A stretch of DNA of 59,394 nucleotides, counting the filler. It is 3 parts of 3 records of this genome, joined end to end, with 100 filler letters (N's around TTAATTAATTAA, not from the genome) between each part and the next. Parts side by side here need not be neighbours in the genome. Positions count along the whole stretch, not along the records: positions 46,474 to 59,394 come from SRR20825019_90; 2 more parts are not named here. One strand, 5' to 3'. The notes beneath the pieces were generated by a model. That model was not told the DNA's origin and searched no databases. It worked only from the letters and a program-made list of their open reading frames with translations. Below are positions 1-59,394 of the stretch, in pieces. Numbering within the stretch: the first letter of the stretch is position 1; each line of letters starts with the position of its first letter. The position numbers and the translations under genes were made by a program.

Positions 1-159
1 GACCTTATTCTCCTTTGCACTTGTGTTTTCCACTTTTAAATAAACATCCGATTCGATGACCTTGTCATAAAACAATTCCAACTTGTCCATTCGCTTTTGG
101 ACAAAGTCGATGAGTTTACCATCAGCTGTAAAATTTACCGATTGTGCGTTTACTTTCAT
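1..159 (-). CDS. hpf: Ribosome hibernation promoting factor (HPF/RaiA), N-terminal part, truncated by window edge
   Basis: Manual translation from ATG at 159 gives MKVNAQSVNFTADGKLIDFVQKRMDKLELFYDKVIESDVYLKVENTSAKENKV, typical of Bacteroidota HPF. The rpsU-xerC-hpf order is conserved. Confidence 0.85.
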   Translation of the reverse strand, partial: MKVNAQSVNFTADGKLIDFVQKRMDKLELFYDKVIESDVYLKVENTSAKENKV

Positions 160-212
160 AAGACGAAGTTTTAGTACTGTCAAAGACAGTGAAGTTAAAC
201 AATACAAGAATT

Positions 213-1103
213 TTATTTCTTGTTTCTTGGGTGGGCCTTTTGATGCACTTTTTTAAGTTCGGCAATACTATTGTGCGTATACACCTGTGTTGATGCCAAA
301 CTTGAATGGCCCAGTAATTCCTTTACGGAATTTAAATCCGCCCCCCTATTCAGCAAGTGTGTTGCAAAGGTGTGCCTTAATATATGAGGGCTCTTTTTCA
401 CCTTAGGGGACACTAAACTAAAATACTTATTTATGGTTCGATAAACAAGTGTTTCATAAATTTTAAGACCTTCTTTTGTTAAAATCAAGAAAGACGAATC
501 CGTCACATTTTCAAGCTCCGAACGCTTGATTAAATAGCTTTTAATTCGTTCTATGGTTGATGGTAGCATGGGAATGATACGCTCCTTGTTGCGCTTGCCC
601 AGCACTTTGATGACCTGGGACAAAAAATCCACATCGTTGATTTTCAAGTTTACCAATTCCGCTCTACGTATTCCTGTGGTGTACAATAATTCTATGATCA
701 GTTTATCCCGTACGCCCTCAAAATCATCTGCAAAAGGTATTTCAGATAGAATCGTTTCCATTTCGTTCTCGGAAAAAGGCACCTCTACTTTTTTACTTGT
801 TTTGAGAGCCCTATGCTTTACTAAAGGTGAAACGGCAATATCACCGATCTTCAATAAAAATTTGTAATAAGCCTGTAGAGAAGATATTTTTCTGTTGATG
901 GACCTATTGGATATGCCATGGTCGGATAGCTCTACTATCCAGTTCCTGATTAATGGATAGGAAATCTTCACAATATCTTCCTCCCCATGGTTCTCCGAGC
1001 AGAATTGAGCAAAGGTTTCAATATCCTTTTGATATGCCCTTACGGTATGATCGGAGTAATTCTTCTCCAACCTTAAATAAGATATAAAAGCGGTTACGGA
1101 CAT
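213..1103 (-). CDS. xerC: Tyrosine recombinase, XerC/XerD family
   Basis: Catalytic motifs TGIRRAEL, GKRNKER, SPHILRHTFATHLL and LLGHSSLASTQVYTH; 296 aa; housekeeping context. Confidence 0.8.
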   Translation of the reverse strand: MSVTAFISYLRLEKNYSDHTVRAYQKDIETFAQFCSENHGEEDIVKISYPLIRNWIVELSDHGISNRSINRKISSLQAYYKFLLKIGDIAVSPLVKHRALKTSKKVEVPFSENEMETILSEIPFADDFEGVRDKLIIELLYTTGIRRAELVNLKINDVDFLSQVIKVLGKRNKERIIPMLPSTIERIKSYLIKRSELENVTDSSFLILTKEGLKIYETLVYRTINKYFSLVSPKVKKSPHILRHTFATHLLNRGADLNSVKELLGHSSLASTQVYTHNSIAELKKVHQKAHPRNKK

Positions 1104-1107
1104 ATAT

Positions 1108-1115
1108 CAAAGGTA
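1108..1115 (-). promoter_or_regulatory. Bacteroidota -7 promoter element (TAnnTTTG) upstream of xerC
   Basis: Minus strand reads TACCTTTG, ending 4 nt before the ATG. Confidence 0.5.
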
Positions 1116-1145
1116 GCAATTTAGACTGCCCATGGATATAAAACG

Positions 1146-1176
1146 AAAAATCCCGCTCCAATATTGGAGCGGGATT
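1146..1176 (-). terminator. Intrinsic terminator after rpsU
   Basis: Perfect 28-bp palindrome AATCCCGCTCCAATATTGGAGCGGGATT (1149-1176) ending in a T-run on the minus strand. Confidence 0.8.
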
Positions 1177-1201
1177 CATATATTTTGTAAAAGCGATAGC
1201 C

Positions 1202-1396
1202 CTATACTTCTTCTTGATCCCTAAGACCTTGAATGTACTGTGCTTTTTGAATTTGCGCTCTACGCTCTACAGAAGGCTTGGTAAACTGCTGTCTTGATCT
1301 TAACTGACGCATGGTACCTGTTCTGTCAAACTTACGTTTGAAACGCTTTAAAGCTCTATCGATGTTTTCTCCTTCTTTAACTGGTATAATTAACAT
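1202..1396 (-). CDS. rpsU: 30S ribosomal protein bS21
   Basis: MLIIPVKEGENIDRALKRFKRKF...FTKPSVERR; 64 aa. Confidence 0.97.
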   Translation of the reverse strand: MLIIPVKEGENIDRALKRFKRKFDRTGTMRQLRSRQQFTKPSVERRAQIQKAQYIQGLRDQEEV

Positions 1397-1404
1397 GGGC
1401 TACA

Positions 1405-1439
1405 ACCTCCTTTCTTTAAAATTTTGGTCTGCAAATATA
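1405..1439 (-). promoter_or_regulatory. Strong Shine-Dalgarno (AGAAAGGAGGT, 1415-1405) and -7 promoter element (TATATTTG, 1439-1432) of rpsU
   Basis: Read directly on the minus strand; the SD ends 8 nt before the ATG. Confidence 0.8.
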
Positions 1440-1491
1440 CAAATGATATTCAATGGGTAAAGAAATATTTTATTTTTTTGAAGAAAGGCTA

Positions 1492-2658
1492 TTATGAACG
1501 CTTTTTGTATTCCTTTTTATCCACAATAATCTTCGCCAAAATTTCCTTTAAAATCTCCGATGTACCCCCGCCAATTGGCCCCAATCTACTATCACGCATC
1601 AAACGTGCCATAGGATAATCTTCTATATATCCGTAACCGCCCAAAAACTGTAGACAGTTATAAATGACCTCATCGGCCATTTTTGTCGATTTCAATTTGG
1701 ATATAGTCGCTTCCTTCACCACATAGACACCTTTTTCCATTTGCGCTACGGTGGCATAATTGAACTGCTTGCACACCAACATATCCGAATACAGATCCAC
1801 CAATCGGTGGCGCAATGCCTGGAATTGGTCTATACTTCTACCGAACGCCTCACGTTCGGACATGTATTGCAGGGCATAATCAAGAGCAAACTCTGCACGC
1901 GCATGCGCATTGACCCCCATCACCAATCGCTCCAAAGCAAAGGCTTCCATAATATAACCAAAGCCTTCGTTTTCGGTACCCAACAAATTTGAAGCAGGAA
2001 CCTCAACATTGTCAAAGGCCAGCTCAGCGGTATCGGATGCACGCCAGCCCAATTTGTTCAACTTACTCGCCGACACGCCTTTCGCATGCCTATCCATCAC
2101 AAACATACTGATACCTTTATGGCCGGCATCCTTATCAGTTTTTGCCGCGAGTATAATATAGTCCCCGTAAACACCATTGGTAATAAATGTCTTGGACCCA
2201 TTTACAATATATACGTCTCCTTTCTTTTCGGCAGTGGTTCGCATAGCGGCGACATCACTCCCCCCAAAGGGCTCGGACACTCCTAAACAGCCAATCTTAC
2301 TGCCAAGCACACTGGGTTCCAGATAAGCTTTTTTCTGCCCATCATTGGCCAATTTGTTCAAATAGGTCATCGCGAGATACTGGTGCGCCCACATGGCGGC
2401 AGCAAAACCTCCCGAATTGATTTTTTGTAATTCTTCCAGAAAAATAACGGTATAAAAAAGGTCTAGGTTCAATCCCGAATAGGCTTCTGGAGTCATCAAT
2501 CCAAAAAAGCCCATTTCACCGAACTTGGGCCATATAGATTTATCAATTTTTCCGGATTCCTCCCATTCCTCTATATGGGGAACAACTTCTTTCTGTAAAA
2601 AATCCTTCAAACTTTCGCGGAATAAGTTATGCTCTTCCGTGAAGTACATTTCGTTCAT
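1492..2658 (-). CDS. Acyl-CoA dehydrogenase
   Basis: SEPFGGSDV, NGSKTFITNG, KLGWRASDT, QFLGGYGY, IGGGTSEI motifs. Confidence 0.93.
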   Translation of the reverse strand: MNEMYFTEEHNLFRESLKDFLQKEVVPHIEEWEESGKIDKSIWPKFGEMGFFGLMTPEAYSGLNLDLFYTVIFLEELQKINSGGFAAAMWAHQYLAMTYLNKLANDGQKKAYLEPSVLGSKIGCLGVSEPFGGSDVAAMRTTAEKKGDVYIVNGSKTFITNGVYGDYIILAAKTDKDAGHKGISMFVMDRHAKGVSASKLNKLGWRASDTAELAFDNVEVPASNLLGTENEGFGYIMEAFALERLVMGVNAHARAEFALDYALQYMSEREAFGRSIDQFQALRHRLVDLYSDMLVCKQFNYATVAQMEKGVYVVKEATISKLKSTKMADEVIYNCLQFLGGYGYIEDYPMARLMRDSRLGPIGGGTSEILKEILAKIIVDKKEYKKRS

Positions 2659-2668
2659 AGCACCTATT

Positions 2669-3523
2669 TTATAAAGACAAATATAAAGCTATTCTATCTA
2701 GCTTTTCTGTAGGGAATCCGTCTACTTGACTCAATTCCTGTAAAGATGCAAATAAACCATTTTTATCTCTATATTCCACAATGTTGGATGCCAATGAACC
2801 ATTTATATAGACCAATCGGGATAATTCTTTTGCATTGGCCTTGTTCACATTGATTTTGCCTACCTCAGGTTTTTCAAACACTTGAAACTTGAGCAAGGCT
2901 TTCTCCACGACCTCTGATTCAAGCCCGTAAACATCATATAATTGTTCACTAACCAAAAAACCACCCAACCTATCCCTGAATTTTATAATTCGTTTGGATA
3001 ATGTTTCCCCGATACCGTAGACTTGTCTCAATTCTTCAGCCGTCGCTGCATTCAAGTCTTTGATATTGGTTTTGGTCGCAGGCTTTGAAGTTGCCTTCTT
3101 TACCGTTTGATTTTTTCCTGCCCATTCTGGAAATTTGAAATAGGGCGAGATTTTACTTAAAAGTGAATCGGATATCTGGGTAACTATTTGGAACTCCTTG
3201 TCCGAATTCACAAATTTTCCTTTATCCCTAAAAGCGAACAACCTATCCAATTCAGATGGAGACAATCCCAGAGCGTAGCCCTTATAATCGGCTAAATAAT
3301 TTGGATTGAAGGGATATATTTTTTGGGATTTATCAAATCGCTCCTTTTTAAGACTGTCTATCTTGGTTTGCTCGACAGCATTGAGGGCAAAATCACTTTT
3401 TAAATTAGTTGGATTTGCCTTCACATAATAATACCCGCATTGAAGCACGACCACGATCAACAACAAAAAGAAAATCCCACTTCGTTCCTGTTTATTGAAC
3501 CTGAAGTGGGATTGCTTTTTCAT
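2669..3523 (-). CDS. ComEA-like helix-hairpin-helix DNA-binding membrane protein
   Basis: N-terminal TM segment; repeated DLNAATAEEL..VYGIG / INVNKA HhH motifs. Confidence 0.85.
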   Translation of the reverse strand: MKKQSHFRFNKQERSGIFFLLLIVVVLQCGYYYVKANPTNLKSDFALNAVEQTKIDSLKKERFDKSQKIYPFNPNYLADYKGYALGLSPSELDRLFAFRDKGKFVNSDKEFQIVTQISDSLLSKISPYFKFPEWAGKNQTVKKATSKPATKTNIKDLNAATAEELRQVYGIGETLSKRIIKFRDRLGGFLVSEQLYDVYGLESEVVEKALLKFQVFEKPEVGKINVNKANAKELSRLVYINGSLASNIVEYRDKNGLFASLQELSQVDGFPTEKLDRIALYLSL

Positions 3524-3538
3524 ATTATAAAGATGCTT

Positions 3539-5602
3539 TTAGCTCTTCAATTTTTTAAATAGCTGTCCTGCTTTCAATTTTGCCAAGTATCCATCCAAAT
3601 CTTTACGCACCTCACCAGACATTATATATAGTCCAATGATGTTCGGGAAGGACATGGCCAAGATCATCATATCCGAAAAGTCCAGTACAGCTCCCAAACT
3701 AACGGAAGCACCTACCACTACGAATACCAAGAACAACATTTTATAAATCATTTCGGAACGCTTGCTCTTTCCAAAAAGATACGTCCAAGCTCTCATTCCA
3801 TAGTAAGACCACGAAATCATGGTTGAGAATGCAAAAAGGAACACGGCCAAAGCCAGTATGTATGGGAACCAAGAGATTTGGCTACCAAAAGCATCAGAAG
3901 TCAACTGGGCACCAGCCATTCCTTCCACTTCGTGCATTCCTGTAAAAATCAACACCAAAGCGGTAAGGGTACATACCACTACGGTATCAATAAATGGCTC
4001 AAGCAAGGCAACAAAACCTTCGGATGGTGGGTGGTTGGTTTTTGCGGCACTGTGCGCAATAGCTGCAGAACCTACACCAGCCTCATTGGAGAAGGCCGCA
4101 CGCTGGAAACCAATGACCAGAACTCCGAGTATACCTCCTTTAAGTGCTGAAGGGCTAAATGCTCCATCAACAATAGCAGAGAATGCCGGGCCAATATTCT
4201 GTATGTTCATTATAATGACAGCCAAGGCAGCTACTATATATATAGATGCCATAATAGGTACGATTTTACCTGTTACCTTGGCAATACTGCTTATACCTCC
4301 AATGATAACAACACCTACCAAGATTGCTGTAACCACTCCAAACCAGAATCCGTTACCGGCCAATACTGGAAACTGTCCTGCCAATTGTTCAAAGGACTGG
4401 TTTGCTTGGAACATATTTCCACCGCCAAATGAGGCTCCAACGGCAAGTACGGCAAATACACCGGCCAATACTTTACCAAACCCTTTCAGGTTTCTTTTTT
4501 CAAGACCATAACGAAGGTAATTCATAGGGCCCCCAAACACACGGCCATCAGGAAGGATATCACGATATTTTACACCGAGGGTACATTCTACAAATTTTGA
4601 AGACATACCCAAAAGACCACAAACTATCATCCAGAAAGTTGCACCTGCGCCTCCTAACGATACTGCTACGGCAACACCTGCTATATTTCCGAGACCAACA
4701 GTACCGGAAACTGCAGTGGCCAATGCTTGAAAGTGGGTAACTTGCCCTGGCGCATCCGGGTCATCATATTTTCCTTTGGCCAAATCGATGGAATGTCTAA
4801 ACCCACGAATGTTGATGAAGCCCATTCTAATCGTAAAGAACAGTGCGCCCAATACCAACCAGATTACAATAAAAGGAATACCTTTTATTATAGGGTCACC
4901 ATTGGGATGAATCATTGCAATAGGCTCATCATATTCCACCTCAGCAAAATAATGAGCTCCTTGTTCGATTACGTGTTCTTGGTTTTCAGAGTTATAGATT
5001 ACGTTTCCTTCTTTGACCTTATGTTGTAATTTACCTTTCGCAGAAGATTTAATTGTAATATCCCCGCGCTTATCACTGGTAATGACAGCGATGTCTTCAC
5101 CAGCCGTAACACTGGCCTTATCGCCCTTGAGCCACTGTTTTAAGATGAACTTATCTTGGGTCTCGTTGCTCCAATCGGGTATTCCTATCAACTTTACATC
5201 GGCATAGGCAACTGGATCATAGATTCCGATGGCGGCAAAAGGGTCCCAAAAAAGAACAGACCCCAATGCGCTTACTGCCGGGGTCATGGTTCCATTAAAA
5301 ACTTCTGTTATCGATTCTGTCTCTACCTTAAATTCTTTGGTAACGGAATTACCTGCTGCATCGGTTACCGTTACGCTATAAGGTATACCTTCCACCAATC
5401 CCTTTGCAGATTTGGATGTAAGTGGTGTTTCCTGATTGCTCCACTTGTAGGTGTAGGGCTCCGTTCCTCCATCAACTTCAAGCTCTATGGCTCCATCATT
5501 AATATTATTGGAAACATTGTAGGTCTTACCTACTACAGTCAATTCCTGTGAAAAACCAGTGGTCAATGCACAAAAAGACAATAGAAAAAGAAAATACTTC
5601 AT
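3539..5602 (-). CDS. Sodium:alanine/glycine symporter (AGCS family) with N-terminal extra domains
   Basis: [45 protein letters not shown] motifs; signal peptide, SprB-like repeat and lipoyl-like insert at the N-terminus. Confidence 0.92.
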
Positions 5603-5687
5603 ATATTGAGATTAGTTAGTTTTTGGTATGATAAAGGCAACAATATCCAAAAAAAAATCAACGCTATCAAATTTTAAGTTTTTTTAA

Positions 5688-6695
5688 CTAACCGATCTGA
5701 AACATTTGATTTAATTTCCTTATTTGCTCAGGTCTCCCCAACACTATCACCTTACTTTTTGGTTGCAACACCAAGTCCGCCTCTGGGTTGATAACATAAG
5801 TTCCATTGGGATCTATGTAACCTATAATGGTACAGCCTGTCTTTCTTCTAAGATCTAAATCGCGAAGGGAATGACAGTCCATTTGATTGGTAAAATCCTC
5901 TATACTCACCTCTTCCAGGTTTGTAGTATGCTCCCCTTCTATGGAAAGCTGATCTAGAAATGTGATCAAATCGGGCATTACCACCAAGGAGGCCATATGG
6001 TCCCCTCCTATTTTATCGGGCATAATGACCTTATTGGCCCCCGCAAATTCCAATTTTTTCACGGAAGTGATTTGCGAAGCCCTACTTATAATAAAAAGGT
6101 TCTTATTGAGTTGGCGAGCAGAAAGCACAATAAACAGGTTGGCCGCATCGTCCGGAACTGCCGTAATCAAATACTGCGCCCTGTCTATTCCCGCCTGAAG
6201 CAGTACATCATCCTCATTGGCATCGCCTTCCACGAACAAAATCTCTTCCTCATGTCGCTCGATAATTTCTTTGTCCTTTTCTATAACAACAAAAGGCTTG
6301 TTGTAGGCTATCAATTTTTCTGCTGCTTGCATGCCGTTCCTGCCGAAGCCACAGACCACAACATGGTTCGTTAGATCATCTATCTGTTTCTTCACTCTTT
6401 TCTTTTTTAGCAGTTCCAATGAGTTTCTTCCCAAAATGTACTCGGTAACCACCGATATGGCGAAACCGAAAATAAATACACTGGTAACAATTAAAAATAC
6501 GGTAAAAATCTTTGCATTGGCGTCCAATGGCCGTACCTCCGAAAATCCAACGGTGGTCACGGTGATAATGGTCATATAAATGGCCTCTATCCAAGTAAAA
6601 TCGGACAGCATTTTGTAACCGATAACCCCGAACAGCAACACCACTACCATTAAGGATAGGGCCAATACTATTTTGGAGCGCATCAGTCTAATCAT
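5688..6695 (-). CDS. Potassium channel protein (ion-transport pore + TrkA-N/TrkA-C RCK domains)
   Basis: TVTTVGF selectivity filter; VCGFGRNG Rossmann motif; C-terminal TrkA-C. Confidence 0.9.
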   Translation of the reverse strand: MIRLMRSKIVLALSLMVVVLLFGVIGYKMLSDFTWIEAIYMTIITVTTVGFSEVRPLDANAKIFTVFLIVTSVFIFGFAISVVTEYILGRNSLELLKKKRVKKQIDDLTNHVVVCGFGRNGMQAAEKLIAYNKPFVVIEKDKEIIERHEEEILFVEGDANEDDVLLQAGIDRAQYLITAVPDDAANLFIVLSARQLNKNLFIISRASQITSVKKLEFAGANKVIMPDKIGGDHMASLVVMPDLITFLDQLSIEGEHTTNLEEVSIEDFTNQMDCHSLRDLDLRRKTGCTIIGYIDPNGTYVINPEADLVLQPKSKVIVLGRPEQIRKLNQMFQIG

Positions 6696-6697
6696 GT

Positions 6698-6925
6698 CTA
6701 CAGGTCAAATACAGATGTTCTTTTGGTATAGATCAAGTCTTTGATTCTAAGCCAAAAAGCTATGAACAGGTATAGCGCAAATCCAAAGCCCAGGGTAACA
6801 AAAGTTAAATAAATAAAACTGGTACGCACCACGCGGGCCCGTATGCCCAAACGCTCAGCAATCCGGCCACAAACCTCGAATCCTCTTTTTTGAAAGTAAT
6901 AAAGGGTGTTATAGAACAAAGACAT
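6698..6925 (-). CDS. PspC-domain small membrane protein
   Basis: FEVCGRIAERLGI...VR..FIYL PspC-like motif. Start could be the TTG at 6931. Confidence 0.75.
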   Translation of the reverse strand: MSLFYNTLYYFQKRGFEVCGRIAERLGIRARVVRTSFIYLTFVTLGFGFALYLFIAFWLRIKDLIYTKRTSVFDL

Positions 6926-6933
6926 AGCCAAAA

Positions 6934-8214
6934 TTATGTATTTCTATTTAATAATTGTGTACCGATCACGCATTGCATACATTTATTTTTAACGCAGTAA
7001 TTTGTATATAATTCTAATTTTGCTTGACTCTCCAATGCATTTTGGGTTTTCGGTCCCATTTTGTCAAAATTTTTGATGATGGAATTGTCCTCTCTCCCCA
7101 ATTCGGACATTAATGAAATCAACTCATCGTTCCAATCCCTCCCAGTATGTTTGGCATAACAGAATTTGATGGGCACCAACGTATTGATGACAACAAGGTC
7201 GATAAACTTTTTGGACAGTTTTTTTGTACTCTTTTTAGAAGCCTTACCAAAGGTATAATGGTCTTGCCAATATTTTCCAGCACCAATTTCAAACACTTGA
7301 TAAATAGATTCCAAGGAATTCGACTCCATCAATCTGGAAAAAAGGTTGTGGTTTTTCAAACACAGGTTGACCAATTGCGAAATTCGAACAGTTGGAAAAT
7401 TCATCGGCCGCAATCCAAAAAATTCTGGTTTTGATTGTGACTCTTCCATATCAAATTTACGAAGCAGGTAATCATACTCCTTTTGAAGCTGCACATAATA
7501 GGAGTCCGAACATTCCTCCATCCTCAAAAGACCAAAATGTCCAAAGAGCAACGCTTCCAACTGCAAGGGCTCGTTGATGGTTTTCCTAACGATTGAAAAA
7601 TCCAGTTGTCGCGCACGGTCTAAAAAATATTGCCCATTTACCTTGGAGCCAAAATTCTTGGCCAAGAGTATAAACAACACTGCTTCCCAATCATTCTTGG
7701 ATGTCTGTAAAAGTTCAATTATCAATTGGGATTTATGCTCCAGTCGCTCAATGTACAAACGATGCAACCAGTTGTCAATCAAAAAAGGGTCAACATCTTT
7801 CAGGTCCCTCTCACAGTTGATAAAGTTAATCCGGGAATTGTCCATTAAGTTCCGATAACCCTCCAACAACTTGCCGGACACGTAGCGCTTTACTTCCAAG
7901 GTGGGAATTTGAGAACCATCTTTCCTAAAAACAGCAATGTCATCCTCCCATACCACATGGAGAATGACATTGTTGTAATTTTCATCTGTTTCGTGATGGT
8001 GCACATACCAATCGGAGGATTTGATGTGCATTTCCACATTCCCGGCCCAGAGCTGCCCGTCGATTTCGACCTTGGCATTGAAAAAATCCGGGCCGGCCAA
8101 ACTGTTTTGGGTCCCCAGAGCCTTGACCAGAATAGGTTCACCGTTACCCGTACGCAGGTTTTCCGTTGGAAGCTTGTTGTGCTTCCAAATAAAATAAAGT
8201 AGGTCTTCTCGCAT
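6934..8214 (-). CDS. DUF2851 family protein
   Basis: GPDFFNA, GNVEMH.KSSDW..H.H, VILHVVW, RPMNFPTVRI motifs and C-terminal Cys cluster. Confidence 0.85.
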   Translation of the reverse strand: MREDLLYFIWKHNKLPTENLRTGNGEPILVKALGTQNSLAGPDFFNAKVEIDGQLWAGNVEMHIKSSDWYVHHHETDENYNNVILHVVWEDDIAVFRKDGSQIPTLEVKRYVSGKLLEGYRNLMDNSRINFINCERDLKDVDPFLIDNWLHRLYIERLEHKSQLIIELLQTSKNDWEAVLFILLAKNFGSKVNGQYFLDRARQLDFSIVRKTINEPLQLEALLFGHFGLLRMEECSDSYYVQLQKEYDYLLRKFDMEESQSKPEFFGLRPMNFPTVRISQLVNLCLKNHNLFSRLMESNSLESIYQVFEIGAGKYWQDHYTFGKASKKSTKKLSKKFIDLVVINTLVPIKFCYAKHTGRDWNDELISLMSELGREDNSIIKNFDKMGPKTQNALESQAKLELYTNYCVKNKCMQCVIGTQLLNRNT

Positions 8215-8235
8215 TGATTTGGGATAAATGGAGGT

Positions 8236-8547
8236 CTACTCTTCTACATCGCCGTCCCAGTTCATAAAACCGCCCTCCAGATTATAGGCATTTTCGAACC
8301 CGAGACTGTTCATTATGGCACAGGCCTGACCGCTACGGTTTCCAGACCTGCAGTAAACGTAATAGTTTTTGGACTTGTCCAATTTTTCCAGTTCATCGAC
8401 AAATTCTTGTCCTAAATATATATCGATGTTCGTTGAACCTGGGATATACCCTTCTTCAACTTCTTCCGGGGTGCGTACATCCAAAATAAAGGCGTTGTTA
8501 TCATTTTCCAATTGTTCCGCCCATTCTTCTTGTGATAGATCTGACAT
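8236..8547 (-). CDS. Rhodanese-like domain protein
   Basis: LDVRTPEE, YCRSGNRS, NLEGGF. Confidence 0.92.
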   Translation of the reverse strand: MSDLSQEEWAEQLENDNNAFILDVRTPEEVEEGYIPGSTNIDIYLGQEFVDELEKLDKSKNYYVYCRSGNRSGQACAIMNSLGFENAYNLEGGFMNWDGDVEE

Positions 8548-8631
8548 TATTTTTCTATTTAGATTGATACAAAAATAAAAATCCGAAGCATTATTACTCC
8601 GGATTTACAAATTCTTTATTTTGAACAGGGT

Positions 8632-9264
8632 CTATTTTATCCCACATCCAATGGCTTTTGTTGTTTTTGGATTGATTTCATTTCCTGCCAACATTGCGTT
8701 CACGGCATTTTCCACAAAGGGTTCCTCCACTTGTGATGCATCCTGATAATTGTCGTCGATAGTCCCTATATACCTAACCACATTCCCTATTGTCGTTTTC
8801 TCCAAAAGAAAAACATGTGGGGTACGCGTAGCTCCATATTGCGGGTAGACTTTTTGGCCCTCGTCCAAGAGGTACGGAAAAGTGAAACCTTTTTTATCGG
8901 CACGCTCTTTCATTTTGGCAAAACTATCGCCTGATTTAACGCTTGGATCGTTCGGATTAATGGCAATAACGGGCACACCTTGAGGTTTGTATTTGGCATC
9001 CAAGGCAATTATTCTATCCTCATAGGCCTGGGCATAGGGGCAAGTATTACAGGTAAAGATCACCAAAAAACCTTTGGCACTACCATAATCCGACAGCGAT
9101 ACCATGTTCCCATCCACATTTTTCAATGAGAAGTCGTCGGCCAGATCACCGATTTCGTACCCATCATTCAAATTATGTTCGGCCGCCACTTTGAACCCTA
9201 CGGCAAAAGATGCCACAAAGATCAATAGTAATGCGGACCATCCTAAAATTCTGATTTTTTTCAT
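8632..9264 (-). CDS. Exported thioredoxin-family / AhpC-TSA protein
   Basis: FTCNTCPY, GATRTPHVF, C-terminal AIGCGIK. Confidence 0.85.
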   Translation of the reverse strand: MKKIRILGWSALLLIFVASFAVGFKVAAEHNLNDGYEIGDLADDFSLKNVDGNMVSLSDYGSAKGFLVIFTCNTCPYAQAYEDRIIALDAKYKPQGVPVIAINPNDPSVKSGDSFAKMKERADKKGFTFPYLLDEGQKVYPQYGATRTPHVFLLEKTTIGNVVRYIGTIDDNYQDASQVEEPFVENAVNAMLAGNEINPKTTKAIGCGIK

Positions 9265-9270
9265 AGCTCA

Positions 9271-9825
9271 TCAGTTTATGAATGTTTTCAACTCATTATT
9301 AAGTTCCTCGTACGTGAAACCACGCTCGTAAAAAGTTCGTTTTTCCTTATTATATATCAAGGTAGCTGGAATACCTCCGCCCCACTCCTCGGAGACTTTG
9401 GGTATCCAATCATTTTGTTTGGGGTCGTCCAGTATCACCACTTGGGATTGTATTTTATTTTTCTCCACATAGGGTTCCAAACGGCTCTTCCACATATTGG
9501 GCATATCCAAACTCACCAAAACCACCTCTACATTTTTCTCACCATATTCGGAATTGATTCGCTCAAAATGAGGCATCTCCTCTATACAAGGTTTGCACCA
9601 TGTTGCCCAGAAATTTATAACATAGGTCTTGCCATCATTATTATGTAGCAATGGTTCAAAACCATCAAAATCATATATGGGAAAGGGAATATCATTCTGC
9701 TCATCACCATCCTTCACAACCATTTCATTCTCAACAATCTCGGATTTGCCATTATCCGCTTTCTTCTTTTCAGCGCACCCGAAAAAAATTGACATCACCA
9801 ACAAAACCAACAATAACCTATTCAT
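9271..9825 (-). CDS. TlpA-family thiol:disulfide oxidoreductase lipoprotein
   Basis: Lipobox FFGC; NFWATWCKPC; GIPAT. Confidence 0.88.
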   Translation of the reverse strand: MNRLLLVLLVMSIFFGCAEKKKADNGKSEIVENEMVVKDGDEQNDIPFPIYDFDGFEPLLHNNDGKTYVINFWATWCKPCIEEMPHFERINSEYGEKNVEVVLVSLDMPNMWKSRLEPYVEKNKIQSQVVILDDPKQNDWIPKVSEEWGGGIPATLIYNKEKRTFYERGFTYEELNNELKTFIN

Positions 9826-9929
9826 TACCTGAATTTTACAATTTAAAAATACGCACTACACATGCCATTTTTCCAGTCTTTAACAAAAAATTATCTATCA
9901 TAAATTTGGATTGAAGGCCTAAATCAATA

Positions 9930-9948
9930 TACATTTGTATATACAAAT
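9930..9948 (+). promoter_or_regulatory. -7 promoter element overlapped by probable MarR operator
   Basis: TACATTTG (9930-9937) overlaps the perfect 16-bp palindrome ATTTGTATATACAAAT (9933-9948). Confidence 0.65.
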
Positions 9949-9959
9949 ATTGTTTGTAC

Positions 9960-10406
9960 ATGAATGTTGAAGAAATTATAAAAACCTCAAAAAAGATTCC
10001 ATTGGAACCAAGAACTCTGATTCATATGCAGCTTGTTCATAACAAGGTTATTGAAACTATGCATTCAGCGCTCAAACCTTTTGAGGTATCCCTGCAACAA
10101 TTCAATGTGCTGCGCATTTTACGTGGACAACAGGGCAAACCTGCCAATCTATCTACATTGAATGAAAGAATGGTCACCAAAATGAGCAATACAACAAGAT
10201 TAGTGGATAAGCTTTTGAACAAGGGGTTTGTAAACCGTTATGTATGCCCATCCAATCGAAGAAAAGTTGAGATTTTGATTACGGATGAAGGCCTCAAGGC
10301 TTTGGAACAGATGGACGAAGCTCTACTTGAAGCACACAAAACGATCTACAAGAATTTCAATCAGAACGATTTAGAGAAACTAAATGACTTACTAGATAAA
10401 TTTTAA
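9960..10406 (+). CDS. MarR family transcriptional regulator
   Basis: QQFNVLRILRG, TTRLVDKL, NRRKVEILIT wHTH; ATG at 9960 chosen as start. Confidence 0.92.
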   Translation: MNVEEIIKTSKKIPLEPRTLIHMQLVHNKVIETMHSALKPFEVSLQQFNVLRILRGQQGKPANLSTLNERMVTKMSNTTRLVDKLLNKGFVNRYVCPSNRRKVEILITDEGLKALEQMDEALLEAHKTIYKNFNQNDLEKLNDLLDKF

Positions 10407-10413
10407 AGAAAGT

Positions 10414-11046
10414 ATGAGTACAGTAATTGAACATAGAACTTGGCGCTACGCCACCAAGAAATTTGATGCCACGAAAAAGGTATCGGAGGAAGACCTGGAA
10501 ACACTGATAGAGGCTACACGCTTAAGCGCCTCTTCCTACGGGCTGCAACCCTATCATATATTGGTAATTTCAAACCAAGAAACAAAAGAGCAGTTAAAAC
10601 CGGCATCTTGGAATCAGTCTCAAATTACGGATGCATCGCATATCATCGTTTTTGCAAACGCAACGGACTTTGGCGAAGAATTGGTAGATGATTACGTGGC
10701 CAACGTGAGCCAAACCAGAAATATCCCCGAAGAAGGATTGAGGGGATATGCCGAATTTATGAAGTCCAAGTTGATAGACCTGCCTCTTGAAACCAAAGAT
10801 AGTTGGACTGCCAAACAGGCTTACATTGCCTTCGGAAATTTGATGCAGGCCGCTGCGGAATTAAAAATTGACACCTGTCCCATGGAAGGTTTTGAATCCG
10901 AAAAATACAATGAAATTTTGGGGCTTGAGGATAAAAACCTCAACGCTGCAGTAGTATTGGCCATAGGATACCGTTCCGAAGAGGACGAAACCCAACACTA
11001 CGCCAAGGTTAGAAAATCAACAGAAGAATTATTTACTCTAATATAA
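10414..11046 (+). CDS. NAD(P)H-dependent nitroreductase (NfsB-like)
   Basis: WRYATKKFD, SSYGLQP, IDTCPMEGF. Confidence 0.92.
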   Translation: MSTVIEHRTWRYATKKFDATKKVSEEDLETLIEATRLSASSYGLQPYHILVISNQETKEQLKPASWNQSQITDASHIIVFANATDFGEELVDDYVANVSQTRNIPEEGLRGYAEFMKSKLIDLPLETKDSWTAKQAYIAFGNLMQAAAELKIDTCPMEGFESEKYNEILGLEDKNLNAAVVLAIGYRSEEDETQHYAKVRKSTEELFTLI

Positions 11047-11086
11047 TTATTGAACCCTTAACAATTAAATAGAAATTAAAACAATC

Positions 11087-11656
11087 ATGAAAAAGACAAT
11101 TCTAAGCTTAACGTTGGTAACCGTATTAGGTACCTCAGCAAATGCAAACCCTATCAAAGAAACCAAAGAAGTAAAAACTTCTGAAAGCCAAGTAACCTGG
11201 AAAGGCTACAAAGTAGGAGGTTCGCACGAAGGTACTATTAGCCTAAAATCCGGGGCTTTGGAATTTGATGGTGAAAAGTTGGTAGGCGGAGAGTTTGTTG
11301 TGGATATGACCAGCATCAACACAACCGATTTGGAAGGTGATTACAAAGGTCAATTGGACGGACACCTTAAATCCGATGACTTTTTTGGTACTGCCAATCA
11401 CCCTACCGCCAAATTGGTTTTCACTAAAGTAAAGTCTACTGGAAAAAATTCTTACGACGTAACTGGTGATCTTACCATAAAAGGAACTACAGAGCCTGTT
11501 ACTTTTGAAGTTTCCGTGTATGGGGATAAAGCAACCGCTTCCTTGAAGGTTGACAGAACCAAATACGACGTAAAATACGGATCGGGAATCATTGGTACCG
11601 CCAAGGACAAATTGATCTACGACGAGTTTGATTTGGTAGTTGACCTACAGATGTAA
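11087..11656 (+). CDS. YceI family lipid/polyisoprenoid-binding protein
   Basis: Signal peptide; LDGHLKSDDFF, GDLTIKG, VDRTKYDV. Confidence 0.92.
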   Translation: MKKTILSLTLVTVLGTSANANPIKETKEVKTSESQVTWKGYKVGGSHEGTISLKSGALEFDGEKLVGGEFVVDMTSINTTDLEGDYKGQLDGHLKSDDFFGTANHPTAKLVFTKVKSTGKNSYDVTGDLTIKGTTEPVTFEVSVYGDKATASLKVDRTKYDVKYGSGIIGTAKDKLIYDEFDLVVDLQM

Positions 11657-11677
11657 TCAACTCCTGTTTAGTGTGTG

Positions 11678-11716
11678 AAAATCCCGTCCAAGATATTTCT
11701 AGGACGGGATTTTTTA
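11678..11716 (+). terminator. Intrinsic terminator after yceI
   Basis: AAAATCCCGTCC / GGACGGGATTTT stem with T-run. Confidence 0.8.
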
Positions 11717-11769
11717 TTTTAAACAAAACATTGTTGTGCCGTTAAAAATTCCTTCCTATATTTGATGCA

Positions 11770-11826
11770 ATGATTAACAGAATATCAAATAATTGGTGGT
11801 GGATTAACTTACGTCGAACTTCGTGA
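11770..11826 (+). CDS. trpL: trp operon leader peptide MINRISNNWWWINLRRTS
   Basis: 18-codon ORF with three consecutive TGG codons, just after a TATATTTG -7 element (11757-11764) and upstream of trpE; absent from the ORF track. Confidence 0.85.
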   Translation: MINRISNNWWWINLRRTS

Positions 11827-11881
11827 GCTAAGTCCCCATTATAATCATACAAGAGGCTTGTCATCACGACAGGCCTTTTTT
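11821..11881 (+). promoter_or_regulatory. trp attenuator (terminator and antiterminator)
   Basis: Terminator AGGCTTGTC-ATCAC-GACAGGCCT-TTTTT (11854-11881); alternative pairing of TCGTGA (11821-11826) with TCACGA (11864-11869). Confidence 0.8.
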
Positions 11882-11900
11882 AATTTATATAAGTACCAAA

Positions 11901-13298
11901 ATGAGTTACACGCTAACCACACATTACAAAAAAATCCTCGCGGATACCATTACCCCCGTGAGCGTTTACCTAAAGGTCAGGGACAAATTCCCGAACAGCA
12001 TTCTATTGGAAAGTAGCGATTACCATGCAAACGACAATAGTTTCTCATATATCTGCTGTAACCCTATCGCCTCCATTAAGATAGCAAACGAAATCATAAC
12101 GGAGAGTTTTCCCGATGGCTCCAAAAAGGTGACAGATATTACTGCCGAAACCGATGTAACACAGGTTATCCATAATTTCAGTAAGCAGTTCAAGACCACC
12201 CAAAACGGCTTTAAATTTATCTATAACGGCCTATTCGGATATATGGCCTACGACGCCGTTAGATATTTTGAAGATGTGAAAATTTCGAAAAAGGAGGATT
12301 CCGTGGACATTCCGGACATTTACTATGCGGTGTACCAAAATATCATTGCCATCAATCATTTTAAAAATGAGGCCTATTTGTTCGCCCACTGTTATGATTC
12401 CGAAAGCAATGTGGATGAAATAGAGCAACTATTTAATGTCCGCACATTTTCTTCCTACAACTTCAACAAAGAAGGTGAACCAGAATCCAATTTAAAGGAC
12501 GAGGATTACAAAGAACAGGTAGAACTGGCAAAAAAACACTGTCAACGGGGAGATGTGTTCCAATTGGTACTTTCAAGAAGGTTTAAGCAAAAATTCAAGG
12601 GAGATGAATTCAACGTGTACAGGGCACTACGTTCCATCAACCCCTCCCCTTACCTCTTCTATTTTGATTATGGAAACTTTAAAATATTCGGTAGCTCGCC
12701 AGAAGCGCAACTTATTGTAAAAGAAGGAAAGGCAGAAATACACCCTATAGCCGGAACCTACAAACGTACCGGAAACGATGAAAAAGATGCAGAACTGGCC
12801 AAAAAACTGGCACAGGACGAAAAGGAAAACAGCGAACACGTAATGCTCGTGGATCTTGCCCGAAACGATTTGAGCCGAAACGGAAACACCGTAAATGTGG
12901 AAACCTATCGAGAAGTACAATATTTCTCGCACGTAATTCACTTGGTCTCCAAAGTAACCGGACAAAAGAAAAAGGAAAGTACCACCATGAAGGTAGTAGC
13001 GGATACCTTCCCCGCGGGTACCTTGAGCGGAGCGCCCAAACATATGGCCATGCAGTTGATCGAGAAATATGAAAAAACGAGCCGCTCGTATTACGGTGGA
13101 GCAATCGGGTTCATGGATTTTGAAGGTAATTTTAACCACGCCATCATGATCCGCACGTTCCTGAGCAAAAACCACGAATTGTACTATCAAGCAGGAGCTG
13201 GTCTGGTGGCCGCCTCCAACCCGGATGATGAGCTACAAGAAACCTACAATAAATTGGGTGCGTTGAAAAAAGCACTGGAAATTGCCGAAACAATCTAA
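11901..13298 (+). CDS. trpE: Anthranilate synthase component I
   Basis: LLESS, GDVFQLVLS, NPSPY, GSSPE, EHVMLVDLARND, FPAGTLSGAPK. Confidence 0.96.
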   Translation: MSYTLTTHYKKILADTITPVSVYLKVRDKFPNSILLESSDYHANDNSFSYICCNPIASIKIANEIITESFPDGSKKVTDITAETDVTQVIHNFSKQFKTTQNGFKFIYNGLFGYMAYDAVRYFEDVKISKKEDSVDIPDIYYAVYQNIIAINHFKNEAYLFAHCYDSESNVDEIEQLFNVRTFSSYNFNKEGEPESNLKDEDYKEQVELAKKHCQRGDVFQLVLSRRFKQKFKGDEFNVYRALRSINPSPYLFYFDYGNFKIFGSSPEAQLIVKEGKAEIHPIAGTYKRTGNDEKDAELAKKLAQDEKENSEHVMLVDLARNDLSRNGNTVNVETYREVQYFSHVIHLVSKVTGQKKKESTTMKVVADTFPAGTLSGAPKHMAMQLIEKYEKTSRSYYGGAIGFMDFEGNFNHAIMIRTFLSKNHELYYQAGAGLVAASNPDDELQETYNKLGALKKALEIAETI

Positions 13299-13300
13299 CC

Positions 13301-13870
13301 ATGGGAAGAAAGATTTTAATGATTGACAATTACGATAGTTTCACCTACAATTTGGTACACTATTTAGAAGATTTGGATTGCGAGGTAACCGTAAAACGGA
13401 ACGACCAACTCACTTTGGACGAAGTTGAACCATTTGAATACATTGTGCTTTCCCCAGGCCCCGGAATTCCTGATGAAGCAGGACTTTTAAAGGAAATCAT
13501 CAAAAAGTATGCACCAACAAAAAAAATCTTTGGGGTATGTCTGGGGCTACAGGCCATTGGTGAGGTATTCGGCGGAACACTAGTGAACCTTGACCAAGTA
13601 TATCATGGCGTTGATACCACTATCACGGTTACTAAAGATGATCCGATTTATAAGAATATGTCCAAAACGCTTCAGGTTGGCAGATATCATTCCTGGGTGG
13701 TGGACCCCAATCTCCCAGAAGTATTGGAAACTACTGCCCTAGATGAAAATGGACAAGTGATGTCGCTCCGACATAAAGAATACGATGTTACCGCAGTGCA
13801 GTTCCATCCAGAATCAGTGTTGACACCGGAAGGAAAACAAATGCTCAAAAATTGGTTGGAAAGTAAATAG
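13301..13870 (+). CDS. trpG: Anthranilate synthase component II (glutamine amidotransferase)
   Basis: IDNYDSFTYN, SPGPG, GVCLG, RYHS, QFHPES. Confidence 0.95.
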   Translation: MGRKILMIDNYDSFTYNLVHYLEDLDCEVTVKRNDQLTLDEVEPFEYIVLSPGPGIPDEAGLLKEIIKKYAPTKKIFGVCLGLQAIGEVFGGTLVNLDQVYHGVDTTITVTKDDPIYKNMSKTLQVGRYHSWVVDPNLPEVLETTALDENGQVMSLRHKEYDVTAVQFHPESVLTPEGKQMLKNWLESK

Positions 13871-13878
13871 ATTTGAAA

Positions 13879-14412
13879 ATGAAAGCGACTTTAAATAAAC
13901 TTATCAATCACGAAATTCTTCCAAAGGAAGAAGCAAAACAGATTCTGGTAAATATTGCCAAAGGAGATTATAACACCTCCCAAATTGCTGCATTCCTAAC
14001 AGTGTACATGATGCGCAGTGTAACTATTGAAGAATTGGAAGGCTTTCGTGATGCCCTTTTGGAACTCTGTTTGGCAGTAGATCTTGCCGATTATGATCCA
14101 ATCGACCTTTGTGGGACCGGTGGAGATGGCAAGGACACCTTCAATATTTCCACACTGGCGTCTTTTGTGACGGCCGGAGCCGGAATACACGTGACCAAAC
14201 ACGGAAACTATGGGGTTTCCTCCAAATGTGGCAGTAGCAATGTTATGGAATTCTTGGGAATCAAATTCAGCAACGATGCCGATTTCCTCAAAAAAACCAT
14301 CGACGAAGCAGGTATTTGCGTGTTGCACGCCCCGCTGTTTCACCCCGCAATGAAAAACGTGGCACCTATCAGAAGGGAATTAGCGGTAAAAACATTCTTT
14401 AATATGTTAGGA
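13879..14412 (+). CDS. trpD: Anthranilate phosphoribosyltransferase, partial (contig end)
   Basis: DLCGTGGDG, FNIST, KHGN, FHPAMK, TFFNMLG; runs into the N spacer. Confidence 0.95.
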
Positions 14413-14512
14413 NNNNNNNNNNNNNNNNNNNNNNNNNNNNNNNNNNNNNNNNNNNNTTAATTAATTAANNNNNNNNNNNNNNNNNNNNNNNNNNNNNNNN
14501 NNNNNNNNNNNN
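14413..14512. other. Artificial contig spacer
   Basis: N-run / TTAATTAATTAA (stops in all six frames) / N-run; exactly 100 nt. Confidence 0.97.
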
Positions 14513-14882
14513 TGGAGCCAAAAAGGTCTAGACCTGCACTTGAAAATTACGATTCATTCCACTTATTTTCCACATTTCCTGCGTAATGGTCTTTTTTATG
14601 CTTCGAATGTAGATTTTATGCTTTGTACCTCTTCTTCACTTCGTTTCTTCAAAAGCATTGTTTGTTCTTGCTCAGTGATGAAAGGGAACTGTACCTGGGG
14701 AATTTTAAATGATTATTAGAATCATATTGTCCTACTCGTTCCTTTAAAGGATATAGCTGAGAATAATCCATCAAGAGTCCTGCTAGATATTCTTTCTTAC
14801 TCCTATATTCATTCAAGAATAATTTAACTCGAGCCGTCATCCTTTTATGTAATCATTTTAACGAATAAGCTACGACATCCAA

Positions 14883-17800
14883 CTACAACCCTTGTAAATC
14901 CACTTGGCGCATTGCGATGAATGCCTTCAGAATTCGTTCTCCCACTCCAGGAACTTCAACATGTACAAGGTAGACTCCAGATGCGATCGGAATATTCGTA
15001 TCATTCACAAGCAACCAATCGATATATGTAACCGAATTAGATTTCTTAAATGATTTTATCAATTTTCCACTCGTACTGTATATGCGAACTGTGCAGATTT
15101 CTGGCAGATTTGTGATTTTAACCCGTGTATCTAATCTGTTTCTTTCATAATCAGAATACGCATTGTACGGATTTGGAACAATATTAATTAGATCCAGCGC
15201 ATCTGCCAATTGATCTGTACTTCCCGTTTGAGTTTGAATATCATCCATATTCCAAGAATACATTGGCATTCCATCGTTCTTTCCTGTTGCAACCAAATTC
15301 TTAAACTGCTTACTTACCCGCACTCGAATCGTTGCATCCGTTGGAAGGTTTCTTGGATCAATAGAATAACCCGGAGAAGCCATTGGGAAAGCTGTCCATC
15401 CAAAGTTGGAATAGAAATCTCTTTTTTGAGCTACTCCTCCTGTAACTGCGGCTTGAAATTTCAGATAAGCTTCATTCGTTGCGTCGTTTTCTCCAATATA
15501 CGGAATATACTCTGGGAAGTCAGTCGCTAAGGAGTATCCATTAATCGTCTTGCTCATATAGTTCAGTACATAGAATGGTTGCATTCCACCTAATATCGGT
15601 TCTCCAACGCCGTTAAAGAATCGATCGGTTGGATTCCAAATCAAATCTGCTCCGTTGTCTCCACTTAGGAAAGAGTTCTCCCCGAAAATCATATAGAGTC
15701 TTCTTCCTGATTCTAAATCGATCGCATAACCTGGAAACCATCCCATTCCTGTACCTGGACCAACGGGGTTTCCGTTCTTATCTACACTCGGAGTTTTTCT
15801 CAATTCACCACGTTTTGCATTTCCAACATTCAATGCTTGATCACCGCCTAACTCCATAACTGGACAGCGCGTCCACTTCGATTTATCGCTCGTAATTACA
15901 ATATCTATACTTGGAAGTGACGTGATAGAAGCAATTTGTTTGAATGAGCTTCCGCCTGTAACATAAGCCATAGGTGTATATCCAAATTCGTGTCCCACTA
16001 TCCTGTTTGGAGCAATCGTTCCTCCCAAAATTCTGTCCCAATTTTTCTCGTTATCCGCGTTCAATTGATCTGGATAAAGGCAAGGATCTGTAGGAAATGG
16101 GTTAGGCCCACAAGGATCGCTAGGAACATACGTCCCTGATCTAATCCAATTCAATGGATTGAACTGATCATTGTCTGGTACACCCGACATCCAACGCTTG
16201 GAACTATCTCCAAACGTAAGTGATGCCTCTAAAAATTCTGTCGTTCTCAGATAAGGCTGACCATTCGCTCCTTGTGGAAAATCGTACTTCGGTTGGGTAA
16301 TATGAACCGAAACTCCCCATTTTGGAATTAGTTGTTCATTATTTTTGTTGATCGTTCGCTCCGAAGTCACAGAATCAACGGCAACATTTGAACCTGTTTC
16401 ATATCGGTAAATGATCCACGACGCGGTATCTGCTCCATTGATAGAAGTAGTTCCATAGTTTCTGAATTTACATTCGTATGACCCACCAGTTACACCCAAA
16501 GGATCTATCACTTTTATTTTAATTGGCCCTTGTCCATAATTGTAAGACGGTCTCTCGAGTAATCCATTTGCAATGATCGTATTCTTAGAGTCAGCTGTAA
16601 GTTCAAGAACTCCGCCTCCATTACCATGCCCATCTTCACGGGTAATTATCGGTCCTGATCCGTAGGCAATATTTTGTCCTGTTCCTCCAGCTTCTGGCTT
16701 CGGATTATGAGGTGTTGCGTCGATTATCTTAACTTCTCCAACAGCCGCTTTTCTACTTGAAATGTATTTCTTTTTCTGACCGTCTATCGCCATCGGGTCA
16801 TTCGGGTTGTAATCTTTGTAGTTGTTGTAGGCGTACGCAACCGCTACATAATAATACTTTTTAAAATTCACGAGTGTTCTGTTTCCTATCGCAAACTGAT
16901 CTTCTGTAACCCTAAAACTGTGTCGAATGCCCTTGTTCTCTCCTTTCACTCTTTCTACTGGATAACTCGCTTGCAGCCCTTCGTCATACTCAAAGTTTAT
17001 GATCGTTGAAACGTTATCTTCAATATCGCATTGAGCCACTAAACGTGCAATAGATTGATCTTGTAGATCTGAGATAGCTACATCCGCTGCTCTCAACTGG
17101 AAAATTTGATACCCTTGAAAGCGATAGTTTTTATCTGCATTCGGATCTTCCGCTACGATAAATGGATCAAATTCTATGTATTCTTCGTTGAAATTATTTG
17201 AGTTTACAGGATTTGAAATTGTCAAAATCAATTCATTTTCCAATTCTTGCACATTCATTTCTGGTGCATGAGGGGCGTCCAGTACTTTAAAGCAATTTTC
17301 AAAAAGTGCTTGTGCTTTATCATCGGCGCGTCTTAAAACTTCTACTGATGCAAATGGGTCTCCACCGTTTGCAGATCTTGCCCAAACAACACCCACGGTG
17401 ATATTATTTACTGCTCCTGGTTTTAAAACGAAAGGTCCAGCTGATTGCACAAAACGTCGATCATAAGGAGGATTTCCTGCAGTTTGCTCCGTCCAAATTG
17501 GTTGTGGACTTCCTCCTGTTCCCCAACCTAATGGGTCTGTATCTCCAGGGAACATGAAATCACACTGAATAGATGTATTCGTTGTTGGGTCCGAAAGGTG
17601 TCCAGATCCTCCGTAGTAAAAAGGCGATCCATCTTTCCAATATCCACGTAAATAATTGTAATAATCTGTCGCTGCAATTGGATCTGTTTGACTTGAATTG
17701 CCTTGCCCAGTGTTACTGTAATAAAGAAATCTCCTCATTCCAAAACGCTCATTATCGACAATCCCATCGCCGTATCCAATTCCGTTCAATGCTTCAAGTG

Positions 17801-18911
17801 GGCCAATTCCAAAGCCATTATCAATTCCATCATCGTCTTGAAATGGTCCTTCGAAAAAGTCAACACCAACGGCTGGTGGACCGCTTCCGTATCCAAAGAA
17901 TCCGCTGTTATCTCCATCAAAATTGTCTCCATTGTAGTAATAAGCCAACCCTCTGGAAACGTCACATCCTACATAATCATCAAATGGATCGCCAAGTGCG
18001 CCGTCTGTAAAATACCCGAAATAGGTATCGAATAATGTTTGTGTTCCACGATTGATCAATTCGTAGTTGTAGAACGTCATATTATTGATCTCATCATTGG
18101 ATGCAAAGGCGAAAGCTTGAGCCCGAATCTCCATCCCTATTGGTTCTGAATTTGTTTCTGTATGGATGTTTCCTTTGTCGTTCATTACCCACCAATAATT
18201 GATGTCTCCGAACAAAGAAACTCGTCGATCTGTTTTACATTCCTTCGTTTTCTTAATATCATGCCAAGGGTAATCACCGTCTTGCCATCTGTACTCACCG
18301 TCATTATTTCTATCGAAAAACGGAGCTAAGTAATAATCCTGACCTAAGCTAGGATCTCCGTGTGCTGGCCATTCTTTCACCGAAAGTGGCACTTCATAAT
18401 CTGGAAAAAGTGCTGATTGCGTGCTTGTTCCTTGAGCCGCGTCAATCTCACCAGCTTCAAACCATGCATCAAACTCGCGGATTTCGTCTTGAGTGGTAAT
18501 AAAATGTCTATCGTATTTTTCACAGATCTCTGCTTCGGTATTTGCATCGCCAATAGACAACGGTCCAGTCCAATAATCTTGGCCATCTCTGTAGCGCAAG
18601 GCTGCCAATTTAAGTTGATTATTGACGTCTGTTCCTCCGAGCCAAAGCGCAGATGTGAATAGTGCCATAATTCCTGAGTTCTTAGGAACTTCGTACTGCG
18701 AAAAATTCTGTCCTGGAACTTGCCAAAGATTTCCTGCCGTGTGAATCATTGCACTCACATTGTTCAAGTTCATCAAATTCGTTGTTTTCGGAGGAGTACA
18801 ACCCGCCGACTTTTGCATTGCGTTGTTCTTCGCCATTTTTTGACCTGCGTATGGTTGCGCAAGTAATGTGAAACTAGAAAATGTAATGATGAACAGAAGT
18901 GATAATCTCAT
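14883..18911 (-). CDS. Large secreted protein with T9SS-type C-terminal sorting domain, function unknown
   Basis: Signal peptide; Gly/Asp/Pro-rich body; C-terminal IVPNPY...NLP..C.VRIYS..G.LI...ASGVYLVHV. Confidence 0.8.
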   Translation of the reverse strand: MRLSLLFIITFSSFTLLAQPYAGQKMAKNNAMQKSAGCTPPKTTNLMNLNNVSAMIHTAGNLWQVPGQNFSQYEVPKNSGIMALFTSALWLGGTDVNNQLKLAALRYRDGQDYWTGPLSIGDANTEAEICEKYDRHFITTQDEIREFDAWFEAGEIDAAQGTSTQSALFPDYEVPLSVKEWPAHGDPSLGQDYYLAPFFDRNNDGEYRWQDGDYPWHDIKKTKECKTDRRVSLFGDINYWWVMNDKGNIHTETNSEPIGMEIRAQAFAFASNDEINNMTFYNYELINRGTQTLFDTYFGYFTDGALGDPFDDYVGCDVSRGLAYYYNGDNFDGDNSGFFGYGSGPPAVGVDFFEGPFQDDDGIDNGFGIGPLEALNGIGYGDGIVDNERFGMRRFLYYSNTGQGNSSQTDPIAATDYYNYLRGYWKDGSPFYYGGSGHLSDPTTNTSIQCDFMFPGDTDPLGWGTGGSPQPIWTEQTAGNPPYDRRFVQSAGPFVLKPGAVNNITVGVVWARSANGGDPFASVEVLRRADDKAQALFENCFKVLDAPHAPEMNVQELENELILTISNPVNSNNFNEEYIEFDPFIVAEDPNADKNYRFQGYQIFQLRAADVAISDLQDQSIARLVAQCDIEDNVSTIINFEYDEGLQASYPVERVKGENKGIRHSFRVTEDQFAIGNRTLVNFKKYYYVAVAYAYNNYKDYNPNDPMAIDGQKKKYISSRKAAVGEVKIIDATPHNPKPEAGGTGQNIAYGSGPIITREDGHGNGGGVLELTADSKNTIIANGLLERPSYNYGQGPIKIKVIDPLGVTGGSYECKFRNYGTTSINGADTASWIIYRYETGSNVAVDSVTSERTINKNNEQLIPKWGVSVHITQPKYDFPQGANGQPYLRTTEFLEASLTFGDSSKRWMSGVPDNDQFNPLNWIRSGTYVPSDPCGPNPFPTDPCLYPDQLNADNEKNWDRILGGTIAPNRIVGHEFGYTPMAYVTGGSSFKQIASITSLPSIDIVITSDKSKWTRCPVMELGGDQALNVGNAKRGELRKTPSVDKNGNPVGPGTGMGWFPGYAIDLESGRRLYMIFGENSFLSGDNGADLIWNPTDRFFNGVGEPILGGMQPFYVLNYMSKTINGYSLATDFPEYIPYIGENDATNEAYLKFQAAVTGGVAQKRDFYSNFGWTAFPMASPGYSIDPRNLPTDATIRVRVSKQFKNLVATGKNDGMPMYSWNMDDIQTQTGSTDQLADALDLINIVPNPYNAYSDYERNRLDTRVKITNLPEICTVRIYSTSGKLIKSFKKSNSVTYIDWLLVNDTNIPIASGVYLVHVEVPGVGERILKAFIAMRQVDLQGL

Positions 18912-19000
18912 AACAGCAGTTTGAACTTGAAAAATAGTGATTTTTCGGTGCTAATGCGCACAGATACGATCAATATTCTTGGAATGATACAGGTCTATAA

Positions 19001-20290
19001 TTATTTCACACTCAATCGTTCAACAAACTGAACGAGCAAGGAAGTGATGTCGTGATACTCTTGAAAACTCAACGCTTCGTATTGATCGAAAACGTCGTGA
19101 TAATTTTTATTTGGCCCCATCGTGTAGATGAAAAATGCAGGAACCCCCGCGTTCGTAAACCAGTAGTGATCTGAGTTTGCAGCAGGTCCTCTCGATTTTA
19201 CTTGCGTGAGTAATTGTTGCTCATTATTGATGTCCGTGAGCAATTTAAACTGCTCTTCGAATAAGGTTGCGTTCACTGCGGTGATTCCTTCTTCACCCGA
19301 ACCCATGATGTCGAGGTTGATTAAAAACTCAATGTCTTTTAGTTTTAGCCAAGGATTCTCAACAAAGAATTTAGATCCTACCAACCCTGCTTCTTCACCT
19401 GCAAATGCAATAAAAACAATGTTGTAATTGGACGGATGTTCTTTAAAATAACGTGCCATTGTGAAAAGCATCGCAGTTCCCGAAGCGTTGTCGTTCGCCC
19501 CTGGGAAGTACGTTTCAGAACCCATTCTTCCGAGATGATCGTAGTGCGCGCTGAAGACAATTGTTTTAGCACATTTCTTTTTCGCGGGAATGCTAGCCAC
19601 AATATTTTGTGATGTGTATGTTGGCAAGAACTTGGCATCTATCGAAACAGTGAAGTCAGTTCCTTTTGTGTAAATAGAATCTTGCACAAAGATGAGTGGA
19701 TTCGGAAGTTGGTTTCGCCCTACAGACCATGTGAATTTTCTATTCATTACTTCGATTACTGGAAATCCTTCTGCCAACGCTTCAGAAATTCCCAGCAACT
19801 GTTTTAATGTGTCGCCAGAAACAGTGGACAAGTCGATTAAAAGTGCATTTTTCTCGTTTGATTGGCGTAATTCTCTGATTACTTCGCCGAGGTAAACTTC
19901 ATTTATTCCACCTTCCGTGTACAGTTTTTCTCCTTCCAGTACCATTGGAATAAGTTTTTTATTTCCTCCAGATGATGATGGATCGATCAAAAAGTGAACT
20001 CCTGGAATCAATTTCTTATTTCCGTGAGTAACCTCAGCTTTTCCGTTGAAAAGATTGATCCCTTCAATTGGAAAAGATTGGAGATAATCGTGTTTCTTTA
20101 GTGGTTTTACACCTAAATCTTTAAATTCCTTCACCAGAAATGAAGCAGCGATAGAATCACCGTGTTGATAATATCCTCGACCGTGAAACTCAGGAGAACA
20201 CAAAGTTTGCGTAATCCTTCGCACCTCTTCAATTTGCGCCGAAACGCTGACAGCCCAAAAAACAGATACTACCAAGAGAAAATTACGCAT
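19001..20290 (-). CDS. M28 family aminopeptidase
   Basis: SAHYDHLG, GANDNASG, FAGEEAGLVGS, NLDIMG, SDH, YH. Confidence 0.92.
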   Translation of the reverse strand: MRNFLLVVSVFWAVSVSAQIEEVRRITQTLCSPEFHGRGYYQHGDSIAASFLVKEFKDLGVKPLKKHDYLQSFPIEGINLFNGKAEVTHGNKKLIPGVHFLIDPSSSGGNKKLIPMVLEGEKLYTEGGINEVYLGEVIRELRQSNEKNALLIDLSTVSGDTLKQLLGISEALAEGFPVIEVMNRKFTWSVGRNQLPNPLIFVQDSIYTKGTDFTVSIDAKFLPTYTSQNIVASIPAKKKCAKTIVFSAHYDHLGRMGSETYFPGANDNASGTAMLFTMARYFKEHPSNYNIVFIAFAGEEAGLVGSKFFVENPWLKLKDIEFLINLDIMGSGEEGITAVNATLFEEQFKLLTDINNEQQLLTQVKSRGPAANSDHYWFTNAGVPAFFIYTMGPNKNYHDVFDQYEALSFQEYHDITSLLVQFVERLSVK

Positions 20291-21080
20291 ATCTACGCTT
20301 TAAGACAATGATGAATTCTTGAACTGCTTCTTCTTCGGCATTCCAAAGATGCGTTGCTGCCAAATGATCTATCGTTCGTGAAGCTTCCTCCATGGATTCA
20401 AAGGTTTCTAATTTTTTGATTGCTTCGCTAAAATCTTCACTTGATCCATCAAACAATTCATTGATAAATCGAAGTCGCTCATTCAGCCCAAGCACACCAA
20501 TTAATGAGGCAATTTTTACCACAGAATAATGTGCCATTGCATCAGCTGGAATTTTTACGGTATTGGCAAAACCGCTCACCGCAGCTGCTGGCTCAACGAT
20601 TTCTGGTTGCGCGATTTCTTCTTCCGCTTCTTCCTCAACAACTGGCTCTTCCATAACGTGAATTGGCGTTTCAACTTCAAAAGTCTCTTCTTCCTCTTCG
20701 CTAGAAGTATCGAATAAAGCGAAATCCAAACTAACCTCTTCCTCCTGTTCTGTTTCGATTTTTTCTTCCTCAACTGGCGCTAATTCTTCCTCCTCTTCTT
20801 CAACAGCAACTTCGCTTTCAACGATTGTCATATCTGCCAACTTAGATTCTGGTTTCACTTTTTGCTCCATCGCTTTGTACCGAAGAATAATGCTTCGCTC
20901 ATGAATTTCTCGTGTGAGTTCCTCCAATTCTGAAAGTTCAGCGATTTCAAGTGAACCATTTTCCATTCGGTTTACCAATTCTTGTATTGATGCTAGTTTG
21001 TCCTTGTAAGTACTCAAAACTTCCATATTTTCTTTAAATCGATTTTTCAACATTCCTCGAAAGTTGCTAACGAACTCCAT
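20283..21080 (-). CDS. Conserved hypothetical protein with acidic linker
   Basis: Glu-rich middle region; C-terminal GLNERLRFINELFDG domain. True start may be downstream. Confidence 0.65.
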   Translation of the reverse strand: MEFVSNFRGMLKNRFKENMEVLSTYKDKLASIQELVNRMENGSLEIAELSELEELTREIHERSIILRYKAMEQKVKPESKLADMTIVESEVAVEEEEEELAPVEEEKIETEQEEEVSLDFALFDTSSEEEEETFEVETPIHVMEEPVVEEEAEEEIAQPEIVEPAAAVSGFANTVKIPADAMAHYSVVKIASLIGVLGLNERLRFINELFDGSSEDFSEAIKKLETFESMEEASRTIDHLAATHLWNAEEEAVQEFIIVLKRRYA

Positions 21081-21203
21081 GTTCTGTCCTGCAAATTAGC
21101 GATTTTCGTTGCTCAAAGTTAATGAAGACTCTACTGATTTTGATTAGTTGCTTGTTGAGTTGTCTTCGTTCTACTGTTGAAAACCTCAAAATCAGTCACA
21201 AGT

Positions 21204-21779
21204 ATGTTTTTAGAACATTTTCCAGAAGAAGGTCGCCCACATGGTTGGATAGAAGTTATTTGTGGATCTATGTTCTCCGGAAAAACAGAAGAATTGATTC
21301 GACGCTTGCGAAGAGCGGAGTTTGCAAATCAGAAATTACTGTTGGTAAAACCGAAAATTGATGATCGCTATCATGAGCAAAATGTGGTGAGTCACCGCGG
21401 AACGAGCTTTGACGCGATTTGTGTTGACTCTGCAAAGGACATTTTGACCATTTGGAAAAAAGAACGCGTTGTGGCCATTGACGAGGCACAATTCTTCGAT
21501 GAGGGAATTACTGAAGTGTGCAATCATTTGGCGGAACATGGCGTGAGAGTGGTGATTGCTGGACTAGACATGGACTACAAAGGAGTTCCGTTTGGACCTA
21601 TGCCGAATCTTTTGGCCATTGCTGAATATGTCACTAAGGTGCATGCCATTTGCGTATCTTGTGGTAACTTAGCACAGTTTTCGCATCGAACGGTGGATGG
21701 AAACTCGCAAGTACTTGTTGGCGCAGTTGATGAGTACAAACCGCTCTGCCGATCATGCTACAATAAGATAGCACATTGA
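21204..21779 (+). CDS. tdk: Thymidine kinase
   Basis: GSMFSGKTEEL, IDEAQFF, AGLDMD, Zn-binding C..C motifs; ATG at 21204 chosen as start. Confidence 0.95.
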   Translation: MFLEHFPEEGRPHGWIEVICGSMFSGKTEELIRRLRRAEFANQKLLLVKPKIDDRYHEQNVVSHRGTSFDAICVDSAKDILTIWKKERVVAIDEAQFFDEGITEVCNHLAEHGVRVVIAGLDMDYKGVPFGPMPNLLAIAEYVTKVHAICVSCGNLAQFSHRTVDGNSQVLVGAVDEYKPLCRSCYNKIAH

Positions 21780-24052
21780 GACTTAATTATAGGTACGACG
21801 AAATTTCAAACAATTTAGGGAATTCCCCAACTACTTCTTCGGAAGAGATTCATGCTATTGCGTATGATTCTCGTGCAATTATCGAAGGTAAACATCTCCT
21901 TTTTTTTGCATTTGACGGTCATTTTAGAAATGGACATGATTTCATATCCGATGCTTACGACAAAGGTGTACGTCATTTTGTGGTGAATCAACATTACACT
22001 TCCACTCTTCCAAATGCGCATTTTATTCGAGTAGAAAATCCATTTCAGGCGCTTCTTGCGTTTGCTCAATATCACCGTGAACAGTTTAGCTATCCAGTTG
22101 TTGGAATTACTGGAAGTAGTGGTAAAACAACGGTAAAGGAATGGTTAAGTGAATTATTGTCCGCCAAAATGAACGTGGTTCGGAGCCCAAAAAGCTACAA
22201 TTCTCGTCTCGGAGTGGCACTTTCACTTTTGGAAATGCACCAAAATGCGGATGTCGCGATCATTGAAACTGGAATCTCAGAACCAGGCGACATGCAATTT
22301 TTGAGAGAAATGATTCAACCGACAGACGGAATTTTCACTTCGTTTGGTCGTGCGCATCGAGCAAATTTCGCCAACGAGGATGAACATCTCAAGGAAAAGC
22401 TCAATTTATTTTCTGGACTAAACACCTTTTTTTATGCTTCGTCAATTGACCGTTCTTTAACGAATGGGGTTGAAGTCAACCCAAAGGATTATAACGAATT
22501 CTTTCATGGATTTTCTGAAGATCTCGTTGTTAGACAAAACGCAAGTCTAGCGATTGCAATGGCCAAGAAATTGGGGATTTCTGATGAAACAATTCTGAGC
22601 TCAATGCAAAAGATCAGACCTTTAGCACTTCGCTTGGAGCTGTTTGACGGAAAAGATAATTCATTGATTATTAATGATTCATACTCGCTAGATTTAGATT
22701 CTTTGCACCATGCGTTACAATTTCAAATCGCGAACTGCAAGGATAAAAAGCGCATTGTTGTACTTGGAATTTCGGCGGCAAATTCTCCCTTGATCCAAGA
22801 TTTAAAAGAAAATGTCGAATCCTATCAACCTTCAGAGTACATCTTGATCAAACAAGGTGAAAAGCTAACGCTAGACGTTGAAAACTGCTGCGTTTTGTTT
22901 AAAGGAGAACGATCGGTTCAATTAGAAAAAATAGCGCATACGTATCGTTTGCACAGGCATCAAACATATTTAGAAATCGATTTAAGCTCGATCCGACATA
23001 ATATCAGCCAGTACAAATCTCAATTAAAGCCCGAAACGAAGATTTTATCTATGGTGAAGGCTTCTTCCTACGGTTCGGACGCGAAGAAAATGGGGCTGTT
23101 TCTTGAAAAACTGGGTGTGAATTATTTTGGCGTGGCTTATCCTTGGGAAGGAATTGAATTGCGACAAAGTGGAGTATCACTGCCCATCTTGGTGATGAAT
23201 TGTGAACCACAAGATTTTGAAAGTTGCATTGAGCATCACCTAGAACCAGCAATTTATTCGCTTGATCAATTGGATGCATTTATTCAGTCTTTGATCTATA
23301 ACGATCTTCATAATTATCCTATTCACATCAAGTTAGAAACTGGAATGCAGCGACTTGGTTTTGAAAAAAAGGAGTTGAATACACTGATCCAAAAAATTCA
23401 TTCTCAGCCCGAAGTTCGTGTGAAAAGCATTTACTCACATCTGGCAGAATCGGACGTGCCTAATTCTGCATTTACAATTTCGCAAATCGAGCTTTTTGAT
23501 CACCTCTCGACACAAATTGCTGATACACTTCCCTATTCTGTTATTCGACATTTGTCCAATTCGGAAGGAGTCGCGAACTATCCAAGCGCACAATTTGACA
23601 TGATTCGTTTGGGGATTGGAATGTATGGAATCACTGGTTCCAAATCGTTCAAAGAAGCGCTGAAACCAGCCATCCGTTGGTACAGCAGTATTTCACAAGT
23701 GAAGGAGTTGAGAAAAGGAACGAGCGTTGGATATAATCGAACGTTTATTGCTGAAGAAGATAAGCAAATTGCCGTAATTCCCGTTGGATATGCGGATGGA
23801 TTGAGTCGTTCTCTTAGTCAAGGAAAAGGAGAAGTTTTCATCAATGACCAGTCGTGCAAAATTGTCGGTAACGTCTGCATGGACATGATTATGGTTGATG
23901 TAACCTCACTGAATGCAAAGGATGGCGATTCAGTTGAAATAATTGGTTTTAATCAACCCATTGAAGATTTAGCGAAAGCGATGGGAACAATTCCCTACGA
24001 AGTAATGACCCGATTCTCGTCAAGATTGCACCGCGTTTTTATCGAGCACTAA
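21776..24052 (+). CDS. alr: Bifunctional MurF-like ligase / alanine racemase
   Basis: N-terminal GITGSSGKTTVKE, SPKSYNS, NDSY; C-terminal MVKASSYG (PLP Lys), ETGMQRLG, PVGYADG, GNVCMDM, TIPYE. Confidence 0.92.
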   Translation: MRLNYRYDEISNNLGNSPTTSSEEIHAIAYDSRAIIEGKHLLFFAFDGHFRNGHDFISDAYDKGVRHFVVNQHYTSTLPNAHFIRVENPFQALLAFAQYHREQFSYPVVGITGSSGKTTVKEWLSELLSAKMNVVRSPKSYNSRLGVALSLLEMHQNADVAIIETGISEPGDMQFLREMIQPTDGIFTSFGRAHRANFANEDEHLKEKLNLFSGLNTFFYASSIDRSLTNGVEVNPKDYNEFFHGFSEDLVVRQNASLAIAMAKKLGISDETILSSMQKIRPLALRLELFDGKDNSLIINDSYSLDLDSLHHALQFQIANCKDKKRIVVLGISAANSPLIQDLKENVESYQPSEYILIKQGEKLTLDVENCCVLFKGERSVQLEKIAHTYRLHRHQTYLEIDLSSIRHNISQYKSQLKPETKILSMVKASSYGSDAKKMGLFLEKLGVNYFGVAYPWEGIELRQSGVSLPILVMNCEPQDFESCIEHHLEPAIYSLDQLDAFIQSLIYNDLHNYPIHIKLETGMQRLGFEKKELNTLIQKIHSQPEVRVKSIYSHLAESDVPNSAFTISQIELFDHLSTQIADTLPYSVIRHLSNSEGVANYPSAQFDMIRLGIGMYGITGSKSFKEALKPAIRWYSSISQVKELRKGTSVGYNRTFIAEEDKQIAVIPVGYADGLSRSLSQGKGEVFINDQSCKIVGNVCMDMIMVDVTSLNAKDGDSVEIIGFNQPIEDLAKAMGTIPYEVMTRFSSRLHRVFIEH

Positions 24053-24501
24053 CCTTTCATGGCTCTTGGGTTAACCATTTTCGTTTCGTCTAGTTCAAAT
24101 TTTTTGGAAAAAATAAAGACCCCGCCTTTCAATTTCCCTACCAAACGAACAGAAACCTCACTTTTGCTCATCAAGCCCATCATTCTAATCATAGAACCTT
24201 TCTCGAGTTCAGCGCGCAAGAGTGCTTCAATATTTGTTTCTCGTTTGGCTTTTAGCTTTACCTTTTTATCTAGGTAGATTTTCCCCATGTATTTTCCATC
24301 TGCGTATAAATCCAGCGCAGAAGGTTTTAGTTTAACACCAAACCAATTTCCATTGTACACCTTTGCTCCAGCTGTAAATGTTAGATTCTGTCCGTCAATT
24401 TTATCGAGCTTAAATTTTTCCTCTCCTCTAAATTCGGGAGCGTGAAGTTTGCAAGAAGTAATGGTGATTCCCAGTAGAATTACTAAAATCCAGTTTTTCA
24501 T
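24049..24501 (-). CDS. LEA type 2 / WHy-domain lipoprotein
   Basis: Lipobox ITSC; V.N.N.F pattern; 150 aa. Confidence 0.65.
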   Translation of the reverse strand: MKNWILVILLGITITSCKLHAPEFRGEEKFKLDKIDGQNLTFTAGAKVYNGNWFGVKLKPSALDLYADGKYMGKIYLDKKVKLKAKRETNIEALLRAELEKGSMIRMMGLMSKSEVSVRLVGKLKGGVFIFSKKFELDETKMVNPRAMKG

Positions 24502-24583
24502 ATTTATGATTTTCGCGTAAAACGAGGTGTAAATGTCGAGATTATATTTCTATTAACGGTAAAAACAGATTTCATTACATTTC

Positions 24584-24619
24584 AAAAAAAATGCCCGTAA
24601 TATAAGATCACGGGCATTT
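24584..24619 (-). terminator. Intrinsic terminator after the dipeptidase
   Basis: AAATGCCCGT / ACGGGCATTT stem with an A-run on the plus strand. Confidence 0.7.
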
Positions 24620-24639
24620 CAATGAGGTTTCCTTCTTTT

Positions 24640-26034
24640 CTATTCTGCGTTCATGTATTTTACAAAAGAATCATAGAAATAAGGAATCGTTTCAATTCCT
24701 CGGTAATAATTAAACAATCCAAAATGCTCATTTGGTGAATGGATCGCGTCACTATCTAAGCCAAATCCCATCAAGATCGTTTTTACCTTTAATTCTTTTT
24801 CGAACATAGCTACAATTGGAATTGAACCACCGCTTCTTACGGGAATTGGCTTTTTACCAAATGTTTTCTCATAAGCGTCGCTTGCTGCGTAGTATCCAAT
24901 AGAATCAATCGGTGTTACTGCTGGCTGTCCACCGTGATGAGGAGTTACTTTAACAACCGTTCCTGCAGGGGCAATTCCTTCAAAATGATTCTTAAACAAA
25001 TCTGTAATCTCTTGCGGATCTTGATCAGGCACTAATCTCATAGAAATCTTAGCATACGCTTTCGATGCAATTACCGTTTTTGCGCCTTCTCCTGTGTATC
25101 CTCCCCAAATTCCATTCACGTCCAACGTTGGGCGAATAGATCCTCTTTCCATTGTTGAGTATGTTGATTCACCATACACATCTTTGATGTCAAGTGCTTT
25201 ACAATATGCTTCTTTACTGAAAGGAGCTTTTGCCATTTCAGCGCGCTCTTCGTCAGATAATTCAACTACTCGGTCGTAAAACCCAGGAATTGTGATATGA
25301 TTATTCTCGTCGTGCAGAGACGCGATCATTTTTGCTAAAATATTAATCGGATTCGCTACACATCCTCCGTACAAACCAGAATGAAGATCTCTATTCGGTC
25401 CTGTTACCTCCACTTCAACATAGCTCAAACCTCTCAAACCAGTTGTAATTGACGGAACATCATTCGCTAACATTCCTGTATCAGAAACCAAAATAACGTC
25501 TGCGCTTAAACGTGCATGATTTTCCTTCACGAAGATTCCGAGGTTTTCGCTTCCTACTTCCTCTTCGCCTTCAATCATAAACTTTACGTTACATGGAAGT
25601 TCATTCGCTTTCACCATTGATTCGAATGCTTTAACGTGCATGTACATTTGACCTTTATCATCGCATGCTCCACGCGCAAAAATTGCTCCCTCAGGATGAA
25701 TCTCAGTTGTCTTAACCACGGGCTCAAAAGGTGGACTTGTCCATAAATCAATTGGATCAGCTGGTTGAACATCATAATGACCATATACCAACACTGTAGG
25801 CAAAGATGCATCAATTATTTTATCAGCATACACAATTGGATATCCTTTTGTTTGACAAATCTCAATATTCTCTGCACCAGCTTCCTTTAAACGTTTTGCT
25901 ACTTCATCTGCGGTTTTCAATACATCTCCAGAAAATGATGGATCAGCAGAAACTGAAGGGATTCTGAGTAAATCAATTAATTCGTTTAGAAATCTATCCT
26001 TATTATCTAGAATATATTGTTGCGTATTCTTCAT
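24640..26034 (-). CDS. M20 family dipeptidase
   Basis: YGHYDVQP, ARGACDDKGQ, EGEEEVGS, DLHSG, HSPNE; ATG at 26034 (MKNTQQY) chosen as start. Confidence 0.93.
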   Translation of the reverse strand: MKNTQQYILDNKDRFLNELIDLLRIPSVSADPSFSGDVLKTADEVAKRLKEAGAENIEICQTKGYPIVYADKIIDASLPTVLVYGHYDVQPADPIDLWTSPPFEPVVKTTEIHPEGAIFARGACDDKGQMYMHVKAFESMVKANELPCNVKFMIEGEEEVGSENLGIFVKENHARLSADVILVSDTGMLANDVPSITTGLRGLSYVEVEVTGPNRDLHSGLYGGCVANPINILAKMIASLHDENNHITIPGFYDRVVELSDEERAEMAKAPFSKEAYCKALDIKDVYGESTYSTMERGSIRPTLDVNGIWGGYTGEGAKTVIASKAYAKISMRLVPDQDPQEITDLFKNHFEGIAPAGTVVKVTPHHGGQPAVTPIDSIGYYAASDAYEKTFGKKPIPVRSGGSIPIVAMFEKELKVKTILMGFGLDSDAIHSPNEHFGLFNYYRGIETIPYFYDSFVKYMNAE

Positions 26035-26165
26035 GAGTTGTTGTTTGATTTTTAACAAAAATCGCAAACATTTTTGAATCTGGGGCAGCATACATACTTT
26101 AATTCCTTCGAATGCAACCATTTTTCTAAATTTAGAGTCTTAAATGGTACAAACTACATTACTGT

Positions 26166-28877
26166 ATGAAAAAGCTCATATTCTTAGTATCCTTCCTAAT
26201 TATATCAATTAGCGGAATAGCCCAAGTTATTACAACGGGCAACACATTAACCCCTGAACAATTAGTAACCCAAATATTGCTTGGACAAGGGGTTACTGCC
26301 TCAAACATTACTTTTAATGGATCAGCTGCGAATGCCTTAGCAATTCAACCAAATGCACTGGACTATACAGCCACTGGATTTCCATTTACAAATGGTGTGT
26401 ATCTTCGTACGCAAGGTGGAGCGTCAGTTGCTTTCGATCCAGATTTGAATGCTATCTCTACAAATACCATCACAAATGGTGCAATTCTTGAATTTGACTT
26501 CGTTCCAACAGGAGATTCTTTGAACTTCAACTATATGTTTGCATCAGTTGAATACCCAACGTATGTTTGTTCGGGCTTTAACGATGTTTTCGGATTCTTT
26601 ATTTCTGGACCTGGTATTTCTGGACCTTATACGAACGGCGCAATAAATATTGCATTGATTCCTGGGACGACTATTCCAGTATCGATTAACACAGTAAACT
26701 CAGGTGTTGCTGGTGGAGCGGGTAACCCAGCTACGTGTGCAGCACAAGATCCAAACTGGGTAGCGAACTCGATCTATTATACTACGGTATATGCCAATTA
26801 TTCGGGTGCAGGCTACAATGGTGGTACCGTTTCTATGCCAGCAGTTGCACAACTTCAATGTGGTCAGTCTTATCATATCAAACTAGCAGTAAGTAACGTA
26901 GGAGATACAGGATTGGATTCAGGTGTATACTTAGAAGGAAATAGCTTCTCTTCGAATGCCATCAATATTGATGTAAATACAGTTGCGGGAGATACCATAA
27001 TATACGAAGGATGTACAGATGCAAACTTTATCTTTTCAAGACCGGGTGATCTAAGTGACACGCTTATAGTGAATTATGACATTACAGGAACAGCTACTTC
27101 AGGAGCTGATTACAATCCATTGATAAATCCTGTGGTATTTCTCCCCGGGGTCGACACTGTAATTATTACGCTCACACCTTTACTTGACGGAATTGTGGAG
27201 CCAGGAGAAACAGTAATTCTTACTGCTTATACTATTAGCCCATGTGGCGATACGCTGGTCTCTCAGGGAACCTTATGGATTCTGGATGAACTCTATTTGC
27301 AAGTCCCCAACTTGGACACCAATTTCCTCTGTCCCACGGATTCCTCCCAAGTCTTTGCGAGTGTCTCTGGCGGAATTGCCCCCTATTCATATATCTGGAC
27401 AGGAAATAGTTCCTCCACAAATAACATTTGGGTAAATACCAATTCTGTCGGAACAATAGATTATTATTTTACAGCTACGGATCTCTGTGGATATACCATA
27501 GATGATACATTAACTGTTACTGTACTTCCGAATTCAATTGTTATTGATTCAATTATTACAACTCCATCAACTGGTTGTGCCGTCGACGGGGCCGTTGCGG
27601 CGTATGCCTCTGGAGCCACACCCACGCAAAATTATTCGTGGACAAGTCCTCAACCGAATGTCCCGGCATCTGTAAACACATCATCATGGAACGGTTTGCT
27701 TCCTGGATGGTATTACTTAACGGTAACAGAAGGGAACTGCGTGATGACGGATAGTACTTTGGTAACTCAATTACCTTCACCCTTAACGATAGACTCACTC
27801 GTTCCTACGGAAAGTTCTCCGTGCTATAACAACGGAGCAGTACAAGCGTTCGTTTCAGGAGCAAACGGTGCGCAACAATACTCTTGGACAAGTCCACAAC
27901 CTAATACTCCTGCATCTGTTAACACAGCATCATGGAATGGTTTGATTCCAGGTTGGTATTACTGTACTGTTACTTACGGAACGTGTACAGAAGTTGATAG
28001 TATTTTGGTAGGAACACTGCCTCAAACATTGCAAGTGAGCAGTGTCGCTGCACAACCTACGAGCAGTTGTATTAATAATGGATCTGTGAGCGCGACAATT
28101 TCTGGAGCAGTTTCTCCACAGTATTTATGGTTGAGCACTGCTGTGAATAACCCTTCGTCTGTTACCACATTAAACTGGAACAATGTTTCTGGTGGATGGT
28201 ACTACTTCCAAGTAACGGATGGTACATGTACGGCAGTAGATAGCATTCAAGTGACGGTTAACCCTGCACCTGTTGCGTCAGCTCTCGGAGCAAATATCTC
28301 AGGATGTGTTCCATTACAAGCTAGCTTTACAAATCTTAGCCAGAATGCAACATCATACGAATGGGATTTTGGAAACTCAAACGTTGTAAACGTGAATAAC
28401 TTAAGTTCTCAAACGCAAACGTTCACTTCTTCAACTACAGTTATGTTAGTTGCTTTTGATGCCAATATGTGTTCGGATACGACTTTTGTAGACGTAGAAG
28501 TAATTCCTTGTGGATGTACTGATCCAAATGCAATCAACTATAACCCATTAGCAATCATTGAAAATGGAAGTTGTATTTATCCAACGCCTATAGTTGTTTG
28601 TCCAAATATATTTACGCCTAACGGTGATAATAACAATGATGTTTTCTTCTTGGATGTGACAAATGCTGTAAAAGTTGAATACACGATTGTGAATAGATGG
28701 GGAAATCTGATTTTCGAAGTTTCTGAAGCTGGACCGAATCCTGCTCCAAAATGGAATGGAGAGGCTAAAAATGGGAAGCCTGTGAACGAAGGAACCTATT
28801 TCGTGAAATACACAGTCACTGGAATTGATGGAACTGAAGTTAGTGGACAAAATTTTGTTCAGGTAGTCTTTGAGTAG
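26166..28877 (+). CDS. Secreted adhesin-like protein: choice-of-anchor L domain, SprB-like repeats, PKD, gliding-motility (type B T9SS) C-terminal domain
   Basis: LEFDFVP..F.Y.FASVEY...FNDVFGFFISGPG, DSGVYL; FTN.S..A.SYEWDFG; PNIFTPNGDNNND...NRWG...WNG...GTYF. Confidence 0.85.
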   Translation: MKKLIFLVSFLIISISGIAQVITTGNTLTPEQLVTQILLGQGVTASNITFNGSAANALAIQPNALDYTATGFPFTNGVYLRTQGGASVAFDPDLNAISTNTITNGAILEFDFVPTGDSLNFNYMFASVEYPTYVCSGFNDVFGFFISGPGISGPYTNGAINIALIPGTTIPVSINTVNSGVAGGAGNPATCAAQDPNWVANSIYYTTVYANYSGAGYNGGTVSMPAVAQLQCGQSYHIKLAVSNVGDTGLDSGVYLEGNSFSSNAINIDVNTVAGDTIIYEGCTDANFIFSRPGDLSDTLIVNYDITGTATSGADYNPLINPVVFLPGVDTVIITLTPLLDGIVEPGETVILTAYTISPCGDTLVSQGTLWILDELYLQVPNLDTNFLCPTDSSQVFASVSGGIAPYSYIWTGNSSSTNNIWVNTNSVGTIDYYFTATDLCGYTIDDTLTVTVLPNSIVIDSIITTPSTGCAVDGAVAAYASGATPTQNYSWTSPQPNVPASVNTSSWNGLLPGWYYLTVTEGNCVMTDSTLVTQLPSPLTIDSLVPTESSPCYNNGAVQAFVSGANGAQQYSWTSPQPNTPASVNTASWNGLIPGWYYCTVTYGTCTEVDSILVGTLPQTLQVSSVAAQPTSSCINNGSVSATISGAVSPQYLWLSTAVNNPSSVTTLNWNNVSGGWYYFQVTDGTCTAVDSIQVTVNPAPVASALGANISGCVPLQASFTNLSQNATSYEWDFGNSNVVNVNNLSSQTQTFTSSTTVMLVAFDANMCSDTTFVDVEVIPCGCTDPNAINYNPLAIIENGSCIYPTPIVVCPNIFTPNGDNNNDVFFLDVTNAVKVEYTIVNRWGNLIFEVSEAGPNPAPKWNGEAKNGKPVNEGTYFVKYTVTGIDGTEVSGQNFVQVVFE

Positions 28878-28900
28878 TGATACTCCAAACTAGAAAAATT

Positions 28901-28928
28901 AAAGCATCTCTATGAGGTGCTTTTTTTA
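28901..28928 (+). terminator. Intrinsic terminator
   Basis: AAAGCATCTC / GAGGTGCTTT stem followed by a T-run. Confidence 0.7.
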
Positions 28929-28964
28929 TGTCCTCATCTCTAGGATATAATTGTTATTGGACAA

Positions 28965-29111
28965 TCTTGGTGGGCTTCGACTCCGCTCAGCCCACCAAGA
29001 CGAACTCTAGAATCGGAAGTAACTTTGAACAAAACCTGGGTTTCGTGAGCCAAAACACACTGTAGCGAATCACGAAGCTAGAAGAGTGGGCTGAGCGGAG
29101 TCGAAGCCCAC
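28965..29111. repeat. REP/MITE-like element with perfect 26-bp inverted repeats
   Basis: GTGGGCTTCGACTCCGCTCAGCCCAC (28970-28995) and its exact reverse complement (29086-29111), between convergent genes. Confidence 0.8.
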
Positions 29112-29134
29112 ACGCTAGAAACGACAACTATTGT

Positions 29135-30334
29135 CTAATAAAGAAAATTATGATAAGGGTATCGCGCTTGGAATATGTCCTTCACTTCTTTGTAAAGAAT
29201 TTCCTTTAGCTCTTCGACATTTTGCTTTTCCTGCGCAGAAATAAACACACATTTCGTATTGTTCAGTTTAGCCATCCACGTTCGTTTCAACTCATCTAAC
29301 GTATAATTGGCAGCTACTTTTGGCGTAAGGTCATCTTCTTCCTTTTCCTCATGCACGTATGCATCCACTTTATTGAAAACGACAATTGCAGGTTTTTCAG
29401 TATCATCTATTTCCGCAAGCGTTTCGTTCACGACATTAAAATGATCTTCAAAGTTTGGGTGCGAAATATCAAGTATGTGAACCAAAACGTCTGCTTCACG
29501 GACTTCGTCCAATGTAGATTTAAACGATTCAACCAATTGATGCGGGAGCTTACGGATAAATCCAACTGTATCTGTGAGTAAAAACGGTAAGTTTTCAATC
29601 ACCACCTTTCGAACAGTGGTATCTAACGTTGCAAATAATTTATTCTCAGCAAACACTTCTGATTTGCTCAATAAGTTCATGATGGTACTCTTTCCAACGT
29701 TCGTATATCCAACCAATGCAACACGCACCAACTGTCCACGATTTCCACGCTGAACCGACATTTGACGGTCAATACTTTCTAACTTTTCTTTGAGCAACGA
29801 AATTTTCTGTTGAATAATCCTTCTATCCGTCTCAATTTGCGTTTCACCTGGTCCACGCATTCCAATTCCTCCTTTTTGGCGTTCAAGGTGAGTCCACAAG
29901 CGCGTCAATCGAGGAAGTAAGTATTGTAATTGGGCAAGTTCAACCTGCGTTTTTGCGTGTGATGTTCGTGCTCTACTAGCGAAAATATCCAGAATAAGAT
30001 TATTCCGATCCAAAACCTTTACTTCCAAAACGCGCTCAATATTTCTCATTTGAGAAGGGCTGAGTTCATCATCAAAAATGACCAACTCAATGTCGTTTTG
30101 TTGAACATAATCTCTTATTTCCTCCAATTTACCGGAGCCAACGTATGTTTTAGAATTCGGTAACTGCATCTTTTGAAAGAATTTATGTACCGTAACAGCA
30201 CCCGCCGTGAGGGCTAAAAATTCCAACTCATCAATATGCTCAATCGCCTGTTCTTCCGTGATGCCAGAGGAAATTACTCCTACTAGCACACATCGCTCTT
30301 CCACTGCGTCCACTAAAACGTGTTCTTCTCTCAT
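29135..30334 (-). CDS. hflX: GTPase HflX
   Basis: GSGKLEE, ILDIFASRA, GPGETQIETDRR, GYTNVGKS, LFATLD, DTVGF, NKVD; ATG at 30334 chosen as start. Confidence 0.96.
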   Translation of the reverse strand: MREEHVLVDAVEERCVLVGVISSGITEEQAIEHIDELEFLALTAGAVTVHKFFQKMQLPNSKTYVGSGKLEEIRDYVQQNDIELVIFDDELSPSQMRNIERVLEVKVLDRNNLILDIFASRARTSHAKTQVELAQLQYLLPRLTRLWTHLERQKGGIGMRGPGETQIETDRRIIQQKISLLKEKLESIDRQMSVQRGNRGQLVRVALVGYTNVGKSTIMNLLSKSEVFAENKLFATLDTTVRKVVIENLPFLLTDTVGFIRKLPHQLVESFKSTLDEVREADVLVHILDISHPNFEDHFNVVNETLAEIDDTEKPAIVVFNKVDAYVHEEKEEDDLTPKVAANYTLDELKRTWMAKLNNTKCVFISAQEKQNVEELKEILYKEVKDIFQARYPYHNFLY

Positions 30335-30335
30335 C

Positions 30336-30668
30336 CTATTTTTCCAACGATTCAGTGTATTCGACAACAGCGTCAATCTCTGAATCTTCTTTAATTAAGT
30401 ATTCAAACGGAGGCATTCCGTTTCTTCCTTTAAGTATTATTTGTTTGATCTCTTCCGTTCCAAGTTTGGTTTGAGTTAGATCGAATGCACCCGATGTGCC
30501 AAGCTTGCCATCTGTACCGTGACAGGCTGCACAATTATTCAAATAAAGCATTTCTCCATCTGGAGGCATCACTTCTTCGTTCGGTATTTCTCGCTCTGAA
30601 CTAACGGTCTCTGTACACGCCGACAATGTTATCAGCGCCAGACAAATGGGAATCAGTCTTAAAACCAT
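30336..30668 (-). CDS. Monoheme cytochrome c lipoprotein
   Basis: Lipobox LSAC; CAACHG heme motif; GRNGMPPF axial Met. Confidence 0.88.
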   Translation of the reverse strand: MVLRLIPICLALITLSACTETVSSEREIPNEEVMPPDGEMLYLNNCAACHGTDGKLGTSGAFDLTQTKLGTEEIKQIILKGRNGMPPFEYLIKEDSEIDAVVEYTESLEK

Positions 30669-31102
30669 TTTCCACCAAGAGCAGCTCTAAACGGCCACGG
30701 AATTGAGATTAAAATTAGAATCAAGCCAAGTGTGTACGAAATCAAAATTTTTCTGTGCTTGTCTCGTGTTCCTTTTAATTTTTTCTCTGCCTTACTTCTT
30801 CCCATCGTTACAACAGCAATGGCAATGATCATCAACAGAATATGCTCCAAACCGTAAAATCTAAACATTCCTACGGACATCCATCCTTCAACGAATTGAA
30901 CCTTAGGTGACATAAAATATAATCCAAGTCCGATGAGCAACTGTACATGCAAAAATACCATCGCAAACAAGTTGATCATCTTGTCCTTTTTCTCATACTT
31001 CCCAGAAGTTTGAGATTTTGCTGCGTTGAAAATTGCAAAAAGTAACATTAGAAGTGCTACCCAACGTAATCCTGAATGTGCATGAACCAGTCCGTTATAC
31101 AT
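30659..31102 (-). CDS. Four-TM His-rich membrane protein (cytochrome b-like)
   Basis: HAHSGLRW, HVQLLIG, LEH, C-terminal IPWPF; four hydrophobic segments. Confidence 0.65.
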   Translation of the reverse strand: MYNGLVHAHSGLRWVALLMLLFAIFNAAKSQTSGKYEKKDKMINLFAMVFLHVQLLIGLGLYFMSPKVQFVEGWMSVGMFRFYGLEHILLMIIAIAVVTMGRSKAEKKLKGTRDKHRKILISYTLGLILILISIPWPFRAALGGKWF

Positions 31103-31191
31103 AATCTTTAGTTTTTAACAAAAATACTAAAATGGGCGACTGTATACCGAGGAATGAACATGATATCAACGCATTTTTTTAATTTCACGCT

Positions 31192-34100
31192 ATGATTCTC
31201 AAAAGAACTGTTCTCTCCGCCCTTTTTGGAATGTTCGCATTGTACTCGAATGTTCTAATTGCTCAGACCCCGCAAAACGGTCTGAAACCCTCTCGCCCAG
31301 AGGTGTACGCGCTCACAAACGCCACTGTATATGTATCTCCAGACAAGAAAATTGAAGGCGCAACAGTGATCATAGAAGGTGATAAAATCGTGAAAATGGG
31401 AAGCCTGGTCAAGATCCCAAATAACGCTATCGAAATTGATTGTTCAAATAAGATTATCATTCCATCATTTATTGAGTTATACTCTTCGATTGGAATTCCT
31501 GAACAAAAACGAGAAGGATGGAATCCCAACCCGCAAACAGAATCAAGTAAAAAAGGCGCTTACTATTGGAATGAAAGCATCCAGCCTGAAACAGATGCGG
31601 CGCAATTATACACTCAGGATTCGAAAGCAGAGGACGAACTTATTTCCAAGGGGTTTGGATATGCTTTAACGCATGTTCAGAACGGAATCGCTCGCGGAAA
31701 GGGCGCATTTGTGGCTTTAGGGGCTCATCCAGAGGATCAATCGCTTACAACGTGGACAAAAACAAGTTTTTATTCTTTTAACAAAGGAACTTCTCGCCAA
31801 TCTTATCCATCTTCTCAAATGGGTTCGATCGCACTTTTACGACAAGCATTTTACGATGCCGTTTGGTATAAAAACACTCAGCCGCTTGAAAAAAACCTTT
31901 CCTTGGAGGCATTAAATAGCCAGTCTAGCAACGTTCTCTTTTTCAACGTTGAAGATCATTGGGAAATTCTTCGCGCTCAGAAAATTGGGAAAGAGTTCAA
32001 TTTAAAATTCAACTATATTGGCTCAGGATCCGAGTATTCAATCATTGAAGAACTTAAAGAATTCAAAGGAAGCATAGTAATTCCAATTGACTTTCCAGCG
32101 GCGTATGACGTTACTAACCCTTATGTTGCACGACAAATTCCATTAAGCGATTTAAAACATTGGGACCTCGCTCCTAAAAACCCTGCAATCCTTGCCGAAA
32201 ATGGCATCAAATTCTGTATTTCTTCAGTTGGACATAAAACGTCGAAAGATTTCTGGGAACATTTACGATTGGCAATTAAGCACGGTTTGAGTGAAAAAGA
32301 TGCATTAGCGGCTTTGACAACTTATCCGGCAGCGTTAATAGGAATCGACGAAGAAACTGGAACTCTTGAAGTTGGTAAAAAAGCGAGTTTTGCAATTTAT
32401 GATTTGAATCCGTTCCAAGAAAAGGCAACTATCCTTGAATCATGGGTACTCGGAAATAGAAAGGTGATTTCTATTGCTCCGTTAGAAGGCATTGCTAGCA
32501 CCTATAATTTACTAATCGATCAGCGTAAATTTCCATTGGTCATTGAAGGAGAAGGAGATCAATTTAAAGGGAAAATTAACTATCCGATGATGGTGATGAA
32601 GGATGGTATTTCTAAGATCGACACATTTAAAATTGTCCCGAAAATTCTGGTGAGTCAGAATGATATTACCATTCAATTCGCTATTTCCGATACACTCTGG
32701 AAAGGAAGCGTAAATCTCCGAGGGAAAATTAACACTAAACTAGGCGTATTTGAGGGCGAAGGAATGATCCCCTCAGGTAAGTGGGTGAAATGGTCGGCTG
32801 TAAGAAGCGGCAAATCGAAAGATGTCGTTAAAGACCAAACACCAGCACCGTCTCTCATAGACAGCAATACGGTAGTTTGGTTTCCTAATATGGCTTACGG
32901 CTTTGATTCAATTCCAGCCTCTGAAAACCTCATCATTGAGAATGCTACTATTTGGACAAACGAAAGTGATGGAATTTTGACGAAAGCTTCGATTGTCATT
33001 CAAAATGGTAAAATCACCTACTGTGGAACGGGAAGTTTCTCTCGCCCAAAAAACGCGCGTGTGATTGATGCCAATGGAATGCACGTAACTTCGGGGATTA
33101 TCGATGAGCATTCGCATATCGCGATTTCAAAAGGAGTAAACGAAGGAGGACAAGCGATTGTTGCTGAAGTTTCCATCGGAGACGTTGTGCATTCAGATGA
33201 CATTAATATTTACAGACAACTTTCAGGTGGAGTTACCACTGCCCAATTATTACATGGTTCTGCAGATCCAATTGGCGGTCAATCGGCGCTTATTAAGCTC
33301 AAATGGGGATCAACACCTGAGGAAATGCTTATAGATGACGCCCCTAAGTTTATCAAGTTCGCCCTAGGAGAAAATGTTAAACAATCCAACTGGGGAAGCT
33401 ACAACACGGTTCGATTCCCGCAAACTCGCATGGGCGTTGAACAAGTTTACTTTGATGGATTTAGCAGAGCGCGCACGTACTTGGATGATAAAAAGCGATT
33501 TACTTCGGGCAATCTAAAGATTAAGCCTCGCATAGATCTCGAACTAGAAGTACTTGCTGAAATTCTACAAGGAAATCGTTTCATTACCTGTCACTCTTAT
33601 GTTCAATCTGAGATCAATATGCTCATGCACGTGGCCGATTCAATGGGGTTCAAAATCAACACATTCACGCATATTTTGGAAGGATATAAACTAGCCGACA
33701 AAATGGCTAAACATGGTGCTGGAGCATCGACCTTTTCGGACTGGTGGGCCTATAAATACGAAGTAAATGACGCAATTCCCTACAATGCAGTAATGCTTCA
33801 CGATCAAGGAGTAGTTGTTGCCATTAACTCAGACGACGCCGAGATGGGGAGAAGACTCAATCAAGAAGCGGCTAAAGCTGTTAAGTACGGTGGAATGTCA
33901 GAAGAGAACGCTTGGAAAATGGTTACTTTGAACCCTGCTAAACTCCTTCACTTAGACGATAGAATTGGTTCGCTAAAAGTGGGGAAAGATGCGGATATCG
34001 TGATTTGGAGTGATAATCCACTTTCCATTTTAGCAAAGGTAAACTACTCAATTATTGAAGGAGCTGTTCTTTACGACGCCTCTGCACAAGATAGTCTACA

Positions 34101-34254
34101 ACAACGAAATTCAGCAGAACGCGCTAGAATTATTGCGAAAATGCTGGATGCAAACATCGATGGAAGCAAGCAAGAATTCGTTAAGAAGAAAAAAGGACAT
34201 TTCCATTGTAACACGCTAGGTGAAGAAGCCAGCACAGAAGAAAATCATCACTAA
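31192..34254 (+). CDS. Exported amidohydrolase family protein with two amidohydrolase modules
   Basis: Two G.L.VGK.A motifs; the C-terminal module has IDEHSH, CHSY, FTH and NSD. Confidence 0.88.
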   Translation: MILKRTVLSALFGMFALYSNVLIAQTPQNGLKPSRPEVYALTNATVYVSPDKKIEGATVIIEGDKIVKMGSLVKIPNNAIEIDCSNKIIIPSFIELYSSIGIPEQKREGWNPNPQTESSKKGAYYWNESIQPETDAAQLYTQDSKAEDELISKGFGYALTHVQNGIARGKGAFVALGAHPEDQSLTTWTKTSFYSFNKGTSRQSYPSSQMGSIALLRQAFYDAVWYKNTQPLEKNLSLEALNSQSSNVLFFNVEDHWEILRAQKIGKEFNLKFNYIGSGSEYSIIEELKEFKGSIVIPIDFPAAYDVTNPYVARQIPLSDLKHWDLAPKNPAILAENGIKFCISSVGHKTSKDFWEHLRLAIKHGLSEKDALAALTTYPAALIGIDEETGTLEVGKKASFAIYDLNPFQEKATILESWVLGNRKVISIAPLEGIASTYNLLIDQRKFPLVIEGEGDQFKGKINYPMMVMKDGISKIDTFKIVPKILVSQNDITIQFAISDTLWKGSVNLRGKINTKLGVFEGEGMIPSGKWVKWSAVRSGKSKDVVKDQTPAPSLIDSNTVVWFPNMAYGFDSIPASENLIIENATIWTNESDGILTKASIVIQNGKITYCGTGSFSRPKNARVIDANGMHVTSGIIDEHSHIAISKGVNEGGQAIVAEVSIGDVVHSDDINIYRQLSGGVTTAQLLHGSADPIGGQSALIKLKWGSTPEEMLIDDAPKFIKFALGENVKQSNWGSYNTVRFPQTRMGVEQVYFDGFSRARTYLDDKKRFTSGNLKIKPRIDLELEVLAEILQGNRFITCHSYVQSEINMLMHVADSMGFKINTFTHILEGYKLADKMAKHGAGASTFSDWWAYKYEVNDAIPYNAVMLHDQGVVVAINSDDAEMGRRLNQEAAKAVKYGGMSEENAWKMVTLNPAKLLHLDDRIGSLKVGKDADIVIWSDNPLSILAKVNYSIIEGAVLYDASAQDSLQQRNSAERARIIAKMLDANIDGSKQEFVKKKKGHFHCNTLGEEASTEENHH

Positions 34255-34256
34255 TT

Positions 34257-35540
34257 ATGAAGCAGTTACTTACACTTATTGGATTTTTTGCGGTATTCTC
34301 ACTGTTTGGTCAGGAGTCAAAGAATATTTTAATCCTCCACGGAAGACTTCATGTTGGAAATGGTGAGGTTGTTGAAAGCGCCGCTATTGGAATTAAACAA
34401 GGGAAAATTGAGTTTGTTAAAAATTCACTGGCTTTTACTTACGATGTAAATGATTGGGATACGATTATCAACGCTACACGACAAGAAATTTACCCAGGAT
34501 TTGTTGCGCCCAATTCGACTTTAGGAATTACGGAAATTGATGCCGTGAGAGCTACAAACGATTTTAACGATGTCGGAATTTACAATCCGCATGTGAGGGC
34601 ACAAATTGCCTTTAATGTGGAATCGAAGATTATTAGCACGGTGCGAACAAATGGAGTCCTTATTTCTCAAGCGACACCAAGAGGCGGAATCATTTCCGGA
34701 AGCTCAGCTGTTATGGCACTTGATGGGTGGAACTGGGAAGATGCTACGATTCAAAAAGACGACGGAATTCACCTCAACTGGCCTTCGAGTATGCAAGGCG
34801 GCGGTTGGTGGGCCGAACCTTCTCAGAAGAAAAGAAATGAAAAATACGATGAGCAACGCAGAGAAATAATTGAGTTCTTTCAGCTTGCAAAAGCGTATGC
34901 TCAAACGAAGAGCCCTGAGAATTCAGATTTGCGTCTCGAAGCTATGCGTGCTTGTTTTGAAGGAAGCAAACGCGTTTATATTCACGCTAACGAGTTACAA
35001 GAGCTAACGGATGTAATCGAATTCGCTTTAGACTTAGGATTAAAGTTTCCAGTGATTGTTGGTGGCTACGATGCTCATTTGGTAGGACGCCAACTAAAAG
35101 ACGCGCATATTCCAGTTATGGTGGTTAAGCCGCACAGCTTGCCCGAAAACGAAGATGATGCCCTTGATCACCCGTTTGAACTTCCTTTGCTTTTAAGAAA
35201 AGAAGGCGTTCAGTTTTGTATTCAAAATGAGGGAGACATGGAAGCAATGAACGCTCGAAACATTCCGTTTTTAGCAGGAACAGCTATGGCCTATGGTTTA
35301 AGTCTAGAAGAAGCGATAAGTTCAGTTTCGCTTTGGAGTTGCCAAATCTTAGGAATTGACAAAAACTACGGAAGCGTAGAGAAGGGAAAGTCTGCAACTT
35401 TGTTCATTTCAAAAGGAAATGCGCTCGATATGCGCTCGAACGCGGTTACAACAGGACTGATCGATGGAAATTTCATTTCTACTTCGAATTTTCAAAATGA
35501 TTTATACGAGAAGTACTCTAAAAAGTACTCCGACAATTAA
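34257..35540 (+). CDS. Amidohydrolase-like protein (degenerate metal site)
   Basis: IYPGFVAPNSTLG replaces HxH; GSVEKGKSATL. Confidence 0.8.
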   Translation: MKQLLTLIGFFAVFSLFGQESKNILILHGRLHVGNGEVVESAAIGIKQGKIEFVKNSLAFTYDVNDWDTIINATRQEIYPGFVAPNSTLGITEIDAVRATNDFNDVGIYNPHVRAQIAFNVESKIISTVRTNGVLISQATPRGGIISGSSAVMALDGWNWEDATIQKDDGIHLNWPSSMQGGGWWAEPSQKKRNEKYDEQRREIIEFFQLAKAYAQTKSPENSDLRLEAMRACFEGSKRVYIHANELQELTDVIEFALDLGLKFPVIVGGYDAHLVGRQLKDAHIPVMVVKPHSLPENEDDALDHPFELPLLLRKEGVQFCIQNEGDMEAMNARNIPFLAGTAMAYGLSLEEAISSVSLWSCQILGIDKNYGSVEKGKSATLFISKGNALDMRSNAVTTGLIDGNFISTSNFQNDLYEKYSKKYSDN

Positions 35541-35555
35541 TATCCGACTTACAGA

Positions 35556-35594
35556 AAACAAAAAGGGAGCGATATAGTCGCTCCCTTTTTGTTT
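35556..35594. terminator. Bidirectional intrinsic terminator
   Basis: 17-bp stem AAACAAAAAGGGAGCGA / TCGCTCCCTTTTTGTTT between convergent genes. Confidence 0.85.
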
Positions 35595-35608
35595 AACATT
35601 TGAATATT

Positions 35609-35938
35609 TTACATGTTCAAAGACTTTCTCGAAGTACTCACTTTTTCCTCTACTTCGACTTGCGCATCGGTCGCTTTTTGAACAACTTCTTTCCTCGTTT
35701 CGGATGCTTTTTGTTTTACTTCTTCTTTAACGGTTGTTTCAACGTCCTTTTTCACTTCCTCCATTTTCTCAGTCGCTTCTTCGGTCGCTTGATCAAACAT
35801 TCCTTCAATCTCTTTTTTCGCGTCTTCCATTGCTGCGTCTATATCTCCTTCCTGCGTCGTTTCAACAGAACTAGTACATGCGGTCATCCCAATTGCTGTA
35901 ACAACAGCAGCGGCAAACAAAAATCTTTTTTTCATCAT
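35609..35938 (-). CDS. Small charged helical lipoprotein, hypothetical
   Basis: Lipobox MTAC; E/K/T-rich. Confidence 0.7.
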   Translation of the reverse strand: MMKKRFLFAAAVVTAIGMTACTSSVETTQEGDIDAAMEDAKKEIEGMFDQATEEATEKMEEVKKDVETTVKEEVKQKASETRKEVVQKATDAQVEVEEKVSTSRKSLNM

Positions 35939-36000
35939 TGTTGGTTTTAGTTTCTCTTTCGAATCTAGTAAAATCTAAGCACTTATGAAAATATCCCCTC

Positions 36001-37722
36001 TTATTTCTGTACGATCATCGTTTGCGATGAAACACGTCCATCTTGCAGTAAACGAACCAGATACGTTCCAGTTGAGAGCTTGTCTAAATTCAGTTTGTTT
36101 TTCGTTTCAGTAACCACATCCAAAGAAATCATCACTCTGCCAGAAAGGTCTACCACTTCAATTCTATCTACTTCTGTTCCTTGCACATCCACATAAATAA
36201 AATCATTCGCTGGATTTGGATAAATGCGCCAAGTAAAGTAAGATTCTTCCGCTATCCCAACATTAACCCCAGTTGGAGCCGAAGTGTACTCACAACCAAA
36301 TTCATCCGTTAAGAGAACCGTATAATTTCCAGCAACAAGAGGAATAGCAACTTCGAAGGTATCTGCAAGAATAATCGTATTATCGACATACCATTGAACG
36401 TCATAATTTCCGGCATTCGTTACGATCAGATTTCCTGCAGAGTTTAGTTCCACTATCGGCAAGAAAGTCGGAGAACAATACACCGCCAAAACTGTATCTG
36501 AATAAGAAACACAGCCGTTTGCGTTTATTGAAATCACATGATAATTTCCTGACATCGTAACATTATGCGTTGGGTTTGTTGCCCCTGAGATAGAACCTCC
36601 ATTGACATACCATTGAATTGAATTTCCAACCGCAGTTGTAGACAATGTGCTCGTGAGTGAGTCATACGAAATACTAGGAACCGCTGGATATCCACTAACG
36701 TAAACCGTATCTACGGAAATAACAGCTGGCGATGGTAATATTTGTTGATAAGTGATTGAATAGTTGATGTTGGAAGTTCCCGCCCCACAACCATTACAGC
36801 CAGCAATATTTAATGTATGCACTCCCATATAATCATCAGCTCCGAAGAGGATTTCACCAGCATCCGACTCCCAAATTTCAATGGTGTAAGTATTTGCTGG
36901 GTTTAAGATGACATTGGTTGTCCAGCTCACTGGTGGGTTTGTGTTAGCAATAATTCCTGATTGACTATAAACCGACCCATTTTCAAACAAAATATAATAC
37001 GCGTCGGCATCATCATACGATGGAAATCCGCCGCCATAACCACTCATACTGTTGATTGTCACCCCAGTCAACGTGTACAAATTCACCGTATCAAGAACTG
37101 CCCAAGCTTCATAATTCACAGTATACGTTCCCGGCGTTGAATAAATCTGAGGAGATGGATTTTCTAACGATGACAAGTTTCCATTCCCGAAATCCCAAGA
37201 ATAGCTAAGAAGTCCAGGATTGTTATTGGTAAATGAAACCGTTTGAGGTGCGCAACCTGTTGCTCCAAGCATACTGAATCCGTTATTAGAAACGGGAACA
37301 TTATTCGGAAGGATCTCCATAAATACAGAAAGTGTCGTTGGAATTCCTTGCGCAACGGTTAAATCAGCTATAACAGCCACATCAACTTGATATTGACCTG
37401 CCAATAATGGTGTGCCATAAACATTTACACATCCATATTGATTTACTTGCGGATTGTAATTACATCCATTCGCCGAATTATTGCACTGCCAAGACAATCC
37501 AACAGGTAAAGAAATCGAGATTATTTCAAAATTTGTAAAATCAAATCCCATTGTGTCCGTCGGTAGAACAAATGTGATGTCTTCATTGTAGACTTGCCCC
37601 ACATAGCCTACAGGCATTGTGTCTGGGTAAATTCCTGGCTGAGTTTGCGAAAAATCAATTAAGCATTGAGCACCAACAATCATTGGAAAACTCATTAGTA
37701 GCAGGAGTAGATATTTTTTCAT
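36001..37722 (-). CDS. PKD-domain protein with T9SS type A sorting domain
   Basis: YSWDFGNG..S.LENP...YSTPGTYTV; C-terminal IYPNPA...DLSGR...GTYLV. Confidence 0.85.
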   Translation of the reverse strand: MKKYLLLLLMSFPMIVGAQCLIDFSQTQPGIYPDTMPVGYVGQVYNEDITFVLPTDTMGFDFTNFEIISISLPVGLSWQCNNSANGCNYNPQVNQYGCVNVYGTPLLAGQYQVDVAVIADLTVAQGIPTTLSVFMEILPNNVPVSNNGFSMLGATGCAPQTVSFTNNNPGLLSYSWDFGNGNLSSLENPSPQIYSTPGTYTVNYEAWAVLDTVNLYTLTGVTINSMSGYGGGFPSYDDADAYYILFENGSVYSQSGIIANTNPPVSWTTNVILNPANTYTIEIWESDAGEILFGADDYMGVHTLNIAGCNGCGAGTSNINYSITYQQILPSPAVISVDTVYVSGYPAVPSISYDSLTSTLSTTAVGNSIQWYVNGGSISGATNPTHNVTMSGNYHVISINANGCVSYSDTVLAVYCSPTFLPIVELNSAGNLIVTNAGNYDVQWYVDNTIILADTFEVAIPLVAGNYTVLLTDEFGCEYTSAPTGVNVGIAEESYFTWRIYPNPANDFIYVDVQGTEVDRIEVVDLSGRVMISLDVVTETKNKLNLDKLSTGTYLVRLLQDGRVSSQTMIVQK

Positions 37723-37871
37723 AGTGTTTCAGTTTAACCTATGCAAGATAATGATTTTGTTTTATGTTAACCTAAGAATCAACAAATTATGAATTGTACC
37801 GATCAATTGGCATTTCTGATCGCATTTTATTAAATTTGAATCATTCTAAATAATTAATAAAAAATAAAGAA

Positions 37872-38471
37872 ATGGGATTCGAACTACCAACATTATCATA
37901 CGCGTACGACGCACTAGAGCCACATATTGATGCAAGAACTATGGAGATCCATCATTCTAAGCACCACGCTGGTTATACAAACAATTTAAACGCGGCAATT
38001 GAAGGAACTGAATTTGCTGGAAAAAGCATCGAAGAAATCCTTAAGTCTTGTAAAGATTCTCCTGCGGTTAGAAATAACGGAGGAGGATTTTGGAATCACA
38101 GTTTATTCTGGTCAGTAATGAGTCCAACTGGTGGAGGAACTCCTTCTGGAGAGCTTGCTGATGCGATTAACTCGGCATTTGGATCTTTCGACGGATTCAA
38201 AGAAGCATTTTCTAAAGCTGCGGCAACTCGATTCGGTTCTGGATGGGCTTGGCTATGTGTTTCTAACGGAAAATTAGAAGTATGCTCAACAGCTAATCAA
38301 GACAACCCAATTATGGGAGAAGGATGCTCAGGAACACCAATTTTAGGATTGGACGTTTGGGAGCATGCTTACTACTTGAATTACCAAAACCGTCGCCCTG
38401 ATTACATCAACGCATTTTTTAGTGTAATTAACTGGTCGAAAGTAACTGAGTTGTACAACGCAGCGAAGTAA
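37872..38471 (+). CDS. sodA: Superoxide dismutase, Mn-type signature
   Basis: [30 protein letters not shown]. The GGG and NQD signatures favour Mn or cambialistic over Fe. Confidence 0.93.
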
Positions 38472-38492
38472 AAACGAACTTAAAGTAGTGAC

Positions 38493-38528
38493 AAAGGCAT
38501 TCTTCATGGTGAAGGATGTCTTTTTTTT
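38493..38528 (+). terminator. Intrinsic terminator after sodA
   Basis: AAAGGCATTCTTCA / TGAAGGATGTCTTT stem (with G-U pairs) plus T-run. Confidence 0.7.
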
Positions 38529-38639
38529 GTTAAAAATATAGTTCAATCATTGTTAATCCTGTGAAATACAAAACATTAATCTCAATTATTCACTGTTCAA
38601 TTGAATTAATTCCTACCTTATTATCTAAATTTCAACCTT

Positions 38640-41153
38640 ATGAAAACACGACTACTTTTCACTCTAATTGGTTCGCTGATTAGTTATTCACTTTTTTCTG
38701 CAACAGGAGGCCCTGATTCTTACGGCTATGTTTGGACGGACAGCAATGAACCTGGTGGCCCCACCTACAGTTGGGTCGATATTTCAACAACAGGAACCTT
38801 GGTTACGGGACTTGGAGACGATAACTCCGCAGCAGCTGTGAGTATGGGAATGAATTTCCACTATTATTGGGGAGATTACAATCAACTCAAAATAGGCTCC
38901 AATGGATGGCTCAGCTTCGAAAATACTTCGAATATTGCGCACTGCTTTCCTTTAATCCCGACATCTGGTGGCTCTGCAGATACATACTTAGCGCCGTTCA
39001 TGTCTGATCTCAATTTCACAGGTGCAGGTAATACAGGAGAAGTCTACTATGAATTTGATGCTCCTAACGATCGTTTCATTGTGAGTTATTTAAATGTTCC
39101 TTGGTGGACAGCAACTGCACCCAATTATGTAGGGTCAAATAGCTTTCAAGTGATTTTTAACAATAGCGATTCATCCATTGTTTTTCAATATCAAAACATT
39201 TCTGCTGGCGTATTTAACAATTTGACAACCTGTTCTTCTGATGTCGTGATAGGCATTGAAGGTCCTACGGGGGCGATTGGTTTAACGGCTTATGTTGATG
39301 CTCTTCCTCCTTCTTCAAATTATGCTATTCGCTTTGCATACCCGAATCCTGTTCTGCTTCAAGTTCCAGACATTTCGGCAAAATGGAATTCGAATCTCGA
39401 AAGCGGCGGCGAATTTTACAATCTAGGGACTACTTTTCCTGTCTTAGTAAATGTGGCTAGCGTGGGTAATTCCGACGTTACTACTTCTATTGGAGTAAAT
39501 GTCGTCATTCGAAATATTGCGAACATAAGCGTAGGGAATTATAGCGCAACACTATCAACTGGATTGAACGCAGGAACAGACACAACCTTTTCCTTCAATT
39601 GGACACCTCCGTATGTCGGGCAATTCAAAGTTGAAACAACCATTACAAATAGCAGCGATATCAATTCAACGAATAATACGCGTACCACGGAGTTAGAAGT
39701 CATCAATCAACAAGTGACCAATTCCAGAATGAGCTATGTGAGCGCAGGAAATGCCAATACAGGAACGTTATTATGGAACAGTGGAGCAAATCAGGGATGT
39801 GGAATATTTATTGAACCTCCATCCTATCCATTTTATGTCGATTCAATAGGCGCGTATATCGTTCAACTCGGCGCGAGTGCCAACATCACCTTAGAATTAT
39901 TTGCAGCAGATGGCCCAAACAATTCACCAGGAACTCTTTTGCATTCCGAAATTATTCCTTCAGCATCAGTTAGCGTGAACGGATGGGTTCGATCCGCAAT
40001 TCCAAATCCAGCTATTATTAACTCAAATGGAATGTATGTATCTTGGAAACAACCAGATGCTACGAGTCTCGCAATTGGAGTAACTACAGAAGCCCCACTG
40101 TCAAGAAGAGGATATGAATACCTTGGAAGCTGGGCAGAATACCGCGATAATGAACTTCAAGAGCTAATGTTAGAAGCATTCGGTTTTTCTGTTTGTGCAG
40201 GATTGGATTTAACAACGACTAATGTTCAACACATCACCTGTTTTGGTGATTCAACTGGTTCTATAAACATGACAACCTCTGGAGGTGTTCCAGGATCAAA
40301 CGGTTACGCGTACAGTTGGACAAACTATATGGGAACTGACGAAGATCCTACCAATCTTGGTGCTGGAACTTATCAAGTAACGGTTACCGATTCGCTAGGA
40401 TGTACTAGAACCAACTCAGTTGTAATCAATCAACCTACTGAAATTAATATCTCAGTTGTTAACGTACAAGATGTCTTGTGTAATGGCGGAATCTCAGGAG
40501 CAATAGACACGGATGTTTCTGGTGGAACCCCAGGGACTTCGGGATACACTTATTCATGGACAAACTACAGTGGAATCACTGGCGACGCAAGCGGAATAGG
40601 TGCTGGTTCTTATATTCTCACAGTAACGGACGAAAACGGTTGTTCTGTGCAAGAGACAATTATAGTAGGTCAACCTGCAGCAATCAATATTACAGCTTCC
40701 GTTACGGATGTGATGACAGGTGGAGACGGCAGCATTGATCTAACCGTAACTGGTGGAGTTGGTCCTTATCAATATAGCTGGACAAATGGCGCGGGAACAG
40801 TTGAAGATCCTTCCAACTTGGCGGCAGGAACATACATCGTGACTGTCACCGATGCGAACGGATGTGTTCAGTCATTTAGTGTGATTGTTGGTAGTCAAGT
40901 AGGACTGAACGAAAACGGCATTGATCAAAGCTGGTCGCTTTTCCCGAATCCGACGAGTGGTGAGTTTACCATTTCCATGTCTGAAACTTCAGTGCAGAAC
41001 GGGCTTGTTGAAGTAAAAGATCTCAGCGGACGACTTATTTACTCGAACACTTTTTCTTCGGATATACAAATCCACCTAAATGAAGCTGGGGTTTATTTCG
41101 TCACCATCTTTAATGAAACAGGAATCTCTACAAAAGAAATAATCATTCACTAA
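38640..41153 (+). CDS. T9SS type A cargo protein with SprB repeats
   Basis: Three C/DG.G.I...GG...Y.YSW...L.AG.Y.VTVTD..GC repeats; C-terminal LFPNPTSG...DLSGR...GVYFV. Confidence 0.85.
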   Translation: MKTRLLFTLIGSLISYSLFSATGGPDSYGYVWTDSNEPGGPTYSWVDISTTGTLVTGLGDDNSAAAVSMGMNFHYYWGDYNQLKIGSNGWLSFENTSNIAHCFPLIPTSGGSADTYLAPFMSDLNFTGAGNTGEVYYEFDAPNDRFIVSYLNVPWWTATAPNYVGSNSFQVIFNNSDSSIVFQYQNISAGVFNNLTTCSSDVVIGIEGPTGAIGLTAYVDALPPSSNYAIRFAYPNPVLLQVPDISAKWNSNLESGGEFYNLGTTFPVLVNVASVGNSDVTTSIGVNVVIRNIANISVGNYSATLSTGLNAGTDTTFSFNWTPPYVGQFKVETTITNSSDINSTNNTRTTELEVINQQVTNSRMSYVSAGNANTGTLLWNSGANQGCGIFIEPPSYPFYVDSIGAYIVQLGASANITLELFAADGPNNSPGTLLHSEIIPSASVSVNGWVRSAIPNPAIINSNGMYVSWKQPDATSLAIGVTTEAPLSRRGYEYLGSWAEYRDNELQELMLEAFGFSVCAGLDLTTTNVQHITCFGDSTGSINMTTSGGVPGSNGYAYSWTNYMGTDEDPTNLGAGTYQVTVTDSLGCTRTNSVVINQPTEINISVVNVQDVLCNGGISGAIDTDVSGGTPGTSGYTYSWTNYSGITGDASGIGAGSYILTVTDENGCSVQETIIVGQPAAINITASVTDVMTGGDGSIDLTVTGGVGPYQYSWTNGAGTVEDPSNLAAGTYIVTVTDANGCVQSFSVIVGSQVGLNENGIDQSWSLFPNPTSGEFTISMSETSVQNGLVEVKDLSGRLIYSNTFSSDIQIHLNEAGVYFVTIFNETGISTKEIIIH

Positions 41154-41169
41154 ACACCATTATTCACGG

Positions 41170-41198
41170 GAGCTCGTCACACTGGCGAGCTCTTTTTT
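41170..41198 (+). terminator. Intrinsic terminator
   Basis: GAGCTCGTCA / TGGCGAGCTC stem plus T-run. Confidence 0.7.
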
Positions 41199-41266
41199 AT
41201 TTAGTCATGTCCTCTTTAGGTGTAACAAATCTTCGGTTGTTGAATTATATATTTAAACCAACTGTT

Positions 41267-42151
41267 ATGCACACCATCTCCTCCATCCTCCGAACACTTT
41301 TTCTATCCTCCATCGCTGTGCTTATTTTCACTCTTGTGACTGCCTATGCGAATAAAGAAAATGATCCTATCGATCTTCAAGCGGCAATAAAAGCTGGAAC
41401 TGTCAGTGTAAAAGCCGTTTCTAACGGGAAATATAGTGGAAACTCTGTTGTTGTAAACATGACGAGCCTGACTGGAAGATCACAAAGTATTCTAATTCCC
41501 GCAGGAACATTGTATTACCCAAGTGATGACGGAGAGCAAACACTTATTCAATTGGAAGATCAACTGATTGTTCTCCAAGGAAAGGAAACAAAGCGCCAAT
41601 TAATTGCTGGCTTCTGCTCTGAATCGTCAGATAGATGTCCAACAGACGAAAACACGTTTAAACTGGGAAAATCAACCGATGCTAAGCTCGTAAAGCTGAT
41701 TGATTACCTGAAAACAAAAAAAATAGATAAATCGACTTATCAAGAGGCAGTTTGGGCGATTACAGATGGACACTCGATTTCTTCCATTTATTCAGACAAA
41801 ACAGACATTCGCGACTTTAGAACATTTATGGCCGATCTCACTGGACAAAAAGACACTTGGTTCTCATCACCACAGGAATACGCGCTTGATCCCAGAGGAA
41901 ATATAAACCGTGAAACTGTTAGAATTACGGGTCAACTAACGTTTGATTCTGACGGAAACAGCCCTATTCATCAAGAGCTTTGTGATGAAGAAGGAAATGT
42001 GTTATATAAAAGTAGTTCTTCCACTCCACGGAAATCGAAAGACGTGAAAATGAGTTTTAGCGTACGCGTTCAGGGATGGGAAAAAGGAAATTATATTGTA
42101 AAAATAATGGACGGAACAACAGAATTGAAACGCTTTGACTTTATTGTTTAG
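41267..42151 (+). CDS. Exported hypothetical protein with thioester-domain-like motifs
   Basis: Signal peptide from ATG 41267; motifs EQTLI, GFCSE...P, YQEAVWAITD; Ig/CTD-like C-terminus. Confidence 0.65.
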   Translation: MHTISSILRTLFLSSIAVLIFTLVTAYANKENDPIDLQAAIKAGTVSVKAVSNGKYSGNSVVVNMTSLTGRSQSILIPAGTLYYPSDDGEQTLIQLEDQLIVLQGKETKRQLIAGFCSESSDRCPTDENTFKLGKSTDAKLVKLIDYLKTKKIDKSTYQEAVWAITDGHSISSIYSDKTDIRDFRTFMADLTGQKDTWFSSPQEYALDPRGNINRETVRITGQLTFDSDGNSPIHQELCDEEGNVLYKSSSSTPRKSKDVKMSFSVRVQGWEKGNYIVKIMDGTTELKRFDFIV

Positions 42152-42178
42152 CAGCTACGTTACTCCTTAGTTTCAGGA

Positions 42179-42436
42179 TTAAACTGTCTCTGGACTCATT
42201 GCCACGACTGCTTTTACTTCAGGAGCCATTCTTTTCACCGATTCTTCCAAACCAGCTTTAAGCGTCATCAGCGACATAGAACAATCGCTACAAGATCCAA
42301 GTAAACGAACTACCACAGTGGCATCGTCTTGAATCTCTACCAATTCCATATCTCCGCCGTCTGCATTAAGGAAAGGTCTCAACTGATCCAACGCTTCCAA
42401 CACCTTCACCTCTATACTCTTTTTATCAATTGACAT
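42179..42436 (-). CDS. NifU/NfuA C-terminal domain protein
   Basis: LRPFLNADGGD, GSCSDC, TLKAGLE. Confidence 0.92.
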   Translation of the reverse strand: MSIDKKSIEVKVLEALDQLRPFLNADGGDMELVEIQDDATVVVRLLGSCSDCSMSLMTLKAGLEESVKRMAPEVKAVVAMSPETV

Positions 42437-43508
42437 TTTGTCCCGTTTTCTGTTTTAGCTCTTTTAGCTGTTCTACAAAAGTACTAACTAATTCTTCAAA
42501 TGCTTTGGCAACAATGGTATTCTCTTGAAAAACAGCAGGTTTTCCAATATCTCCAGCCTCTCTAACACCTTGAACAAGCGGAATATGTCCCAAAAACGGA
42601 ACATTCATTCCATGTGCTAAATTCTTAGCCCCATCACGTCCGAAAATATAATACCTATTATCTGGAAGCTCCTCAGGTGTAAACCACGCCATGTTTTCAA
42701 TAATTCCAAGTACTGGAACGTTAATTGAGTCCAATTGGAACATATTCACTCCTTTACGTGCGTCAGCCAACGCCACCTCTTGAGGCGTACTCACAATTAC
42801 AACACCATCCAACGGTACAGTTTGCACCAATGACAAATGGATATCACCTGTTCCTGGTGGCAAATCGATTAGAAGGTAATCTAATTCACCCCAATACGCG
42901 TCTGTAAACATTTGCGTGAGCGCTTTCGCTGCCATTGGACCTCTCCAAACAACCGCGTTATTTTGCTCCGTAAAAAATCCGATGGACAGAATCTTAATTC
43001 CGTAGCTCAACACTGGATTAATTTTGGGTGTACCTTCGATATCAAGCATCGTTGGTCGTTCATGCACCACGTCGAACATCGTTGGCATTGAAGGCCCGTA
43101 AATATCCGCATCCACAATTCCAACTCGGTATCCAGCTTTCGCTAGACCTCCCGCCAAATTAGCGGTTACTGTAGATTTTCCTACCCCTCCTTTTCCTGAA
43201 GCAATTGCAACGATATTTTTTACTTCTGGTAAGATTTTTCGATGGGTTGCTTTAGCTTCAGCAGGAATTCCCGCCACTTCAGCTTGAACCACAACTTCTC
43301 CAAAAGAGCGCTTAAGGTTGAACTCAAGTGCCTCTTTCATACGTTTACGCGCATGTAAAGCAGGATTGGAAACATATACCTTTAACGAAATATTATTTCC
43401 ATCGATTTTTAATTCTTCCACTAATCCAGCGGAAACAATGTCTTTTTTTAAATCTGGTTCAAGAATAGAACCGAGCACTTCTAGAACACTTTCGCGTGTA
43501 ATTTCCAT
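42426..43508 (-). CDS. apbC: Mrp/ApbC/NBP35 Fe-S cluster carrier ATPase
   Basis: ASGKGGVGKST, DADIYGPS, WRGPM, DLPPGTGD, GIIENM. Confidence 0.92.
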   Translation of the reverse strand: MEITRESVLEVLGSILEPDLKKDIVSAGLVEELKIDGNNISLKVYVSNPALHARKRMKEALEFNLKRSFGEVVVQAEVAGIPAEAKATHRKILPEVKNIVAIASGKGGVGKSTVTANLAGGLAKAGYRVGIVDADIYGPSMPTMFDVVHERPTMLDIEGTPKINPVLSYGIKILSIGFFTEQNNAVVWRGPMAAKALTQMFTDAYWGELDYLLIDLPPGTGDIHLSLVQTVPLDGVVIVSTPQEVALADARKGVNMFQLDSINVPVLGIIENMAWFTPEELPDNRYYIFGRDGAKNLAHGMNVPFLGHIPLVQGVREAGDIGKPAVFQENTIVAKAFEELVSTFVEQLKELKQKTGQNVN

Positions 43509-43547
43509 AAAAACGAGGAGTCGTTTGAAACAGTAAAACTATTTCGA

Positions 43548-44147
43548 TTATTTTTTTTCAGATGGTTTAATAGAACGAATTGACTTCGCCATTAACTCAA
43601 TGATTAATTTTTCGTGTCCTTCTTCACGTGACTTGAATTCGTATGTAAATCCGTTAATCACTTTTTGGGCATAAACATGATAGCTTTTATGTTCAATTCC
43701 AACAGTTGGAGATGCTTTTTTCGATCCACCGACAACCAACGTTCGTTCATAAACAATCATGTCTTTATCGTCAACAATGTAATTCACTTTGAAGAACTTT
43801 TGTTCTGCTAGTTCCTTCTTTTTGCTTTCTATGAGATCGGTGATGTCACCATAATCTTCAATTAACATTTGAAAATTCGGACCTACATTTATCGACCATT
43901 TAATGTCGGTTTCGTAATGATCGACCTCTGGTTTTGTAGATGCTCCGATATTTGCCGTTTCATCAGGTAACAAAATGGTAGCCGGAATTTCATAGCCGTT
44001 AAGGGTAAATGATTGAAACTCGTAGTAATCGTCATCTATAACGATTTCATCGATTTCTTCAGGACCACTTTTGCATCCCGCAACCATGAGCCCCAAGAAA
44101 AATAAGGATGGAATAATAAATTTAGCTGAAAATAACGACCTTAACAT
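43548..44147 (-). CDS. Hypothetical lipoprotein
   Basis: Lipobox VAGC; 199-aa ORF co-oriented with neighbours. Confidence 0.65.
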   Translation of the reverse strand: MLRSLFSAKFIIPSLFFLGLMVAGCKSGPEEIDEIVIDDDYYEFQSFTLNGYEIPATILLPDETANIGASTKPEVDHYETDIKWSINVGPNFQMLIEDYGDITDLIESKKKELAEQKFFKVNYIVDDKDMIVYERTLVVGGSKKASPTVGIEHKSYHVYAQKVINGFTYEFKSREEGHEKLIIELMAKSIRSIKPSEKK

Positions 44148-44278
44148 TCCCTTGGATTATTAAATAAAACATCGAATTGAATTGTACAAATATACATAAA
44201 GCGACTGAATTAAGGAATTTCCACAAAATCTGAATCGCTCCATAACAAGAAGTAAGAATTCGTAGTGGGAGAGAAGGT

Positions 44279-44689
44279 TTAACGAATCATAACTCCTCTT
44301 TCGCCAAGAACAGGAATCACCTTCATGTTTTGTTCTGAAATAGTTTCAGGTAGGAATACGAACTTCTTGTCGTACATCACATCATCCGCCCAAAAACTCA
44401 CCCAATATTCGTTTGCAAGTCCAAAAACTTCTTCAATAATAGGTTCAATTTTCGCAGCTTCATTTGGAAGTAAAACTTCGAGGCAATGTCTTAACGTTGA
44501 TGTTTCCACTCGTTCTCCCGAGTTTGCATTTTCACCAAAGCCTTTGCTCGTAATCATAATGCCTTCCATGATGTCCTCCCGAAGATTAATCAAGTAAACA
44601 TTATAGATTTTTTCGTTCAACTCGTTCAATTGCTGAACTACTGCTACTCCAACGTTATCAACTGTAGGGCCTTTTAATTCTTCGCGCAT
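44279..44689 (-). CDS. Conserved Bacteroidota hypothetical protein
   Basis: YNVYLIN, SKGFG, TSTLRH, LANEYWVSF, YDKKFVF. Confidence 0.75.
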   Translation of the reverse strand: MREELKGPTVDNVGVAVVQQLNELNEKIYNVYLINLREDIMEGIMITSKGFGENANSGERVETSTLRHCLEVLLPNEAAKIEPIIEEVFGLANEYWVSFWADDVMYDKKFVFLPETISEQNMKVIPVLGERGVMIR

Positions 44690-44690
44690 T

Positions 44691-45932
44691 TTAATTTGAC
44701 GTTTGCGATTTGATCATTTTTGCGAGCGCAATATACTGAAACAAGTCGAGTCCATGCCCTTCATACTTTTCATTTGCCTCACAATACTGTTTATCCTTCT
44801 TCAAGTGTTCCGGGATTTCAAATTTCTGTGACCGATTCATTCCAAGGCGCACAATCAGTATGTTCTCACTCGGAATAGTAATGATGTACTGCCCAAGAAT
44901 TCCTCTACAATAATAAACTGGATTCGTGCCGCCAAAATAGGTCCACAAGTGCAATCCGTACTGTCTATTTGTTTTTCCATCTTCCGTTAGCAAATTCGCT
45001 GGACGAATCATTTCAGCATAATACCACTCTGGAATTATTTGTTCTTCTCCGACTTTCCCTTTGTTCAATAACAGCTGTCCGATTTTTGCAAAGTCGCGCG
45101 CCGTAGCATACATACAACAAAATGCTTTCTCGTCTCCATTTTCGTCATCAAGACTCCAATAAGCATCATTTTTAGCTCCAATTTTGCTCCAAATCTTCTC
45201 TTGTGCATATTCCGCCAAATCCCTTCCAGTAGCTTTTTCAACGATAAATGCGAGTAATTGAGAATTCCCACTTTGGTAACGAAAGACCTTTCCAGGTTCA
45301 TTAATCAACGTTTGTCGCATTGTTTGCTCCCGCAAGTTCCAACCGTAATAAGACTCAGCGTTATCGGACAATGGATTCGCTCCACTTTCAGTCCAAGACA
45401 AGCCTGAAGACATTGTTAAAAGATCACGAACCGTTACTTTTTCAGCATCCTTCCCTTTAAATTCGGGGAGATAATTGGCAATACTTTCATCTAAGTTTTT
45501 GATTTTGCCTTCTTCAATGGCTATTCCAACGAGCAGTGCAACAACGGTTTTTGCAACAGAGAACGAATTGCTCACGGATTGCTGGTCGTGGCCATCCCAA
45601 TATTCTTCATAAAGTAGTGTGTCACCATGAAAGACCATAAAAGCTCTTGTGTCTAAACCTTCGATGTACTTCCTGAGATCGCTCGGAATTTTTTGTTGAT
45701 TAATGTTTTTATGCTTCAAGGTTGGTGATCCATTTTCGGATTCTATTTTGGCGCTAGAAAAAATGTCCTTATCGTAGATTGAAGGTCCCATTCTTCCAAC
45801 AAAATAGGTATTCATTACTCCTTTGTAGATGTAAAATCTTCCAGACAATAGAATGAATGCATTCACGGTAAGCAAAAGCCCAACAATGGTGATCAGGAAA
45901 TATTTTCCCGTTTTCTTTAAGATTTTCTTCAT
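44691..45932 (-). CDS. Serine hydrolase (beta-lactamase class C-like)
   Basis: SFSVAK (SxxK), LLTMSSG, FRYQS, GILGQYI. Confidence 0.9.
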
Positions 45933-46372
45933 AAGCTCTTGTAAACGTATCCGAATTGGTCGGCCAACATTCGCTTGAGCACCTGAGATACTTCTTGGAA
46001 GTCGAGCGGATATCCCAACTCTTGTTCCATTGAAGTTACAGCTTTGTCATCAATTCCGCAAGGAACGATATGTGAAAAGTAAGAAAGGTCGGAATTTACG
46101 TTAAAACCTATGCCATGCATGGTAACCCAACGTGAGCATTTTACACCCATTGCGCAAATTTTCCGGGCTGACGGTTTATCGCCATCCACCCACACTCCTG
46201 TGAGTCCATCTACTCTGGCCGCTTCAATTCCATACTCAGCAAGTGTTCGAATTACTGCCTCTTCAAGAAATCGTAGGTACTTGTGGATGTCCGAAAAAAA
46301 GTAATCGAGATCGAAAATTGGATATGCAACGAGCTGTCCAGGTCCGTGATATGTAATATCTCCTCCTCTATT
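45929..46372 (-). CDS. lipB: Octanoyltransferase LipB, C-terminal part (5' end lost at contig end)
   Basis: Translation from 46372: [20 protein letters not shown]...TGVWV...KICAMGV...TMHGIGFNV...IVPCGI. Confidence 0.95.
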
Positions 46373-46373
46373 G

Positions 46374-46473
46374 NNNNNNNNNNNNNNNNNNNNNNNNNNN
46401 NNNNNNNNNNNNNNNNNTTAATTAATTAANNNNNNNNNNNNNNNNNNNNNNNNNNNNNNNNNNNNNNNNNNNN
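46374..46473. other. Artificial contig spacer
   Basis: N-run / TTAATTAATTAA / N-run; 100 nt; composition switches from AT-rich to GC-rich across it. Confidence 0.97.
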
Positions 46474-46475
46474 AT

Positions 46476-46649
46476 CTTTCCCTCGCCCAGAAACACGCCT
46501 GGAACCTCGCCCGCACCCTCATGATTCCGGTCATCCTCTTCAAGTCCGACGACGAATATGGCGTCCTGCCCGCCGACGAGGTCGACGACGCCGAGATAGT
46601 CATCCTCTTCGAATACGACCCTTACACCGGCGGTCATTCTGTCCACTGA
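46476..46649 (+). CDS. Small hypothetical protein, 5'-truncated
   Basis: Manual translation LSLAQKHAWNLARTLMIPVILFKSDDEYGVLPADEVDDAEIVILFEYDPYTGGHSVH*, with high GC at third codon positions; followed by hairpin 46673-46695. Confidence 0.65.
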   Translation, partial: LSLAQKHAWNLARTLMIPVILFKSDDEYGVLPADEVDDAEIVILFEYDPYTGGHSVH

Positions 46650-46761
46650 CAGCTCAACTATTTCCTGTCTCGAAGGCGGCGCACTGCGCCGCCTTTCTGC
46701 TTTACCGGCACACCGGCGGTGGTCCGTCCCGGGAAAGATCCGGGCGGAGCCGGCAGCACCG

Positions 46762-46925
46762 GCAACGGCTTTGCCGTCCTCCTCTTCGTTCCGGCCCTTC
46801 GCCACCCCGCCGCGCTGCGCGCACCGAGGCCTCGGCTCGGGTGCCGCTCCTGCCTTGAGCCCCGCCGTTTTCGGACCTCGTGACGGACCGCGATCGGCGC
46901 GGTCCTGAAATCAGGAGGTCTGAAA
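46762..46925 (+). promoter_or_regulatory. Conserved structured upstream element, copy A (before ardC)
   Basis: Shares ordered sequence blocks with copy B at 48316-48503. Confidence 0.65.
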
Positions 46926-47855
46926 ATGAAAAGGAAAGAGAAAAGCCCGCGCGTCGATATCTATGCGCGGATCACCGAGACGATTGTCACTGAACTGGAA
47001 AAAGGTGTGCGCCCCTGGATGAAACCCTGGAGCGCGGGCGGGCTCGAAGGCCGGATCACGCGACCACTTCGCGCCACCGGCGAGCCCTACACGGGCATCA
47101 ATGTCCTCCTGCTCTGGTCGGAAAGCCTCGCCCGAGGCTTCGAAGCGCCACTGTGGATGACCTACCGGCAGGCCGGTCAGATCGGGGCACAGGTCCGCAA
47201 GGGCGAGACCGGCGCAACCGTCGTCTATGCCAGCCGCTTCACGAAGACCGAAACGGATTCCCGTGGCGACGAGGTCGAGCGGGATATCCCGTTCCTCAAG
47301 ACCTACACCGTCTTCAATTGCGATCAGATCGATGGATTGCCTGAGCAGTTTTATCACCGGCCGGACAAGATCACCGATCCGTTATCGCGTATCGAGCACG
47401 CGGACCGCTTCTTCGAACATACCGGCGCTGTCATCCGCCACGGCGGCGCAAAAGCCTTCTTCGCTCCCGCAAGCGACCACATCCAGATGCCGCCCTTCGA
47501 GAGCTTCCGGGATGCGGAATCCTACGTGGCTGTCCTCTGCCACGAGGCAACCCACTGGACGGCGCCAGCGCACCGGGTCGGACGCGATCTTTCGCGTTAT
47601 CACAAGGATCGCTCCGACCGCGCTCGTGAAGAACTCATTGCCGAGCTCGGAAGTTGCTTCCTGTGCGCCGATTTGGGTGTGGTGCCTGAGCTGGAGCCCC
47701 GGCCGGATCACGCAAGCTACCTCCACTCCTGGCTGAAGGTCCTCAAGGACGACAAGCGGGCGATCTTTCAGGCGGCGGCGCATGCACAACGCGCCGTGAC
47801 CTATCTTCATGGTCTTCAACCGGCTCGGCTTACTGAAGAGCAAGAGGCGGCGTAA
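46926..47855 (+). CDS. ardC: Antirestriction protein ArdC (ssDNA-binding domain + zincin-like domain)
   Basis: PWMKPW, YTGINVLLLW, WMTYRQA, QVRKGE, YTVFN, HEATHWT, EELIAELGS, SYLHSWL. Confidence 0.93.
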   Translation: MKRKEKSPRVDIYARITETIVTELEKGVRPWMKPWSAGGLEGRITRPLRATGEPYTGINVLLLWSESLARGFEAPLWMTYRQAGQIGAQVRKGETGATVVYASRFTKTETDSRGDEVERDIPFLKTYTVFNCDQIDGLPEQFYHRPDKITDPLSRIEHADRFFEHTGAVIRHGGAKAFFAPASDHIQMPPFESFRDAESYVAVLCHEATHWTAPAHRVGRDLSRYHKDRSDRAREELIAELGSCFLCADLGVVPELEPRPDHASYLHSWLKVLKDDKRAIFQAAAHAQRAVTYLHGLQPARLTEEQEAA

Positions 47856-48315
47856 TGCATTCCTTCCGAATGACCCTGGCGGAGTGCGATCAGCTCTCCG
47901 CCGGGCCGTATCCCGGCTTTGCAGTGCTCGTGTCTACCACAGCAATGATACCGCTTCCTCATCGGCTATATCGAGGTTGTGAATAAGGGATCAAAAGGCT
48001 TTGGTCATCACGGCCCTTGCGTCGATGTACCTGCTCATTCCCTTTCGATCGCCACAACATCCAAACTTAGTTCAACGCACTGTGGGGGATGAGAGCGGTG
48101 TCGCATTCTGTGAGAAAGGCTCGACAGCGCCACGTGGTAACCTCGTCGTTGGCAAGGGCTTCATGTTATGCTGTCCGATCATATTTCGGATCGGGGGTTG
48201 CGATACGACGGTTGCCGGTCTTCACTCCCGTTCAAATGTCACCAACGCGCCGCCCAATGCGGTCTCGATTGAGGCATGTCTGACCGGAAAACGGCTTCGC
48301 CTCGCTCGGCCTGAC

Positions 48316-48503
48316 GCAACGGCGCTTCGAAACTTTCTTCCCCTTCGAACTTCATTCGAATTCCTCGCGAGCCAAGAAAGTGTCTCCCCGCCGTCCTCCA
48401 TTTCATTCCGTCCCCTTTGGGGTGCGCGCCGATCGCTCCCGGTCTCCTGACAGCCATCGAGGCCGCGATAGGCGCTGCCCGAAACATCGAAAGGATGAAG
48501 ACA
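48316..48503 (+). promoter_or_regulatory. Conserved structured upstream element, copy B (before DUF736)
   Basis: Shares ordered sequence blocks with copy A at 46762-46925. Confidence 0.65.
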
Positions 48504-48821
48504 ATGGCAAACATCGGCACTTTCACCACCACCAAGAACGGCTTCACCGGTCAGATCAAGACCCTCGCCCTAAACGTCAAGGCCCGCCTCGAGCGCGTCG
48601 AAGCCCCTTCCGAGAACGGCCCACAGTTCCGCATCTTCTCCGGTGCAGTTGAACTGGGCGCCGGGTGGCAGAAGCAGGCGAAGGGAACCGAGCGGGATTA
48701 CATCTCGGTCAAGCTGGACGATCCGAGCTTCCCTGCTCCGATCTACGCAACCCTGATCGAGGTGGACGGTCAGGAAGGGCTGCAACTGATCTGGTCCCGC
48801 CCGAACGGCAATCGCGACTAA
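48504..48821 (+). CDS. DUF736 family protein
   Basis: MANIGTF...G.I.TL.LNVK...ELGAGW...[17 protein letters not shown]...LIWSR; ATG 48504 preceded by AAAGGA. Confidence 0.88.
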
Positions 48822-48928
48822 CCGCCGGAGGAGGGCCTCGTCGCAAGACGGGGCCTTCCGCGCGATGGGGTGTATTGAACTTCGGCTGCAAATGAACTAA
48901 GTTGAATGGACTAAGCAGGAGCACCGCT

Positions 48929-49174
48929 ATGCACACCGTCAATATCCACGAGGCCAAGACACACCTGTCGCGTCTGATAGAGAAGGCCGCGAAGGGCGAA
49001 CCCTTTATCATCGCCAAAGCGGGCAAACCGCTTGTGAAGGTCATGGCGCTGGATGCACCGATGCCCGGCGCAACAAAGCGCACCGGCTTCATGGCCGGTC
49101 AGTTCACCGTGCCTGATGACTTTGATTGCATGGGTGACGAAGACATCGAAGCAATGTTTGGAGGCGATGCGTGA
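48929..49174 (+). CDS. Phd/YefM family antitoxin
   Basis: VNIHEAKTHLSRL...GE...IAKAGKP; ATG 48929 preceded by AGGAG. Confidence 0.92.
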   Translation: MHTVNIHEAKTHLSRLIEKAAKGEPFIIAKAGKPLVKVMALDAPMPGATKRTGFMAGQFTVPDDFDCMGDEDIEAMFGGDA

Positions 49175-49557
49175 GGTTCCTTCTCGATACCCATCTTCTT
49201 TTGTGGGCCGCAAGCGATCCAGAGCAGTTGCCCGCACAAGCGCGTGCCGAAATCGAGAACTCCGACAACGATTTGATCTTTAGCGCGGCGAGTCTTTGGG
49301 AAGTCGCTATCAAGACAGGCCTGGGACGCCCGGATTTCGCGGTCGATCCACGGTTACTGAGGCGTGGGTTGGTGGACAATGGCTATCATGAACTGGCGAT
49401 CACCGGTGAACATGCGATCGGCCTTTTGGTGCTTCCTCCCATACACAAGGATCCTTTCGATCGTATTCTGATTGCGCAGGCCGTTGCCGAGGGAATTGTC
49501 CTGATGACCGTGGACGAGAAGATCGCGCGATATCCGGCGCCGGTCCGGTGCTTTTGA
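49171..49557 (+). CDS. vapC: VapC PIN-domain toxin
   Basis: LLDTH, SAASLWE, HKDPFDR; GTGA overlap with the antitoxin. Confidence 0.92.
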   Translation: MRFLLDTHLLLWAASDPEQLPAQARAEIENSDNDLIFSAASLWEVAIKTGLGRPDFAVDPRLLRRGLVDNGYHELAITGEHAIGLLVLPPIHKDPFDRILIAQAVAEGIVLMTVDEKIARYPAPVRCF

Positions 49558-49588
49558 TTGTTCGCAACATCGGTGGGCGTCAAAGCTA

Positions 49589-49849
49589 TCAGCGCCGCTG
49601 TACTGCCGCATCGCGATATCCGCGGCGCCTTTTGCTACGCTCAAGACGGTGCAGCGCGGACCCTGCATCGGCGTTCGTATCGAATGTTTCCATCATCGTC
49701 TGACCGCGTCTTCCAATCCTTCCCCAGTCGCGAATGAGCGACGCGCCGCCGAACAGCGTGGGCTGAAGGCTCAGGCTGTAGAAGCGGCGCATATTCTGGG
49801 CCGGGTCGATGCGACGAAGATGAACCTGGTCGGGAGTGAATGTCTGCAT
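49589..49849 (-). CDS. Stand-alone WGR domain protein
   Basis: DPAQNMRRFY...QPTLFG...WGRIG...KRRRGY; ATG 49849 chosen as start. Confidence 0.88.
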   Translation of the reverse strand: MQTFTPDQVHLRRIDPAQNMRRFYSLSLQPTLFGGASLIRDWGRIGRRGQTMMETFDTNADAGSALHRLERSKRRRGYRDAAVQRR

Positions 49850-49945
49850 GCGAAGAGTCTCTTCGACACCGCAACCGAAGTCCAATGAGTTGTGTGAATC
49901 AAAGCAGGACAATTGATTCACAACGTTGATACACATTCCTCGCGA

Positions 49946-51856
49946 TCAGCGATGGAACCGGTTCTTGCCAACGACGCTTTTCATGTCATTGCGCCGAAAC
50001 CAGATGGCGCGTCCGCATCTGAGCGGCGGATTACCCGACGTGAAAACGATCTGTTCGTCACCGCGCATGCGCAGCACTTCCTCCGGCAGGATCAGGGGCC
50101 GTGCCGCCAACTGCTTGGAGCGCGTTCGCGACGACCCCGACATCTGCGATGTGCGGCTCAACTGGTCGACCTCCACCGTGGTGTTGCCGCAGCGTCGCGA
50201 GATGTAGTCGGCGGTCTCCGGATCGTTGATCGCCGCGAAGGACACCCAGGACGCGCTCTCGAACCACTTCGATGTGGCATCGCGTCCGCCATAGGTTTCC
50301 CGCATCTGCCCGATGGACTGGAATAGCAGCAAGAGACTGATTCCGTATTTACGCCCGGCATCCCGTGCGGTTTCCAGAATGCGCAGATAGCCGAGCCGAG
50401 CCACCTCATCGAGCAGGAACAGGGTGCGGCCGCCGATCTCGCCATTTCGGTTGTAGATGGCGTTGAGAAGCGCGCCGATGATGGTGCGGGCCAACCCCGG
50501 ATGGGCCTCCAGTGTTTTAAGGTCTAGGTTGACGAAGATGTCGGTCTTGCCGCCGGCGATGTCATCGGTCGAGCAGCTCGAACCTGAAACGAGTGCAGCA
50601 TAGTTCGGGTAGCTCAGCCAGTGTGTTTCCTTGATCGCGTTGGCGTAAACACCGGAGAAGGTTTCCGGCGTCATGTTGACGAAGGCGGCGACGTTCTCTC
50701 GAACGAATGCGGATTCTGAATTGTCGTGGATCCTCTGCAATCGCTCGCGCAATTTGGGCTCAGGTTCGGACAGGTTCATGCGCATCTGGCGCAGCGTCTG
50801 GTTTTCCTTTTCCGTATGCCCTGACAGGCAGACGTCGGCGATCAGCGCGGTGATGAGTTGCAGGGCGGAGGCGCGGAAGAAGTCGTCGCGCATTGAAGTC
50901 TGACGTCCGGTATCGGTCACAACCCAGCTAGCGACGGCGACGACATCCTCCTCCTTGGTACCGCCGAACCTGCCGATCCAGTCGAGCACATTGAACCCGA
51001 CCGAAGCGTCCTTGGGGCTGAGCACGAAAACCTCATGTCCTGCACGCCGCCGCTGGTCGATCACCATGGGTGCGGCCTCGTTTGACGGATCGAGCGCAAC
51101 GAGGCCCCCACCCCATTTGAGCGCAGTAGGGATCGTTACCGAAGTGGTCTTGAACCCACCAGATCCGGCAAAGACCAGTCCGTGCGTCGATCCGAACGAG
51201 GCGTCGAAGCAGAGCAGCGATGACTTCCCGCCATTGCCCCATGTATCCTCGACGTCGGCCCGGAATGGTTGGTTCGCCACACTGTCCTGGTCGACGCGAT
51301 ATGCCTCGCCAAGCACGATACCGCCACCCTCACCGAACATATTCTTGGCGGCGGCGACGGACATCCAGTCGGCTGATCCGTGGATTGCGCGCTTTCCCGT
51401 CATCCGCCGCGGCTTCATTGTCGCGAACGCCGCATCACCACTGAGAGCGACGCGGAGCGCAAACATGCCAGCCACAAAACAGAGTATTGCGCCGATGCCG
51501 GTCGAAGGATCGGCATATTCGAGCAGGCTGTGTCCCGCCGGAACCTTATCTGCAAAGCCGCTGAGGCGTGTAAATTCCCGCGTCGCGGCAACGGCGATCA
51601 CGGCAATTGCACCGGTCAGAACACCGTAGCCGGCGAACCTGATCGCCATTGCTCCGCGCGCTGCAAACAGGAAAACGATGCCGAGACCCGCGGCTAGGCT
51701 ATAGGGTATGGCGATGCCGATCCGCCCAAACGTCTGTTGCGTCTCAACCGAATTTCCAAATTGCGCCAACCAGGCTTCGGAACCTTTTAACCCGATGCAG
51801 ACGGCGATCATCATGCCGACAGGCGCGAGCAGAAGAATGAGCTTACTCGGTGTCAT
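49946..51856 (-). CDS. traG: Ti-type conjugative coupling protein TraG (VirD4 family)
   Basis: N-terminal TM segments; [38 protein letters not shown]. Confidence 0.95.
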
Positions 51857-52058
51857 CTGAAAACGCCTCCGCTCCGATCGCCATCAACCGTTCTCGCTCA
51901 TTCTCGTCGCCTTCGATCCGCCGCGTGCCGTCGATCAGAAGGCCAAGCAGGAGCGCGCGCTTCTCGTAGCGCAAGCCTGCCTTGGCAATCAGGCCGCCGA
52001 GCTGAATTTTCTCGCGCGTGTCTTTCCTGCGCTTTTCCGATTGGCTTGCTTGTCGCAT
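51843..52058 (-). CDS. traD: Conjugal transfer protein TraD
   Basis: [20 protein letters not shown]...LLGLL; 71 aa from ATG 52058. Confidence 0.9.
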
Positions 52059-52062
52059 GCGC

Positions 52063-52326
52063 TCAAGCCTCGCTATTTGTGCGCGAAGCCGTGCCAGACG
52101 GGTTTTGCGCGGGAGGGAGTTTCCGGGTCTCGCTGCCGCGTTCACGAAACCGTTTGGCCAGGTCCTCAAACGCCGTCAGCAGCTTGCCGTCATCGGCTTC
52201 GACTTCGCCAATCCCTGCCTTGAGCGCGATCCGGCCGATCCGTTCGGCCTCACGCGTCTCTGCGGCCTTCAGCTGCTCCTGGAGTTTGGCGATTTCTTCT
52301 TTGATTCTGGATGATGGCTTCTTCAT
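52063..52326 (-). CDS. traC: Conjugal transfer protein TraC
   Basis: [37 protein letters not shown]. Confidence 0.92.
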
Positions 52327-52468
52327 TCCGTTTGCTCCCGATTGTCACGAATGCCCCGAAGGCATGAGGAGAATCGCCCGGGAGCGCGTGAAGCGCATCC
52401 CGGCAGAAATGCCGGGTCGGCAGATCCGACGCTTTGAGAGATCATCCCTGCGTTCCGAAGGAATGCGT

Positions 52469-52502
52469 CCAAGGGCGCAGTAATACGTCGCTGGAGCGAC
52501 GT
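52469..52502 (-). other. Origin of transfer (oriT), MOBQ/Ti type; predicted nick between 52476 and 52475 on the minus strand
   Basis: Minus strand ACGTCGCT-CC-AGCGACGT-ATTACTGCG^CCCTTGG: an inverted repeat followed by a TGCG^CCCT core as in RSF1010/pTi oriT, between divergent traC and traA. Confidence 0.88.
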
Positions 52503-52582
52503 GGCTCGCTGCGGCCCCAGTCGGGCCGGGGCGGCGGCCTGCGGAACAAGGATGAACTTGTGTCGCAGGAGCCTGATGAACC

Positions 52583-55500
52583 GTGGCGATCACGCATTTT
52601 ACACCTCAGCTTATTTCCCGTGGCAACGGCCGCAGCGCCGTTCTGTCCGCAGCCTATCGCCATTGCGCGAAAATGAGCCACGAGGCGGAAGCGCGCACCG
52701 TCGACTATTCAAACAAGAAGAACCTGGCCCACGAAGAATTCCTGCTACCCGCCGATGCTCCGAAATGGGCGCTGGACATGATCGCCGATCGTTCGGTTGC
52801 CGGGGCAGCGGAAGCCTTCTGGAACAAGGTAGAGGCATTCGAAAAACGCAACGACGCCCAGCTCGCCAAGGAATTTATTGTCGCTTTGCCCGTCGAGCTT
52901 ACTCGCGACCAGAACATCGCGCTCGTCCAGCAGTTCGTCTCAGAGCAGGTGCTCGCTCGCGGGCAAGTGGCCGATTGGGTCTTCCATAACGATCCCGGCA
53001 ATCCGCATATCCATCTGATGACGACATTGCGTCCGCTCACCCAGGACGGGTTCGGTTCCAAGAAGGTCGCGGTGATTGGCCCGGATGGAAATCCGGTTCG
53101 AACCAAAACCGGGAAAATCCAATACAAACTTTGGTCCGGCGAGAAGGCGGAATTCCTCGAACAGCGGCAGAGATGGCTCGATCTCCAAAACCATCACCTG
53201 GCAATGGCCGGTCTCGAAATCCGTGTCGATGGCCGGTCCTACGCCGAACGCAGCATCGACATCGAGCCGACAACCCATATCGGCGTTGCGGCAAAGGCGC
53301 TGCAGCGCAAGGCGGGCGATGCGGGAACCAGGATCGATCTCGAACGGCTGGCATTGCATGAGGCCCAACGGAAAAAGAACGCCGCCCGGATCGAGCACAG
53401 GCCTGAACTCGTTTTCGATATACTGACGTCCGAACGAAGCGTCTTCGATCAGCGCGATATAGCCAAGGTCTTGCATCGCTATGTCGACGATCCGGAGCGC
53501 TTCCAGCGGCTTCTCACTCGGATTACGGAAAGCCCGGAATGCCTGAAACTCACTGACGAGACAATCGACTTTGCGACCGGGGCGCGGGTCGCGGCACGGC
53601 TGACGACCCGGGGGATGATCAGGCTCGAGGCCGAAATGATTTCCCGCGCAAACTGGCTTTCGGGAAGGGACGGGTTCGCGGTTGCGGCGAAAGTCCTGGA
53701 AACCGTCTTTGCCCGGCATGATAGGCTGTCGGAAGAACAGCGCACTGCCATTGCACATGTGGCAGGATCGGAGCGGATCGAAGCGATAGTGGGACGGGCA
53801 GGAGCCGGCAAGACCACGATGATGAAGGCTGCCCGTGAAGCCTGGGAGTTGGCCGGCTTTAACGTCGTTGGTGGTGCGCTTGCAGGTAAGGCGGCGGAGG
53901 GTTTGGAGAAAGAGGCCGGCATTCCCTCCCGTACGCTGGCGTCGTGGGAGCTCAATTGGAAACAGGGACACCGGCGTCTCGATGGCAAGACGATATTCGT
54001 GCTCGATGAAGCGGGCATGGTGTCGTCCCGACAGATGGCGACCTTCGTCGAAGCGATCACGAAAGCCGGCGCCAAACTCGTCCTGGTCGGTGATGCCGAG
54101 CAGCTCCAGCCCATCGAGGCGGGTGCTGCCTTTCGTGCCATCGTCGAACGCACCGGCTATGCCGAGCTCGAAACCATCTATCGCCAGAAAGAAGACTGGA
54201 TGCGCGCCGCCTCGCTCGATCTGGCGCGCGGGCGCGTTGCCGAAGCGCTGTCATCTTATGGCGCGAAAGGCCGGGTAATTGGGCGGCCGCTCAAGCTTGA
54301 CGCCATCGAAACGCTGATTGCCGACTGGAACCGCGACTACGATCCGGACAAATCAACCTTGATACTCGCGCATCTGCGCCGCGATGTACGCCAGCTCAAC
54401 ATCATGGCGCGTGAAAAGCTCGCTGAACGCGGTCTGATCGAAGAAGGCCACGCCTTCAAGACCGAGGATGGACCCCGGCAGTTTGCCGTTGGCGACCAGA
54501 TCGTGTTCCTTAAGAACGAAGGTTCGCTTGGCGTCAAGAACGGCATGATAGGCAAGATTGTCGAGGCAGCGCCTGGGCGTATCGTTGCGAGCATTGGCGA
54601 GGGTGATGGCGTACACCGCGTTACCGTCGATCAGCGTTTCTATCGCAATCTTGATCATGGCTATGCGACGACGATCCACAAATCGCAAGGTGCAACCGTC
54701 GACTGCGTCAAGGTGCTCGCCTCGCTCTCGCTCGACCGGCATCTAACCTATGTCGCGATGACGCGGCACCGGGAGGACATGGCGCTCTATTACGGCAGCC
54801 GATCCTTCAAGATGGCTGGCGGGCTTGAGAAACTTCTCTCCCGACAGAACGGCAAGGAAGTCACGCTCGACTATGCGAACGGCCGCTTCTATGCCCAGGC
54901 GCTTCGCTTCGCCAACAATCGCGGCCTGCATCTCGTTCGCGTTGCCCGAACGCTGATGCGCGATCGGGTCCAATGGACTATCCGGCAGAAACGGAGACTC
55001 GTCGATCTCGGTGTCCGGCTTCGCACCGCCGGCGCGCGGCTCGGTCTTGTCGACCATCCGCTTCACCAATCCAGTCAAACAGCCAGAAAAGCCGAGCCAA
55101 TGGTCAAAGGCGTCTCCAGTTTTACAATGTCGATCACCGACGCGGTCGCCGAAAAGCTGCAGTCCGATCCGGCCCTGCAAAAGCAGTGGGACAATCTCTC
55201 TGACCGTATTCGTCTTGTCTATGCGGATCCAGAAACCGCCTTCAAGGCGATGCGTATGGAGACCGTTCTGGAAGACGCGAGCGTTGCCCGCCAGCGTCTT
55301 GGCGAAATCGAACTGAATGCGGCAAGCTTCGGTGCGTTGCGCGGCCGCGATGGTCTGTTGGCAAGCCGCTCGGACTTGGAAAACCGCCGAGTGGCCGAGA
55401 TCAATGTTCCTGCGCTCCGTCGCGATCTCGAGCGCTATTTGGACATGCGACAGAACGCGATGAACAAGTACGCTGCCGAGGAGGAAGGACACCGCAAGCG

Positions 55501-55894
55501 CACCTCGATCGATATTCCGTCGCTGTCGCCAGCGGCTGCGCGGGCCATGGAGAAGGTGCGGGACGCCATCGACCGCAACGACCTGCCGGCAGCACTTGGA
55601 TTTGCCCTGGCCGACCGCATGGTGAAGGCCGAACTTGATACCCTCAACAAGGCGGTATCCGAACGGTTCGGAGAACGGACCTTGCTCGGCAACGGTGCTA
55701 GGGACCCCTCGGGTTCGACCTTCGACAAAGCGGCCAAGGGTATGTCGCCGGCCGAGAAGCAGAAGCTTGCTGCCGCCTGGCCGTTCATGCGCGCTGGCCA
55801 GCAGCTCATCGCCCAGCAACGGACCCAGCAGGCACTGAAGGAATCGGAAGCGTTGCGGCAAACGCAGAGTAAGAGCCAAGGGCTCAAGCAATGA
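52583..55894 (+). CDS. traA: Ti-type conjugative relaxase-helicase TraA (MOBQ)
   Basis: SAAYR catalytic Tyr, H....NPHIH metal motif, GRAGAGKT Walker A, DEAGM, HKSQG. Confidence 0.96.
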
Positions 55895-56421
55895 CACGGA
55901 GGCGACGCATTGCCGTAGTGACAGCGCTTCTTTTCCTTCCTGTCGCCTTGTTTGTCGCAGCCTATGGGATGGGGCTGAGGATCAATCTGACGCCGAGCTA
56001 TCCGCTCGGGATCTGGCGCATAGAGATGCTGAGTCGCGCCAATAGCATTGGGGATCGAATCTTCATCTGTCCGCCGTTAACGCACGAGTTTCGACGGGCC
56101 CGTGAGCGCGGATATCTGCGCCGCGGCATTTGCCCAGGCTGGCTTAGTCCGTTGATCAAGACCGTTGTTGCACTCCCCGGACAGTCGATTGAAATCGGCG
56201 CGTCTGTCGTGATCGACGGAGTGGATTTGCCGCGATCCGCGGTCCAGCCAAACGATGGTTGGGGCAGGCCGATAACGCCCTACGCCGGTGGTGCAGTCCC
56301 GCCGGGTTTTCTGTTTCTCCACTCACCATTCAAGGGTTCTTATGACTCACGATATTTCGGGCCGATCCCGGCCGATGGAGTTCTCGGGCTGGCGACGCCC
56401 ATCCTTACCTTCGTTCCGTGA
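55891..56421 (+). CDS. traF: Conjugative transfer signal peptidase TraF (S26)
   Basis: [32 protein letters not shown]. Confidence 0.93.
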
Positions 56422-57565
56422 CGGCCTGGTTTGCCTGAGCTTTATCGCAGGCAGTGCCGTTGTCGGCGCGATTGCCTGGAGTGGCGAAGTGCTGGCCTTG
56501 CCCGCTGCTGTCTTGTTTCCGACGCTCTGGGCGTTTGCACCCAACCGGTTCGTTGCGGGTTTGGTGGCGCTGGCCTATTTCCTTGCAGCGTCGCGCGGGC
56601 TGCCTGTTGGCGTCTCAATCTTCTATGCGAGTGATATGTGGGTCGGGCTCAGTCTATGGCTCACGGCCTCGGTTCTTTTCGTCCTCGTGCACAGCTTGAT
56701 TTGGACATCGAAGTCCGGGTGGCACAAACCGTTGCGTTACGCGCTTGCATGGATCCTGATGAGCGTTCCGCCTTTTGGCATCACCGGTTGGGCGAACCCG
56801 ATCACGGCCGCTGGTGTCTTGTTCCCGGGCCTCGGCTGGTTTGGATTGATAGCCATGGCTCACACCTTATCTGCGATGACGACGCGGGTTTGGCCGATCG
56901 TTGCTCTTATCGTTGGTGCCTTTGTCGCACTGTCAGCTAAGGGCTGGAGCGAACCGCATCCACCGGAAGGCTGGATTGGCATTGACACGCACTTCAACTA
57001 TGCCTCTCCCGGTCAACACGCGGATTATGCGCAGCATCTCGCCACGCTGGCATTGGTTCAGGACGCGGCGAAAGCCGGCGTGAAAAATATCGCTCTTCCC
57101 GAAAGCGCCTTCGGGATCTGGACACCGACCACCGAACACCTCTGGGTCCGCGCACTTCAGGACCTTGATGTGACGGTGAATGGGGGTGCAATCCTTGTCA
57201 GTGCCGAGGGCTACGACAACGTCATGATCGAAGTGTCAGGGAAGGTCGCACAAATCCTCTACCGGGAGCGCATGCCGGTGCCGGTTTCGATGTGGCAACC
57301 CTGGGCATCGGGTGGCGCGACGGCCCATGTCTTTGGAAAGCCTGCCGGCAGTTTTGCCGGGACGCTTATAGCTCCTCTGATCTGCTACGAGCAGCTCCTG
57401 GTTTGGCCGATCCTGCAGTCGATGATCTACAAACCGAGCGTCATTGTGGCAACCGGCAATGGCTGGTGGACCGGCGACACCAACATCGTTGCAATCCAGA
57501 AGGCGGCCGCCCGGGCCTGGGCATCGCTGTTCGGCGTGCCGCTCGTGATCGCCTTTAATACCTGA
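56375..57565 (+). CDS. traB: Conjugal transfer protein TraB (start uncertain)
   Basis: [53 protein letters not shown]. Confidence 0.88.
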
Positions 57566-57697
57566 CAGGATTCCCCATCAAACAACGCTTGGAAGCTGAC
57601 GATCTAGAACTTGTCTGGTTCGACAACTATGCATTGCATATGCGACTCATAATGGAAATATTGCGCCCGAATCGCAGGTTCCGGGAAAGGTAGGACG

Positions 57698-58435
57698 TTG
57701 GAGAATATCGCAGATTCCGATTTGATGGACGCACTCTCGAAAATTTCAGATGTTGCTGACCGAAACTCGACAATCGAGTTCCTGAAAGACGTGGCCTCCC
57801 GATACGCATTGAATACCATTGCGTATTTTGGTGTCGGCGTTTCTGGTCAAAATGAGATCGATCCCTATCTCGCCGTAACCTATTCTCCCGAGTGGGTCGC
57901 GCACTACAAGAACCGGCAGTATGTCGATGTCGATCCAGTTGTTCGTCTTGGCTTTCGCCGTATGCTTCCCCTTGATTGGGACGAGTTTGGAAATCCGACG
58001 GGGCGGCTGAAGACCTTTTTTGGTGAAGCCGGCGAATTCGGTATCGGGCTCCGCGGACTGACAGTTCCAGTGCACGGTCGCTGCGGCGACCGTGCCTTGT
58101 TCTCCGTGACGTCAGATCTTTCCGCCCGCGACTGGGCGAGCGCGAAACTTCTCTATATGCGTGACTTCCAGGTTCTTGCGACGCACATCCACGATCGTGT
58201 GCTTGGCATCGAGGGACATGCGAGCGAGCCTGCAGTTCTTTCTCCGCGTGAACTGGAATGCCTGCAATGGATCGCCGAGGGCAAGACGGCCTGGGAATGC
58301 GCTGTCATTCTCGGCCTGTCGCAGCACACCGTGCGCTGCTATCTGGAGAGCGCCCGCCACAAGCTCCATGCCACCAGCAATACCCATGCCGTTTCAATCG
58401 CTCATAGAGCGGGGCTGCTCTTTGATCCCTTGTAA
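57698..58435 (+). CDS. LuxR-family AHL-responsive transcriptional regulator
   Basis: Autoinducer-domain residues Y..EW...Y......DPVV...W...A..FG..G; HTH LSPRELECLQW.AEGKT..E.A.ILG.S..TV. Start is TTG 57698 or ATG 57725. Confidence 0.92.
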   Translation: MENIADSDLMDALSKISDVADRNSTIEFLKDVASRYALNTIAYFGVGVSGQNEIDPYLAVTYSPEWVAHYKNRQYVDVDPVVRLGFRRMLPLDWDEFGNPTGRLKTFFGEAGEFGIGLRGLTVPVHGRCGDRALFSVTSDLSARDWASAKLLYMRDFQVLATHIHDRVLGIEGHASEPAVLSPRELECLQWIAEGKTAWECAVILGLSQHTVRCYLESARHKLHATSNTHAVSIAHRAGLLFDPL

Positions 58436-58521
58436 ACCCAGCTGTTGGACCGGATGTTCTTCTCGAAACCCAGCCGATAACTGGTGTCTCCGTCATCAAT
58501 GAATGAACGGAGACCACCATC

Positions 58522-59193
58522 ATGATATTTGCAGTCGAAAGTGCCGATCAGGACAAGTATCCCGAGCTGTTCGACGAAATGTTCCGCATGCGGGCCGAAG
58601 TCTTTTCTGGTCGCCTTGGCTGGGACGTCAAAGTCGAAAACGGACGGGAGATCGACCGGTTCGATGCCGAAGACCCTCTCTACCTTCTGTCGCTCGATGA
58701 AAGGTCAGGACAGCTTCGTGGCGCTGTGCGTCTGCTCCCCACGACCGGTCCCAACATGCTCAGAGACGTGTTTTCCGTGCTGATGCCTGGTGGCACGGTC
58801 GAAAGTCCATTGATCTGGGAGAGCTCACGTTTTGCGGTCAATCCGCAAATCTTCGAGGCGAGGGATCGGGCAGAAGCAAACCACATGGTCAACCGAACCA
58901 CTGTCGAGCTTTTGTGCGGGATGGTTGAAGTCGCCCAGCGGGCCGGCATCGAACACATCGTATCGGTCTTCGACGCCCGAATGGCGCGGATTTTCAGGTC
59001 GATCGATTGCCGCTTCGAACAAGTGGGCACGCCAGTGCGGATCGGGAAGGTCATGATCTATGCCGGTCTGTTCGACACAGGCGCCGACATGCGGTCGCGG
59101 CTTGGAGCAGCGGGGGATTTTCGTTCATCTGTTCTCGCTGATGGTGCAATCGCTCCAGCGTCGGCAACCGCACTTGTTGCGAATGTCGAATAA
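58522..59193 (+). CDS. LuxI-family acyl-homoserine-lactone synthase
   Basis: R..VF..RLGW, E.D.FD, RLLPTTGP.ML...F, WESSRF. Confidence 0.94.
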   Translation: MIFAVESADQDKYPELFDEMFRMRAEVFSGRLGWDVKVENGREIDRFDAEDPLYLLSLDERSGQLRGAVRLLPTTGPNMLRDVFSVLMPGGTVESPLIWESSRFAVNPQIFEARDRAEANHMVNRTTVELLCGMVEVAQRAGIEHIVSVFDARMARIFRSIDCRFEQVGTPVRIGKVMIYAGLFDTGADMRSRLGAAGDFRSSVLADGAIAPASATALVANVE

Positions 59194-59394
59194 TTTCAAT
59201 GTAAACATCCGGGCTGGCGTCTGGCGTTCATCATCCTGATGAAATATGCTTTTCCCCGAGGCGGTACGCGCCGCCTCGGGGCGTAGAAACCCCACCACAG
59301 CGGTTTGGTGTCGGCCGACCCGACACCCAGGATCCTCTGGCCATTGGCCGGGGGCTTGTGACGTATGTCCAGGTGCCTCGGTGCTAAAGGTCGC

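Follow-up and report, generated by a model that had tools for sequence, protein, structure and literature searches.

For a conjugative plasmid entering a new cell, survival hinges on expressing anti-defence genes early. To our knowledge, Frpo/ssp is the only mechanism known for gene expression before the second strand is present, and it has been studied solely in enterobacterial F and I plasmids. In IncW plasmids, ardC and other genes are preceded by establishment promoters under the control of ArdK, whose short repeats are bound on duplex DNA. Frpo and the ssi elements (ssp1a, ssp1b and ssp2) are single-strand promoters of F and IncI1 plasmids. Our comparison with them uses the accessible portions of three reports (PMC11541004, PMC13478746, 10.64898/2026.01.09.698686) and, for IncI1, general background. 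An unnamed covarying motif upstream of DUF736 genes (cluster #378,112) appears in the accessible part of a preprint (bioRxiv 10.64898/2026.10.21.760802).

The DNA analysed here (the window, 59,394 nucleotides in total) consists of three contigs with N linkers between them. The last contig belongs to a rhizobial-type conjugative plasmid and carries ardC (46926..47855, + strand, 309 aa; Pfam ArdcN 3e-42, MPTase-PolyVal 4.4e-49) and a DUF736 gene (48504..48821, + strand, 105 aa; Pfam PF05284, 7.3e-33). The two contigs ahead of it have a GC content of about 40% and come from a different organism. An earlier note on this DNA had proposed that the regions upstream of both genes hold copies of one multi-hairpin element, possibly a single-stranded DNA promoter. 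We find that the two copies, A and B, represent paralogous classes of a single conserved, structured cis element, with a third class found elsewhere.

Two homologous copies upstream of ardC and DUF736

Copy A (46733..46925, + strand) lies directly before ardC, approximately 260 nt from the contig end (46474), and copy B (48247..48503, + strand) lies directly before the DUF736 gene. All ordered blocks that had been listed as common to the two intergenic regions were found in place, with GCAACGGC located at 46762 and 48316 and GCCGTCCTCC at 46773 and 48390 in A and B, respectively. Copy A contains the conserved core GCAACGGC-TTT-GCCGTCCTCC, a long variable hairpin (46795-46841), a 3' arm and an SD-proximal hairpin; copy B consists of a long, branched hairpin (some 230 nt) and, after it, the SD region. 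The ACGGC/GCCGT stem encloses 3 nt in A (46765-46777), as the earlier note had it, but 66 nt in B (48319-48394), where the note had counted 64. Copy B also contains CCCC-TTT-GGGG (48412-48422). Length differences between the copies, previously placed mostly in loops, lie in loops in the alignment.

An nhmmer profile built from the DUF736-upstream region of 72 other loci, with the window excluded, matches B (48252-48503, E=6.6e-63) and also A (46770-46942, E=1.2e-6). A second profile, from the ardC-upstream regions of 19 other loci, matches A (46735-46911, E=4.3e-28) and also B (E=6.3e-6). With each profile matching the other copy, the likeness exceeds chance, and the proposed homology of the two multi-hairpin copies is confirmed. 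Copy A is a shorter form of the B element without its internal subdomain (48319..48394, + strand), which is closed by ACGGC/GCCGT, contains ACTTTCTT/AAGAAAGT (48332-39/48374-81) and is replaced in A by the 3-nt loop.

Distribution and conservation

B-like DNA is present in 630 plasmid records, among them Ti, Ri and symbiosis plasmids, and 474 of these plasmids are typed as conjugative or mobilizable. In a sample spanning the phylum, it precedes 21 of 30 DUF736 genes. The search for further copies that the earlier note had suggested yielded 81 full class-B, 41 class-A and 9 class-C copies in 74 loci, every one on the strand of its gene; class C, the third class, is located ahead of a 57-aa ORF. 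Four copies lie inside 6 kb in pRi1724. In all classes the 3' end of the element lies exactly at the SD. Identity within the element is 0.73, compared to 0.54 for four-fold sites, and the element is shown to be widely conserved under selection. It is found directly before certain leading-region genes (ardC, DUF736 and the 57-aa ORF), and its hosts are Ti/Ri/symbiotic-type plasmids with a TraA relaxase and a TraG coupling protein, together with related elements. The earlier note had recognised no named family, which agrees with the Rfam check: neither A nor B has a match at the gathering score, and the four matches returned for 46474-49000 (E 0.7-2.9) are all well under gathering.

Three ORFs overlap copy B (48001-48450, 48380-48652 and, on the minus strand, 48239-48547), the first of which has no Pfam family. 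A coding reading of B was rejected, since one-base indels in conserved blocks and optional 30-nt inserts argue against it. Third positions are C/G-biased throughout DUF736 and hence give no local conservation signal at the start of the coding sequence; a candidate overlapping signal at that point, based on synonymous conservation, was dropped for this reason. The DUF736 protein is predicted to fold into an eight-strand beta barrel (pLDDT 81.4). Foldseek returned no match for this fold at E<=0.001, and the top VIA-align hits (Z 6.0) were to unrelated barrels; the predicted barrel gives no functional lead.

Structure of the element

The structure of B is shown to covary. The model comprises 52 supported pairs in 11 helices, and 17 of the 52 pairs have compensatory changes, compared to 8.7 in shuffled data; covariation is well over both the shuffled and the slid controls, so that the covariation check suggested in the earlier note supports the long hairpin. 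The outer stem (helices 2-4, + strand) is formed by a 5' arm at 48258..48287 and a 3' arm at 48439..48467. Compensatory pairs in 70 sequences include 48277/48452 (TA 32, GC 14), 48283/48443 (AT 55, GC 8) and 48284/48442 (CG 56, TA 5). In the internal subdomain (helices 9 and 10), 6 of 13 pairs have changes on both sides. The junction combines invariant unpaired motifs with optional stems that have compensatory changes of their own, and CTCGAT/ATCGAG and other blocks of B show zero variation across 51 sequences.

The final bases of the 3' arm, GGCCGCG (48461-48467), have two alternative partners, either the 5' arm or 48473-48479. In the latter case they form the SD-proximal hairpin of B (48461..48479, + strand; GGCCGCG/CGCTGCC, loop ATAGG), of which the window copy has one C.T mismatch that is absent from most relatives. 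Over the 6 pairs of this hairpin in 51 sequences, there are 20 G.T cells and 6 A.C cells. The SD of B (AAGGA, 48491-48495) is unsequestered in the predicted fold, and the base of the long imperfect hairpin lies about 25 nt from the start codon.

The SD-proximal hairpin of A is located at 46885..46905 (+ strand; GGACCGCG/CGCGGTCC, loop ATCGG). Of the 41 distinct class-A 3' regions, 31 were folded with RNAalifold. The resulting 8 pairs show compensatory changes (GC/AU and CG/UA), and G.U cells outnumber A.C cells by 21 to 5. The SD-proximal hairpin thus shows RNA-type covariation. The earlier note had suggested CCTCCT as a possible partner for the SD of A (AGGAGG, 46913-46918); predicted folds pair this SD instead with the CCTC of GGACCTC (46874-46879). 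The class-A SD is paired in the MFE structure of most of 20 sequences, with lineage-specific flanking complements, and the mean unpaired probability of the SD window is 0.34 over 41 sequences. A switch model for class A was rejected because in silico loss of the 5' 40 nt left SD accessibility unchanged (0.34 vs 0.32). A long-range outer stem is unsupported in class A, where two measures were uninformative: consensus folding gave a structure-conservation index (SCI) of about 0.1 on either strand, and the duplex-energy z against shuffles had a mean of +0.18, with 0 of 41 sequences under -2.

Position relative to oriT

The oriT core (52465..52502, minus strand) consists of a perfect inverted repeat of 8 nt (52485-92/52495-502) and, next on that strand, a GC-rich, nick-like core, and is flanked by traC/traD/traG on the minus strand and traA on the plus strand. 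As a general rule, the repeat lies 5' of the nick on the nicked strand of an oriT. By this rule, the inverted repeat and the nick-like core make the minus strand the probable nicked strand, and ardC and DUF736 would thus be read from the transferred strand. The arrangement is that given for class I oriT sites, which are located between traC/traD/traG and traA according to the accessible part of the source (PMC4700958).

An oriT was in view in five replicons (the window, pRi1724, a Roseibium plasmid, pTiCFBP5877 and a Bradyrhizobium plasmid). In all five, the copies lie past traC-traD-traG, on the far side from traA, and on the strand opposite to traCDG. They stand between ardC/DUF736 and traG-oriT, on the side predicted to enter first, and the transferred strand, assigned as above, would be the template in 5 of 5 replicons; both the inferred leading-region location and the orientation relative to oriT thus come out as the earlier note had expected. 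Minus-strand copies were absent from 150,978 nt of flanks. Opposite-strand copies were found in one locus, ahead of a divergent DUF736 pair, and gene coordinates suggest a possible second locus of this kind. ProQ/FinO-family genes are located in the same region of pTiCFBP5877. A literature search joining DUF736 with the leading region found no paper.

Strand of the fold

Mismatches in the main hairpin of B favour the minus (transferred) strand, and mismatches in the SD-proximal hairpin favour the mRNA strand. Parsimony counted 51 minus-strand versus 26 plus-strand wobble events in the main hairpin (45 pairs, binomial p=0.006), and an independent alignment of 70 sequences gave 63 minus-type versus 33 plus-type events. 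The SD-proximal hairpin of the same sequences has the reverse bias (12 vs 6 events, 20 vs 6 cells). The bias of the main hairpin is modest: a single pair supplies 14 of the 63 minus-type events, and “other” mismatches are equally common (117 events in the 70-sequence alignment).

Fold energies were also compared. For the main hairpin, the consensus energy comes to -33.5 with the minus strand and -24.5 with the plus strand. Folded as DNA, the minus strand of B reaches -55.6 kcal/mol (z -1.8), and the minus strand is the stabler one in 47 of 51 sequences. Shuffles attribute this gap mostly to base composition (z -3.28 for minus vs -2.80 for plus, with the minus strand having the lower value in 18 of 26 sequences), and the 47-of-51 result was set aside. 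We infer that the main hairpin folds in the transferred strand. The branched, junction-rich architecture and the G.U-rich SD-proximal hairpin show that at least the 3' part is active as RNA.

Transcription signals

A scan of the plus strand from 46474 to 49300 gave no sigma-70-like promoter (E. coli consensus; alphaproteobacterial promoters are looser), which agrees with the earlier remark that no clear -35/-10 is visible. Read by eye, both arms of B contain just the GACA-type half of a -35 and no -10, and sigma-54, ECF or Caulobacter-type sites did not fit anywhere in A or B. The DNA upstream of the 5' arm showed no conserved promoter, and a terminator scan of A and B returned nothing. The sole promoter-like site on the minus strand is at 47974-47945, with none inside or just right of A or B, and sequence reading found no minus-strand terminator-like hairpin with a T run at their left borders. 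Upstream of copy A, a terminator-like hairpin on the plus strand was recognised by sequence reading (46673..46703; stem 46673-82/46686-95, loop ACT, T-rich tail). It closes a partial upstream ORF (stop 46647-46649) and ends about 30 nt before copy A. This hairpin is not among the calls of a consensus terminator scan; in an alignment of 20 loci, most of the copies before ardC have an equivalent GC hairpin and T run ahead of them.

RNA-library contigs from three studies (X1 record 6, X3 record 9 and X8 record 16) extend across the 5' arms and into the DNA ahead of these, with spans of 48215-48529 (plus 198 nt further upstream), 46664-46801 and 48114-48323. These contigs are unstranded, have a depth of 2.5-5 and may hold DNA, and neither starts nor strands are readable from them. 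Should they represent RNA, transcription in established cells would cover the entire element. No RNA run had more than 0.15 of the words. The stretch 47832-48139 is without contig cover, a gap that carries no meaning.

Interpretation

We tentatively favour, at somewhat less than even confidence, a single-strand element like Frpo/ssi whose 3' part becomes a structured leader. In a first step the element would work as single-stranded DNA: once the recipient takes in the transferred (minus) strand, this strand would fold into the branched hairpin of about 230 nt, where, as with Frpo/ssi, transcription and/or priming in the direction of the gene could begin. The 3' arm and the small SD-adjacent hairpin would then become the 5' end of the mRNA and may affect its stability or translation. 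Homologous copies before different genes, including the four of pRi1724, count for this reading, as do the position, the oriT polarity, the structure of B and the minus-strand lean of its mismatches and consensus energy. Further points in its favour are the lack of an ordinary promoter, with copy A only about 30 nt past a terminator-like hairpin, and the mobility of the plasmids (474/630). However, -35/-10-like hexamers are missing from the stems, and a multi-way junction with invariant unpaired motifs and optional stem extensions looks more like an RNA that binds a protein or ligand than like the simple Frpo hairpin. The modest strand bias, the unsupported long-range stem of class A, the RNA-library contigs over the 5' arms and the opposite-strand copies at one locus also count against it. 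Of the promoter reading in the earlier note, the hairpin, the position and the strand lean are thus upheld, but hexamers in the stems and a sequence likeness to Frpo are lacking.

The element might also be a purely RNA-level cis-regulatory leader, transcribed over its full length as a 5' UTR or, within a long leading-region operon, as the spacer between two cistrons; we give this a somewhat lower probability. The RNA would fold into a closing stem with a conserved junction, and the junction would bind a shared trans factor, which might be a metabolite, a plasmid protein or a small RNA together with its ProQ/FinO chaperone. Translation or mRNA stability would depend on which of several mutually exclusive pairings the 3' arm, the SD-proximal hairpin and the ribosome site adopt, and a fresh recipient, where the factor is missing, would show a burst of expression. 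Such a leader would fit an element that ends exactly at the SD in all classes and whose SD-proximal hairpin has compensatory changes and an excess of plus-strand G.U (21 vs 5 in A, 20 vs 6 in B). It would also fit the alternative pairing of GGCCGCG with the 5' arm or the downstream strand, and a junction where invariant unpaired motifs stand beside optional stems with compensatory changes. ProQ/FinO-family genes are nearby in pTiCFBP5877, and the preprint, in its accessible part, has the covarying DUF736-upstream motif as a candidate non-coding RNA (10.64898/2026.10.21.760802). A sense RNA should, however, favour plus-strand wobbles, as the small hairpin does, and these are the rarer type in the main hairpin (26 vs 51 and 33 vs 63 events); the spectrum of the main hairpin thus argues against a purely RNA-level leader. 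The class-A SD is mostly paired in predicted folds (unpaired probability 0.34), but in silico removal of the 5' arm left its accessibility unchanged (0.34 vs 0.32), and the SD of B is unsequestered in the predicted fold. The library contigs cross the 5' arms, but they are unstranded, have a depth of 2.5-5 and may hold DNA, and a conserved promoter upstream of the 5' arm was not found.

Two further explanations have a much lower probability. The minus-strand lean of main-hairpin mismatches, consensus energy and z-scores would also be seen if the minus strand encoded a structured antisense RNA that pairs with and represses the ardC and DUF736 leaders, like FinP/traJ or the repABC countertranscript, and paralogous copies would permit cross-regulation. 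We regard this as most unlikely: the minus strand has neither a promoter-like site inside or just right of A/B nor a terminator-like hairpin with a T run at their left borders, and the reads are without strand information. A double-stranded operator/promoter cassette for a plasmid repressor, comparable to the ArdK-bound repeats of IncW plasmids and in which the inverted repeats would be protein sites rather than folds, is very unlikely as well. Blocks such as CTCGAT/ATCGAG that are invariant in 51 sequences, and an element common to co-regulated genes, would suit such a cassette. However, 17 of the 52 pairs show compensatory double changes, in many cases between positions 100-200 nt apart, and helix lengths vary through optional hairpins, neither of which is expected for protein sites on a duplex, and 250 nt at an identity of 0.73 are far beyond what an operator needs.

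Under the single-strand reading, the element could be the first family of transferred-strand promoters or primers outside enterobacterial F/I-type plasmids: a branched DNA fold that fires ardC, DUF736 and a small ORF on entry, without canonical -35/-10, and whose 3' arm doubles as a translational gate in the mRNA. In this full form, we consider the proposal rather unlikely. Still, an element that is conserved widely, whose borders are defined and whose structure can be tested, occupies the matching place in plasmids of a different relaxase class, so that the question of a non-enterobacterial single-strand promoter becomes directly testable. The element also links the uncharacterised DUF736 family with ardC as a co-controlled establishment gene. 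Should it be an RNA leader instead, it would be a new, abundant cis-regulatory RNA of plasmid establishment.

Comparison with known systems

The motif of cluster #378,112, as its accessible description goes, resembles class B in being covarying, non-coding and directly before DUF736, and by that description it reduces the novelty of our finding. The accessible text on this cluster makes no mention of ardC, paralogous classes, conjugation or single-stranded DNA. Riboswitch-like or protein-binding leaders resemble the element in having a conserved junction, a long-range stem that closes the fold, peripheral stems that vary and a 3' strand that also takes part in the SD-adjacent hairpin; the element differs from them in the wobble spectrum of its main body, which is unlike that of a sense RNA, and has no Rfam match. 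As in the ArdK-controlled IncW system, a common upstream element coordinates ardC with other leading-region genes, but the element described here has long-range compensatory pairing.

A blastn comparison of B with complete E. coli genomes and F-type plasmids (5,426 genomes, 20,395 records; E<=0.01) gave no match; it is an indirect comparison with Frpo, since the query was B and not the known Frpo sequences. As far as the accessible reports on Frpo/ssi go, the likeness is one of arrangement: several homologous leading-region copies of 250-330 nt, each ahead of establishment genes, an anti-restriction gene among them, and each oriented for reading from the transferred strand, with a long, imperfect, GC-rich hairpin. 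The element presented here differs in that it is branched instead of a single hairpin, adjoins the SD and has no recognisable -35/-10 in the stem, and it is carried by MOBQ TraA plasmids of Alphaproteobacteria, a group outside the published surveys in their accessible parts.

Genomic context

The window consists of three contigs joined by N runs around a TTAATTAATTAA linker at 14413-14512 and 46374-46473. G+C is about 40% in contigs 1 and 2, where a Bacteroidetes trp leader lies at 11750-11862, and 57-61% in contig 3 (46474-59394), a fragment of a rhizobial, alphaproteobacterial class I conjugative plasmid. This mixed make-up probably reflects the mis-binning of a contig into a metagenome-assembled genome.

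The 15 ORFs of contig 3 were subjected to a Pfam run, which assigned a family to 12 of them. The plus strand carries ardC (46926-47855), DUF736 (48504-48821), a phd/PIN toxin-antitoxin pair, traA (52583-55894), traF, traB, and one gene each of luxR and luxI type; the minus strand carries a WGR-domain gene, traG and traD. TraA is a relaxase-helicase with a C-terminal BID domain (Bep_C_terminal, 1.1e-34), a type IV secretion signal. The nearest relative of the DUF736 protein (99% identity) is encoded on a Hoeflea alexandrii contig. Its predicted fold, built from 22 sequences, is an eight-stranded beta barrel (pLDDT 81.4) with no convincing relative among solved structures, and the gene's codons are strongly C/G-ending throughout.

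Homology and distribution of the elements

Copy A (46733-46925, plus strand) precedes ardC, and copy B (48247-48503, plus strand) precedes DUF736. An earlier note described the two regions as homologous, and the sequence blocks it named are all present at their positions. Reciprocal profile matches from other loci place the likeness beyond chance: built without the window from 72 other loci, a profile of the 254 nt preceding DUF736 matched B at E=6.6e-63 and A (46770-46942) at E=1.2e-6, and a profile made from the regions before ardC in 19 other loci matched A (4.3e-28) and B (6.3e-6). Copy A is a shortened form of the element in copy B. As the note had it, the ACGGC/GCCGT stem encloses far less in A (a 3-nt loop) than in B, but the subdomain enclosed in B is 66 nt long and not 64. 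At the second variable position, a CCCC-TTT-GGGG hairpin in B matches the long hairpin in A.

None of four RNA libraries covers the spacer between ardC and copy B (47856-48246, about 390 nt), which also lacks conservation among loci. A 149-aa ORF (48001-48450), unsupported and without a Pfam family, crosses it into copy B.

The search for further copies proposed in the note yielded many, in other loci and plasmids. By blastn, 315 plasmid records contain A-like DNA and 630 contain B-like DNA (439 conjugative, 35 mobilizable, 156 non-mobilizable), with Agrobacterium, Rhizobium, Bradyrhizobium and Sinorhizobium supplying most of the 630. When 74 loci were chosen by the DUF736 protein alone, the element stood directly upstream of DUF736 in 73, and the exception offers just 32 nt of upstream sequence. 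DUF736 is often duplicated, every duplicate having its own class-B element. Full class-B copies number 81, and class-A copies upstream of ardC 41; class C, which precedes a 57-aa ORF, has nine copies, plus a tenth in pRi1724. An even, phylum-wide sample contained DUF736 in 43 of 401 genomes; the element was upstream in 21 of 30 loci from this sample and absent from nine more divergent DUF736 genes. A class-wide blastn survey detected B in at least 12 of 401 genomes, a lower bound because scoring covered two candidates per genome.

Two copies adjoin or contain other DNA. On a Bradyrhizobium plasmid, a class-A copy (20012-20183) is followed by an IS256 transposase in place of ardC, and on a Jiella plasmid about 1.36 kb of inserted DNA splits a class-B copy into 1382-1503 and 2866-2999.

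Selection and structure

Mean identity to the window is 0.734 over the element (48255-48480) versus 0.543 at the neighboring gene's four-fold degenerate sites, and in 70 of 72 loci the element exceeds those sites in conservation. A protein-coding reading is opposed by one-base indels in conserved blocks and by optional 30-nt inserts.

Folding of the window's copy B gives, on either strand, a single branched hairpin over 48247-48480. This fold was projected on 51 sequences (the window and 50 representatives less than 90% identical), and 52 pairs in 11 helices were retained. Paired cells amount to 92.6%, versus 89.2% in shuffled and 33-47% in slid controls, and the covariation score is 0.125 versus 0.065 and 0.034-0.057, respectively; the fold is advantaged over the slid controls because it came from one of the 51 sequences. 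Pairs changed on both sides number 17 (shuffled 8.7 ± 1.5), which none of 500 shuffles reached, so the covariation test suggested in the note places class-B compensatory pairs above shuffled controls. Examples from the long-range outer stem are TA 32 with GC 14, AT 55 with GC 8 and CG 56 with TA 5. For class A, support is limited to the core and the hairpin next to the SD; its outer stem was tested and found no support.

The optional 30-nt insert is a palindromic module, CACCCCA-stem-loop-stem-GGGGACCC, that occupies one or the other of two loops in class-B copies, with compensatory changes of its own in the stem. Of 21 instances among loci L002-L069, all on the plus strand, 20 lie within element copies (e.g. 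L007:2778-2807 and L007:2882-2912).

Which strand folds

In sense RNA, G.U is tolerated and A.C avoided, and the mirror image indicates a fold of the opposite strand. Over 45 pairs of the main hairpin, the long branched fold of B, we counted 26 plus-type (G.T) versus 51 minus-type (A.C) events (p=0.006). An independent profile alignment of 70 sequences gave 33 versus 63 (p=0.003), with one pair supplying 14 of the 63 minus-type events and 117 other mismatches. The small SD-proximal hairpin has 12 plus-type versus 6 minus-type events in B (48461-48479; cells 20 versus 6) and 21 versus 5 cells in A (46885-46905); the two B hairpins differ in mismatch type (Fisher p=0.015). Consensus folding scores agree, at -33.5 for the minus versus -24.5 for the plus strand in the main hairpin, and -8.0 for the plus versus -1.7 for the minus strand in the 3' part. 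Single-sequence z is -3.28 for the minus and -2.80 for the plus strand (minus lower in 18 of 26 sequences), a gap much of which is explained by base composition. On mismatch spectra and consensus folding, the evidence is thus moderate for assigning the large B fold to the minus strand, and good for the SD-proximal hairpin working in mRNA.

Position relative to oriT

In class I systems, oriT is located between traC/D/G and traA (PMC4700958). The window's oriT lies between the same genes and comprises an inverted repeat (52485-52502) with perfectly matched 8-nt arms and, after it on the minus strand, a GC-rich core. As a general rule of polarity, the nicked strand carries the inverted repeat on the 5' side of the nick. 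By this rule and the repeat/core order, the minus strand would be the one transferred; traC-traD-traG, then DUF736, then ardC would therefore enter first, and the transferred strand would be the template for ardC and DUF736. This layout is shared by pRi1724, pTiCFBP5877 and one plasmid each from Roseibium and Bradyrhizobium. The orientation bias raised in the note was borne out in the replicons examined, with no minus-strand element copy in 150,978 nt searched. The exception is a chromosomal locus (L103) with a divergent DUF736 pair, each with its own upstream copy (one at 916-1020, minus strand). In one genome (G661), DUF736 genes stand on opposite strands about 4 kb apart.

On pTiCFBP5877, the transfer region has a ProQ/FinO-family gene on either side (16079-16474 and 31900-32232); one of the pair lies two genes upstream of ardC. 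Their products may be RNA chaperones that act on a structured leader or an antisense RNA.

Possible functions

The element family is real, widespread, selected, structured and cis-acting, comprises three classes and is tied to leading-region genes. For its function we tentatively favor a Frpo/ssi-like element of the transferred strand whose 3' part serves as an mRNA leader. Several observations count against a promoter. In agreement with the note, which saw no clear -35/-10, a scan of the plus strand over 46474-49300 found no sigma-70-like site, using the E. coli consensus, to which alphaproteobacterial promoters conform more loosely; by eye there is a GACA half-site in both arms and nothing more. 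Blastn of B gave no match in E. coli (5,426 complete genomes with their plasmids). The junction-rich architecture looks like that of a binding RNA, and most predicted folds of class A have the SD base-paired. Contigs from three RNA libraries span the 5' borders of A and B, which we also count against a promoter, although these unstranded, low-depth contigs may be DNA.

A purely RNA leader, acting throughout in the transcript, is a possible reading too, only slightly less favored; the SD-proximal hairpin fits it, and the minus-type mismatches of the main hairpin do not. A duplex operator cassette appears improbable, and an antisense RNA, for which the minus-strand fold might speak, slightly more so; the small remainder falls to other readings.

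Relation to known systems

Frpo/ssp are single-strand promoters in the leading regions of F and IncI1 plasmids. As far as the available portions of the reports go, searches have so far used blast to five known sequences, or -35/-10 plus fold, and covered enterobacterial and a few other islands (PMC11541004; PMC13478746; 10.64898/2026.01.09.698686). By word search, PMC11541004 makes no mention of Agrobacterium, rhizobia, DUF736, ArdC or MOBQ, PMC13478746 none of MOBQ, Agrobacterium or rhizobia, and 10.64898/2026.01.09.698686 none of Agrobacterium or Alphaproteobacteria. We found no literature connecting DUF736 with the leading region. DUF736 (msi110) is an often duplicated backbone gene of Mesorhizobium ICEs (PMC8627217), and an October 2026 preprint contains, without further analysis, a covarying motif upstream of DUF736 as cluster #378,112 (10.64898/2026.10.21.760802).
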